A stretch of DNA of 41,564 bases. Source: Candidatus Peribacterales bacterium. Lineage in GTDB: Bacteria; Patescibacteriota; Gracilibacteria; Peribacterales; Peribacteraceae. The stretch covers positions 1 to 41,564 of the forward strand of contig DATDWC010000079.1 of assembly GCA_035289805.1 (NCBI GenBank), written 5' to 3'. Under the pieces are notes generated by a model. The model was not told the DNA's origin. It ran no database searches and was given only the letters and a program-made list of their open reading frames with translations. Below, piece after piece: positions 1 to 41,564 of this stretch (the stretch's first letter is position 1; every line of letters starts with the position of its first letter). Made by a program: the position numbers and the translations under genes.

Positions 1-35
1 ACTCTAACTCCACTGCACTGAAGATTAATGACCCT

Positions 36-542
36 ATGCCTCACTTCGAGCTCCCAGGGACAGATGGTCTTACGATTCGCTCCAAGGAGATCCGCGATCC
101 TGTTCTCGTTGTGATCTTCACCTGCAATCATTGCCCCTATGCTCAAGCCTATGAAGATCGTTTGATCACTCTTGCGGAAGATTTGGATCAGGAGGGAGTG
201 CAGTTCATTCTGATCAATTCGAACGATGCCACAAACTATCCCGAGGATGATTTTGTGCATATGGAGAAGAAGGTGGAGGAAAAGGGATACCCCTTTCCCT
301 ACTGCCACGATGAATCCCAGGAAGTCGCTAAAGCCTACGGCGCTCTCTGCACGCCGCACTGTTTTGTCTTCAATCGCGAGCGGAAACTCAAATACAAAGG
401 GCGAGTGGATGATAACTGGAAAGAACCGGAAAAAGTGACAGAGCATAACCTCCGGGATGCCTGCCGTGCGATTGCCAGAGATGAGGAACCCCCGGTGCAC
501 GAAGCAAACGCTATAGGGTGTTCTATCAAATGGAAGGAGTAA
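36..542 (+). CDS. Thioredoxin-fold thiol-disulfide oxidoreductase (AhpC/TSA-TlpA-like)
   Basis: 168 aa with a CxxC motif (FTCNHCPY) in the usual redoxin context and a second conserved CTPH stretch. The reading frame stays open to the left window edge, so the true start may lie upstream of base 1. Confidence 0.8.
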   Translation: MPHFELPGTDGLTIRSKEIRDPVLVVIFTCNHCPYAQAYEDRLITLAEDLDQEGVQFILINSNDATNYPEDDFVHMEKKVEEKGYPFPYCHDESQEVAKAYGALCTPHCFVFNRERKLKYKGRVDDNWKEPEKVTEHNLRDACRAIARDEEPPVHEANAIGCSIKWKE

Positions 543-626
543 TAGATATTTATCTGCCATAACTCTTGATTCCTATGTGAGCCAAGAGTAGAACTCCTGT
601 AACTTTAATTCTTTCCAAATATTTCT

Positions 627-809
627 ATGGAAAAGACCTCCCAAGAGCAAGAATTGCCAGCAGGTTTGGCAGGAGAAATCGCCGAAGATCACTCGATGAG
701 TGAAGAGAACAAACAAGACGAGCGCGAGAGGCAAAAGGAAATTAGTCTTCGATTAGAACGGGCAAGTGCCGGAGGAAAATTTGTAAAAACTATGAGGCGT
801 ATTCATTGA
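627..809 (+). CDS. Hypothetical small acidic protein
   Basis: 60 aa ORF in an otherwise empty gap. No recognisable motif. Its 3' end overlaps the convergent phosphoesterase gene by 7 nt. Confidence 0.3.
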   Translation: MEKTSQEQELPAGLAGEIAEDHSMSEENKQDERERQKEISLRLERASAGGKFVKTMRRIH

Positions 810-1771
810 TTTTTGATTCGTAACACCAGTATCTCCGGCGGCGCGAAGAGCCGCGCGCGGGGACCTGTCTCCCCTACTCCGCGCGTAATCGCAAGAGTGG
901 TATTCCCATCCAACGGAAAGATCCCCTGATCGTAGGAACGCGGGAGTTGGGTGGGGAGTGCAGGGAGAGGACCAATGAAAGGAAGACGAATCTGCCCTCC
1001 GTGCGTATGGCCGGAAACAATCAAATTCGCATAGGAAGATCTATTATCCAGGATCACGCTCGGATCATGAGCAAGTAGGATCACGGAGGATTTTTGTGAT
1101 GTCTTCGGGAGGGCGCTTTCCAAGTTATCGTGCCCCGAACAGGCGTCATCAATACCGGCAATGAAAAGTGGTCCCCCTTCCTCTAAAGGCACTTCCACCG
1201 ATTCATTGTTGAGCATGCGTACATTGAGGCGCTCAAGGGTTCGCAGAACTACATTCGATCCATCAAATGTTCCATAGTAGGTGCTGCTCTTCCCCCTGTG
1301 GGAAAGACAGTTGTACTCATGATTTCCCATCACACCAAAAACACCGTAGCGAGCTTTGAGCTCCTGGAGCGGCGCAAGGTGATCGGCAGGATCTGATCCG
1401 TGGTAGGTATAGTCCCCTGCAAGGAGCACAAGATCCGGTGAGAGTGCATTCACTTTCTGAACGAGCCTCTGCATAAATCCTCTGCCTTTGTATGGACCCA
1501 CATGGAAATCGCTAAGCGCAACAATGGTGAGTTTCTCGACTGTTGGTAGCGAAACCCTCTCTTCGGTAATCGAAATCATGCGTGATTCAATGAACGAGCC
1601 GTAGAGCACCGTGAATGAGAAAGCAGCACCAACCACAATGAGCGGTACGCGTCGGAACTTTGACCAGGATCTCTTTTTAAGGCCGATCCATACGAGTCCG
1701 CCGCCTCCGGCGACGAAGAGCAGAATGAGTCCATCCCAAAAGAGGGACATCGTGAAATAGGTCCAGATCAT
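803..1771 (-). CDS. Membrane-anchored metallophosphoesterase (calcineurin-like, YkuE-type)
   Basis: N-terminal TM segments followed by the phosphoesterase motifs DFHVG, GDYTYHG, GNHEY and SGHTHGGQ. An alternative ATG lies at 1750. Confidence 0.85.
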   Translation of the reverse strand: MIWTYFTMSLFWDGLILLFVAGGGGLVWIGLKKRSWSKFRRVPLIVVGAAFSFTVLYGSFIESRMISITEERVSLPTVEKLTIVALSDFHVGPYKGRGFMQRLVQKVNALSPDLVLLAGDYTYHGSDPADHLAPLQELKARYGVFGVMGNHEYNCLSHRGKSSTYYGTFDGSNVVLRTLERLNVRMLNNESVEVPLEEGGPLFIAGIDDACSGHDNLESALPKTSQKSSVILLAHDPSVILDNRSSYANLIVSGHTHGGQIRLPFIGPLPALPTQLPRSYDQGIFPLDGNTTLAITRGVGETGPRARLFAPPEILVLRIKNQ

Positions 1772-1795
1772 CCCCCCTATGGTACACTCCCTGTA

Positions 1796-2293
1796 ATGGC
1801 AAAGCGCGCAAAATCAGCACACAAACGCATCGCCCTGGGTGCCGATCACGCGGGGTTTGCACTCAAGGAATCGCTCCGGGAATACTGCAGAAAGAAAGGA
1901 ATCGATGTGTTGGATGTGGGTACATTCAGTAAGGAATCTGTGGATTACCCGCTCATCGGGAAGAAGATCGCAGAAGTCATGCTCGCAGAGAAGATTTCCG
2001 GAGTTTTCCTTGGAGGTTCTGGATTTGGCGAGTGCATGGCTGGGAATAAAATCGCCGGGATCAGAGCTGCGCGCTGTGCTTCGGTGGAAGACGCAGTCAT
2101 CACACGACGACACAACGATGCAAACATGTTGAATCTCGGCGGGAGGATGATGAAGGGAGCGGAGGCAAAGAAGATTCTCGATGCGTTCCTCACTACCCCC
2201 TTCGATGGCGATCCCAATTCCAAAGAAGATGGCGAGAGGCACGTACGGAGAATAAAGATGCTGCACGAAATGGATGGATATCCCTATCCGTAA
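1796..2293 (+). CDS. rpiB: Ribose-5-phosphate isomerase B
   Basis: 165 aa. RpiB/LacAB family signature (IALGADHAGFALKE ... GSGFGECMAGNK ... RRHNDANMLNLGGR). Confidence 0.9.
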   Translation: MAKRAKSAHKRIALGADHAGFALKESLREYCRKKGIDVLDVGTFSKESVDYPLIGKKIAEVMLAEKISGVFLGGSGFGECMAGNKIAGIRAARCASVEDAVITRRHNDANMLNLGGRMMKGAEAKKILDAFLTTPFDGDPNSKEDGERHVRRIKMLHEMDGYPYP

Positions 2294-2314
2294 ACCCTAC
2301 AGCCCTAACGCCCT

Positions 2315-2947
2315 ATGTCCCAAGTTCTCATCACTCCCTCAATCCTCTCGGCAGACTTTGCAAAACTTCAGGAGGAAGTGGATTCCATCGCTCCCTACAG
2401 TGATTGGCTGCAGGTAGATGTGATGGATGGACACTTCGTGCCGAATTTGAGCTTTGGTGCACCGGTGATGAAAGCAATCAAAACCGATCTTCCACTCGAC
2501 GTGCATTTGATGGTGACAAATCCTGCAGAGCGAATCGATGAATTTGTCGAGGCGGGGGCTTCTCATGTCACATTCCACGCGGAAGCAGTTCCAGGGAGAG
2601 CCGATCAGGAACATCTGGTAAAAGTAATTCGAGCGAAGGGCTGCACTGCTGGCATCGCTATTAATCCGGAGAGTCATCATGATTTGATTCAAACAATGGA
2701 TATTGATCTCGTTCTCTGTATGACTGTGCATCCTGGGAAAGGGGGTCAGCAGTTCCTCGAGAGCGTTCTCCCGAAGATCAAAGAGATTCGTTTGCAGCAC
2801 CCCGATGTGATGATCCAGGTAGATGGAGGCATCAATGCAGAAACTGGCAAACTCTGCAGGGAAGCAGGGGCAAATAATCTCGTTGCAGGGAGTTACATTT
2901 TTAAGAGTAAGGATCGTAAGAAAGCGATCGAGGCACTCCGGGGATGA
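2315..2947 (+). CDS. rpe: Ribulose-phosphate 3-epimerase
   Basis: 210 aa. PSILSADF, DVMDGHFVPN, HLMV, VHPGKGGQ and VDGGIN are typical Rpe motifs. Confidence 0.92.
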   Translation: MSQVLITPSILSADFAKLQEEVDSIAPYSDWLQVDVMDGHFVPNLSFGAPVMKAIKTDLPLDVHLMVTNPAERIDEFVEAGASHVTFHAEAVPGRADQEHLVKVIRAKGCTAGIAINPESHHDLIQTMDIDLVLCMTVHPGKGGQQFLESVLPKIKEIRLQHPDVMIQVDGGINAETGKLCREAGANNLVAGSYIFKSKDRKKAIEALRG

Positions 2948-2971
2948 ACAGAGCCATGATACACTTGGCCC

Positions 2972-3676
2972 ATGTTCTCCATTCAAAACGTGTCTCACGG
3001 AGATCACATTCAGAACCTCTCCTTTGAGGCTGCACCCGGAGAGTGCATTGCGGTAGTTCTCCAAACAAAAAATGATGTACAAGCATTGATCCGCCTCCTC
3101 ACAGGAGAGGAACGATTGGAGAGTGGGAGCATTCTGATTGATGGCATTCCTTTAGAAAAATTAACCCCAAGGCTCCTCCAGATGTATAGGAGAAGCCTCG
3201 GCCTGATGCTTACCGAAGAAGAGCTCCTCCCTGATCGATCTGTGTTCGATCACATCGCAATTCCACTGCGCGCACAGGGGATCTGGAAAAAGAGGAGGGA
3301 GGAACGAATTTTTGCTCTCCTCACAGAGATCCATCTTACGAAGAAGCACTCCGCAGCACTCCACACACTCTCGAGTGGGGAAAAGCGGCGCGTAGCAATC
3401 GCCATGGCACTCGCAATGGAGCCAAAAATCATTATCGTAGAGGATCTCATAAAAGAAGATGATGATCCCGAGACAGAGGAAATCATAAAGAGCCTCCTCG
3501 CAAAAGCGATCCAAAGCGGTGCAACCATCATCATCGGAACGTTGAATGCTGAGCGCTTTCATGCGCTTGATCCAAAGATCATCGGAGGAAGTGGAAAAGA
3601 GAAAGCGAAGGAACAAATCGCAAACACTTCCTGGAAAGCGAAGGAGCGAACCCGCATTATCCCCATGCCCTTATGA
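2972..3676 (+). CDS. FtsE-like ABC ATPase-domain protein with degenerate catalytic motifs
   Basis: 234 aa. The ABC signature (LSSGEKRR) and a Walker-B-like IIIVED are present and the layout is collinear with FtsE. The Walker A position reads VLQTKNDV, the Q-loop Q is missing and the H-loop reads GTLN. The stop overlaps the purM start (ATGA). Confidence 0.65.
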   Translation: MFSIQNVSHGDHIQNLSFEAAPGECIAVVLQTKNDVQALIRLLTGEERLESGSILIDGIPLEKLTPRLLQMYRRSLGLMLTEEELLPDRSVFDHIAIPLRAQGIWKKRREERIFALLTEIHLTKKHSAALHTLSSGEKRRVAIAMALAMEPKIIIVEDLIKEDDDPETEEIIKSLLAKAIQSGATIIIGTLNAERFHALDPKIIGGSGKEKAKEQIANTSWKAKERTRIIPMPL

Positions 3677-4710
3677 CGCCTACCCCAAGCGACAAAACTG
3701 ACTATGCCTCTGCGGGAGTGGATATCGCGCGGGGGGATGAGGCGGTACGAAGGCTTAAAAAACACGTCGAGAGTACATTCAACAAAAATGTGCTGCGGGG
3801 AGTGGGATCATTTGCGGGAGCACTTGCTGCAGAAGAGCTCACAGCGCTCGATGAGCCTGTGATCCTTGCAAGTATCGATGGAGTAGGTACGAAGACCGTC
3901 ATTGCAGAAAAAACCGGGCAATGGGAGGGCATCGGTCACGACATTGTGAATCACGGTGCAAACGACCTCGTCTGCCAAGGTGGCAAAGCAATCCTCTTCC
4001 TCGATTACATTGCCGCAAGCAGATTGGATCCTGCAGTCGTCGAAATCATCGTGAAGGGCATGAGCGATGCATGCAGGGAGGTTGGCTGCGTCTTGATTGG
4101 TGGCGAAACCGCCGAGATGCCGAAGGTCTATAGCGAGGGATCCTACGATGTCGCAGGCACCATCATCGGTATCGTAGAGCGTGAGAAGATGATCACAGGA
4201 GGCATGATCGAAGAGGGTGATGTGCTCGTCGCACTCGGAAGCAACGGCCTCCATACCAATGGCTACTCCCTCGCAAGGAAGGTGCTTCTGGAAGATGCAA
4301 AGATGGATCCGAATGGTGTAGTACCAGAGCTCGGTTGCACTCTGGGCGAAGCTCTCCTCAAACCTCACACGCTGTATGCGAATACCGTTCTCAGGCTCCA
4401 CCACGAAATTGGATTGAAGGGAGTTGCGCACATCACAGGTGGAGGCATCGCGGGGAACCTCATGCGCATCATTCCGGAGGAACTTGGGGGCCGGATCGAA
4501 AAGAAATTGATTCGAAGGCTTGGGATCTTCGATCTGATTCAAAAAATGGGAAATGTGAGCGAGGAGGCAATGTACGAGGCTATGAATATGGGAGTGGGAA
4601 TGATTCTTGTTTGTAATCCGTCACAGGGTGAGAAGATACTTTCTGGCGCTTCTGGGTCCTATGTCATAGGTGAAATTGTTGTTGGAAGTGGAGTTTCTCT
4701 CATAAATTGA
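3673..4710 (+). CDS. purM: Phosphoribosylformylglycinamidine cyclo-ligase (AIR synthetase)
   Basis: 345 aa. The DGVGTK motif, HDIVNHGANDL and LFLDYIA stretches and overall collinearity with PurM. Confidence 0.9.
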   Translation: MTPTPSDKTDYASAGVDIARGDEAVRRLKKHVESTFNKNVLRGVGSFAGALAAEELTALDEPVILASIDGVGTKTVIAEKTGQWEGIGHDIVNHGANDLVCQGGKAILFLDYIAASRLDPAVVEIIVKGMSDACREVGCVLIGGETAEMPKVYSEGSYDVAGTIIGIVEREKMITGGMIEEGDVLVALGSNGLHTNGYSLARKVLLEDAKMDPNGVVPELGCTLGEALLKPHTLYANTVLRLHHEIGLKGVAHITGGGIAGNLMRIIPEELGGRIEKKLIRRLGIFDLIQKMGNVSEEAMYEAMNMGVGMILVCNPSQGEKILSGASGSYVIGEIVVGSGVSLIN

Positions 4711-4741
4711 CATAGTCACATAATTATTATTTAATATTTCC

Positions 4742-5737
4742 ATGTTGGAAGGTAAAGAAATTAATGTGTGCCCAATGTTCGACGGGCTCGGCATTTCTAC
4801 TCGAGGACTACAGCCGATTGTACAAACTCCGGGTATGTACCCATATAAGGAACAAGGAGATGTTCGGAAAAACTGGTCGTACTTTATGTCCTATGGACTA
4901 ACGGCTCTGCGACAAGATTTCACACAGAGATCTGTGCCAAATCCGCGTATCATGGCGCTTACCGGAATTGGAAACGGGCTCGAGGGTATAGCCGCCGCCC
5001 GCATTTTCCCGGATTCGCTCCGCAGGCTCCATGTCATCGATGTTGATCAAGAAATTCTGAGGGGAGCTCTCCATAATATCCGCAGAAATGTCGAAACGAC
5101 TCATTTGGAAATCATTGGCCATGTCGGATCATTTTTTGAACCAATCGAAGGAGATGGCGCAGTGATCGATCTTGCTGCCGGCAATGTGCCGAATCTCCCT
5201 TCGGAAGAAGATCAGAAGCTCATCACCGGTTCAGACAAAGGCACATTCATGCCACGCGAGTGGTTTGAGCGATATCTGCCACCGGAAATATTCTTGAAGT
5301 GGGCACTCGGGACTCAGTACGCATTCCTGATGAGCGCCTCCAAAGTTGTGCGAAAAGAAGGATCAGCAATGACACTCGTCGGAGGAAGATTCCCGCTCCC
5401 GCTTGCGAAGGATCTATTCACGCAAACAGGGTATGAACGCCCAGAGGAGGTCATCTGTGGATTCAAGCAACAGACTGAACCAACACCCGATTACCGCGGA
5501 TACAGCGCGTTCGAACAGGCCTCGGATGATGTGCGATTTGATTTTTATCTCTATGAGAATGCGCAGAAGCGCTTAGCACAGTCCAACATTGGGAATCCGA
5601 CAAGAATCCATACTGGCAGCAAAATCAAATCTACCCTCGAAGATCTGAAAGTAAGCGCGCAGCAAGCATTGGAAGTTCACTCACGAGGAACTACCCTCTT
5701 CGGTCACACGGTGCACCTCTTCCGGGGCATTCGGTAA
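4742..5737 (+). CDS. Hypothetical protein, possible class I SAM-dependent methyltransferase fold
   Basis: 331 aa. Glycine-rich motif-I-like LTGIGNGLEG, acidic beta-2 end VIDVD, and AAGNVPNLP, which resembles a degenerate (D/N)PP(Y/F) motif IV. The functional call is weak. Confidence 0.6.
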   Translation: MLEGKEINVCPMFDGLGISTRGLQPIVQTPGMYPYKEQGDVRKNWSYFMSYGLTALRQDFTQRSVPNPRIMALTGIGNGLEGIAAARIFPDSLRRLHVIDVDQEILRGALHNIRRNVETTHLEIIGHVGSFFEPIEGDGAVIDLAAGNVPNLPSEEDQKLITGSDKGTFMPREWFERYLPPEIFLKWALGTQYAFLMSASKVVRKEGSAMTLVGGRFPLPLAKDLFTQTGYERPEEVICGFKQQTEPTPDYRGYSAFEQASDDVRFDFYLYENAQKRLAQSNIGNPTRIHTGSKIKSTLEDLKVSAQQALEVHSRGTTLFGHTVHLFRGIR

Positions 5738-5755
5738 GAAATACTCGACGAGCGC

Positions 5756-6868
5756 ATGGTACAATCCCCCTCCATGCCTATTGCAACTGATTCCCGAGCC
5801 CTTTCCTGGGCATGCCTGAACCTTCTCACAAAGAAGCGCTACGACTTCCTGATAGCGACATATGGTTCACTGGAAAATGCATGGAATGCTCTGGATCAGA
5901 ATCTCCTGCAAAAATTGGGGTGCCGCGAAGATACGATCTTAAAAGTACTCAACGAAAAAGAAGAGCTCAATCTCGATCAACATCAAACAATCCTGAAGAA
6001 ACAGAATATTCAATTCCTCACGATCGGAGATGAGGAATATCCAGAGGCACTCCGCGAGATTGCAGATCCTCCTGTCTTTCTCTTTGCCAAAGGCAATTTA
6101 GATCTCCTCCGGGAACCCTTGATCGCAATTGTTGGAACAAGGAACATGAGCGCCTATGGGAAGAGGGTAGTGGAAATGCTTGTCCCTCCATTTGTGCACG
6201 CAGGTTTTGTAACGGTGAGCGGTCTCGCGATCGGTATTGATGCGGCGGTTGCAAAGGAGACAATGACCGTGGGTGGCAAAACGATCGCAGTGCTTGGAGC
6301 GGGCTTAAGTGCGATCTACCCCAAAACAAATGCAAGACTCGCGGAGGAAATTGTTGAACATGGCGGCCTCCTCCTCACGGAGTATCCCCTCCATATTGCT
6401 CCGGATAAGTACACCTTTCCCGCACGGAACCGCATCATTGCAGGGATCTCGCTTGGTACAGTCGTGGCAGAAGCTGCCGCTCAGAGCGGATCACTCATTA
6501 CCGCAAGTCTGGCTCTCGAGTACGGGAAGGAAGTGTTCGCAGTCCCAGGACCGATCTTCGATCCCAATATGGAGGGCACACACCACTTGATTCAGAAGAG
6601 CGGTGCCAAACTCATCACTTCTGCAGAGGATGTACTCCTGGAACTTGGCGTTGTGATACCAGAGAAGAGTGCAAATTCCTCTTCCTATGAAGCACAAACC
6701 GCAGAGGAAGAGCTCCTCTGGAAGTGCCTCACCACAATGCCGCAGAGCGTGGATGAACTCACCGAAAAGTCAAAACTGAGCGTTGCCGCAATCAATGCCA
6801 CTCTCACACTCATGGAGCTTAAGGGTGGTGCAAAGAATATCGGCAGAGGGCAGTGGGTAAAAATTTGA
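5756..6868 (+). CDS. dprA: DNA processing protein DprA (Smf)
   Basis: 370 aa. Rossmann-like DprA core (IAIVGTRNMSAYGKRV ... SGLAIGIDAAVAKE ... GAGLSAIYP ... FPARNRIIAG ... SGSLITA) plus a C-terminal winged-helix-like tail. Confidence 0.9.
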   Translation: MVQSPSMPIATDSRALSWACLNLLTKKRYDFLIATYGSLENAWNALDQNLLQKLGCREDTILKVLNEKEELNLDQHQTILKKQNIQFLTIGDEEYPEALREIADPPVFLFAKGNLDLLREPLIAIVGTRNMSAYGKRVVEMLVPPFVHAGFVTVSGLAIGIDAAVAKETMTVGGKTIAVLGAGLSAIYPKTNARLAEEIVEHGGLLLTEYPLHIAPDKYTFPARNRIIAGISLGTVVAEAAAQSGSLITASLALEYGKEVFAVPGPIFDPNMEGTHHLIQKSGAKLITSAEDVLLELGVVIPEKSANSSSYEAQTAEEELLWKCLTTMPQSVDELTEKSKLSVAAINATLTLMELKGGAKNIGRGQWVKI

Positions 6869-6882
6869 GGTATACTAATTAC

Positions 6883-7074
6883 ATGTGGCCTTTCCGCAGT
6901 AAAAGTAAGAAGTTTTCACGCATAGAGAAAGTGATTACAGGGCTCGTGATTGGTGGTGCCATAGGCTCGATCGTGGGCAAAACCCTCATGGATCGTATCC
7001 GCGAGAATGATGGGGAAAAAGACGAGAAGGATGACAAGGAGGAAACTGATATCGAAGAAAGTGATGAGGAATAG
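6883..7074 (+). CDS. Small single-pass membrane protein with acidic tail
   Basis: ATG at 6883 preferred over the GTG at 6853, which would overlap dprA. Basic N-terminus, TM segment VITGLVIGGAIGSIVG and a D/E/K-rich C-terminus. Confidence 0.45.
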   Translation: MWPFRSKSKKFSRIEKVITGLVIGGAIGSIVGKTLMDRIRENDGEKDEKDDKEETDIEESDEE

Positions 7075-7158
7075 GCTTTTCCCGCAATAATTGCAGTAAT
7101 TAAAAATGTAGTTGTCAAAAAAAACCAAAGTTCTACCATGAGAAACTAATTAACCATT

Positions 7159-7563
7159 TTGCTTTTGACGAATAATACAGAAGCACCGGAGGCAAGATTC
7201 TTTCCAGCATATCAGCAACGGGTACTCTATTGCCCACGAATAAATCCCAACTGGCCAGAAGAGCTCGAAGCATGGAATGCATTTGCACTCGATGATAAGA
7301 CCAACACCGTCATGGCAGTTGCAAGAAACAAGAAAGAACTCATGCGCATTCTCGCCGAGCACCATATAAAGATTGCAGGAAGTGGAACAATCTTTCTTTT
7401 AAGAAAGAACTTTTCACAAAACAAACTGGTGGAATCTCACTCTCCAAGCAATTCCTCTACAAGATTGACCTCGGACTCAGTGGTCGGGGATGTGTCCTCC
7501 TCCACTCCCAATCCCTCTTCGATCACAAGCACAGGATCTTCGACGACGGCAGTGGGCTCGTAA
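7159..7563 (+). CDS. Hypothetical protein (doubtful)
   Basis: TTG-initiated 134 aa ORF with no motif. Its last ~127 nt overlap the 3' end of the convergent signal-peptide ORF 7437-8000. Confidence 0.25.
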   Translation: MLLTNNTEAPEARFFPAYQQRVLYCPRINPNWPEELEAWNAFALDDKTNTVMAVARNKKELMRILAEHHIKIAGSGTIFLLRKNFSQNKLVESHSPSNSSTRLTSDSVVGDVSSSTPNPSSITSTGSSTTAVGS

Positions 7564-8000
7564 GTTTCCTCCGTTTCCTCAGATTGATTTGCGGATGATT
7601 CATCTTCAATTGCTATGGCTTCTTCCTCTGTAGGAGAGGCATCTTCTTCGATATCTTCTGTTTCCTCTGTCGCACTTTCTTCTGTAACTTCTTCCTCCTC
7701 CACATCTGTGGCCGGCGTCTCCTCTGATACTGTGTCCTCTTCCTCACTCACTTCCTCTACAACTTCTTCGGTCTGCTCCTCAATCACGACGACTCCCTCC
7801 TCTCCAAGTTCCGCTTCTGCGAGAGCAGCGTACTTCTTCCAGGAATCCGACTTCCCTTCTGCATCCCCTGCCTGCACCACAATGATCTGTCGCGTAGCGA
7901 CTGCCTGCTTTTCCGTAGGTGCAGGAGGCACGAACACGGAATGGGCGAAGAGGCCGACAAGAACGAGGAATACAAGAGCTGGCATGGTTTTGATGTTCAT
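7437..8000 (-). CDS. Secreted, extremely acidic (E/T/V-rich) low-complexity protein
   Basis: 187 aa. Clear N-terminal signal/anchor (MNIKTMPALVFLVLVGLFAHSVF), then a long Glu-rich region. Lies directly downstream of mltG on the same strand. Confidence 0.6.
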   Translation of the reverse strand: MNIKTMPALVFLVLVGLFAHSVFVPPAPTEKQAVATRQIIVVQAGDAEGKSDSWKKYAALAEAELGEEGVVVIEEQTEEVVEEVSEEEDTVSEETPATDVEEEEVTEESATEETEDIEEDASPTEEEAIAIEDESSANQSEETEETYEPTAVVEDPVLVIEEGLGVEEDTSPTTESEVNLVEELLGE

Positions 8001-8036
8001 AGATATTATACACTATTTTTCATGTTTCGTCTATAT

Positions 8037-9053
8037 CTACAAAAACCGCGCTTTATTAGCATTGTGATCATCGTTTGTTTCGGCATAGCGGATCACCCCG
8101 TCCTTCCCATGGAGGTAGTACCAGTAGGGGCTCTCCTTAGGGTGCAGAGCCGCCTGGATGCTCTGTAAGCCGGCATTTGCGATAGGGCCGGGGGGCAGTC
8201 CCACATGTTTTCTGGTGTTATAAGGCGAAGGATTTTCCAGATCTTCACGCGTGAGGGGCTCTGTAGACTTTAAGAGTGCATACCGGATAGTGGCATCTAC
8301 ATCGAGTCCCTGATTCGCATCGAAGCGCTTCCAGAGAATCCCGGAGACTATGGGGCGCTCCTCATCCGTCTTCGTCTCTCGCTCGATGAGCGAAGACATA
8401 ATCACGATCTCTTTAAGTGAGCGCTCTGATACTGCAAGATCTTCCGCTAACCCCTCGATGATGCGTGTGCGGAATGTCCCAAGCATCCGCTCGAGGAAAA
8501 GCTGAGGGACGAATTCGTTCGGGTTCACAAAGTACGTATCGGGGAAGAGGTATCCCTCTAGTCTTCGAGCTCGATCTGAGGGCGCATCGAGAAATCCTTC
8601 TCCATCATTAAGAAAATCAAACGAGGAAAAATCACACGTCGCAGCGCATGCAAGGAGCGCTCCCTGCTCTCCTAAGCCATTCTCGGCAAGGAGTGCATCG
8701 ATTTGATCGACTGTATACCCTTCCGGAATAGTGATCGTAACCTCCTGACCCTTCGCACTTGCGAGGATTTCTGCAATCTCCGCAAACGTTGCGTCTTCCG
8801 GAATCGAGAACGTTCCTGTTTTCACTCCTGTATCGAGTCCATTGATCTGGAGGTAGAGGCGGAAGGCAAATGCCGAAGGAACCAGACCATGCTGTTTAAG
8901 TGCCTGCGATATCTCCCGCACCGTCATGCCGCTTTCCACTTGTATCTCCGTTGGCCCCCCGAGGCCCTCCCCTCCTCCCATGACCTGGAGGAAGAAGATC
9001 GTTGCGCCAAACGAGAGGAGAAAGAGGAAGAAGAGTGCGCGGAGAAATTTCAT
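8037..9053 (-). CDS. mltG: Endolytic murein transglycosylase MltG (YceG family)
   Basis: 338 aa. N-terminal TM and the YceG-type C-terminal motif (PSPYNTRKHVGLPPGPIANAGLQSIQAALHP). Confidence 0.9.
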   Translation of the reverse strand: MKFLRALFFLFLLSFGATIFFLQVMGGGEGLGGPTEIQVESGMTVREISQALKQHGLVPSAFAFRLYLQINGLDTGVKTGTFSIPEDATFAEIAEILASAKGQEVTITIPEGYTVDQIDALLAENGLGEQGALLACAATCDFSSFDFLNDGEGFLDAPSDRARRLEGYLFPDTYFVNPNEFVPQLFLERMLGTFRTRIIEGLAEDLAVSERSLKEIVIMSSLIERETKTDEERPIVSGILWKRFDANQGLDVDATIRYALLKSTEPLTREDLENPSPYNTRKHVGLPPGPIANAGLQSIQAALHPKESPYWYYLHGKDGVIRYAETNDDHNANKARFL

Positions 9054-9082
9054 GCGGAAGGAGTATACCGCTTTCTTCGAGT

Positions 9083-9185
9083 GTTCTCTTCGAGCGAGGC
9101 GCTAACAGGCGCCGAGTCGAGAAGTTCTCAAAACAACACGCTTCTCGATTCGCCCCGCTTAAGGCGGGGCTCACTCGAAGAGAAC
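9083..9185 (-). other. Putative structured element (closing stem plus three hairpins) between ybaB and mltG
   Basis: Closing stem 9083-9094 (gttctcttcgag) pairs with 9174-9185 (ctcgaagagaac). Hairpins: ggcgc/gcgcc 9098-9113, tcgagaag/cttctcga 9117-9148, gccccgc/gcggggc 9152-9170. All pairings were read directly from the sequence. Confidence 0.35.
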
Positions 9186-9490
9186 TACTGTTGACCGAGT
9201 CCTAATTCCCCCATCACCCCCTTCATCTTCTCTGCAGCAACAATCTGCGCTTTACCCATAGCACGATTGAATGCATCTTTGAGGAGCTCCGGGATCTGCT
9301 CACGGGGAACATCTGCAGCAATCTCGATCGAAACAACCTTCTGCTCACCATCCACTACCACTTTCACTCCTCGAGCTTCCGCTTCGATGTGGATTAATTT
9401 GAGTTCCTTCTTGGCCGCCTTGGCCTGCTTCTGGAGCCGATACATGTCACGCGCTTTTTTCAACATATGCGGAGTGTAGCGCATATTCAT
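9185..9490 (-). CDS. ybaB: Nucleoid-associated protein YbaB/EbfC family
   Basis: K/Q-rich N-terminal helix (MLKKARDMYRLQKQAKAAKKEL), then the typical (E)AEARGVKVVVDGEQKVVSIEI core. The ORF track start at 9523 is a TTG, so the ATG at 9490 is preferred. Confidence 0.85.
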   Translation of the reverse strand: MNMRYTPHMLKKARDMYRLQKQAKAAKKELKLIHIEAEARGVKVVVDGEQKVVSIEIAADVPREQIPELLKDAFNRAMGKAQIVAAEKMKGVMGELGLGQQ

Positions 9491-9523
9491 CGGCTCTTCA
9501 TCTACGATCGCGCGAAATCCCAA

Positions 9524-12154
9524 TCAAGATAACCCTATGCGATCCCCAATTTCTTGATCCACGAAGACCTTCTTCCTCCCATACTTCATGCGACTGTACT
9601 CCTTGATGAGCTCCGACATCTTGGGATTTTTCCCCGTTTCATCCCAGAGTGTCTCCATGGAGAACGGGCGTGAGGTGGTGTTATTAATGTTGAGCTTGAT
9701 GTAGCACTTGTAATTGGCAATACCAATCACATCCTGTTCACTCAGCACTGGTGCGTATTCCTTCGCCATATACTCGGCATCCTCTGCACCAATTTTAAAG
9801 CTCTGCATGGTACCCACGTTACCGAAGACGGCATCGCGGAGCTTCGTATTCTGCTGCTCATAGGCAGAGGTTTTCGCGACAAGTTGCCCGATGTACTGGT
9901 GAGCCATGATGAGGGCGAGATGGTACTTGCGAGCCTCGGAGAGAATCGTTGCAAAGGCATCCGTTGTAAAGTTCTGGAATTCGTCCACGTAGAGGTAGAA
10001 ATCCTTGCGTTCGCTCTCCGGCATATCAGCACGACTAAGCGCTGCCATGTTCACCTTATTGACGAAGATGAGCCCGAGGAGTTGAGCATTGGTATCGCCA
10101 ATCCTTCCCTTGGACAGATTCACGAGGAGCACCTTTTCCTCATCCATGATTTTCCGTATATCGAAGGCAGATTTTGGCTGCCCGATGATGTTTCGGATTG
10201 TCGTATTGGTGATGAAAGGACCAAACTTTGCAGAGAAGTACGGGATCATCTCCTCCTTTTCCCGTGCACCGGTCTTTGCGATTTCGTGCTCCCAGAAGCT
10301 CTTCACCACCGGGTTTCTGCACTTACTCACTTTGTAGTGCTGGAACTCATCATCCACAAAGAGTCGCGGAACATCGATGAGTGTTGCACCTTCTTCCTCA
10401 TCATCCATGAGTGTGAGGCAGCCATTACGAAAGTAGTGCTGGATACGTGGTCCAAAGATTTCGTTTCCAAAGAGCTTGATGAAGATCTCCATGGCATCCA
10501 AGGATGCGCGATCTTTCTCCTCATCGGTGTGTGCTTCGAGAAGATTCAAACCCATCGGCCGTTCGGTATCCGAGGGGTTAAAGATGATGACATCCTTCGC
10601 ACGCTCTTTTGGCACATACATGAGCACATCTTCGATCAGATCTCCGTGAGGATCCACGAGGCACATCCCTTTTCCCCGCTGCACATCCTGCCTGGCGCAG
10701 AAGCTTAAGAAAACAGATTTACCCGTGCCGGATTTTCCGATGACATAGTGGTGACGGGTTCTATCTTTATCCAGGATGCGTACATCTGTGAGTTGCCCGC
10801 GGTGGCGGTTTCGCCCAAGGAGAATTCCTTGTGTGGGAAGATCCGGCGGCGGTGGAAGAATTTTGTAGCTGATCCACTGAATGATCGGGATCTTGTTATA
10901 GCGACTATCAGGGAAATGGTAGATCGTCGCAAGTTCCCGCTCCGTGAGGAGGCATGTGGAATGCCAGAAACCGTTGATCCTGCGCTTCCAGAGCCAGTGG
11001 ATAATGGGGGCATTCCAAATGTACGGAAGAACATCGATAAACATGCGGTGGTTATCGAACCAGTTGCCATACATATCCTTGAACACGTTGAATGCCACCT
11101 GCATGTTGTTTGTAATTTCCACCGCATGATGCATCGTGGAGGAGGAGGCAAGAATGCGCACCGAACAGTGGAACCCGCTCATGCCGGCCTTCTCCCCCAT
11201 CCGCTTGTAGAGCTCTTCCTCAGGCTGGATCATACGAACGAAGGAATCCCCCTGCGACGCGCCGGGAGCAAAGGTTGTGCGATCAGCTTCACCAGGAAGG
11301 AAGATGGCCCCGATGATATTGCCAAGGGTACCAAGCAGTGGAATACCCTCTAAGAACGCCGCGAATCCACCGGGTTTCTTGCCTTTGAACGAGCGTGATG
11401 CGTACTTCTTCACTTTCTTCTGCCAGGCATCGGAGAAGGAAGGATTGAGGATAATCTGCACAGTTGCTCTATCCGCCTCCTGGAGCTTACTCAGCACATT
11501 CGTCAGATCATTGAGCGGATCATCCTGCATGTTTTCGTAGGAGCGGATCGGGAAAATGAACTTCCTGTGGAGCTTCATGTAGTAGCCAACGAGTGCCGAG
11601 CCTTTCGGCCAGATCTCTGGTGTGGATTCCTCCGGAGTGACTTCCGCAAGGGAGTAGAACGATGTGATCTGCTTCTCCACAATCCCAACAAGTTGTTTGC
11701 GACAGACGATGTAGAACATGATTTCGTTTTTTTCCACGAACATTTCGAAGCTCATGGTATTAAAGCGCCATATCCACGTATGGAGGATCGTCCAGACGTT
11801 CAATGTCTTTACTTCCCAGAGCGCACGGAAGAGCTGTTCCATGATGGCGATCTTCTCCTTCCAGTCTTTCTCTGTGCGCTTCTCCTCATCCACTTTGCTG
11901 TCGTTCCTTGGGAGGAGCACCCTCATCGTTACAAGATCACGCGTGTGGAATACCGCATAGAAGAAGCGTAATGCCGGTTTTACTATTTCGTGCCAGAGGA
12001 GCCAAATCGTAACGACGAGGATCGTACGATCCAGTGGATCCTCCATGAACCACGTCCATCCTCTCTCCCAGATCGGGTGCCGTAAGATCCAGGAGCCTAC
12101 TGCAATCAGCAGTAGAATGATCGGCCAGAAGAGGAGACGAAGGAACGTAACCAT
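9524..12154 (-). CDS. Membrane-anchored VirD4/TraD/TraG-like (type IV coupling protein-like) P-loop ATPase
   Basis: 876 aa. Two N-terminal TM segments, an unassigned region of about 380 aa, then a P-loop NTPase with Walker A GKSGTGKS (nt 10715-10738) and Walker B FYLYVDEFQNF (about nt 9980). HQY and RD motifs follow, as in coupling-protein/FtsK-HerA-type ATPases. Confidence 0.8.
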   Translation of the reverse strand: MVTFLRLLFWPIILLLIAVGSWILRHPIWERGWTWFMEDPLDRTILVVTIWLLWHEIVKPALRFFYAVFHTRDLVTMRVLLPRNDSKVDEEKRTEKDWKEKIAIMEQLFRALWEVKTLNVWTILHTWIWRFNTMSFEMFVEKNEIMFYIVCRKQLVGIVEKQITSFYSLAEVTPEESTPEIWPKGSALVGYYMKLHRKFIFPIRSYENMQDDPLNDLTNVLSKLQEADRATVQIILNPSFSDAWQKKVKKYASRSFKGKKPGGFAAFLEGIPLLGTLGNIIGAIFLPGEADRTTFAPGASQGDSFVRMIQPEEELYKRMGEKAGMSGFHCSVRILASSSTMHHAVEITNNMQVAFNVFKDMYGNWFDNHRMFIDVLPYIWNAPIIHWLWKRRINGFWHSTCLLTERELATIYHFPDSRYNKIPIIQWISYKILPPPPDLPTQGILLGRNRHRGQLTDVRILDKDRTRHHYVIGKSGTGKSVFLSFCARQDVQRGKGMCLVDPHGDLIEDVLMYVPKERAKDVIIFNPSDTERPMGLNLLEAHTDEEKDRASLDAMEIFIKLFGNEIFGPRIQHYFRNGCLTLMDDEEEGATLIDVPRLFVDDEFQHYKVSKCRNPVVKSFWEHEIAKTGAREKEEMIPYFSAKFGPFITNTTIRNIIGQPKSAFDIRKIMDEEKVLLVNLSKGRIGDTNAQLLGLIFVNKVNMAALSRADMPESERKDFYLYVDEFQNFTTDAFATILSEARKYHLALIMAHQYIGQLVAKTSAYEQQNTKLRDAVFGNVGTMQSFKIGAEDAEYMAKEYAPVLSEQDVIGIANYKCYIKLNINNTTSRPFSMETLWDETGKNPKMSELIKEYSRMKYGRKKVFVDQEIGDRIGLS

Positions 12155-12172
12155 GAATTCAATGTGAATATC

Positions 12173-12910
12173 TTACACCTGCAAGGTCAAAAGTATTGGC
12201 CGGTGATCCGAGGCAAGCACCGGCAGAACTTCGAGATGCGCAATAGGAAGATCCGTAGAGCAGAGGAAGAGATCAAGCGCACGCTTGGGGTGCATGGCTG
12301 GGAACGTAAGATCACTGAGCGTGTTCACCATGCGGAGACGACAACTCTCGATAATGCCCGTGAGTTCATCCGCACCGCCGAAAATATTAAAATCACCACA
12401 GAGAATCACATGCTTACGACTCTGGATGATGCGTGTAAGCTCCATGAGCTGCTGCTTGCGTGTTTTCTTACGAAGCGAAAGATGCGCAACAATCAGGGAG
12501 AGCTCCTCCGAGATGCATATTTCGTACACGAGTTTCTTTGCGCCATGTTGCAGGTAATGCGCATGGAACGGGAATTTCTGTCGTGCGAAGAATCCGCCCA
12601 AGTTCCCGCGGAAGTAGGGAATGTGCGAAAGCAGACTCCTGCGGCCGTACTTATTTCGGAAGATATGCACCGGATACTGGAGCAGCGGCTGCAAAAACCG
12701 TGGCATCCGTCGCACCTCCACAAAGCAGCAGAGATCCGGCTGCACCTCGTTCACAAGCGCATTGATAAGCACGAGCACGCGGTTGAAAACCTTCTTTGGT
12801 GTGTAGAGGTACCGGAGAAAATGCAGCATGTAGTCACGGCACGATCCCTGCATACCAGTGCAGTAGCCAACGTTGTAGAACAGGATGCGGGTAGTGGCGC
12901 CTTTCGGCAT
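12173..12910 (-). CDS. Endonuclease/exonuclease/phosphatase (EEP, DNase I-fold) family protein
   Basis: 245 aa. The ordered EEP catalytic motifs are present: FYNVGY (N), CFVEV (E), ILCGDFN and SDHRPILL. It ends 18 nt upstream of the ATPase gene. Confidence 0.85.
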   Translation of the reverse strand: MPKGATTRILFYNVGYCTGMQGSCRDYMLHFLRYLYTPKKVFNRVLVLINALVNEVQPDLCCFVEVRRMPRFLQPLLQYPVHIFRNKYGRRSLLSHIPYFRGNLGGFFARQKFPFHAHYLQHGAKKLVYEICISEELSLIVAHLSLRKKTRKQQLMELTRIIQSRKHVILCGDFNIFGGADELTGIIESCRLRMVNTLSDLTFPAMHPKRALDLFLCSTDLPIAHLEVLPVLASDHRPILLTLQV

Positions 12911-12951
12911 GGTAGTTGAGGGGTGTTTATTGTTATGATTATACCACAGAT

Positions 12952-13998
12952 ATGGCGCTTTCGCTCCTCGTTTCGAACCTCATCAATATCCGCTACCTCA
13001 CCGGTGTGGAGATGACCTTTGGGATCATGATTATGGAGAACACCAAACGCACGCTCTTCGTAGATCAGCGCTACATCGAAAAAGCCAAAAATGGAGCACG
13101 ATCAGGAATCCGCATTCTCCCGATCGAGGCTCTGCCTGAGTATCTCAAAAAGAGAAAACGCATTCGCTTCGAAGCAGAAGATGTCTCGGTGGCACGCCTT
13201 CAGCGTTGGAAAAAGCGTTACAGGGGAATTGAGTGGATCCCTGCGGAGAATGTCATCGAAGGAATGCGCAGGAGAAAGAGGAAAGAGGAGCTCAAAGCAA
13301 TCGGAGGAGCTTGTCGCATCACCGATGCGGTACTCAAGAATGTGCCGAAGATGTTGAAGATTGGTATGAGCGAAAAAATGCTCGCCTGGGAAATCGAAAA
13401 GCTCTCCCGTACCCTTGGTGCCGATGCCATGGCATTCGATACGATCGTGGGCTTTGGATCTCATACCGCTCGACCACACCACTCCCCCACTGATCGGAAG
13501 TTGAAAAAGCACGACATTATTCAAATTGATATGGGTGTGAAGGTGGATGGCTACTGCTCGGATTGCTCACGTGTGTTCTTCCTGGGAAAGAAAACCGAAG
13601 AACAAAAGAAGATCTTTGATCTCCTCGTAAGGACAGTGAACGAAACAACGAAACAGGTGAAAGCGGGAATGACGAATCACGCACTCGATAAATACGCACG
13701 CTCAATGCTTCGTAGGGGCGCCCCGCTGGGGCGCCCTGGTGAAAAAATGATGACTCTCACATCCGGAAAAAAATTGGATGAATTCTTCACGCACGGCCTT
13801 GGACATGGTGTGGGGTTGGAAATCCATGAAGGAGCAAACCTCAGTAAGCGAGCCCCAAAACAGATTCTCCAGGCAAATGAGGTGATCACGATCGAGCCTG
13901 GGATCTATTTCCCTGGGAAATGGGGTATGCGGATCGAAGATACTATTCTCGTCAAAAAAACGGGAGCAATTGCCCTTACTCGTGCGAAAAAAATTTGA
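12952..13998 (+). CDS. pepP: M24 family Xaa-Pro aminopeptidase
   Basis: Creatinase-like N-domain plus the pita-bread core (DIIQIDMG, GYCSDCSR, HGLGHGVGLEIHE, ITIEPGIYF, RIEDT). The ATG at 12952 is preferred over the TTG at 12916. Confidence 0.85.
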   Translation: MALSLLVSNLINIRYLTGVEMTFGIMIMENTKRTLFVDQRYIEKAKNGARSGIRILPIEALPEYLKKRKRIRFEAEDVSVARLQRWKKRYRGIEWIPAENVIEGMRRRKRKEELKAIGGACRITDAVLKNVPKMLKIGMSEKMLAWEIEKLSRTLGADAMAFDTIVGFGSHTARPHHSPTDRKLKKHDIIQIDMGVKVDGYCSDCSRVFFLGKKTEEQKKIFDLLVRTVNETTKQVKAGMTNHALDKYARSMLRRGAPLGRPGEKMMTLTSGKKLDEFFTHGLGHGVGLEIHEGANLSKRAPKQILQANEVITIEPGIYFPGKWGMRIEDTILVKKTGAIALTRAKKI

Positions 13999-14041
13999 GT
14001 TTTTTCTGTTATTTTGCATAGTTCCCTCTATAATTTTTCTC

Positions 14042-14299
14042 ATGGCGAAAGATGATTTCAACGGCGTACCTCCCTATGAACCACAGCGAGAGTCATATAG
14101 TGATCCTAACAATCCCCGCTTTAGTGAACTAACTACAGGCCAACAAGCTGCAGTGGCAGGATTTGCGCTTGCTTGTGTGACTTTGATAGGAGGTGTGCTA
14201 TACGTCACCAAATCCGGTGCGCTCTCAGGTTCGAAAGAACAAAAAGGGGGAAAGAACAACACAACCGAAGTAAAAACAGAAAAGGATTCTATTGAATAG
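14042..14299 (+). CDS. Small single-pass membrane protein
   Basis: ATG at 14042, TM segment AAVAGFALACVTLIGGVLYV and a K/E-rich tail. Overlaps the glyQS 3' end convergently by 11 nt. Confidence 0.45.
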   Translation: MAKDDFNGVPPYEPQRESYSDPNNPRFSELTTGQQAAVAGFALACVTLIGGVLYVTKSGALSGSKEQKGGKNNTTEVKTEKDSIE

Positions 14300-15695
14300 G
14301 CTTGAGGAATTCTGCGAGTTCCAAAATCGATACTTCTTTTTGTAAGAGTGAATCTCTATCACGAACCGTCACGTGATCTTTTTTACTCTGTTTATCATCA
14401 TCACCAATGGTTCCAAAATCAATCGTGATGCACTTGGGGGTCCCAATTTCATCCTGCCTGCGATAGCGCTTGCCGATTGATCCCGTCACATCAAAATCGA
14501 GCCGCAGATTCGTTTTTGTATTGAGGAGCTCATAGACCTCCTGTGCTTTTTTGATGAGGCGCTCATCCTTGCTTAAAGGGAGAATCGCAACTTGCACAGG
14601 TGCAAGACGCGGATCAAGCCGCATCACCACGCGATCCTCGCCGTTCTCTAATTTCTCCTCCTCATATGCATTGAGGAGAACGACGAGTGTGAGGCGGGAG
14701 AGTCCGAACGTTGGCTCAATGACGTGTGGAATGAGCTTCTCATTGGTATCAGGATCCATGTACTGGAGATCTTCCCCACTCTGTTCCATGTGGTTTTTGA
14801 GATCAAAATTCGTGCGATAGGCGAGACCGAAGAGTTCCTTCCATCCAAACGGAGTTTGATATTCGATGTCTACAGTCTTCTTACTGTAGTGCGAGAGCTC
14901 GTGTGGTTCATGCTCACGCACGCGGAGCTTCTGAGTATCAATACCAAGATCCTTGAGCCATTGCTGCTGCTCCTTTTGCCAGTAGGTGAACCACTTCTCC
15001 CATTCCTCCTCGCGGATAAAGTATTCAAACTCCATGAGATCAAACTCGAGCGTGCGGAAGATGAAGTTCCCCGGCGTAATCTCGTTCCGGAATGCTTTTC
15101 CCGTGGAAGCAATACCAAAGGGGAGGCGTTTACGCGTCGTTGTGAGAACATTCTTGAAGTTCACGAACATTGCCTGCGCGATTTCGCCTCGCAGATACAC
15201 ATCGCGTGCTGCCTCTCCCTCCACAATTCCAAGTTGCGTACGGAAGAGCAAATTGAACGTACGTGCCTCGGTAAATTTTCCTTTGGCCCCACACTTTGGG
15301 CAGGCGATCTTCTTCTCCTCAATGATTGCAGTGAGTTCCTTCGGGGATTTTCCATCGACCTTCAAATCTGGAAACTTTTCTTCGATCAAATGATCCGCAC
15401 GGAACCGCGACTTGCACTCCTTGCAATCCACCATCGCATCATTGAAGTTTGCAACATGCCCACTTGCCTCCCACACCTTCGGGTTCATCATGATTGCAGC
15501 ATCGATAAAGACCATATCCTGCCGCTTATGGACAAACCGTTCGAGCCAGAAGTTACGGATGTTCTCCTTTAAAATCGCTCCAAGCGGACCAAAGTCCCAG
15601 CTATTTGCGAGCCCGCCGTAGATCTCGGAGCCGGGGAACACAAATCCACGGCGCTTACTGAGGGAGACGATTTGATCGAGGGATGTGGCTGCCAT
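14289..15695 (-). CDS. glyQS: Glycine--tRNA ligase (class II, alpha2 type)
   Basis: IVSLSKRRGFVFPGSEIYGGL, the Zn-ribbon-like CKECKSRFRAD...CPKCG and FRNEITPGNFIFRTLEF (motif 2) are typical of GlyQS. Start set at the ATG at 15695 (MAATSLDQIVSL). Confidence 0.92.
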   Translation of the reverse strand: MAATSLDQIVSLSKRRGFVFPGSEIYGGLANSWDFGPLGAILKENIRNFWLERFVHKRQDMVFIDAAIMMNPKVWEASGHVANFNDAMVDCKECKSRFRADHLIEEKFPDLKVDGKSPKELTAIIEEKKIACPKCGAKGKFTEARTFNLLFRTQLGIVEGEAARDVYLRGEIAQAMFVNFKNVLTTTRKRLPFGIASTGKAFRNEITPGNFIFRTLEFDLMEFEYFIREEEWEKWFTYWQKEQQQWLKDLGIDTQKLRVREHEPHELSHYSKKTVDIEYQTPFGWKELFGLAYRTNFDLKNHMEQSGEDLQYMDPDTNEKLIPHVIEPTFGLSRLTLVVLLNAYEEEKLENGEDRVVMRLDPRLAPVQVAILPLSKDERLIKKAQEVYELLNTKTNLRLDFDVTGSIGKRYRRQDEIGTPKCITIDFGTIGDDDKQSKKDHVTVRDRDSLLQKEVSILELAEFLKPIQ

Positions 15696-15879
15696 TACAG
15701 GAAGAGTACCAGAGGTGTATGTGAACAAACCATCATCATCCATTATTGATCTCCAGGGAATCTCAGGCTACAATCGGACGCTATGGCCGAGCCTAAATAC
15801 CACACCCCGATCCCCCTTCGCTCGGCTCTTGCCGAGCTTCGGAGGGATCTCTCAACTATTATTGGATTCTAAACGCTTT

Positions 15880-17298
15880 ATGTCACAACCTCTCTACCGA
15901 ACTCCGAAAGGCACCTACGATATTCTTCCCGAACTCCAGCAATACCATACGTACATTAAGAAAGCGGTGCGTCACAGGGCACGCCAGGCAGGTTTTAAGC
16001 GGATCGATACGCCGATTTTCGAGAACAGGGAGGTCTTCGATCGAGGGGTGGGGCTCCACACCGATATTGTGGAGAAGGAGCTCTTCACGGTGGAACGTCG
16101 CGGAACCAGTGCGTCAGCCTCCGCTTCAGCCTCCGCTAAAGCTACGGCCGACACGAAAGCTTCGGCGGACAGGGATATCGAGAAGGACGCCTGGGCACTT
16201 CGGCCAGAGCCTACCGCCCCGATCTGCCGCGCGTACATCGAACACGGCATGAAGGAGCTCCCCCAACCGGTGCAGCTCTACGTGATTGGCTCGATGTTTC
16301 GGTACGATCGTCCACAGAAGGGGCGCTTCCGCGAATTCCATCAGTTTGGGTTTGAATCGATTGGTATTAGCGATCCCAGCATCGATGCTCAGCTCATCAA
16401 TGTCCTGAGTCACATTTTACAGGATCTACAGATCTTTGATCGACTCAAGCTCCAGATCAATAACATTGGTGATGCAGAGAGCCGCAAAGCATTCACCCAG
16501 GCTCTGGTTGATTTCTTCACAGGCAAGGAGCGCAACCTCTGCGAGGATTGTCAGAGTAGGCTCAAGACGAATCCGCTCCGGATCCTCGATTGCAAAAATG
16601 AGGACTGCAGAATCCTCCTCAAGATGGCCCCGAAGCTCGTGGATTACGTCGCAGAGGAGAGTAGGGAGTTCCACAAAACCCTCCTCGAATACCTCACCGA
16701 GTACCAAATCCCCTACGAAGAAAATCCAAACCTCGTGCGAGGCCTCGATTACTACAATCAAACCGTATTTGAGTTCTGGGATTCCTCCTCGGGGGCGCAG
16801 AACTCGGTTGCAGGGGGTGGGAGGTACGATGGGTTGATCGAGCTCCTGGGAGGACAAAAAACTCCTGCCGTTGGCTTTGGTTGTGGTATCGAACGCGTCA
16901 TCTACCACATGAAAGAAGCAGGTGTGTTAGCTCCTATGAAGGATCAGGTGGATGTGTTTGTTGCGCAGCTTGGACCCGAGGCTAAAAAGAAATGTCTGCG
17001 CTTGATCGAAGCCCTGCGGGAATCCGGCGTGCACACGATTGGAGCGCTTGGGGAAGCGAGTTTAAAGAGTCAGATGCGCCTCGCTGATAAATTCCAAGCG
17101 CGGTACACGCTGCTCCTTGGACAGATGGAGGTGAAGGAGAACAAAATTATTCTGCGCGATATGAAAGCTGGCAAACAGGAAACAATGTCCTTCGATCAAG
17201 CGATCCCCAAAGTGATTGAGCTCCTGGGAGGTAAGGATTCGCTCGATACGTACACGATCAAAGATAAACTGGGGGGATATAAGCAGGATGTCGAATAA
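15880..17298 (+). CDS. hisS: Histidine--tRNA ligase
   Basis: PKGTYDILP, LRPE(P)T, MFRYDRPQKGRFREFHQFG (motif 2), GGGRYDGL and GFGCGIERV (motif 3). Start set at the ATG at 15880 (MSQPLYRTPKGT). Contains an atypical insertion, described in the findings. Confidence 0.92.
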   Translation: MSQPLYRTPKGTYDILPELQQYHTYIKKAVRHRARQAGFKRIDTPIFENREVFDRGVGLHTDIVEKELFTVERRGTSASASASASAKATADTKASADRDIEKDAWALRPEPTAPICRAYIEHGMKELPQPVQLYVIGSMFRYDRPQKGRFREFHQFGFESIGISDPSIDAQLINVLSHILQDLQIFDRLKLQINNIGDAESRKAFTQALVDFFTGKERNLCEDCQSRLKTNPLRILDCKNEDCRILLKMAPKLVDYVAEESREFHKTLLEYLTEYQIPYEENPNLVRGLDYYNQTVFEFWDSSSGAQNSVAGGGRYDGLIELLGGQKTPAVGFGCGIERVIYHMKEAGVLAPMKDQVDVFVAQLGPEAKKKCLRLIEALRESGVHTIGALGEASLKSQMRLADKFQARYTLLLGQMEVKENKIILRDMKAGKQETMSFDQAIPKVIELLGGKDSLDTYTIKDKLGGYKQDVE

Positions 17299-17319
17299 AC
17301 ATTCGTACCTCCTCTTCTT

Positions 17320-18036
17320 ATGATTTCTATCGTCATCATTGCGTATAACGAGAAAAAAGAGATTGCCTCCTGCCTCATGGCGATGAGTAAGCAAACGTAC
17401 AGGGAACCCTTCGAAGTGATTGTTGTGGATAACGCTTCCACAGATCACACACCAGAAATTGCACAGAGCTTTGCGGAGAGACTTCCTCTCCGAGTGATCC
17501 GCGAGGAACACAAAGGCCGCGGCGCCGCTCGTGCACGAGGATTTGGTGAAGCCAAGGGAGAGATTATTCTCTCCACCGACGGAGATACTCTCTCTCCTCC
17601 GCACTGGATCGAAACAATGGTAAAGGCGCTCAAGGAAAATTTAGCAATTGTTGCCGTGACAGGCCCCTGCAAAATCCAGGATTGTGATCCTCTGACGAAT
17701 ATGCTCTTCAATATTATTCAACCTCTCTCGATGCATCTCTATCGCCTCTTCGTTGGTCACTACTGGCTCACAGGGAGTAACTTTGCGATCAGACGCGAGG
17801 CATACCAAACATCAGGAGGATTCGATCCTGCATCAGCATCTTCCGAAGATACAGAGCTCTCATTCAAGGTGAAAAAAATCGGAAAAATACGGTACGTCCC
17901 TTGCGCCGTGATCTCCTCCGGCCGCCGCTTTAAGGGCGGTTTTTTTGGCTTACTGAAGGGACTTTTTGCTTATCCGTGGACATGGATAAAGCGGTTTATA
18001 TTTCGGAAAGAGGTTGATTTATCGGATGTACGCTAA
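17320..18036 (+). CDS. Family 2 glycosyltransferase
   Basis: ISIVIIAYNE...VIVVDNASTDHT and TDGDT (DxD) motifs of GT-A/GT2 enzymes. Confidence 0.85.
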   Translation: MISIVIIAYNEKKEIASCLMAMSKQTYREPFEVIVVDNASTDHTPEIAQSFAERLPLRVIREEHKGRGAARARGFGEAKGEIILSTDGDTLSPPHWIETMVKALKENLAIVAVTGPCKIQDCDPLTNMLFNIIQPLSMHLYRLFVGHYWLTGSNFAIRREAYQTSGGFDPASASSEDTELSFKVKKIGKIRYVPCAVISSGRRFKGGFFGLLKGLFAYPWTWIKRFIFRKEVDLSDVR

Positions 18037-18040
18037 CAAT

Positions 18041-18138
18041 ACGTCATGCTGAGGATGTCCCGCCTCCTTTCTTGTGATACCAACACCTTGATACTTCATT
18101 TCCCAAGGTAACAGAGTGGGGCCTCCTCAGCGTGACGT
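18041..18138. repeat. 98 nt element bounded by inverted repeats ACGTCATGCTGAGG / CCTCAGCGTGACGT (MITE-like or palindromic repeat family)
   Basis: The termini at 18041-18054 and 18125-18138 are reverse complements with one mismatch. The same terminal sequence bounds the 37271-37429 element. Sits in the GT2-gyrB intergenic gap. Confidence 0.5.
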
Positions 18139-18143
18139 AAGAA

Positions 18144-20294
<2,151 letters not shown>

Positions 20295-20364
20295 TCAGAA
20301 TTGTAGGGAAAGGGGCTAAAGGAAGCAAGAATCTTAGGCAAAGCGCCTTGTCATTTTTGGGGTG

Positions 20365-20393
20365 TTTACTATAAAACATAAATGTGGTATAAT
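20365..20393 (+). promoter_or_regulatory. Putative extended -10 promoter for the Cys-rich protein gene
   Basis: TTTACT (20365-20370), a 17 nt spacer containing TGg, then TATAAT (20388-20393), about 28 nt upstream of the ATG at 20421. Confidence 0.4.
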
Positions 20394-20420
20394 ATATGCA
20401 TTCATCTCCACACAAACATT

Positions 20421-21308
20421 ATGAAGCATTCCAAGAATCTCCTTTGGATAGGCTGTGCACTTTTTGCAGGGATTGGAATCCCTCTTGCCATCTTTTTTCA
20501 GGAAACCGGGTCGTTTCAAGCTTCGGTAACTCTCGCATGCCCTACAACGCCCATTGATACAATATTGCCACTCCCGCCTGCACCCCCGGCATGTAAAACA
20601 GAAACGGTTTCCATTGTGTGCAACAGTCCGCTCAACGAAACAGTACAGTTAGCCGAGAAAGAAATAATGAACAAATTCGAACCAATGAAGAAGGTAAAAG
20701 TTTCCCAAGCTTGGGGATGGGGATTCAAGAGCGGAGGATTAAATCCCAAAGCACAAGCTGAAGGTATAGCTAAAAATGCCGCCCAAGCGGAAGCCTGTCC
20801 CATTGCAGAGACACAAAAAACAATCAATTGCAAAACACAGAATGGATGTGAAGAGCAATCACATAACTGTATCCCGCCACCGCTGTCTCAATGTACTATT
20901 GTGTTTTCGGCGGCAGTTCAGGGTGGATGGGGGGCAATCGCTACCTGTCCGACTGCCAAAGTAGTGCTCAAGTGTAAAACGAATCAGACAGCACTGGATA
21001 ATCTTGCGCAAATGAGAGCCTTGGAACTGGGACATGTACTGGAAGAAATATGCATGAAGAAGCCTAATTCGTGCGAAAACGACTACGACGCTCCTTGTAT
21101 AACGAAGAGTAAGAGTATTACCTTTATAGAAGGAAAACCAGAAGTCACCAATACGCCTGCAAGTCTTACGAATCGTCAGGCAAAATATTGCGGCAGGTGC
21201 AACATGAAAATGACATGTTCAACAATGCCGAGTATAGGAGATGCAACTCCACCCACCGGCAATTCCGGTCCCCCTACAACGCCGATAATGCCACCAACGA
21301 GGAAATAA
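20421..21308 (+). CDS. Secreted/anchored cysteine-rich protein with Pro/Thr-rich C-terminus
   Basis: Start set at the ATG at 20421, which gives a signal/anchor (MKHSKNLLWIGCALFAGIGIPLAIFF). About 20 Cys are spread through the mature part. No family recognised. Confidence 0.7.
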   Translation: MKHSKNLLWIGCALFAGIGIPLAIFFQETGSFQASVTLACPTTPIDTILPLPPAPPACKTETVSIVCNSPLNETVQLAEKEIMNKFEPMKKVKVSQAWGWGFKSGGLNPKAQAEGIAKNAAQAEACPIAETQKTINCKTQNGCEEQSHNCIPPPLSQCTIVFSAAVQGGWGAIATCPTAKVVLKCKTNQTALDNLAQMRALELGHVLEEICMKKPNSCENDYDAPCITKSKSITFIEGKPEVTNTPASLTNRQAKYCGRCNMKMTCSTMPSIGDATPPTGNSGPPTTPIMPPTRK

Positions 21309-21324
21309 AGAAATTTGTAAAAAC

Positions 21325-21350
21325 GAGCGAGAAACCCTCGCTCTTTTTTT
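21325..21350 (+). terminator. Rho-independent terminator
   Basis: Stem gagcgag (21325-21331), loop aaacc, stem ctcgctc (21337-21343), then T7. Lies 17 nt after the stop at 21308. Confidence 0.7.
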
Positions 21351-21467
21351 ATGCCAGTTTTTCGGAAACATGCGCCCACCTTCGCCAAAGCGGAGTTTAT
21401 CCTGAGCTTGTCGAAGGAGCGGGCAGGTCTGCCGGATGAGTTCCAGCAGTATCCCCTTGGGATATTC

Positions 21468-21511
21468 TTGCTTTTCACCAGAATGTTATCTATAATGATT
21501 TGGTAGATAAC
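21468..21511 (+). promoter_or_regulatory. Sigma70-like promoter with overlapping palindromic operator upstream of vapBC
   Basis: TTGCTT (21468-21473), 17 nt, TATAAT (21491-21496). The 8 bp inverted repeat GTTATCTA (21485-21492) / TAGATAAC (21504-21511) straddles the -10. Confidence 0.5.
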
Positions 21512-21522
21512 ATCTTGCCCCT

Positions 21523-21789
21523 ATGAAGATCTCCTCCACCGAGTTCCAGCAGCGCGTCGGCTACTACCTCTCCCTCGTCGAAAAGGGAGTGGAGGTCATC
21601 ATCGAACGGCAAAAGCCCGGCGAATCGCTGTTTGTCCTTTCACTGAAAATTCCAAAAGAGTCCAAAGCGTCTGCTGAACAAGCGGATCGGGCAAAGAGGG
21701 AAGAGTTTCTGCGCGAACTGCGTTCGGTGCGCGCAACATTCCGGAAGGGAGAAGACTGCGTGGATTTCCAACGGCGCGTACGTCAATGA
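21523..21789 (+). CDS. vapB: Type II antitoxin (Phd/YefM-like N-terminus), partner of the PIN toxin
   Basis: 88 aa. The N-terminal MKISSTEFQQRVGYYLSLVEKGVEVIIER resembles the Phd/YefM antitoxin fold. The stop overlaps the toxin start (ATGA). Confidence 0.75.
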   Translation: MKISSTEFQQRVGYYLSLVEKGVEVIIERQKPGESLFVLSLKIPKESKASAEQADRAKREEFLRELRSVRATFRKGEDCVDFQRRVRQ

Positions 21790-22166
21790 ACATTCTCCTC
21801 GACACCAGCTTTCTCTCCGCATTACATAACGATAATGATGTATATCACGAAGAGGCAACGGAACAGTTTTTTGCAGCACAGGGAACGCAAACGATTATCC
21901 CGACAATTGTCATGGCAGAATGTCTCATGGGAGACATTGATGGGAAACATATGATGACAGTCTGCAAAGAACTTTGCGGTTCGTTCCTGCCACTCACAGA
22001 ACGGGAGCTGCAGGAAGTCGCACGCCTACCAGCAAAAACACGCAAGGGACTTAAAGCCAACGATTGCCTCATTCTTGTCTATACACGCCTGTACCATGCA
22101 GATCTCTATACATTCGATCAGAAGTTAAAGAAAGTATACGACGATCTTCAGGCTAGTTTTTCATAA
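21786..22166 (+). CDS. vapC: PIN-domain ribonuclease toxin VapC
   Basis: 126 aa. N-terminal ILLDTSFL with the conserved Asp, plus further acidic residues (E, ND, D) spaced as in PIN domains. Confidence 0.85.
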   Translation: MNILLDTSFLSALHNDNDVYHEEATEQFFAAQGTQTIIPTIVMAECLMGDIDGKHMMTVCKELCGSFLPLTERELQEVARLPAKTRKGLKANDCLILVYTRLYHADLYTFDQKLKKVYDDLQASFS

Positions 22167-23437
22167 TCATGAGCTAAAAGTTGTGCATTAATCTGCCGAA
22201 TAAGTTCCAGGACAACGCCCACCACGATGATCATTCCAGAGCCCGAAATGAGGAGATCCTGGGAGCTCAAGGACGAGTACTTGGTGAAGATGAGCGGAAC
22301 GATGGCGATAATGCCGAGGAACACTCCGCCCCAGAGGTTGAGGCGGTTACTCGTCTTTGCGAGGACTTCCGCTGTGGATTTTCCCGGCCGGATGCCGGGG
22401 ATAAACCCGCCGCGCTTCTGAATATCCTCCGCAATCTGCTCCGGACGGAACGTGACGGAGACGTAGAAGTACGTGAAGACGAGCACGAGGAGGAAGTACG
22501 CCGTTATGTAGAGCGTGGAGGGATTGTTAGCATTGAGCTCGGTATTGATGAAGTTCACGACCCCCGTAAAACGCGGCGCTGTCTGCAAAAACTGCGCAAT
22601 GATCCCCGGAAAGGTAATGAGGGAAATCGCAAAGATGATCGGAATCATTCCTGCCTGGTTAATGCGGATCGGGATTCCTCCCTGCACCCCTCTTCCCGCA
22701 CCCTGGTTTGCATAGGTAATAGGGATGAGGCGATGCGCCTCTGTGAAGAGCACCACACAAATCAAAAGACCAACGGAGAGAATCGAGAAGAAAATAAACG
22801 GGCCCTGCTTTCCCGCTCCCGCCACAAACATGTTACTGAGTGTGGAAGGAATACTGGAGACTATGCCAGTGAAGATGATGAGCGAAATCCCATTCCCAAT
22901 CCCCTTTTCCGTCATCACTTCTCCAAGCCACATGAGGAAGAGTGCTCCCGCAGCAACAATCGTCATCGGACCAAGAACGCCGGGGAACGAGGTATCAATC
23001 AAGCGACCGCCAAGTTGGGCTGCGCCGGAGTTGAGGAGTAGGAGAAATCCGTAGCTCTGGAGGAATGCGAGCGGGAAGGTGATGTACCTCGTGTAGCGGT
23101 TAATTCTCTGTTGGCCTTGCTGCCCTTCTTTTGCCAGAGCTTCCAGCTTCGGGAAGATGACTGTACAGAGCTGGAGAATGATCGAGGCATTGATGTACGG
23201 AGAGAGACCAAGGAGCACAATCGAGAAGTTATCAATGGCACCACCCGTGAGCGCTGCAAAAACTCCCAGTGCTCCACCTGTGCCGCGACTCCCGAGGAAG
23301 TTTCGCAGAGCCGTTTCATCCGCACCGGGTACAGGGATATGGGCTACGATGCGGTAGAGAACGAGGAGCCCGAGCGTTAGGAGAATGCGCTTCCGCAGAT
23401 CTTCGGACTTCCAGAGTTGGTGGAGATAGCGAAACAT
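22148..23437 (-). CDS. secY: Preprotein translocase subunit SecY
   Basis: 429 aa, 10-TM SecY pattern (LGLSPYINASIILQL, MWLGE, GISLIIF). The 3' end overlaps the vapC 3' end by 19 nt. Confidence 0.95.
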   Translation of the reverse strand: MFRYLHQLWKSEDLRKRILLTLGLLVLYRIVAHIPVPGADETALRNFLGSRGTGGALGVFAALTGGAIDNFSIVLLGLSPYINASIILQLCTVIFPKLEALAKEGQQGQQRINRYTRYITFPLAFLQSYGFLLLLNSGAAQLGGRLIDTSFPGVLGPMTIVAAGALFLMWLGEVMTEKGIGNGISLIIFTGIVSSIPSTLSNMFVAGAGKQGPFIFFSILSVGLLICVVLFTEAHRLIPITYANQGAGRGVQGGIPIRINQAGMIPIIFAISLITFPGIIAQFLQTAPRFTGVVNFINTELNANNPSTLYITAYFLLVLVFTYFYVSVTFRPEQIAEDIQKRGGFIPGIRPGKSTAEVLAKTSNRLNLWGGVFLGIIAIVPLIFTKYSSLSSQDLLISGSGMIIVVGVVLELIRQINAQLLAHDYEKLA

Positions 23438-23440
23438 TGC

Positions 23441-23878
23441 TTAGACGATCGTCACGGAACCCCCGGCTTTCACAATGGCTTCGCGCGCGCTCCTGCTTGC
23501 AGCATTCACCGTGAGATTAAATTTCTTGGTGAGCGTCCCCATCCCCAGGATTTTCACGGGGAGCGCGCCCTTCACTAATCTCGCTTCCTTCAGCTTTTCG
23601 ACATCGTAGGTTCCTCCCTCCAGAGCTTCCTCGAGCACTTCCAGATTCAAAACTGCAAACTCCTCGCGTGTAGGATTCCTGAATCCGCCGAGCTTCGGCT
23701 GTCTGCGAATGAGGGGGACTTGCCCGCCTTCGAACCCAATAGGCTTCCCACGGCCCGTACGCGCTTGCTCCCCCTTGCAGCCAGTGCCACAGAAGGTCCC
23801 TCGACCAGAGCCATTGCCACGGCCGACACGACGAGCATGCTTGCGAGAGCCAGAATTCGGTTTGAGCGTATGAAGCAT
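23441..23878 (-). CDS. rplO: 50S ribosomal protein L15
   Basis: MLHTLKPNSGSRKHARRVGRGNGSGRG is the typical uL15 N-terminus. The ORF track's 27-codon 5' extension was trimmed. Confidence 0.9.
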   Translation of the reverse strand: MLHTLKPNSGSRKHARRVGRGNGSGRGTFCGTGCKGEQARTGRGKPIGFEGGQVPLIRRQPKLGGFRNPTREEFAVLNLEVLEEALEGGTYDVEKLKEARLVKGALPVKILGMGTLTKKFNLTVNAASRSAREAIVKAGGSVTIV

Positions 23879-24008
23879 AGATCCGCCAAAGGGTAGCAGG
23901 GAGAATACGGCATGAAAAGCCAAATACGGTCTTTTCTGGAGGCAATGGAGATTATTCAAGGGCTCTAAAAGCGCATCCCCACGTGTTTTTAAAAATCACG
24001 ACCGTAGA

Positions 24009-24878
24009 CTACGGGCGGGACGGGGAACTTGAAGATCGAGAGAAGATGGTATTGATGAGAAATTGGAAGAAATTAAGTACAGCATTGGGAGAAGAACTAG
24101 TGGAAGCAGGAGCAGAAGAGGAGGAGGTGGAAGGAGAAGTGGAACTGGAGTGGGTGGAAGAAGATGTAGAGGAGGGATAGAGACTCACACAATCACAATT
24201 ACGCGAACCATCAATGTCATTCCTTACGATCTCGCAGACGCGGGGATTGTAGAAATCAATAATCATATTATCGCATTCCCCTCCACAACTGAGGGGTTCT
24301 CCTAATGCGTTAGTCGCTCCACATATTGCATCATCCCTATCCACACAACTGCAGCCGCTCAGCCCAGAGTGTTGGCATACTTGATTTCCTGGGCAAGAGC
24401 CTCCGCAGTATAACCCCCCAGGCAGATCACCACAGGCGGCATCGATCTCACATAAACATTCCGGCTCACCACTTGTATAGTATCGAGACAATCTGCAAGT
24501 TTGCCCGGTGGGACATGCCCCTCCACAGGAGAGAGGATTCCCCTGCTGATCCGTACCGGTACGGCGACAACCTCCAGCAGGAAGTTCATCGCAGTAATAT
24601 GTTCCTGCATCATTCCCACAGGAACCTCCTGTGCTTGGATTATCACCCTCACCGCAATTCCCGGGGTACGTGGTCGTAGTCAGAATTTGCCCATTCGCTA
24701 CGCAATTGCAGCTGCATTCATTGGCTTCGACAGAAGAAGAATAGGACGATGCAGGTGTCATTTCTGCAAAGGGAATAGAAAAACGTTCGGTGATAGCTGC
24801 TCCACAGAAAAATCCAATGATAAAAGCGAAGAACAATCCCACAAAAAATGTTATTGGTTTGGCGTGAGGGAGAGACAT
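24009..24878 (-). CDS. Membrane-anchored/secreted cysteine-rich repeat protein with Ser-rich tail
   Basis: 289 aa. N-terminal TM (ITFFVGLFFAFIIGFFCGAAI), three CGGxC(P)xxQxC-like modules (PLSCGGACPTGQTC, GLYCGGSCPGNQVC, PLSCGGECDN) and a poly-Ser/Thr C-terminus. Confidence 0.7.
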   Translation of the reverse strand: MSLPHAKPITFFVGLFFAFIIGFFCGAAITERFSIPFAEMTPASSYSSSVEANECSCNCVANGQILTTTTYPGNCGEGDNPSTGGSCGNDAGTYYCDELPAGGCRRTGTDQQGNPLSCGGACPTGQTCRLSRYYTSGEPECLCEIDAACGDLPGGLYCGGSCPGNQVCQHSGLSGCSCVDRDDAICGATNALGEPLSCGGECDNMIIDFYNPRVCEIVRNDIDGSRNCDCVSLYPSSTSSSTHSSSTSPSTSSSSAPASTSSSPNAVLNFFQFLINTIFSRSSSSPSRP

Positions 24879-24940
24879 GCAGAAAAGTATTGCAGGATGC
24901 CTTTCAAAGAACTAAAAAGAGTGATTGCCAGAGATGAGAA

Positions 24941-25450
24941 TTATAGTGCAGCTAAGAGTTGCCCAAATTCTTCCGCGACCTCCGGTCCATTTGCCGTCAC
25001 AATATCGCCATCCCGTGTAACGCTCTCCCCGGTATACGTAGCCCCCTCCGATTGAAGAAGTTTTGCCTGTACTCCTCCGTTATCCCATACCGTCGCTCGC
25101 TTTCCCTTAAGAACCCCAGCACGTGCAAGAATCGTCGGTGCGATGCAAATAGCACCGAGCTTCTTCCCATGAGCGAGGGCATCGCGAGCGATCCTCTTTG
25201 CATCTTCATCCTGAGCAAGTGCTGCTGCACCAGGTCCCCCGATGAACGCGATGATATCGAACTCTTTGATATCCACATCTCGTAACGCGAGATCAACCAA
25301 GGCAGATCCACCAAACTTTCCCAGACACTCCCCGGCTTCGGTACTCGCAATCATGATCTCGTATCCTGCAGACTCGAGGCCGTTTCGTGTCCCTGCGTAC
25401 TCCTTATCTTGGTATCCCTGCTGTGCAAGAATGATAAGAACACGGTTCAT
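24941..25450 (-). CDS. DJ-1/PfpI family protein
   Basis: Flavodoxin-like fold with the nucleophile-elbow Cys in the AICIAPTILA context. The ATG at 25450 (MNRVLIIL) is preferred over the GTG at 25468. Confidence 0.85.
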   Translation of the reverse strand: MNRVLIILAQQGYQDKEYAGTRNGLESAGYEIMIASTEAGECLGKFGGSALVDLALRDVDIKEFDIIAFIGGPGAAALAQDEDAKRIARDALAHGKKLGAICIAPTILARAGVLKGKRATVWDNGGVQAKLLQSEGATYTGESVTRDGDIVTANGPEVAEEFGQLLAAL

Positions 25451-25475
25451 ATACACAGTATACGACACAACATCC

Positions 25476-26006
25476 TTACCCCCTTACTTCCTTACCCCCT
25501 TCCTCCACCTTCTCCTTCGGTTTCCTCAACTTCGTGAGTGCTTGCATCGCAGTCTGCGCATTCACGACGATGTTACTCGATCCGTAGCGCTTACTTAGAA
25601 CATTCTTCACTCCAGCAAGATCGAAGATGGGGCGCAGAGCCCCCCCTGCGATGATGCCGGTTCCGGCCATAGCCGGGAGTAATCGAATGCGTGCCGCCTT
25701 GAATTTATAGTTCACTTCGTGAGGAATGGTGTCCTTTACGATCGGCACATTGATCATGTGACGCTTTGCATCGGAGACAGCTTTCTGCACTGCTCCCTGC
25801 ACTTCGGCGCTCTTCCCGATCCCAAGACCCACTCTCCCCTTGCGGTTCCCAATGATCACCGTGGCGCGGAATCGCATGCGGCGGCCGCCCTTCACCACAC
25901 GAGTCACGCGCGCGATTTGCAGAACATGCTCATCGTATTCCTTGGGATCACGCTCACGCCGTCCACCTCGATCCTTGCGCCGGTCGTCCTTGGATGATTT
26001 AGCCAT
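25476..26006 (-). CDS. rpsE: 30S ribosomal protein S5
   Basis: The uS5 core (VTRVVKGGRRMRFRATVIIGNRKGRVGLGIGKS) and position in the cluster. Confidence 0.95.
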   Translation of the reverse strand: MAKSSKDDRRKDRGGRRERDPKEYDEHVLQIARVTRVVKGGRRMRFRATVIIGNRKGRVGLGIGKSAEVQGAVQKAVSDAKRHMINVPIVKDTIPHEVNYKFKAARIRLLPAMAGTGIIAGGALRPIFDLAGVKNVLSKRYGSSNIVVNAQTAMQALTKLRKPKEKVEEGGKEVRG

Positions 26007-26033
26007 AGAGCAATGGATAATGGAAAATGAAAA

Positions 26034-26378
26034 TTAAAACTGGAGACCACCTTCGCGCGCTGCATCGGCAAGAGCCTTCACGCGACCATGATATTTATAT
26101 CCTGCACGATCAAAGACAATCGAACTGATCTTCTCTTTTTTTGCTTTCTCTGCAATGAGCTTACCGAGTTTTCCTGCGCCTTCGACCGTGTGCTTACCCT
26201 TCGCCTCTTTGAGAGAAGCTGCAGCGAGAGTCTTCCCTGCAACATCATCGATGAGCTGTACGTACATCCCCCGGAGCGAGCGATGCACCGCGAGGCGCGG
26301 ACGCTCCGCTGTTCCCTTAATGCGTGCACGGATGCGAATCTTTCTGCGGAGCCGATGCTGGAGCTTGGAGGGGGGCAT
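26034..26378 (-). CDS. rplR: 50S ribosomal protein L18
   Basis: [20 protein letters not shown] ... [27 protein letters not shown]. Confidence 0.95.
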
Positions 26379-26383
26379 GAGGG

Positions 26384-26944
26384 TTATGCGGCTGTGCCAC
26401 CCTTCACGGCAGCCTTACCGACTTTGCGCGGAACGAATTCACCCACGTAGCGGATCCCCTTCCCCTTGTAGGGCTCAGGTTCCCTGTAGCGACGGATATC
26501 AGCGGCAGTCTGTCCAACCTTCGCCTTATCAATACCCGTGATGAGGAGGATCTGTTTGTTCTCTGGATCTTGCTGGATATCCACACCCTCCGGAGCTTTG
26601 AATTCAATCGGGTGTGAGAATCCAAGATTCAACGTCACAGATTTCCCCTTCGCTTGCGCTTTGTACCCAACACCAATGATCTCCAGCTTTTTCGTATACC
26701 CCGTATTCACTCCTTCGATCATATTGGCAATGAGTTGCCGCGTGAGGCCATGGCGCGCGCGGCCTGCACGCTCATCGTTCTTACGCTCGATCACCACAGA
26801 GCTCCCTTCTATCTTCACCCCTACCTCGGGGAGGAGTGCAAGCTTGAGTTCTCCCTTCGGCCCTTTTGTAATCACCGTGGAGCCCTTCACTTCTACAGTG
26901 ACTCCTGAAGGAATGCCGACGGGTTTCTTTCCGATGCGAGACAT
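26384..26944 (-). CDS. rplF: 50S ribosomal protein L6
   Basis: [19 protein letters not shown] ... GVGYKA ... LGFSHP ... YKGKGIRY. Confidence 0.95.
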
Positions 26945-26973
26945 AGGAATTGAAAATTGAGAATTGAAAATTA

Positions 26974-27360
26974 TCAGCTGACAGTACAGAGAACCTCTCC
27001 TCCGACGCCCTGTTTCTTTGCTTCGCGATCGGAGAGGACACCATTGCTTGTGGTGAGAACAGAAATACCATATCCATGGAGCACCGGACGGAGTGTCGCC
27101 TTACCACCGTAGAGCCGTCGGCCGGGTTTGCTGATACGCTTCAACTCGAGCTTGGGATATTCGAGGCTAAAAGTAATCGTGATGAGTTTCTCTATCCCCT
27201 CCCCTGCCACACTCACATCGGCGATAAATCCTTCGCGCTTCAGCACATCACAAACTTCTTCTTTATGCCGTGACCAGGGACACGTGCAGAACCCTGAGCG
27301 CGCATGCTGAGCATTGCGCATTCTCGTGAGCATATCGCCAATGGGATCCGTCACAGGCAT
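26974..27360 (-). CDS. rpsH: 30S ribosomal protein S8
   Basis: DPIGDMLTRMRNA ... GFI ... GGEVLCTV, plus synteny. Confidence 0.95.
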   Translation of the reverse strand: MPVTDPIGDMLTRMRNAQHARSGFCTCPWSRHKEEVCDVLKREGFIADVSVAGEGIEKLITITFSLEYPKLELKRISKPGRRLYGGKATLRPVLHGYGISVLTTSNGVLSDREAKKQGVGGEVLCTVS

Positions 27361-27370
27361 AGAGAGAGGG

Positions 27371-27595
27371 TTACCAGGATGCTTTTTTTACACCGGGCAC
27401 TTCCCCGTTTGCCGCGAGTTCGCGGAAACAGATGCGGCAGATGCCGAAGAAACCAAGGTACCCGCGCGAACGTCCGCAGAGCTGGCAACGATTATAGACG
27501 CGGGTCGAAAACTTTGGTTTCCGTCCAGCTTGCAGTGCCTTTTCGTACTGCTCTTTACGTCGCCTCTGCTTATTGACAAGTGCGGTGCGGGCCAT
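27371..27595 (-). CDS. rpsN: 30S ribosomal protein S14, zinc-binding (type Z-like)
   Basis: [13 protein letters not shown] ... [25 protein letters not shown] with CxxC-x12-CxxC. The ORF track 5' extension was trimmed to the ATG at 27595. Confidence 0.9.
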
Positions 27596-27718
27596 AGGGA
27601 AAAGAAATGAAGAGTTCGTTAGCCGGGGCAGTATAGGGAAATGGGAGGGGAAAGAAAACAGGAGAATCAACAGAAACACGAGAAAATTGGTCCCATTCCA
27701 CTTCTTTTTGAGGACCCA

Positions 27719-28303
27719 CTATTCCTTTATCTTCTTTGCTTCCTTGGCTTCCTTCTCCTTCCTAAACGGCACTTTCATCTCCTCGAAGAGTGCCCTAGCA
27801 CTTGCATCGTCCCCTGCGGTTGTTGCAATCGTGATCTCAAGACCAAAGAGGCGGGAGGCATCGGAGGGAGGGGCAACTTCCGGAAACACGGTGTGCTCCT
27901 TGAGTCCAACCGAATAGTTACCGTGACCATCCAAAGTAGAGGGAATACCACGGAAATCACGCACACGCGGGAGAGCGACATGCAGCAGCTTATCCAGAAA
28001 TGCTTCCATGCGCTTGCCACGGAGCGTGACCATAGCACCCACAATCAGGCCTTCGCGGATCTTAAAATTGCTGACCGCCTTACGTGCAGCGCGGAGGACC
28101 GGCTTCTGCCCCGTGATCTGCTTCAAGCTTTCGACGATGTACTCCTGCATCTCTTTGCTATCCATCTTGGACCGGTTGATACCCACATTCACTACCACCT
28201 TCGTGATCCGCGGAAGTGCGTGCGTGTTCGCTTTCTTCAGACGCGTCTTGAGCGATTCTGCAATAGGACCACGCAGCCGATCATGGAGAGTCATAAAAGC
28301 CAT
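27719..28303 (-). CDS. rplE: 50S ribosomal protein L5
   Basis: PRITKVVVNVG ... ITGQKPV ... FKIREG ... VTLRG ... RDFRG ... GNYSVGLKE. Confidence 0.95.
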   Translation of the reverse strand: MAFMTLHDRLRGPIAESLKTRLKKANTHALPRITKVVVNVGINRSKMDSKEMQEYIVESLKQITGQKPVLRAARKAVSNFKIREGLIVGAMVTLRGKRMEAFLDKLLHVALPRVRDFRGIPSTLDGHGNYSVGLKEHTVFPEVAPPSDASRLFGLEITIATTAGDDASARALFEEMKVPFRKEKEAKEAKKIKE

Positions 28304-28707
28304 TACTTGGTATCAGAGGAAGCACTCTTCTTTGCTTTTGATTCCTTTTTCTCCTTACTTGCCCCCGCATCCTCCTCCACAAGCTTCTTCAACTTCCGAC
28401 CGGAAGCTAATTCCTCTCCACTCACCTTGGCGATGCGTTCCTTCTTCCCCTCTTTGAGACGGTACCCGATACGGGTGGGCTTCTTCGTTTTTGGATCAAG
28501 GACCATGACATTACTCACGTGGAGTGATGCTTCGTAGCGCACCACTCGCCCTGGAGCTTGGACGGTTTTCCGAATATGACGCGTGCGCATGTTGATTCCA
28601 GCAACGACCACACGGTCCTGCTCGCGCAGAGTCCGCAGGATATGACCTGTTTTCCCTCTATCTTTGCCGGTAATGATGAGGACGAGATCGCCCGTATGGA
28701 GTTTCAT
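28303..28707 (-). CDS. rplX: 50S ribosomal protein L24 (with K/E-rich C-terminal extension)
   Basis: KOW motif ([16 protein letters not shown]) and synteny. Confidence 0.93.
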
Positions 28708-29072
28708 AGAACATCAGGAGCAAGGGAGACGACTTTCTGGAATCCTTTGAGACGCAATTCACGGGCAACAGGACCAAACACGCGCGTGCCCTTTGGCTCC
28801 CCATCACCACCAATGATGACACAAGCGTTTTCATCAAATCGAATACTGCTCCCATCACTGCGGCGAACCGTATCCTTCGTGCGGACAATCACTGCTTTCT
28901 CCACTGCTTTCTTCTTCACAATGCCGCGCGGTGCTGCATTTTTGACTGCCACAACAATGACATCTCCAACATGAGCATAGCGACGCCGGGTGCCCCCGAG
29001 CACCTTGACGCACTGGACAAGCTTTGCACCAGTGTTATCAGCCACAGTGAGGAATGATTCCTGCTGAATCAT
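28704..29072 (-). CDS. rplN: 50S ribosomal protein L14
   Basis: [17 protein letters not shown] ... the canonical uL14 N-terminus. Confidence 0.96.
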
Positions 29073-29374
29073 GGGGAGGGGGGGGATTTTCTGCCGGAGG
29101 CCTCTGCGAGTTCCTGCTCGAGCGATCCATCTTTGAGGAAACCCGAAGCAAGGACATTGAGCACCTTGAAGTGCTTGCGCTTACTCAAGGGGCGGCACTC
29201 ACCGATTTCCACCGTATCACCTTCCCTCACAAGAATCCCGCTCGTATCCGCGAGGAACTTTTTACTCACAGGGTAGCGCTTTTTGTAGATTGGATGCGTG
29301 ATGTAGCGTGTCACCTCCACCGTGACAGTGTTCTGCATCTTTGCCGAGGTAACGGTGCCTTTCTTCGTACGCAT
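29069..29374 (-). CDS. rpsQ: 30S ribosomal protein S17
   Basis: [18 protein letters not shown] ... HPIYKKR ... [18 protein letters not shown]. Confidence 0.94.
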
Positions 29375-29416
29375 GGAGGGGAATGAAAGAGAAGAGTATT
29401 GAGAAAAGGAATTTGC

Positions 29417-29674
29417 TTATGCAGCGCGCTTTGGAGGCACTATGACGGGAGCAGGCATGGTAAGTGCAGAAGCATCCCTCTGCAAGAAGGAAAGAACAGT
29501 AAACATACGTGCGAGCTGGTGTTTAGCCTCGCGTAGCTTGTGCGTCCCCTTCTCCACACCTGCACGAATGCTGTGCTCAAGCGTCGCAATGGTATGGCGC
29601 TGCTCGCCAATTTCCTTCTGCAGATCAGCTTTCTGCATTTTGAGGAGCTCGGGCATGGTGAGAACTTTGGTCAT
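29417..29674 (-). CDS. rpmC: 50S ribosomal protein L29
   Basis: Helical uL29 pattern (ELLKMQKADLQKEI ... REAKHQLARM) between rplP and rpsQ. Confidence 0.85.
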   Translation of the reverse strand: MTKVLTMPELLKMQKADLQKEIGEQRHTIATLEHSIRAGVEKGTHKLREAKHQLARMFTVLSFLQRDASALTMPAPVIVPPKRAA

Positions 29675-29675
29675 G

Positions 29676-30092
29676 TTAGCGAATGCGGGAAATAATTTTC
29701 GTCTTCACAGGGAGTTTGTAGGCGGCAAGTTTCAGAGCTTCGCGTGCTTCAGCATCGGTGAGTCCATCAAGCTCAAAGAGGATGTTCCCCGGCCGCACGA
29801 GCGCCACGTAGTACTCCACAGATCCCTTCCCTGCGCCCATCGGTACTTCCGCAGCTTTCCTCGTAATTGGTTTATGAGGAAAAATACGGATCCAGAGTTT
29901 TCCGCTGCGCTTGAGGCTATGTGTCATCGCACGACGTGCAGCTTCGATTTGTCGCGAAGTGATTTCGGCAGGCTCCATCGTCTTAAGACCGAACGATCCA
30001 AAGGCAAGCTGCGCTCCACGTGTTGCCTTCCCGGCGAATGATCCGCGCAGGCGATGTTGCTTCCGGTGCTTTACCTTAATGGGCTGCAGCAT
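29676..30092 (-). CDS. rplP: 50S ribosomal protein L16
   Basis: [16 protein letters not shown] ... [15 protein letters not shown] ... MGAGKGS. Confidence 0.96.
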
Positions 30093-30763
30093 TAGGAGGC
30101 GTTGGAAGAGAGGGATGCGGATTGCGCTTCCTGGACTTTCTTAAACACCATCCCGAGGTACACCCAGACCTTCACTCCGATAGTGCCGTAGGAAGTCTTG
30201 GCATGGAGCACCGCAAACTGCACATTGGCACGGAGGGTATGGAGCGGCACGTTCCCCTCTTTAAAGAGTTCCGCTCGTGCAATCTCTGCACCATTCAGGC
30301 GACCAGAGATGCGGACTTTAACACCGAGTGCTCCGGCTTGCGTCGCCTTTTCGAGCGCCATCTTCACTGCTCTACGATAGGGCATGCGGCGCTCAATCTG
30401 ACCCTTAATGGTTTCCCCAATGACGTAGGCATCTACATCGGGATTGCGGATTTCGCGGATATTCACTTCGAAAGGTGTCTGGAATTCACGCTCCAGATCC
30501 TTCCGCAGTTCTTCAATCGCTGCTCCCTGCTTACCAATGATGATACCCGGCTTACTCGTGTGGATCGCGACCGAGACTTTCTTCGTACGCTCAATATCGA
30601 TGCGCGAAATTCCGGCATCCTTAATACGGTTCGTGATAAACCTCTTGATGAGTATATCCTCACGGAAGAGTTGGCCGTACTTCTTGCGACCTGCAAACCA
30701 CTTGCTCGGCCACTCTGTGGTGATGCCAAGTCGGAAGCCGTTAGGATTTACTTTATGACCCAT
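30092..30763 (-). CDS. rpsC: 30S ribosomal protein S3
   Basis: [14 protein letters not shown]... KH domain [15 protein letters not shown] ... [10 protein letters not shown]. Confidence 0.96.
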
Positions 30764-30784
30764 AGGAGGGAGGAATGAAAGAGG

Positions 30785-31342
30785 CTATTCGCCTCGGGAA
30801 GAATGGTGATGTTGCTGGGGAGCAGAAGCAGTGGAGGGAGGAGTCTCGTGCAATCCACCAGCATGCGGATCTCCACCTTCTACCGTTGATCGATCCGTAC
30901 TGTGCTGCGTGTGCACGACCGGCCCTTCTACTTTTTCTGCCTCCAGAGGTTTCTTTTTCTTCTTTTGATCTTTCGTACGCTTCTCTCCTTTCTCCTCTAA
31001 AGCTACTCCTCCCGGGACACTTACGCCGAGCTTCACCGAAACATGGCTCGTAAACTTATCAAACGGCCGGGCGCGACCACGGGCCATAGGAATGGATCGC
31101 CTGTAGGCAGGGCCTTGGTTCACGATGAGCTCCTTTATGTACAAGTCACTGCGTTTCTGCGCATCGTTCTGCTCTGCATTGGAAGCTGCGGAATGAATGA
31201 CTTTGAAGAGAATCTGTGCCCCTTTCTTCGGGAGCTTCCGGAGGGTCACGAGTGCGTCTTCCACGCTCATGCGGCGAACCATAGAAGCCACGAGATTCAT
31301 CTTCTTTGGAGCAAGCCGGACTTGGTGAAGGTATGCTTTCAT
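30785..31342 (-). CDS. rplV: 50S ribosomal protein L22 (with ~70 aa low-complexity C-terminal extension)
   Basis: The uL22 core (VRLAPKKMNLVASMVR ... AQILFKVIHSAASNAE ... MARGRARP) followed by a K/E/P/H-rich tail. Confidence 0.93.
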   Translation of the reverse strand: MKAYLHQVRLAPKKMNLVASMVRRMSVEDALVTLRKLPKKGAQILFKVIHSAASNAEQNDAQKRSDLYIKELIVNQGPAYRRSIPMARGRARPFDKFTSHVSVKLGVSVPGGVALEEKGEKRTKDQKKKKKPLEAEKVEGPVVHTQHSTDRSTVEGGDPHAGGLHETPPSTASAPQQHHHSSRGE

Positions 31343-31348
31343 GGAATA

Positions 31349-31684
31349 TTATTTTGCAGGGGTGGGAGCAGGAGCAGCCGCAGGAGCGCCAGCAGCAGAG
31401 ACGCCTGCCGCTTGAGCGGCCGCCATCTTACCGCCGTGTCCTTTAAATTTACGTGTGAAGCTGAACTCACCAAGCTTGTGCCCCACCATCTGCTCTGTGA
31501 TGTACACCGGAAGAAAATCTTTGCCGTTATGCACCGCAAAGGTAAACCCCACAAACTCCGGAGGGATATCCGAGCGCCGTGACCAGGTTTTGATGATCCG
31601 CTTATCGCCCTTCTCGATCATCTGCATGACCTTCTTGTAGAGCTTTGGATCAACGTATGGGCCTTTCTTGGAGGAGCGTGCCAT
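31349..31684 (-). CDS. rpsS: 30S ribosomal protein S19 (Ala/Pro-rich C-terminal tail)
   Basis: [15 protein letters not shown] ... [15 protein letters not shown] ... VHNGK. The ORF track 5' extension, which overlaps rplB, was trimmed to the ATG at 31684. Confidence 0.94.
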
Positions 31685-31743
31685 GGGGAGAAAATGAGAC
31701 TTAAGAGAGGATAGAGGATAGTGAGAAATGAAACAGGGAATAA

Positions 31744-32595
31744 CTACCGCTTTCTGCCCATCTTTTTCGGGCGGCGGCGGACAATCCAGCGGTTCGTAGG
31801 ATTCTTGCGGCGGCGTGTCTTTACACCGAGTGCGGGCTTGCCCCAAGGGGTCTTCGGTCGCTTGAGTCCAATCGGCGAGTGCCCTTCCCCTCCTCCGTGC
31901 GGGTGATCCACGGCGTTCATCGATTTTCCGAGAACCTTGGGGCGGCGACCCATCCACCGCATACGGCCTGCCTTTCCAATCGTTACCAGGTTGTGCTCCG
32001 CATTGCTCACAACACCAATCGAGGCGTAGCACTCCTTTGGAACGTAGCGGATTTCGCCACTCGGGAGTTGGATCTGTGCGTACTCCCCATCGAGCGACGT
32101 GAGTGTTGCGGAAGATCCGGCACTCCTGCAGACCGAGGCATGTTTGCCAAGGGCGATCTGCACATTGTAGATCTTAAAACCGGTGGGAATGTACTTGAGC
32201 TGCATTCTGTTGCCCGTCTTCACCTTAGTGCGCTCACCGCAGACCACCGTATCACCTACTTTGAGTCCCTCGGGGGCAAGGTGGTAACGCTTCTCGCCGT
32301 CGGCGTAGATCACGAGCACGATCCATGCTGTCCGGTTTGGATCGTATTCCAGAGATCGAACAGTCGCCGGAATTCCCTGCTTATCTGTTCCATTGAAATC
32401 CACCAAACGCCCTAAGCGCTTGTGTCCGCCTCCGCGACGGCGCACCGTTACGCGGCCGGTGGAGTTCCTGCCGGAAATCTTCTGCTGACCATACGTGAGT
32501 GACTTCTCGGGCTTTACCTTTGTGAGTACCGAGTAATCGATCACCGTCATGGTCCGGCGTCCGGGGGTCGTTGGTTTAAAACTCTTGAGTGCCAT
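31744..32595 (-). CDS. rplB: 50S ribosomal protein L2
   Basis: [14 protein letters not shown] ... [19 protein letters not shown] ... [13 protein letters not shown]. Confidence 0.97.
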
Positions 32596-32597
32596 AG

Positions 32598-32894
32598 TTA
32601 TGCAGTGAGAGAGGAGAGATCGAGAGCCTTGCTGTCTTTGGAGAGGAGGACGATTGCGCGCTTTGACTGAGAACGCTTCTCGATCGATTTGCCGCGACCG
32701 ATATCACGCTTCTTCGCACGGAGGTGCATCATGCTGATCCCTTCCGCATCTACACCATAGTGCTGCCGGAGAGCGTTCTTTACATCCACCTTGGATGCTC
32801 TTGGATGCACACGGAGTGTGTAGATGCGTCCCGCTTTTTGGCGCTCTGCTTTTTCTGTGACGATCTGGCCGAGGATGATGCGTGTGAGATCCAT
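32598..32894 (-). CDS. rplW: 50S ribosomal protein L23
   Basis: The uL23 pattern (ILGQIVTEKA ... YTLRVHPRASKVDVKNAL) and synteny. Confidence 0.93.
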   Translation of the reverse strand: MDLTRIILGQIVTEKAERQKAGRIYTLRVHPRASKVDVKNALRQHYGVDAEGISMMHLRAKKRDIGRGKSIEKRSQSKRAIVLLSKDSKALDLSSLTA

Positions 32895-33635
32895 TTATGA
32901 AGCAGAATCAGGAGAAGAAATCTTTGATGTTTTGGAAGCGGCAAGCGATGAGCGTTTAGCAGGAAGTTTCTTTTTTGAGTCGGATGGCTTATCGCTCACC
33001 ACTAATCGCTTCGTAAAGATATCCTCTGCAACCTTCAATGCCTCTACGAGAAACACGAGTGAGTGTGCTCCAAGGACATCCTCAGGATTTAAGTACTGCG
33101 CAAGGATCGTCTTCACCCCCGGCACATTGCGAGATCCTCGCTCGAGAGCTTCCATGTGCTTTGGGAGTACGAAGACAATTTTGCGACCGGGGGAGACCGG
33201 GAGCTTCACCAAAAGATCCACAAACACCTTCGTCTTGTGATCTGTGCCGTAATTCTCCAATCCCACGATGCGACCAGCCTTGGCACTTGCCGAGAGACAG
33301 GAGAAGAGCGCTGCTCTCCTCATGCCTTTTGGCATATCTTTGCGGAAGTTGCGGGTGTTCCTTGGGCCGAAGACTTTGTATCCACCCTTTAAGAGGTTCG
33401 CACTCGCAGATCCACGGCGCGCCCTGCCCGTTCCCTTCTGCTGGTAGAGCTTGCGGGTAGAGGAAACGATTTCGCTCCGGGATTTGGTGTGGGCAATCGG
33501 CTTCCTTCGGTTACTCTGCTGACGAAGGATAGCCTCGTGCATCAAGCCATTATTGATCTCTGCTTCGAAGAGTGCTTTGGGGAGTTCGATGGAACTCTTC
33601 TTGCTGCCGGTAGCGGAGTAGACATCGATCTTCAT
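32895..33635 (-). CDS. rplD: 50S ribosomal protein L4 (with S/K-rich C-terminal extension)
   Basis: QKGTGRARRGS ... GGYKVFGPR ... the uL4 core, plus synteny. Confidence 0.94.
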   Translation of the reverse strand: MKIDVYSATGSKKSSIELPKALFEAEINNGLMHEAILRQQSNRRKPIAHTKSRSEIVSSTRKLYQQKGTGRARRGSASANLLKGGYKVFGPRNTRNFRKDMPKGMRRAALFSCLSASAKAGRIVGLENYGTDHKTKVFVDLLVKLPVSPGRKIVFVLPKHMEALERGSRNVPGVKTILAQYLNPEDVLGAHSLVFLVEALKVAEDIFTKRLVVSDKPSDSKKKLPAKRSSLAASKTSKISSPDSAS

Positions 33636-34243
33636 TTGGCAGTGGGGAGAGATTCGATATTCACAATCACTGTTGCACCGTTTGGTCCGGGAACCGGTCC
33701 TTGCACTGCAATCAGATTTTCTGCGGCATCGGAAATGATCACGGGACAGTGATGAACCGTAGTGCGATCAGAACCCATGCGCCCTGGGAGGCGCTTCCCA
33801 CTCTGCACACGTCCCGGCTTTGCGCGGCAACCGATGGATCCAGGTTCCCTGTGCTGGTGCGATCCATGAGTCCAGGGACCCCCGGAAAAGTTATGACGCT
33901 TGATGACTCCGGCAAATCCCTTTCCCTTGGAGATTCCCACAATCGTCACCATGCTCTCCTGTGGGATGAGTTCTGTGGTGAGTGTCTTTCCTACTTCGTA
34001 GCCATCGAGCGTATCTACAAGGAACTCGCGCTCACACGAGTAGCGCACATGCTCCTTTCCTTTCCGTGTCTTCCACTTCTTCCCACAAATCCCAAGAACA
34101 AGTGCATTGTAGCCATCGCGGTCCTTAGAGCGGTGACGTATCACGGTGTTTGGATCTACCTTTAAGTACGTTACAGGAACCACCGTGCCATCCTCCTGGA
34201 ACACGCGCGACATGCCAACTTTGGTGGTGATGAGTCCAAGCAT
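33632..34243 (-). CDS. rplC: 50S ribosomal protein L3
   Basis: MLGLITTKVGMSRVF ... PVTYL ... GISKGKGFAGVIKRHNF.GGP..HGS..HR.PGSIG. Confidence 0.96.
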   Translation of the reverse strand: MLGLITTKVGMSRVFQEDGTVVPVTYLKVDPNTVIRHRSKDRDGYNALVLGICGKKWKTRKGKEHVRYSCEREFLVDTLDGYEVGKTLTTELIPQESMVTIVGISKGKGFAGVIKRHNFSGGPWTHGSHQHREPGSIGCRAKPGRVQSGKRLPGRMGSDRTTVHHCPVIISDAAENLIAVQGPVPGPNGATVIVNIESLPTAK

Positions 34244-34283
34244 TTATGCTGAGCGAAGTCGAAGCATTGGATCAGAGGTCTGT

Positions 34284-34328
34284 GCCCTGCATCCTAAGTC
34301 CGCCCGGGGCGGACGAGTGGTGCAGGGT
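34284..34328 (-). promoter_or_regulatory. Nested GC-rich hairpin in the rplC 5' leader (function unknown)
   Basis: Outer stem 34284-34291 / 34321-34328 and inner stem gtccgcc (34298-34304) / ggcggac (34308-34314), 41-85 nt upstream of the rplC ATG. Confidence 0.3.
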
Positions 34329-34421
34329 CGGCCTGCTTTATCCATTAAGGAGAGCAAGCGCGACAAACAAAAGCCAGGGAACTTTAAAGGGAGAAAAGGG
34401 TTCCTGCAAGGACTTTTAAAG

Positions 34422-34443
34422 AAAAAGCCGGCTTTTGGCCGAC
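34422..34443 (-). terminator. Rho-independent terminator of the 34468-35787 gene
   Basis: On the minus strand: gtcggc-caaaa-gccggc (6 bp including one G-U) followed by TTTTT, starting 25 nt after the stop codon. Confidence 0.55.
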
Positions 34444-34467
34444 TTTTTTCATGGCCCTTAAAAAATC

Positions 34468-35787
34468 CTATTCAGCTGTGCAGGTGGCACTGCAACCATC
34501 ACCGTTCGCGGTGTTGCCGTCATCACAGACTTCCGGAGCTTCCACGATCCCATTCCCACAGGTGGAGAGACTGGGGACAATCGGCGTACACACGCTTGGG
34601 GTCCCCGCACACTCGAAGCCGGTCTCGATCATACAATCCGCACCACAGCCATCAGTGGCAGCGGTATTGCCATCATCACAAGCCTCGCTCCCCGTCACCA
34701 TCGAATCACCACAGATTGGCTCCGGATCATCCTCGGGATCGTTGGGATCAGTTTCCCCTTCATCAACTTTTCCATCGTGGTTTAAATCCTCAGCACCATC
34801 CACTGCTCCACCATTATCGGTATCGATCTTACGGGGATCGGTCTTCGTTGCAGGATCAGCATCAATAGTGAATTTGGTTGTATCGGTATCGGGATCAACC
34901 CCAGCAATGTATCCAAGCTCGGTACCATCTTGTATTCCATCATTATCGGTATCCGGCTTTGCTGGATTCAGCACAAAATCCCCATGGACTTCGATCGAAT
35001 CAGCAAGGCCATCGTCATCACTATCTTTATCGAGCGAACTTGATTCACCTGCATCAACAACACCATTACCATTCAGATCTTCTTCACCATTATTCAATCC
35101 ATCCTTATCAATATCGAGGCAGGAAACACGGACCACTGCATCACCGAGCGTCTCACCATCAATCATCAAGTAGTAGCGCCTATCCGGTGTGAGGTGCATC
35201 GGCGAATCATCTGCCTCCGTTGTCTGGAGTGATGTGTACTGCTCTCCTGTCGCAGTGAGTTCCGCTGGAGAGAGCCAGAATCTTCCATCGAAGAGTTCGC
35301 GACCTGTCTTCCCGGCACCCTTATTAGCAGTTTCGTTCCGGGAGTACTCGTACCCCCAGGCACGAACCAAAATACCAGTCGGTGCTGCAACCGAAACATC
35401 AATATCCGGAGTAATCGACTCCGGACAATCGAAGATTACATGCTTATCAGCAGGCGCTGTAAATCCTTTTGAGGACTCATCGGCAGTAAAGTAGTGAATC
35501 TCGACCCCGTTCTGCGTCCCAATGAGTCGCGCAGAGAAATCAGGACCCGGCTGCTCTAGTGCTTCGAGTGCCAGAGTCGGCACGAGGAGCGCAGGGCCAG
35601 AGGGCTCTGCCTCCGCCGCGGGTGAAGGAGGCGGCACTACTGCAACTTCCTCTCCTCCCTGGCGAAGGTACATGTAGACCGCAACGCCAATGAGAGCAAG
35701 GAGCACCACTCCCTCGAGCGCTACCCGTACAAAGGGGAAAGAATCTTTTTCCTCAGGAAGGGCGGAAGAACTTGTTGAGTCCAGCAT
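34468..35787 (-). CDS. Membrane-anchored extracellular protein with Asp-rich Ca-binding-type repeats and two C-terminal CxxxxxxxxCDDGNxxxxDGCxxxC cysteine-rich repeats
   Basis: 439 aa. N-terminal TM (VALEGVVLLALIGVAVYMYL), DxDxDG/thrombospondin-type-3-like runs (DKDSDDDGLAD, DTDNDGIQDG, DTDNGGAVDG), and two repeats (ICGDSMVTGSEACDDGNTAATDGCGADC and TCGNGIVEAPEVCDDGNTANGDGCSATC). Confidence 0.75.
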   Translation of the reverse strand: MLDSTSSSALPEEKDSFPFVRVALEGVVLLALIGVAVYMYLRQGGEEVAVVPPPSPAAEAEPSGPALLVPTLALEALEQPGPDFSARLIGTQNGVEIHYFTADESSKGFTAPADKHVIFDCPESITPDIDVSVAAPTGILVRAWGYEYSRNETANKGAGKTGRELFDGRFWLSPAELTATGEQYTSLQTTEADDSPMHLTPDRRYYLMIDGETLGDAVVRVSCLDIDKDGLNNGEEDLNGNGVVDAGESSSLDKDSDDDGLADSIEVHGDFVLNPAKPDTDNDGIQDGTELGYIAGVDPDTDTTKFTIDADPATKTDPRKIDTDNGGAVDGAEDLNHDGKVDEGETDPNDPEDDPEPICGDSMVTGSEACDDGNTAATDGCGADCMIETGFECAGTPSVCTPIVPSLSTCGNGIVEAPEVCDDGNTANGDGCSATCTAE

Positions 35788-35827
35788 GGGAATGAAAGGG
35801 AAGGAAAAAGAAGAGACTGCGAATCAA

Positions 35828-36340
35828 TTACCTCTTGTGACCTATCGTATGAAAAAATATGCCTCCCGCAAAGAGCATCGAAAAGACGAGCGGGAGTGCA
35901 AGCGGCAATCCTGTGGAGGTGAGCGGAGCAGCACTATGGAGCGGCCCGCCACTTGCGCGAGAGGGGCGCTGCCGTATAGGCAGGATCGAGGGCGAGTACT
36001 CTGTACTTTCTTTGGAAGCGGGACGGTTTGGAATACGAATGGATCGTCCTGCATCCTCCGGTAAATTTTCCATGCGTAACTCCTGTGGCCGCGAACGACG
36101 ACCAGTGGATTGGAGAACTGAAGCACGTGGATCATCGTGCGGAGGTGCCGGAGCCAAAGGCACTCTCTGCGGAATTAAAATATCCTCAGGACTCTGTGGA
36201 GCACTGGAAGAGTTCCCCTGCCCTACCCCTCCATTATCGAGGAATTCGGACGGGGTAATGTAGGCAACTGCCGTGTGCGCTACGGAGAGCGAGAGCACTC
36301 CTGCAATGAGAGGCGGTAGCAAGCGTACGAGGAAAGCCAT
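35828..36340 (-). CDS. Hypothetical protein: signal peptide, Pro/Arg/Ser-rich disordered middle, C-terminal TM plus basic tail
   Basis: 170 aa. MAFLVRLLPPLIAGVLSLSVAHTAVA at the N-terminus and ...PLTSTGLPLALPLVFSMLFAGGIFFHTIGHKR at the C-terminus. Confidence 0.6.
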   Translation of the reverse strand: MAFLVRLLPPLIAGVLSLSVAHTAVAYITPSEFLDNGGVGQGNSSSAPQSPEDILIPQRVPLAPAPPHDDPRASVLQSTGRRSRPQELRMENLPEDAGRSIRIPNRPASKESTEYSPSILPIRQRPSRASGGPLHSAAPLTSTGLPLALPLVFSMLFAGGIFFHTIGHKR

Positions 36341-36363
36341 GGTTGGTATTGATGTTCAGTTGT

Positions 36364-36392
36364 ATTATATACTATTTTATAATAATACGCAA
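36364..36392 (-). promoter_or_regulatory. Sigma70-like promoter for the 36340-34468 operon
   Basis: On the minus strand: TTGCGT (36392-36387), 17 nt, TATAAT (36369-36364), about 24 nt upstream of the ATG at 36340, in an AT-rich gap. Confidence 0.5.
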
Positions 36393-36411
36393 TATCTCCT
36401 CGGCCTCTCCT

Positions 36412-37950
36412 TTAAAGGATGTACTCGAGCCCGCGCTCTGGCATGAGGACTTCGATGCCCCGGGCTGCTTTCGTCCGTGTCGCTATCGCGGCCATCCCCT
36501 GCTCTTCCCCATGCACAAAGAAAATCTTTTTGAGGGTCGGGATCGAGGCGATAAATGCATCGAGATCGCGCATGTCGGCATGTCCCGAATATGCATTGAT
36601 GTACACCATCTCCGCTCTCTTCTGGTACGTGCGATCAAAAATCCTCACTGAGCGAATATTCTTCTCTATCAAACGTCGACCGAGTGTGTGCTCTGCCATG
36701 TAGCCAACAGCAAGGAAAGTGGATCGTGGATCTTCGATCGAGTGTGCAAGGTGGTGACGAATGCGACCTCCTTCGCACATGCCGGAGCCTGCCATAATGA
36801 TCATAGGGCCAGGGACGTTATTCAGCGCTTTGCTTTCCTCCACGGATTCCGTGTAGCGGACAATGGAAAAATGGAATGGGCTATGGGCACGTGCAAGGAA
36901 CTGATCGTACATTTCGCGGTCGTAGCATTCGGGGTGCTTCATGAAGATATCTGTCACTCGTGATGCGAGAGGTGAATCGATGATGATCGGGATGGATGGA
37001 ATCTTCTTTTCATCCCACAGGAGATGGAGATCGTAGAGAATCTCCTGTGTCCGTTCGAGTGAGAATGCTGGAATGAGAATTTTTCCCCCTCGCCCCGCCG
37101 TGCGGTTTACCACTTCGGCCAGGGAGTTCTTTGCTGATTCGATATCCTCATGGAGGCGGTTCCCATAGGTGCTCTCGCAGATGAGAATATCCACAGGAGG
37201 CATAGATGCGGGATCACGGATAATCGGGAGCATGGCACGCCCCAAATCCCCACTGAATCCGATGCGAAATACGTCATGCTGAGCGGAATCCGGAGCATCC
37301 GACGAGGATGCGACGGATGGAGTCGAAGCACCTCGCATTGACTTCGAAGCTGATTTTTCTGATCCTTGCGACGCGCTTCGACTGCGTTCCGCTTCGCTCA
37401 GCGAAGCTTCACTTCGCTCAGCATGACGTGAAATTTCTAAAACAACCATTGCAGCACCGAGCACATGCCCTGCATCTAAAAACTGCACTCTCACACCCGG
37501 TACCGCTTCGAACCATTCACCGTAGTTCATCCCCTTAAAGAGCTCGCCACAATCGATCGCATCCTGCTGGGTGTAGAGCGGTCCATCGCAATCCACCATG
37601 GTGAGGGAACAGTGCTTGGTGAAGAATGCCTCATCCTTCTCCTGGAGGTATCCCCCATCCTGCAGCATCACCGGTGCAAGATCTTTGGTGGCATACGTAC
37701 AAAACACCGGGCCACGGTAGCCACGCTTCCAGAGCACAGGGATACGTCCCACATGATCCATGTGTGCATGGGAGAGGATCACCGCATCGATTTCGCCAGG
37801 GTTGAATGAGAGTGTTGCATTCTTTTCAACGGAGATCCTTCGGCTCCCCTGGAAGAGCCCGCAATCGAGCAGGATACGCTTCCCACCAATCTGAAGTTCG
37901 TGACAGGAGCCGGTGACTTCTCGTGCCGCGCCATGAGATATGAGTTTCAT
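36412..37950 (-). CDS. Metallo-beta-lactamase fold, beta-CASP family RNA-processing nuclease (RNase J/CPSF-like)
   Basis: MKLISHGAAREVTGSCHEL, LSHAHMDHVG (HxHxDH), AGHVLGAA, FSGDLG, CESTYG and a C-terminal SGHAD. Start set at the ATG at 37950. The ORF track extension to 38076 would overlap the divergent gene. Confidence 0.85.
   Translation of the reverse strand: MKLISHGAAREVTGSCHELQIGGKRILLDCGLFQGSRRISVEKNATLSFNPGEIDAVILSHAHMDHVGRIPVLWKRGYRGPVFCTYATKDLAPVMLQDGGYLQEKDEAFFTKHCSLTMVDCDGPLYTQQDAIDCGELFKGMNYGEWFEAVPGVRVQFLDAGHVLGAAMVVLEISRHAERSEASLSEAERSRSASQGSEKSASKSMRGASTPSVASSSDAPDSAQHDVFRIGFSGDLGRAMLPIIRDPASMPPVDILICESTYGNRLHEDIESAKNSLAEVVNRTAGRGGKILIPAFSLERTQEILYDLHLLWDEKKIPSIPIIIDSPLASRVTDIFMKHPECYDREMYDQFLARAHSPFHFSIVRYTESVEESKALNNVPGPMIIMAGSGMCEGGRIRHHLAHSIEDPRSTFLAVGYMAEHTLGRRLIEKNIRSVRIFDRTYQKRAEMVYINAYSGHADMRDLDAFIASIPTLKKIFFVHGEEQGMAAIATRTKAARGIEVLMPERGLEYIL
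37271..37429. repeat. 159 nt element bounded by perfect 15 nt inverted repeats, inserted in frame in the beta-CASP gene
   Basis: ACGTCATGCTGAGCG (37271-37285) and CGCTCAGCATGACGT (37415-37429) are exact reverse complements. An internal hairpin gcttcgc-tca-gcgaagc lies at 37391-37407. The length is 53 codons. The termini match the 18041-18138 element. Confidence 0.55.
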
Positions 37951-37975
37951 CATGTGAAAGTGTACACTGCAACTC

Positions 37976-39514
37976 ATGGTGGCGCGCGACAAGACCGGCG
38001 CTTCGAACGAAAGCGATTTCTGGAATTTACTCGCGCTCCTCTGCCTCGTTTTCGTTCTCCTCACCTCCTTCTTCACCTACTTCTATAGGTACCAGGAACC
38101 GCAAGCGCCTTTCTGGGACGAGAACTACTACATCACGGATGCGGAGAAAATTCTAAATGGAACGTTCCACATGCAGATTCATCCGCCACTTGGGAAACTC
38201 CTCATTGCCGCAGGTGAAGCACTCTTTGATAGTAATACGGATGATTCCACATTCCTCGATACAGAGCATGCGGGAGAATTCCCCGCAGAATTCTCCTTCC
38301 TTGGGTACCGCTTCTTCCCCGCTCTCCTTGGATGGCTCACGGCACCACTCCTCTTTTTGTGTCTCCTTCTCCTTGTGAGGAATCCGCTCCTCGCAACACT
38401 CCTCACATTTCCCTACCTCTTCGATAACGCACTCCTCGTCCATAGCCGGGGCGCAATGCTCGATTCCTCGCTCAACTTCTTCTTCGTTGCAGCGATCCTC
38501 TTCTTCATCCTGCTCACAAAGACTCCGCACAGGAAGAAAGCATTCCTCTGGCTCGCTGCACTCCTTGGTATCACGATCGGTCTTGCGATCACCACAAAAA
38601 TGAACGGCGCAGTGCTGCTCTTGCTGATTCCAACACTCTGCATTCGCTTCCGGCGGGAGCTCCATGATCTTTTTGCTCTACTCACTACACTGAGTGGAGG
38701 TTTTTTGATTGTCTTCGTGAGTGTCTGGTTCCTCTTCCTCTCTGGAATGGATACGATACAGACAGAGCTCCGGGATGAAGGATGGTTTAGTGCATCGGAG
38801 GAGTACAAAGAAATCATTCGGAAGGGGAAGCAATCTTCCCTCACTTCGTTCCCTGTGATGCTGCGCGATCACCTGCGCTATGCACCAGAGTACAACAGCG
38901 GCATCCCCAAGCTCGATCTCTGTAAGCCGGATGAAAACGGCAGCCCCATCTTCCTCTGGCCATTTGGCGTGACTGCCATTAACTACCGATGGGCATCTTC
39001 GGGCGAAAATACCTACCGCTACCTCTACCTCGTCGCAAATCCTGCAGCGTGGGCAGCAGGCCTCGCGGGAGTTCTCCTCTCTGCGGCGTACCTCCTCTCC
39101 CCTCTCTTTGGAAAAAAGCGAACAACGCGCGCAGAGCGTGATCTCGCGTTCTACGGAACAACCCTCCTTACAATCTACGTTGGCTACATGGGGGCATTCA
39201 TGTTGATGGATCGGGTGCACTTCCTCTATAGCTACTTCCCCGCGCTTCTCACGAGCTTCCTTTTGCTTGGCATTGTGTTCTCTGTAGCAACCTCCCTTGG
39301 ATCGGAGAAGCTGACAGAAGAGCGAAAAATCCTGATCGCGATGTTCATGGCCTGCCTCATCTTCCTCTGCTTCCAGATCTATCGCCCGCTCACCTACTAC
39401 GAGCCGATCACAGATGAAGGAGTCACAAATCGCGCAATCTTCCGCCTCTGGAATCTGCGGTGTGTGGATTGCGAAAAGCCGAGCCCCTTAGTACGGCATC
39501 AATGCGAGGTATGA
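37976..39514 (+). CDS. GT-C fold membrane glycosyltransferase, PMT (GT39)-like
   Basis: 512 aa polytopic protein. The first loop has FWDENYYITDAEK (DE motif) and HPPLGKLLIA, typical of protein O-mannosyltransferase-like enzymes. Confidence 0.8.
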   Translation: MVARDKTGASNESDFWNLLALLCLVFVLLTSFFTYFYRYQEPQAPFWDENYYITDAEKILNGTFHMQIHPPLGKLLIAAGEALFDSNTDDSTFLDTEHAGEFPAEFSFLGYRFFPALLGWLTAPLLFLCLLLLVRNPLLATLLTFPYLFDNALLVHSRGAMLDSSLNFFFVAAILFFILLTKTPHRKKAFLWLAALLGITIGLAITTKMNGAVLLLLIPTLCIRFRRELHDLFALLTTLSGGFLIVFVSVWFLFLSGMDTIQTELRDEGWFSASEEYKEIIRKGKQSSLTSFPVMLRDHLRYAPEYNSGIPKLDLCKPDENGSPIFLWPFGVTAINYRWASSGENTYRYLYLVANPAAWAAGLAGVLLSAAYLLSPLFGKKRTTRAERDLAFYGTTLLTIYVGYMGAFMLMDRVHFLYSYFPALLTSFLLLGIVFSVATSLGSEKLTEERKILIAMFMACLIFLCFQIYRPLTYYEPITDEGVTNRAIFRLWNLRCVDCEKPSPLVRHQCEV

Positions 39515-40791
39515 AAGTCCTCGGTCCCATATTCAGGCACAATTGGCCTCTCTGTGGCATCATGGTATTCGGGGTTTTACTGAGATTCATCTATGTTCTC
39601 GCTACCCCCTTCGCCGTGCGTTCCTACGATGCGGAGGGCCATATCACCTATATTTTTTATGTCTTTTCGCACTGGACGATTCCGGAGCCGGAAGCAGCAT
39701 GGCAATTCTTTCAGCCTCCGCTCTACTACTTTTTCTCCGCGATCCTCATCGCTCCATTCAGGTCCATGCACCTGGATCGTGAATTCATCATTGGGCTTTT
39801 GCAGATCGAATCTTTCCTCTTAACAGTAGTGGCGTTTCTTGCTGGCATTTGGGTGGGAACACTCCTCTTCCGCGATGAAAAGAAGCGAAGACCACTTCTC
39901 ATTTTTTCTCTTCTAATTGCTGTTTTCCCAGCTGTTATTTTTCCCTCTTCGCGTATCTCGAATGATACGCCGATGCTCCTCGTGTTTTTTCTTTCCTTTG
40001 GATTTTTACAGCGCTTTTGGATGCAAGGGAAACTACGGGATTGGTATATCGCACTCATCATCATTGCTCTTGGCATCCTCACAAAGAGCAATGCGATTCC
40101 CCTCCTCGTCGCTGCGTTCATTCTCCTTGTACTGCAGAGATCATTACCGAGAAAGCAGCTCTTCAAGCACGCTACACTCTCGATAGGGATCCTTGTAAGC
40201 CTCGTTGGATGGTACGTGTTCTTAAGAATTCTACAGGGGCAGGAACACATCGTCGGCAATATCGGAATGAATAATGCGAAGCTTTTTATCCAAAATTGGC
40301 ATTGGACGAATCTGTTTGTTTTTCGCCCTCATGCTCTGTTTGAGTTTCCCTTCTATTCCTCGTGGGATGATACGACCGGCCGCCCGTTCCTTTTTGAAGT
40401 GCTCTTTAAATCCGCACTTTCGGGCGAATGGAATTTTGGAAGTACCGCCAATAATCTCCTTCGCATCATCTATGTATTCAACTTCTTTTTCTTCTTCCTC
40501 TGCCTGAGAGGATTGATCTCCGCAATCAAGCATTCTTCCCGAGAACATCTCCCTCTCATCATCACAGGTGTAATCTTTATAGTCTCCATGATGGCTCTCG
40601 TGGCACAGAAGCACGTCGGCGGACTCCAGGATTTTCGGTACGTACCAATCCTCCTTCTTCCTATTTTTTATTTCACTGTGAAGGGAGCACTATCTCTTTC
40701 CGAATCTTTGCAAAAGATCATCCTTCCGCTCTTTCCGATATATGCTCTGGTGCTCACGACGTATATCGGCATTGTTCTTGCCGAGATTTAA
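39511..40791 (+). CDS. GT-C fold membrane glycosyltransferase, PMT_2/ArnT-like
   Basis: Polytopic protein. YDAEGHITYI and FFQPPLYYFF loop motifs. The ATG at 39511 overlaps the upstream stop (ATGA). Confidence 0.7.
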   Translation: MKVLGPIFRHNWPLCGIMVFGVLLRFIYVLATPFAVRSYDAEGHITYIFYVFSHWTIPEPEAAWQFFQPPLYYFFSAILIAPFRSMHLDREFIIGLLQIESFLLTVVAFLAGIWVGTLLFRDEKKRRPLLIFSLLIAVFPAVIFPSSRISNDTPMLLVFFLSFGFLQRFWMQGKLRDWYIALIIIALGILTKSNAIPLLVAAFILLVLQRSLPRKQLFKHATLSIGILVSLVGWYVFLRILQGQEHIVGNIGMNNAKLFIQNWHWTNLFVFRPHALFEFPFYSSWDDTTGRPFLFEVLFKSALSGEWNFGSTANNLLRIIYVFNFFFFFLCLRGLISAIKHSSREHLPLIITGVIFIVSMMALVAQKHVGGLQDFRYVPILLLPIFYFTVKGALSLSESLQKIILPLFPIYALVLTTYIGIVLAEI

Positions 40792-40811
40792 AGGCACAAA
40801 AAAAGCCCTCT

Positions 40812-40929
40812 ATCTTGGCGGCGACCTACTCTGGCGTGGCGAATGCCACACTACCATCGGCGCGCCCGGGCTTAACTGCCGTGTTCGGAATGGGAACGGG
40901 TGTACCCCCGGGGCTAGAACCACCAAGAG
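40812..40929 (-). rRNA. rrf: 5S ribosomal RNA
   Basis: The reverse complement reads ...CTTGGTGGTTCTAGCCCCGGGGGTACACCCGTTCCCATTCCGAACACGGCAGTTAAGCCCGGGCGCGCCGATGGTAGTGTGG...CCAGAGTAGGTCGCCGCCAAG. Helix I pairs 40920-40928 with 40813-40821. A flanking GCCCT/AGGGC stem and a T7 run follow on the minus strand. Confidence 0.9.
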
Positions 40930-40956
40930 ACAGGGCTCTTGAAAAAAATTAATGAT

Positions 40957-41019
40957 GAAGTAAGGAGGTAAGGGAGGAAGGAAGTACTAGTACTTCCTTA
41001 CTTCAATACCTCCTTACTT
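40957..41019 (-). repeat. Long interrupted palindrome or hairpin in the 23S-5S spacer
   Basis: Perfect 22 nt palindrome 40978-40999 (AAGGAAGTACTAGTACTTCCTT). It is flanked by a 13 bp outer stem, 40958-40970 (AAGTAAGGAGGTA) pairing with 41007-41019 (TACCTCCTTACTT). Confidence 0.5.
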
Positions 41020-41165
41020 ATAACCATGTCCACATACTGCTTGCCAAGCGATCCGCCTTTCGACGGACCGCAGGCACATGAACAGCGATTTCCGTGCATA
41101 CCCCACTACGCTCCTTACGGAGCTTCGTGAGGCAAGAGAGAAATGTTCTTGCTTCATCAATAAAG

Positions 41166-41564
<399 letters not shown>

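Follow-up and report, generated by a model that had tools for sequence, protein, structure and literature searches.

Our comparative analysis shows that the placement of a DJ-1/PfpI gene within the ribosomal protein gene cluster is a lineage trait, held by most of the family Peribacteraceae and found cluster-linked in three other families of the same class. We consider it likely that the Peribacteraceae have their own version of the S10-spc cluster, in which L30 is absent, DJ-1 comes after rpsE and is co-expressed with S5 as an accessory enzyme, a variable slot follows, and L15-SecY are kept apart. Few bacterial gene orders are as conserved as the S10-spc string, and it serves routinely as a syntenic marker block in Candidate Phyla Radiation (CPR) phylogeny; here, a non-ribosomal enzyme occupies the L30 slot in most members of a CPR family and in part of three others, and the string is habitually broken at that point.

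Gene order at the locus and the absence of L30

The DNA analysed, referred to here as the window, is a stretch of 41,564 nt (contig DATDWC010000079.1 of assembly GCA_035289805.1). Its source is a groundwater bacterium with a tiny genome, a member of the Peribacteraceae in the CPR. On the minus strand of the window, open reading frames and Pfam matches give the order L6-L18-S5-DJ-1/PfpI-(289-aa Cys-rich ORF)-L15-SecY (Table 1), and the coordinates, the gene order and the 62-nt and 130-nt gaps of a preliminary description of this DNA were all confirmed by the ORFs and domain matches. S5 and L15 are separated by 1.6 kb and two non-ribosomal genes, with 1062 nt between the DJ-1 stop and the L15 start. 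Two starts can be assigned to DJ-1, an ATG at 25450 (169 aa, 25 nt from the S5 stop) and a GTG at 25468 (175 aa, 7 nt from it), and for L15 the homologues of relatives align from residue 1 (MLHTLKP). The S5 and SecY proteins are 80% and 92.5% identical, respectively, to those of the sister species G001. The 3' end of secY is overlapped by a convergent PIN-toxin gene.

Table 1. Features of the interrupted spc cluster in the window
Feature	Position	Strand	Evidence or remark
rplF (L6)	26384-26944	-	ORF; synteny anchor (tblastn); PF00347 on Logan contig
rplR (L18)	26034-26378	-	ORF; synteny anchor (tblastn); PF00861 on Logan contig
rpsE (S5)	25476-26006	-	PF00333 E 6.4e-26; PF03719 E 8.6e-20; last canonical gene before the slot
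DJ-1/PfpI gene	24941-25450 (ATG) or 24941-25468 (GTG)	-	PF01965 E 2.6e-34
DJ-1/Cys-rich ORF spacer	24879-24940	-	62 nt
Cys-rich ORF, 289 aa	24009-24878	-	no Pfam or NCBIfam match
Spacer upstream of rplO	23879-24008	-	130 nt
rplO (L15)	23441-23878	-	PF00828 E 9.1e-16
secY	22148-23437	-	PF00344 E 3.3e-94; final gene of the cluster in this genome

The canonical S10-spc-alpha cluster, of the E. coli or B. subtilis type, runs ...L18-S5-L30-L15-SecY-Adk-Map.... The window is like it in the order and strand of L6-L18-S5 and of L15-SecY, and S5 and L15 still flank the position of rpmD. However, rpmD itself is missing, a DJ-1/PfpI gene and an ORFan stand in its place, and the string ends at SecY, with a convergent vapBC-like pair behind it; in most relatives opposite-strand genes also split the string physically at the L30 position. 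An uninterrupted co-directional S5-L30-L15-SecY run was not found in the window. The claim that no L30 ORF is present held for the interval and beyond it: a six-frame search of the entire draft genome (970 kb in 102 contigs, 84% complete, 2.2% contamination) with the L30 model PF00327 produced no hit at E<=10, and the same search was positive in 14/14 control genomes. The loss had been expected for a CPR lineage, and the absence indeed fits a CPR-wide loss.

A published generalisation places S5 and L15 close together in CPR genomes (bioRxiv 10.1101/2022.01.07.475337). The window also lacks L30, and S5 adjoins L15 in G001 and in the families of the class labelled f2, f8, f10, f11, f12, f14 and f15, but DJ-1, often with further genes, separates the two here, in most Peribacteraceae and in families f3, f16 and f26. 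Our results correct this general statement of S5-L15 adjacency, a point relevant to binning and marker extraction.

Synteny across relatives and the variable slot

Among 83 DJ-1 loci, nearly all of them titled Peribacteria or Peregrinibacteria, the gene follows S5 in 77, with less than 150 nt between the S5 stop and the DJ-1 start in 47 of these 77. The loci were collected with a narrower DJ-1 alignment, a 19-sequence alignment being too diverse as a query, and a single DJ-1 protein used as query returned one distant match. DJ-1 follows S5 on the same strand in all 14 same-family genomes that have DJ-1. Beyond the family, f26 (G057, G090) and f3 (G026) show a tight S5-DJ1-L15(-SecY) arrangement, and f16 carries TilS-IF3-L20-DJ1-L15-SecY. 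Neither S5, L15 nor SecY was found near DJ-1 in 36 loci from 12 other families of the class (three divergent f26 copies included) or in 75 loci from outside the class. The gene is missing from 12/30 family genomes at 98-100% completeness, and in the sister species G001 S5 and L15 are 78 nt apart with no DJ-1 between them. The arrangement had been taken for an oddity of this genome; for DJ-1 it is not, since the gene is conserved after rpsE in Peribacteraceae and clustered in three further families, and the window fits a Peribacteraceae-type split spc cluster with DJ-1 right after rpsE, a variable interval, and then rplO. Our search of the literature found no report of DJ-1/PfpI in Peribacteria or CPR ribosomal clusters.

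Between DJ-1 and rplO lies a slot prone to rearrangement, and different genomes fill it differently. The distance from the DJ-1 stop to the L15 start is at least 900 nt in 52/70 loci and below 200 nt in 13/70, and the slot is occupied by the gene of an opposite-strand SLH/CAP secreted protein in 35/55 loci and by that of an ACT-domain protein in 11/55. When the SLH/CAP filler of the relatives was sought in this genome, only a marginal N-terminal match was obtained (E 6e-4). Surface proteins specific to a lineage, of which the present ORFan is an example, could readily be sought in this slot.

In the window, the slot holds an ORFan for a predicted membrane-anchored, disulfide-rich surface protein, laid out as an N-terminal membrane helix (around residues 8-33), a 24-Cys ectodomain and a Ser/Thr/Pro-rich tail. 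The ectodomain consists of three tandem six-Cys modules (C..CGGxC..C..CxC), M1 to M3. Searches of 5.8 billion protein clusters and 1.84 billion representatives returned only the protein itself, and neither 40 relatives nor the rest of its own genome contained a match. It is conceivable, though unlikely, that the 289-codon ORF is not a gene and that the DJ-1-L15 interval is a decayed spacer, open by chance. The lack of a homologue in any database searched would be in keeping with this, as would a GC3 of 0.42 (the minimum of the window), the low confidence of a single-sequence AlphaFold model (mean pLDDT 54; a TM helix and beta-hairpins), and a codon-usage score that does not separate this frame from the others (log-odds of -0.18 versus -0.17 to -0.22 bits per codon), probably because of the odd amino-acid make-up of the ORFan. 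However, the frame stays open for 870 nt with no competing long ORF clear of DJ-1, it begins with a strong hydrophobic helix, and its modules hold the six-Cys register at the protein level, being mutually similar with z 3.2-7.3 against shuffles. Moreover, the number of ectodomain cysteines is even, the identical ORF is present in an independent (Logan) assembly, and an ORFan of like style occurs at 20382-21308. A comparison of this ORFan with the other Cys-rich one in the window revealed no similarity between them.

The DJ-1 protein and its expression

The product of the DJ-1 gene is a member of the superfamily, matching PF01965 with 118.8 bits (cut-off 26.6) over residues 9-172, and a profile of 19 homologues finds PDB 4hcj (E 3.2e-35) and PH1704 (E 3.5e-27). 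E17, G71-G72, C102 (in an AICIAP motif) and G155 are invariant in 19/19 homologues, and P156 is nearly so. In an alignment with what we take to be the human DJ-1 sequence, which served for residue equivalence only, E17, G71-G72, C102 and P156 correspond to E18, G74-G75, C106 and P158, while Q14 is found at E15, S27 at R28 and W122 at H126. The human residues E18, G74-G75, C106 and P158 are essential for cPGA hydrolysis (PMC12135873). Both catalytic-type His residues are missing, with I103 (after Cys102; Ala in f16) and W122 instead. The bit scores fall below the cut-offs of the PfpI subfamily model TIGR01382 (98.5 versus 139.05), of NF040823 (74 versus 330) and of the DJ-1 glyoxalase III model TIGR01383 (70.4 versus 131.25). 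The protein of the window keeps the Cys/Glu/Gly-Gly catalytic core and fits neither curated subfamily.

With the DJ-1/YajL clade, which includes human DJ-1 and E. coli YajL and to which glyoxalase III, cPGA hydrolase and thiol 'covalent chaperone' activities are assigned, it has in common the superfamily fold (by profile match), the nucleophile-elbow Cys, the partner Glu, the Gly-Gly oxyanion hole, the Pro158 equivalent and the build of a small single-domain protein of about 170 aa. It differs in its score against TIGR01383, in the Trp (Phe in f16) that replaces His126, in the Gln and Ser at the E15 and R28 equivalents, and in an identity of only about 25% to human DJ-1. The PfpI/YhbO clade of deglycases and proteases (Pyrococcus PH1704, E. 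coli YhbO) supplies the best-scoring curated subfamily model, and PH1704 is the second-best PDB match, but here too the score is below the cut-off, and with Ile next to Cys102 there is no Cys-His dyad. The closest solved relative, the structural-genomics entry 4hcj ('ThiJ/PfpI domain protein', to which no function is assigned), aligns over the full length, but in the alignment it has Gly-Ser-Gly where the proteins of Peribacteria have Cys-Ile-Ala and so lacks the nucleophile.

DJ-1 probably serves to remove reactive electrophiles and would be co-expressed with the ribosomal proteins. The predicted Cys102/Glu17/Gly71-Gly72 centre would destroy reactive electrophiles arising from fermentative glycolysis, candidates being alpha-oxoaldehydes or compounds that acylate, for example cyclic 3-phosphoglyceric anhydride; alternatively, it would protect protein thiols. 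The protein would be a dispensable accessory, not a component of the ribosome. A search of the draft genome (84% complete) for methylglyoxal synthase was negative, which counts against this proposal. Two VOC/glyoxalase-fold ORFs are present on another contig of the genome and speak neither for nor against a glyoxalase role.

With 7 or 25 nt between them, co-transcription of S5 and DJ-1 is plausible. DJ-1 would be the final gene of the S10-spc transcript, 7-25 nt past rpsE, and as the last gene of that unit its level would track ribosome synthesis. L15-SecY probably form a separate transcription unit, as judged from the spacing and from the relatives: since opposite-strand genes are usual in the slot of the latter, the pair would be transcribed from its own promoter, as is required in those relatives with intervening convergent genes. 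It had been suggested that two non-ribosomal genes are embedded in one operon; their co-directional placement between rpsE and rplO stands, but a single operon is improbable as regards the downstream half. Nor did consensus scans support internal promoters in the 62-nt and 130-nt gaps: in the window interval and in two relatives, sigma-70 promoter and intrinsic terminator scans gave no more sites than shuffled sequences. The sole scan hit was a weak terminator-like hairpin at 24014-24002, of 5 bp and then a T-run, after the stop of the Cys-rich ORF. At 24940-24945, and thus across the stop codon of DJ-1, lies a TATAAT hexamer; the consensus promoter scan was negative on that strand, and we regard the hexamer purely as a lead. 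The predicted fold of the 62-nt spacer is not more stable than shuffled sequence (z +0.94), that of the 130-nt spacer shows no structure beyond shuffles (z -0.8), and Rfam gave no match in 21000-29500.

A bolder reading, which we think has a small chance of being right, is that DJ-1 was already part of ribosomal operons (S5-DJ1-L15 or L20-DJ1-L15) when several Peregrinibacteria-type families had yet to split, and has stayed there as a dedicated protector of the translation apparatus. Produced along with the ribosomal proteins, it would remove glycolysis-derived acylating or glycating electrophiles, or reverse thiol damage, on nascent ribosomal proteins and rRNA. If true, this would be a natural, genetically hard-wired link between DJ-1 and translation, of the sort under debate for YajL and for the human protein. 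Under the reading that we prefer, an accessory enzyme in a split cluster, there is likewise a hint for DJ-1 biology, namely an uncharacterised superfamily branch, widespread in anaerobic bacteria and archaea, which seems to be expressed in line with ribosome production in cells that ferment and depend on glycolysis.

Inheritance of DJ-1 and other readings of the cluster

DJ-1 has diverged in step with the ribosomal genes beside it and was lost repeatedly, the sister species being one such case. The 37 family DJ-1 rows, the copy of the window among them, form one clade with 99% support, and the topology of the DJ-1 tree follows the taxonomic families, so that a recent acquisition of the gene, for which a phylogeny had been proposed as the check, is unsupported. 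The DJ-1 distances correlate with those of S5+L6+L18 (Mantel r 0.56; 0/999 permutations as high). For its absence in G001, loss is the simpler reading; an alignment of the window spacers with the S5-L15 spacer of G001 revealed no deletion remnant. In the L6+L18+S5 tree, the four families with cluster-linked DJ-1 are not monophyletic (AU p 0.004), and a single ancient insertion would therefore require several subsequent losses or moves. As an alternative, the linked families may have captured DJ-1 independently.

It is very unlikely that DJ-1 and the Cys-rich gene entered together by recent horizontal insertion, as a small island at the L30-loss junction of this genome only. Such an event would explain why S5 and L15 are directly adjacent in G001, why GC3 is 0.47 in DJ-1 and 0.42 in the Cys-rich gene as compared with 0.53-0.64 in the flanking ribosomal genes, and why the Cys-rich gene has no relatives anywhere searched. 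However, most of the family carries DJ-1 in this very place, the copy of the window falls within the well-supported family clade, and it has diverged from relatives (0.38-0.46) proportionately to the ribosomal proteins (0.30-0.33). A recent origin or acquisition is likely for the Cys-rich gene taken by itself.

We also find it highly improbable that DJ-1 associates with the ribosome, or substitutes functionally for L30, having been recruited to the L30 slot because it acts on or in the ribosome. The gene does sit exactly in the L30 slot in f3, f26 and 13/70 family loci, and ribosomal neighbours were retained after the rearrangement to L20-DJ1-L15 in f16; in E. coli, YajL is reported to form mixed disulfides with ribosomal proteins, and a yajL mutant to have translation defects (summarised in PMC4021431). 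But the 12 near-complete family genomes devoid of DJ-1, and the sister species, lack L30 as well, in most families of the class S5 and L15 remain neighbours while DJ-1 is missing or encoded at another place, conservation falls on the active-site residues of an enzyme, and the DJ-1 fold is unrelated to that of L30. Finally, an assembly artefact, with unrelated fragments joined at the S5/DJ-1 or Cys-rich/L15 junctions, can practically be dismissed: the genome is a fragmented MAG (102 contigs, 2.2% contamination) and composition dips within the interval, but a 3806-bp contig of the Logan assembly (run SRR3989344) runs S8-L6-L18-S5-DJ1-Cys-rich-L15(start) in unchanged order, and S5-DJ1 and DJ1...L15-SecY are syntenic in dozens of relatives, which together argue against a chimeric junction.

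Gene order and integrity of the locus

The order S5-DJ1-Cys-rich-L15 claimed in the preliminary description was recovered (see table), and re-reading the sequence returned the same spacers of 62 and 130 nt. The Logan assembly of SRR3989344 holds an independent 3806-bp contig with the identical order, S8-L6-L18-S5-DJ1-Cys-rich-L15(start), and a chimeric join in the window contig is very unlikely. The proposed absence of L30 was also borne out: an L30 model that matched 14 of 14 control genomes gave no match at E≤10 when all six frames of the entire 970-kb draft (84% complete) were searched, a genome that reads cleanly in the standard code.

Features of the ribosomal cluster and related loci (window positions unless a locus, L, is named)
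Feature	Position	Strand	Remarks
L6	26384-26944	-	open frame
L18	26034-26378	-	open frame
S5	25476-26006	-	open frame, Pfam
DJ-1/PfpI protein, 169/175 aa	24941-25450 (ATG) or 24941-25468 (GTG)	-	PF01965, E 2.6e-34
289-aa Cys-rich protein	24009-24878	-	open frame; no Pfam match
L15	23441-23878	-	open frame, Pfam
SecY	22148-23437	-	open frame, Pfam
SLH/CAP filler	L041:4101-5324	-	PF00188, E 1.7e-19; 34 other family loci likewise
f16 loci	L134:1231-6355; L116, L117, L120, L121, L123, L124, L132, L135, L136, L139		DJ1-L15-SecY joined to infC-rplT operon

On the plus strand, at 21523-22166, an 88-aa antitoxin-like ORF overlaps a 126-aa PIN-domain ORF (PF01850, E 5.9e-12). The 3΄ end of the PIN gene overlaps that of the convergent secY by 19 nt, so the ribosomal cluster of the window ends at secY, and adk, map and infA do not follow. 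Between secY and gyrB (18144-23437 was compared) the window carries this vapBC-like pair and a 308-aa ORFan, and the sister species G001 (L103, G001:C12:41800-48400) a different gene, coding for a 288-aa membrane-anchored protein. Judging by gene content, the cluster has a second variable slot here, at its end.

Position and inheritance of the DJ-1 gene

DJ-1 homologues are present in 14 of 24 Peribacteraceae genomes, and L15 comes next after DJ-1 wherever the fetched flank extends to it. The preliminary description was right that two non-ribosomal genes lie between S5 and L15, but not in treating DJ-1 as an oddity of one genome, since in 14/14 carriers of the family it sits just 3΄ of S5 on the same strand. 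Loci recovered with the DJ-1 homologue alignment are nearly all named Candidatus Peribacteria, Peribacteraceae or Peregrinibacteria. Among 83 measured loci (80 family loci with DJ-1, the window and two from another family, f26), S5 lies upstream on the same strand in 77 and L15 downstream on the same strand in 70. The distance from S5 stop to DJ-1 start is below 150 nt in 47 of those 77 and below 60 nt in 25; the window has 7 nt with the GTG start and 25 nt with the ATG start. As judged from gene order, DJ-1 at this place is a lineage trait.

Elsewhere in the class, G026 (family f3) and G057 and G090 (f26) have a tight L6-L18-S5-DJ1-L15-SecY string. In family f16 DJ-1 heads L15-SecY, with S5 on another contig; the order is TilS-IF3-L20-DJ1-L15-SecY, DJ-1 lying between rplT and rplO, and the break in the spc string is upstream of DJ-1. 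At 36 DJ-1 loci of 12 other families, counting three divergent f26 copies, none of S5, L15 and SecY was found within ~4 kb, and none was near DJ-1 at 75 loci of archaea and other bacteria. The f11 homologues (L224-L226 from G088, G156 and G240, and other f11 rows) lie away from ribosomal genes, carry 5-16 TGA codons in frame and give better alignments with code 25; these codons fit the TGA=Gly recoding of Gracilibacteria and Absconditabacteria. In seven other families L15 starts directly after S5, in line with the published remark that the two genes are close together in CPR genomes (10.1101/2022.01.07.475337).

Proteins of the same DJ-1 branch (L138, L140-L211), 50-57% identical to the f16 copies, are widespread in Hadarchaeota, DPANN archaea, Methanophagales and Omnitrophota, outside ribosomal contexts, and also among Acidobacteriota MAGs. 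They suggest an uncharacterised subfamily tied to anaerobes and, probably, transfer between domains.

In the DJ-1 phylogeny suggested by the preliminary description, sequences cluster by taxonomic family, and 37 Peribacteraceae rows, with the window copy inside, form one clade with 99% support. DJ-1 distances follow those of S5+L6+L18 (Mantel r 0.56; 0/999 permutations as high), and the distances of the window copy to its relatives are those expected from its ribosomal proteins, neither smaller nor larger. DJ-1 was not found anywhere in G001, which shares 82% identity with the window over L6+L18+S5 and grouped with it at 100/100 support; its S5-L15 gap is 78 nt. G020 resembles it. DJ-1 is missing from 12 of 30 family genomes of 98-100% completeness, and is therefore dispensable and has been repeatedly lost.

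Two histories remain: one old insertion followed by losses and moves, or several captures. A single clade of all cluster-linked copies is compatible with the DJ-1 data (AU p 0.84). The four host families, however, are not one clade on the 458-column ribosomal-protein tree (AU p 0.004); that group was named post hoc, and the tree is weak in its deep branches.

The DJ-1 protein and its proposed role

The profile built from 19 homologues finds PDB 4hcj (E 3.2e-35) and PH1704/PfpI (E 3.5e-27), as well as plant DJ-1D, YhbO and human DJ-1; E17, G71, G72, C102 (AICIAP) and G155 are invariant in the 19 sequences. By profile alignment to human DJ-1 (whose sequence served residue equivalence only), E17 corresponds to E18, G71-G72 to G74-G75, C102 to C106, I103 to A107 and P156 to P158, while W122, Q14 and S27 occupy the positions of H126, E15 and R28. 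With 98.5 bits for PfpI (curated cut-off 139) and 70.4 bits for DJ-1 glyoxalase III (curated cut-off 131), the window protein falls short of both and, by these scores, is a superfamily member belonging to neither curated subfamily. Hydrolysis of cPGA requires E15, E18, R28, G74, G75, C106, the A107 backbone and P158 (PMC12135873); by this list the catalytic core is kept and two substrate-positioning residues are not.

Our results show the position of the gene, the conservation of that position, an intact active-site core and a dispensable gene. We propose that the S10-spc transcript may have DJ-1 as its last cistron, in which case the amount of DJ-1 would scale with ribosome synthesis, and that the protein could remove reactive carbonyl or acyl species, or protect thiols, in a fermenting cell. 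Activities known from its relatives support a role of this sort: DJ-1 and YhbO act as glyoxalase III and hydratase, DJ-1 and YajL as cPGA hydrolases (PMC10915168, PMC12135873, PMC13449665), and YajL forms mixed disulfides with ribosomal proteins (PMC4021431). DJ-1 is unlikely to be a structural part of the ribosome, given that L30 and DJ-1 are both missing from near-complete relatives. Methylglyoxal synthase was not found in the draft genome, and two VOC-fold ORFs are present elsewhere in it. Our literature search found no paper on DJ-1/PfpI in a CPR ribosomal cluster, and the founding Peribacteria genome paper (PMC4736985) does not mention it; the arrangement belongs with ribosomal-cluster remodelling, a known kind of system.

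The variable slot and the Cys-rich ORFan

Of 70 loci, 13 have a slot shorter than 200 nt between DJ-1 stop and L15 start, and 52 have one of at least 900 nt. The largest ORF of the long slots is on the opposite strand in 46/55 loci; it codes in 35/55 for a ~400-aa secreted protein that combines an SLH-like N-terminus with a CAP/YkwD domain, and in 11/55 for a 126-aa ACT-domain protein. Most of the family thus has a string that is physically interrupted at this point, and there L15-SecY is predicted from gene order to have its own promoter. The SLH/CAP filler, with a signal peptide and the SLH-like N-terminal motif 'YVTRAEAA', is convergent to DJ-1 in most Peribacteraceae and is missing from the window's genome. 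Family members without DJ-1 still have other fillers between S5 and L15.

The filler of the window is the Cys-rich ORFan, unique and in the same direction as its neighbours. Nothing matched it in 40 relatives or elsewhere in its own genome, and it found no other protein in 5.8 billion protein clusters or, with HMMER, in 1.84 billion representatives. An open frame of 870 nt, a helix of strong hydrophobicity at the N-terminus, three modules in tandem with a six-Cys register (C..CGGxC..C..CxC; mutual similarity z 3.2-7.3 against shuffles) and a Ser/Thr/Pro-rich tail make it look like a real gene. Less favourable are a codon score that does not set it apart from other frames, the lowest GC3 in the window and a single-sequence model of mean pLDDT 54. 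We take it to be a membrane-anchored surface protein, either young or evolving fast, and consider it improbable that the frame is not a gene. The 308-aa ORFan beyond secY (20382-21308, plus strand) is also Cys-rich and membrane-anchored, with a tail rich in Pro and Thr; the two are unrelated in sequence and equal in GC3 (0.42).

Follow-up and report, generated by a model that had tools for sequence, protein, structure and literature searches.

The window, by which we mean the whole 41,564-nt stretch of Candidatus Peribacterales DNA that was analysed, carries on its minus strand a gene for an RNA nuclease whose coding sequence contains, in frame, a 159-nt palindromic repeat element. A shorter element with the same termini is located between two convergent genes elsewhere in the window. 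These features, together with the parts of the longer element, are:

36412 to 37950, minus strand: host gene, encoding a beta-CASP metallo-beta-lactamase-fold RNA nuclease (TTHA0252-like); the ORF reaches a GTG at 38076 upstream, and orthologs begin at ATG 37950
37271 to 37429, minus strand: 159-nt palindromic repeat element, in frame within the nuclease gene (residues ~217-268 of the 554-aa ORF, ~175-226 of the 512-aa protein)
37415 to 37429, minus strand: 5' terminal arm on the sense strand, ACGTCATGCTGAGCG, read as RHAE(R); invariant across 17 Peribacterales copies
37391 to 37407, minus strand: side hairpin A, sense GCTTCGC-TGA-GCGAAGC; a module that varies among copies and is swapped wholesale in orthologs with pairing kept
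37321 to 37383, minus strand: central hairpin, with 37321-37342 pairing with 37362-37383; conserved arms AGTCGAAGCGCGTCGC... and ...GCGAGGTGCTTCGACT; encodes ERSRSASQG...
37288 to 37318, minus strand: side hairpin C (ATCCGTCGCATCC...GGATGCTCCGGAT), with 37288-37300 pairing with 37306-37318; variable, with compensatory changes among copies
37271 to 37285, minus strand: 3' terminal arm on the sense strand, CGCTCAGCATGACGT, read as (S)AQHD(V)
18041 to 18138, no strand assigned: 98-nt element with the same termini (one mismatch) and an unrelated interior, filling the gap between the stop codons of the convergent genes at 17320 to 18036 (plus strand) and 18144 to 20291 (minus strand, gyrB)

The stretch 37271-37285 (ACGTCATGCTGAGCG) is exactly reverse-complementary to 37415-37429, and the two form a perfect 15-nt inverted repeat that closes 159 nt, as the original prediction had stated for both termini and length; the internal hairpin gcttcgc-tca-gcgaagc that it had placed at 37391-37407 was also present. 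The pattern formed by the pair of termini had no match in 100 dinucleotide-preserving shuffles of the window. On the sense (minus) strand the element had a folding energy of -91.7 kcal/mol (z = -8.5 relative to shuffles), and its predicted fold consists of the 15-bp closing stem enclosing three hairpins. Two of the six reading frames of the window copy are open, and the terminus contains TGA in one of its three frames.

The true start of the nuclease gene is probably ATG 37950, as in its orthologs. Pfam analysis identified Lactamase_B, Beta-Casp and RMMBL domains in the host protein, which matched the Thermus thermophilus RNase TTHA0252 at 3e-87. The element starts with the third position of codon 216 and ends with the second position of codon 269; its peptide reads (S)RHAERSE...SAQHD(V). 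Translation confirmed the encoded peptide reported earlier and its position between motif 3 (GHVLGAA) and motif 4 (FSGDLG) of the beta-CASP nuclease, and the boundaries of the insert were upheld by alignment with homologs (TTHA0252, a 41-ortholog alignment and 81 parsed loops). The same loop comprises 6 residues in TTHA0252 versus ~58 in the window protein, which keeps all residues that are invariant in 41 orthologs, including HxHxDH, H162 and D235. In an AlphaFold2 model based on the 41-sequence alignment (mean pLDDT 81, pTM 0.81), the insert was a low-confidence segment, with pLDDT <50 at residues 187-224 and a weak helix drawn at 175-191, between two confident beta-strands at 167-174 and 227-232. 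Because the invariant catalytic residues are present, the host gene looks functional.

The proteins closest to the host nuclease are labelled Candidatus Peregrinibacteria or Peribacterales. The loop has 8 residues, typically TENGKxxR, in 53 of 81 parsed orthologs, and ~25 of the 81 carry mutually unrelated inserts of 13-65 residues at exactly the same loop. DNA was retrieved protein by protein for twelve beta-CASP orthologs. The same element was found at the same site in four genes, namely those of the window, L085, L081 and L082, all of which have the termini and the central stem (AGTCGAAGCRCGTCGC...) in common. The side hairpins had been swapped wholesale with pairing kept, e.g., TTCGC-TGA-GCGAA in the window versus CCCCC-AGAG-CGGGG in L082, and the terminus of L082 carries a 9-nt tandem duplication. 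The differing loop inserts of other Peregrinibacteria orthologs were palindromic in most cases where the DNA was examined: the L084 loop contained a different palindrome (ACGTCTTGCTGAGGAG...CTCCTCAGGATGACGT) plus a second block, the L086 loop contained yet another palindrome (GTGTCATCCCGAGCGGAG...CTCCGCTCAGGGTGACAC), the L208 and L210 inserts had inverted repeats of 17 nt and 22 nt, respectively, and the L087 and L209 inserts had weaker palindromes.

Empty sites were found in the close relatives L206 and L207; their sequences, DQQSLR and DATPRLFR, correspond neither to a clean excision nor to the canonical TENGKxxR loop. In a neighbour-joining tree constructed with the loop removed, the element was patchy within one clade; such patchy presence among close orthologs reflects either one gain with repeated loss or replacement, or repeated hits on the loop. 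Among the matches listed in the species genomes, homologs from other phyla and from distant Peregrinibacteria had no insert, and unrelated homologs with a loop of equal length free of inverted repeats, which the original prediction had named as speaking against an insertion, were not seen among them. The same insertion recurs in independent assemblies from ENA, JGI, Logan and NCBI, and an assembly artefact was rejected for this reason.

The element at 18041-18138 was likewise found as described before: it is intergenic, and its 13-16-nt termini match those of the 159-nt element with one mismatch. Its fold had a z value of -7.6. The gene convergent with gyrB beside it encodes a GT2 glycosyltransferase, and the element lies 4-5 nt from the two convergent stops. 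It has no T-run and was not called by a terminator scan, the sole plus-strand call of which was inside the GT2 coding region. A search of the window by nhmmer with the family profile found neither this element nor further diverged copies. The window holds only one full-family copy and one element sharing the termini alone.

When 185,579 species-representative genomes were scanned for the two termini 101-161 nt apart, more than 118 stretches were obtained, a number that is a lower bound. The matches listed were mostly from Hymenobacter and other Cytophagales, with a few in an Armatimonadota MAG, a Phycisphaerae MAG and a MAG labelled Janthinobacterium. At least 11 stretches were located in the Peribacterales genome SMAG_U8109 (DATDWL01), which encodes ortholog P0004 and whose beta-CASP gene carries the element (L214). 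The pattern of the central stem was found ~17 times in SMAG_U8109 and otherwise only twice in the species-representative genomes, both times in Hymenobacter, and termini flanked by T...A occurred only in SMAG_U8109. A further 62 stretches with the central-stem pattern were found in JGI and NCBI metagenomes. The related genomes and metagenomes contained copies of the Peribacterales clade at 54 distinct sites. Copies were 135-188 nt in length (98 nt if the shortest element is included), with minimum free energies of -65 to -114 kcal/mol. In an alignment of 17 Peribacterales copies, the 15-bp terminal stem and a ~15-bp central stem were invariant, and the side hairpins were variable, with base pairs altered on both sides.

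The check for target-site duplications was negative: neither a consistent direct repeat nor a consistent target motif flanked the ~20 Peribacterales copies. The ATTTC that flanks the window copy left and right does not recur in orthologous or other copies, and a TA duplication was inconsistent across copies; both candidates were rejected. The 159-nt element is a member of a dispersed repeat family, with many more copies in related genomes, both within other genes and between genes, than the two originally noticed. The proposal that a miniature inverted-repeat or palindromic element lies in a coding region held for the palindromic repeat, but MITE status in the strict sense is not shown, since no target-site duplication was found.

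A copy was classed as coding when it was spanned by a long open frame, a definition that itself demands an in-frame, stop-free insert. By this definition, 15 of the 54 distinct Peribacterales sites are intragenic variants, and all 15 have a length divisible by three (135-180 nt) and the same stop-free frame, RHAE...AQHD(V); the lengths of the remaining 39 sites modulo 3 were split 17/12/10. The host genes, at least seven in total, encode according to Pfam the beta-CASP nuclease, a PriA-like DEAD/Helicase_C helicase, a PGM/PMM, a UvrD/PD-(D/E)XK (AddA-type) helicase-nuclease, an NTP_transferase and a DinB/IMS polymerase IV, and also include one unnamed gene (L238). Pfam domain matches straddle the inserts in these genes; the PGM/PMM insert is located between domains I and II, and the peptide of the NTP-transferase insert (SRHAERSEASQSEAERSRSTSQGSEESAPNSMRDAST...) is nearly identical to that of the window. 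Orthologous coding copies differ in length by multiples of three (141/165, 156/150, 162/144, 156/153 and 159/180/150/156), and rough ORF calls gave no case of a gene split by a non-coding copy. Both observations limit the concern that the definition of a coding copy is circular. By the same rough ORF calls, the non-coding copies were mostly located 1-20 nt past stop codons, in 16 convergent, 15 tandem and 3 divergent gaps.

The stems were far better conserved than their surroundings. In eight orthologous pairs, the flanking 300 nt of coding DNA were 62-87% identical (71% pooled) and the rest of the element was 49-80% identical, versus 27-30 of 30 identical positions in the terminal arms and 26-29 of 29 in the central arms (~96% for both kinds of arms pooled); four of these eight pairs came from metagenomes and are biased, because they were discovered via the conserved core. 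The four beta-CASP pairs, which were found by protein similarity alone, had flanks 63-71% identical, terminal arms identical at 27-29 of 30 positions and stems ~93-95% identical. We infer that the stems are held constant at the nucleic-acid level, either via a copying or homogenising process or via an RNA- or DNA-level role.

Near-identical arms are abundant in Hymenobacter (Bacteroidota), where they are intergenic. The window arm GCTTCGACTGCGTTCCGCTTCGCTCAGC was identical to a Cytophagales copy at 27 of 28 positions, and the 18-nt terminus at 18 of 18. In Hymenobacter and its relatives the palindrome extends to AGA/ACGTC...GACGT/TCT, frequently flanked by an A-run at one end and a T-run at the opposite end, and copy lengths showed no preference for multiples of three (35/51/35). 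Of 121 copies classed as non-Peribacterales, 4 were spanned by an open frame that continued for 50 codons or more to either side; three of these (L184, L198 and L201) proved to belong to SMAG_U8109, leaving 1 of ~117. The Hymenobacter copies matched the Rfam family RF02901 (AaHKsRNA41, Aggregatibacter sRNA 41) at 45-81 bits (maximum 80.7, E down to 1e-17). The Hymenobacter relatives come close in sequence to the 5' hairpin consensus of this model (...GCUGAgCUUGcCGAAGCAUcu...), although all of the matches were under its gathering score of 97. The window element had no match to RF02901 at E ≤ 10, and no paper naming this family was found by full-text search of the literature.

The explanation that we consider likely is that a non-autonomous, lineage-restricted palindromic repeat has become fixed in the codons of a loop of the beta-CASP nuclease, remains part of the mRNA and yields a disordered loop when translated, with the catalytic fold intact. 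In this family, each copy has a 15-bp stem at its termini, a central stem that is conserved and two side hairpins that vary; under this explanation, one copy would have entered, or been inherited in, the codons of the beta-hairpin loop between motifs 3 and 4 and been fixed there. The segment would stay in the mRNA and be read in one hydrophilic, stop-free frame (RHAERSE...ERSRS.SQG...RGAST...AQHDV), and the product would be a predicted surface loop of ~53 disordered residues that leaves the catalytic fold intact. Selection would filter the insertions: in a gene-dense genome of ~1 Mb, only those copies would survive that have a length of 3n, are read in the RHAE frame and lie at permissive loops. 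The element may survive because it is 3n long, is read in the one benign frame and occupies a permissive site, and it is probably translated and tolerated. Tolerance as a surface loop, as proposed at the outset, is supported by the segment of low pLDDT that was modelled between confident strands and by the 3n, same-frame copies. Points against the explanation are the lack of a target-site duplication and of a consistent target motif, the failure to find a transposase or autonomous partner, the single full-family copy in the window and the patchy presence of the element among close orthologs.

Several other explanations were weighed against the fixation of a translated repeat. An unlikely possibility, which overlaps with it, is that the element is not chiefly selfish DNA but a functional nucleic-acid structure, a sequence-specific hairpin module located at gene 3' ends, such as a bidirectional terminator, a stabiliser of mRNA 3' ends or a site for RNase III or another protein, and that copies within coding sequences modulate mRNA decay or translation of their host genes. 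The location of most non-coding copies directly after stop codons, including the copy wedged between the two convergent stops in the window, is consistent with such a role, but 3' ends of genes are also where selfish insertions harm least, and the intergenic copy of the window lacks a T-run and escaped the terminator scan. The intergenic location of the Hymenobacter copies, the A-run and T-run that often lengthen their palindrome and their resemblance to an sRNA family point in the same direction, as do the higher identity of the arms than of the flanking coding DNA and the occurrence of these arms in several phyla; against this, part of the stem conservation in the metagenome pairs reflects ascertainment, and no obvious regulatory logic is common to the host genes of the coding copies. 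We also put forward, tentatively and as a doubtful case, that the arms and the central stem form an actively maintained, sequence-specific nucleic-acid module that is exchanged among Bacteroidota/Hymenobacter, a narrow Peribacterales clade, Armatimonadota and Phycisphaerae and is recognised by conserved trans-acting machinery. Such machinery would re-copy or homogenise the element at the same sites, or would use it as an RNA signal even in coding sequences; re-copying or homogenising would explain why the stems are near-invariant although the loops around them evolve fast, and why one beta-CASP loop has been occupied repeatedly. If true, a mobile or regulatory hairpin system of this type, able to write itself into proteins, would be new.

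It is improbable that the insert arose on the spot, in a hypervariable loop where template switching during replication or hairpin-primed synthesis builds palindromes de novo and a mobile element plays no part. The unrelated inserts at this loop in ~25 of the 81 parsed orthologs, most of which proved palindromic when examined as DNA, the wholesale swapping of side hairpins with pairing kept and the tandem duplication in L082 would all fit local synthesis, but the termini and the central stem occur in the same order in at least six other genes and at many intergenic sites, and purely local generation of the window's element is excluded by these dispersed copies. Local generation may lie behind the turnover of side hairpins and some of the inserts of other orthologs (L087, L209). 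Removal of the 159-nt segment before the mature protein is formed, either by intron-like RNA excision via the closing stem or as a mini-intein, is very unlikely given the frame constraint, the size of the insert and its lack of matches to intron models or intein domains, and this caveat of the original prediction can largely be dismissed. The closing stem would juxtapose both junctions, and the same right-arm motif is found in peripheral hairpins of 23S group I introns of relatives; however, excision before translation would need neither a 3n length nor an open frame, and all 15 intragenic variants have both, with orthologs differing by multiples of three. Rfam searches with the whole window at gathering scores and with the element at E ≤ 10 returned only rRNA and chance miRNA matches, and group I and group II introns were rejected because neither an intron nor a ribozyme model matched the element and every intragenic copy is frame-preserving. 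Inteins have a Hint-fold domain of at least ~130 residues, Cys, Ser or Thr at position +1 of both junctions and a terminal His-Asn. The 53-residue insert is far under this size, has no Hint or intein domain in Pfam and ends in HDV/F at its C-terminal junction, which lacks the His-Asn/Cys-Ser-Thr signature, and an intein was rejected.

Among known systems, the Rickettsia palindromic elements (RPEs) described by Ogata et al. (2000, 2002) are hairpin-forming elements of ~100-150 bp that occur in tens to hundreds of copies per small genome (PMC10969869, PMC1166351). They are reported from non-coding regions, coding regions and RNA genes, with intragenic copies that are in frame and add a peptide at fold-compatible sites, and no transposase is known for them (PMC10969869, PMC1166351). 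In R. felis, 85 of 728 RPEs are within ORFs and 3 are in RNA genes (PMC1166351). The Peregrinibacteria element is also hairpin-forming and multicopy (135-188 nt; ~17 copies in SMAG_U8109; 54 sites), is found in both coding and non-coding regions, adds a peptide in frame where it is intragenic (15 variants in at least seven genes), and likewise has no known transposase. As for compatibility with the fold, the insert in the beta-CASP nuclease, the one host protein modelled, has a pLDDT <50 between confident strands where homologs have a loop of 6-8 residues, and may be compatible. A parallel to the RPE copies in RNA genes is the right-arm motif CTCCTCAGCRTGACGT, which is located in the peripheral hairpins of the 23S group I introns of relatives. 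The element differs from RPEs in coming from another phylum (candidate phyla radiation, CPR), in its closing stem, conserved central stem and two freely varying side hairpins, in having stems that are near-invariant between species and common to intergenic elements of Bacteroidota, and in the share of copies that are intragenic, a quarter to a third. We regard it as an analogue of RPEs and not a member, and homology to RPE-1 to RPE-10 is judged unlikely from phylum and consensus.

Bacterial MITEs, such as Correia/CREE, ERIC, Nezha and BOX/RUP/SPRITE, are short and non-autonomous, have terminal inverted repeats and many copies and sometimes form in-frame fusions, and some families, namely SPRITE and Correia, act as terminators (PMC10969869). 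The element is likewise short, non-autonomous and present in many copies, with perfect 15-nt terminal inverted repeats that are invariant in 17 copies. It differs from MITEs in lacking a consistent target-site duplication and in being a nested palindrome throughout, instead of terminal repeats around a unique sequence. The ORFs between neighbouring Hymenobacter copies appeared by size and position to be ordinary genes, and neither a transposase nor an IS with the same termini was found among them. REP and BIME sequences are 20-40 nt long and extragenic, have a conserved GTAG-type head and are mobilised by RAYT (IS200/IS605-like) transposases. They resemble the element in being palindromic, in their location at gene 3' ends, in the lack of a target-site duplication and in sequence conservation within a genome, but the elements described here are 98-188 nt long, a quarter to a third of them are intragenic and they have no GTAG head; to our knowledge, intragenic translated copies are not a feature of REPs.

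Protein-coding palindromic repeats in the literature come mainly from Rickettsia, in addition to occasional in-frame insertions of other bacterial MITEs, and full-text searches found none described from CPR bacteria or Hymenobacter. The Peregrinibacteria (CPR) represent a second, unrelated lineage with reduced genomes that displays the same behaviour. The repeat family is a different one, and its Bacteroidota relatives are purely intergenic. It is set apart by its nested architecture, by stems of unusual conservation and by having intergenic relatives in another phylum. The finding suggests that in-frame colonisation of surface loops is general when hairpin repeats spread in gene-dense small genomes, and such repeats may be one source of unexplained low-complexity inserts in CPR proteins. 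These inserts distort gene calls, alignments and structure predictions, and their peptides (RHAERSE..., ...AQHDV) can be misread as features of the protein. The conserved stems and their identity across phyla provide a handle for finding whatever copies these elements.

The listed ORF of the minus-strand beta-CASP nuclease gene, which carries the 159-nt palindromic repeat in frame, begins with GTG at 38076, and its orthologs all begin with MKLISHG, which corresponds to ATG at 37950. The extra 42 codons at the 5' end (window 37950-38076) run into the divergently oriented ORF 37976..39514, which encodes a PMT-family glycosyltransferase, and are probably untranslated.

In the ortholog gene encoding P0004 (locus L082), the beta-CASP copy is preceded at its left terminus by a 9-nt tandem duplicate (TACGTCATG TACGTCATGCTGAG, 6380-6401) that reads LRHV-RHAE, a hint that the junction underwent slippage or repair. 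In four other orthologs, P0024, P0087, P0076 and P0080, the peptides of the loop inserts (KFQIPNSKFQTN..., ...SLRSGSGSG..., ...SASSGQAG...) look as if simple repeats or hairpin repeats from other families had been translated.

The right end of the 98-nt element of the window, which shares the termini of the 159-nt element, is the right-arm motif CTCCTCAGCRTGACGT(A), with 17-nt identity to copies in two beta-CASP ortholog loci:

L082 1599-1614, right-arm motif
L082 1737-1753, right-arm motif
L084 383-398, right-arm motif

In L084, the motif falls within a group I intron of the 23S rRNA gene (Rfam Intron_gpI match, 162-440), where it forms part of a peripheral hairpin. In L082, it lies within the 23S match, in similar surrounding sequence, for which no intron match was reported. 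LAGLIDADG_2 ORFs were found at the same 23S region in both L084 and a further ortholog locus, L208.

Other hairpins and inverted repeats were present in the window. Inside the GT2 glycosyltransferase ORF 17320..18036, towards its 3' end, a textbook terminator-like hairpin with a T-run (GGCCGCCGCTTTAAGGGCGGTTTTTTTGG, 17920-17950; peptide ...SSGRRFKGGFFG...) precedes the 98-nt element by approximately 90 nt. A palindrome without spacer, whose 31-nt arms are 87% complementary (40958-41019), is placed between the 5S rRNA (40813-40927) and the 23S rRNA 3' end (41163-41564), and may act as a stem in the processing of the spacer. Four additional inverted-repeat pairs bear no relation to the ACGTCATGCTGAG family:

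window 9083-9185, inverted-repeat pair, 16 nt, 94%
window 6379-6584, inverted-repeat pair, 20 nt, 85%
window 8801-9151, inverted-repeat pair, 22 nt, 77%
window 16999-17202, inverted-repeat pair, 13 nt, 100%

Many copies of the Hymenobacter-type repeat, the intergenic relatives in Bacteroidota, were found in JBPBPU01, a MAG labelled Janthinobacterium lividum (loci L092, L111, L115, L134, L135, L142, L152, L156, L157, L192 and L203), which suggests that JBPBPU01 is a mislabelled or contaminated bin and not a betaproteobacterial host. The Hymenobacter version of the repeat also matched the Rfam family RF02901 ('Aggregatibacter sRNA 41') at three Hymenobacter loci, L089, L094 and L162 (e.g. L162 5120-5284), with scores of at most 80.7 bits (E ~1e-17), which do not reach the gathering score of 97. 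RF02901 is a curated sRNA family and may itself represent a repeat copy of this kind that is transcribed.
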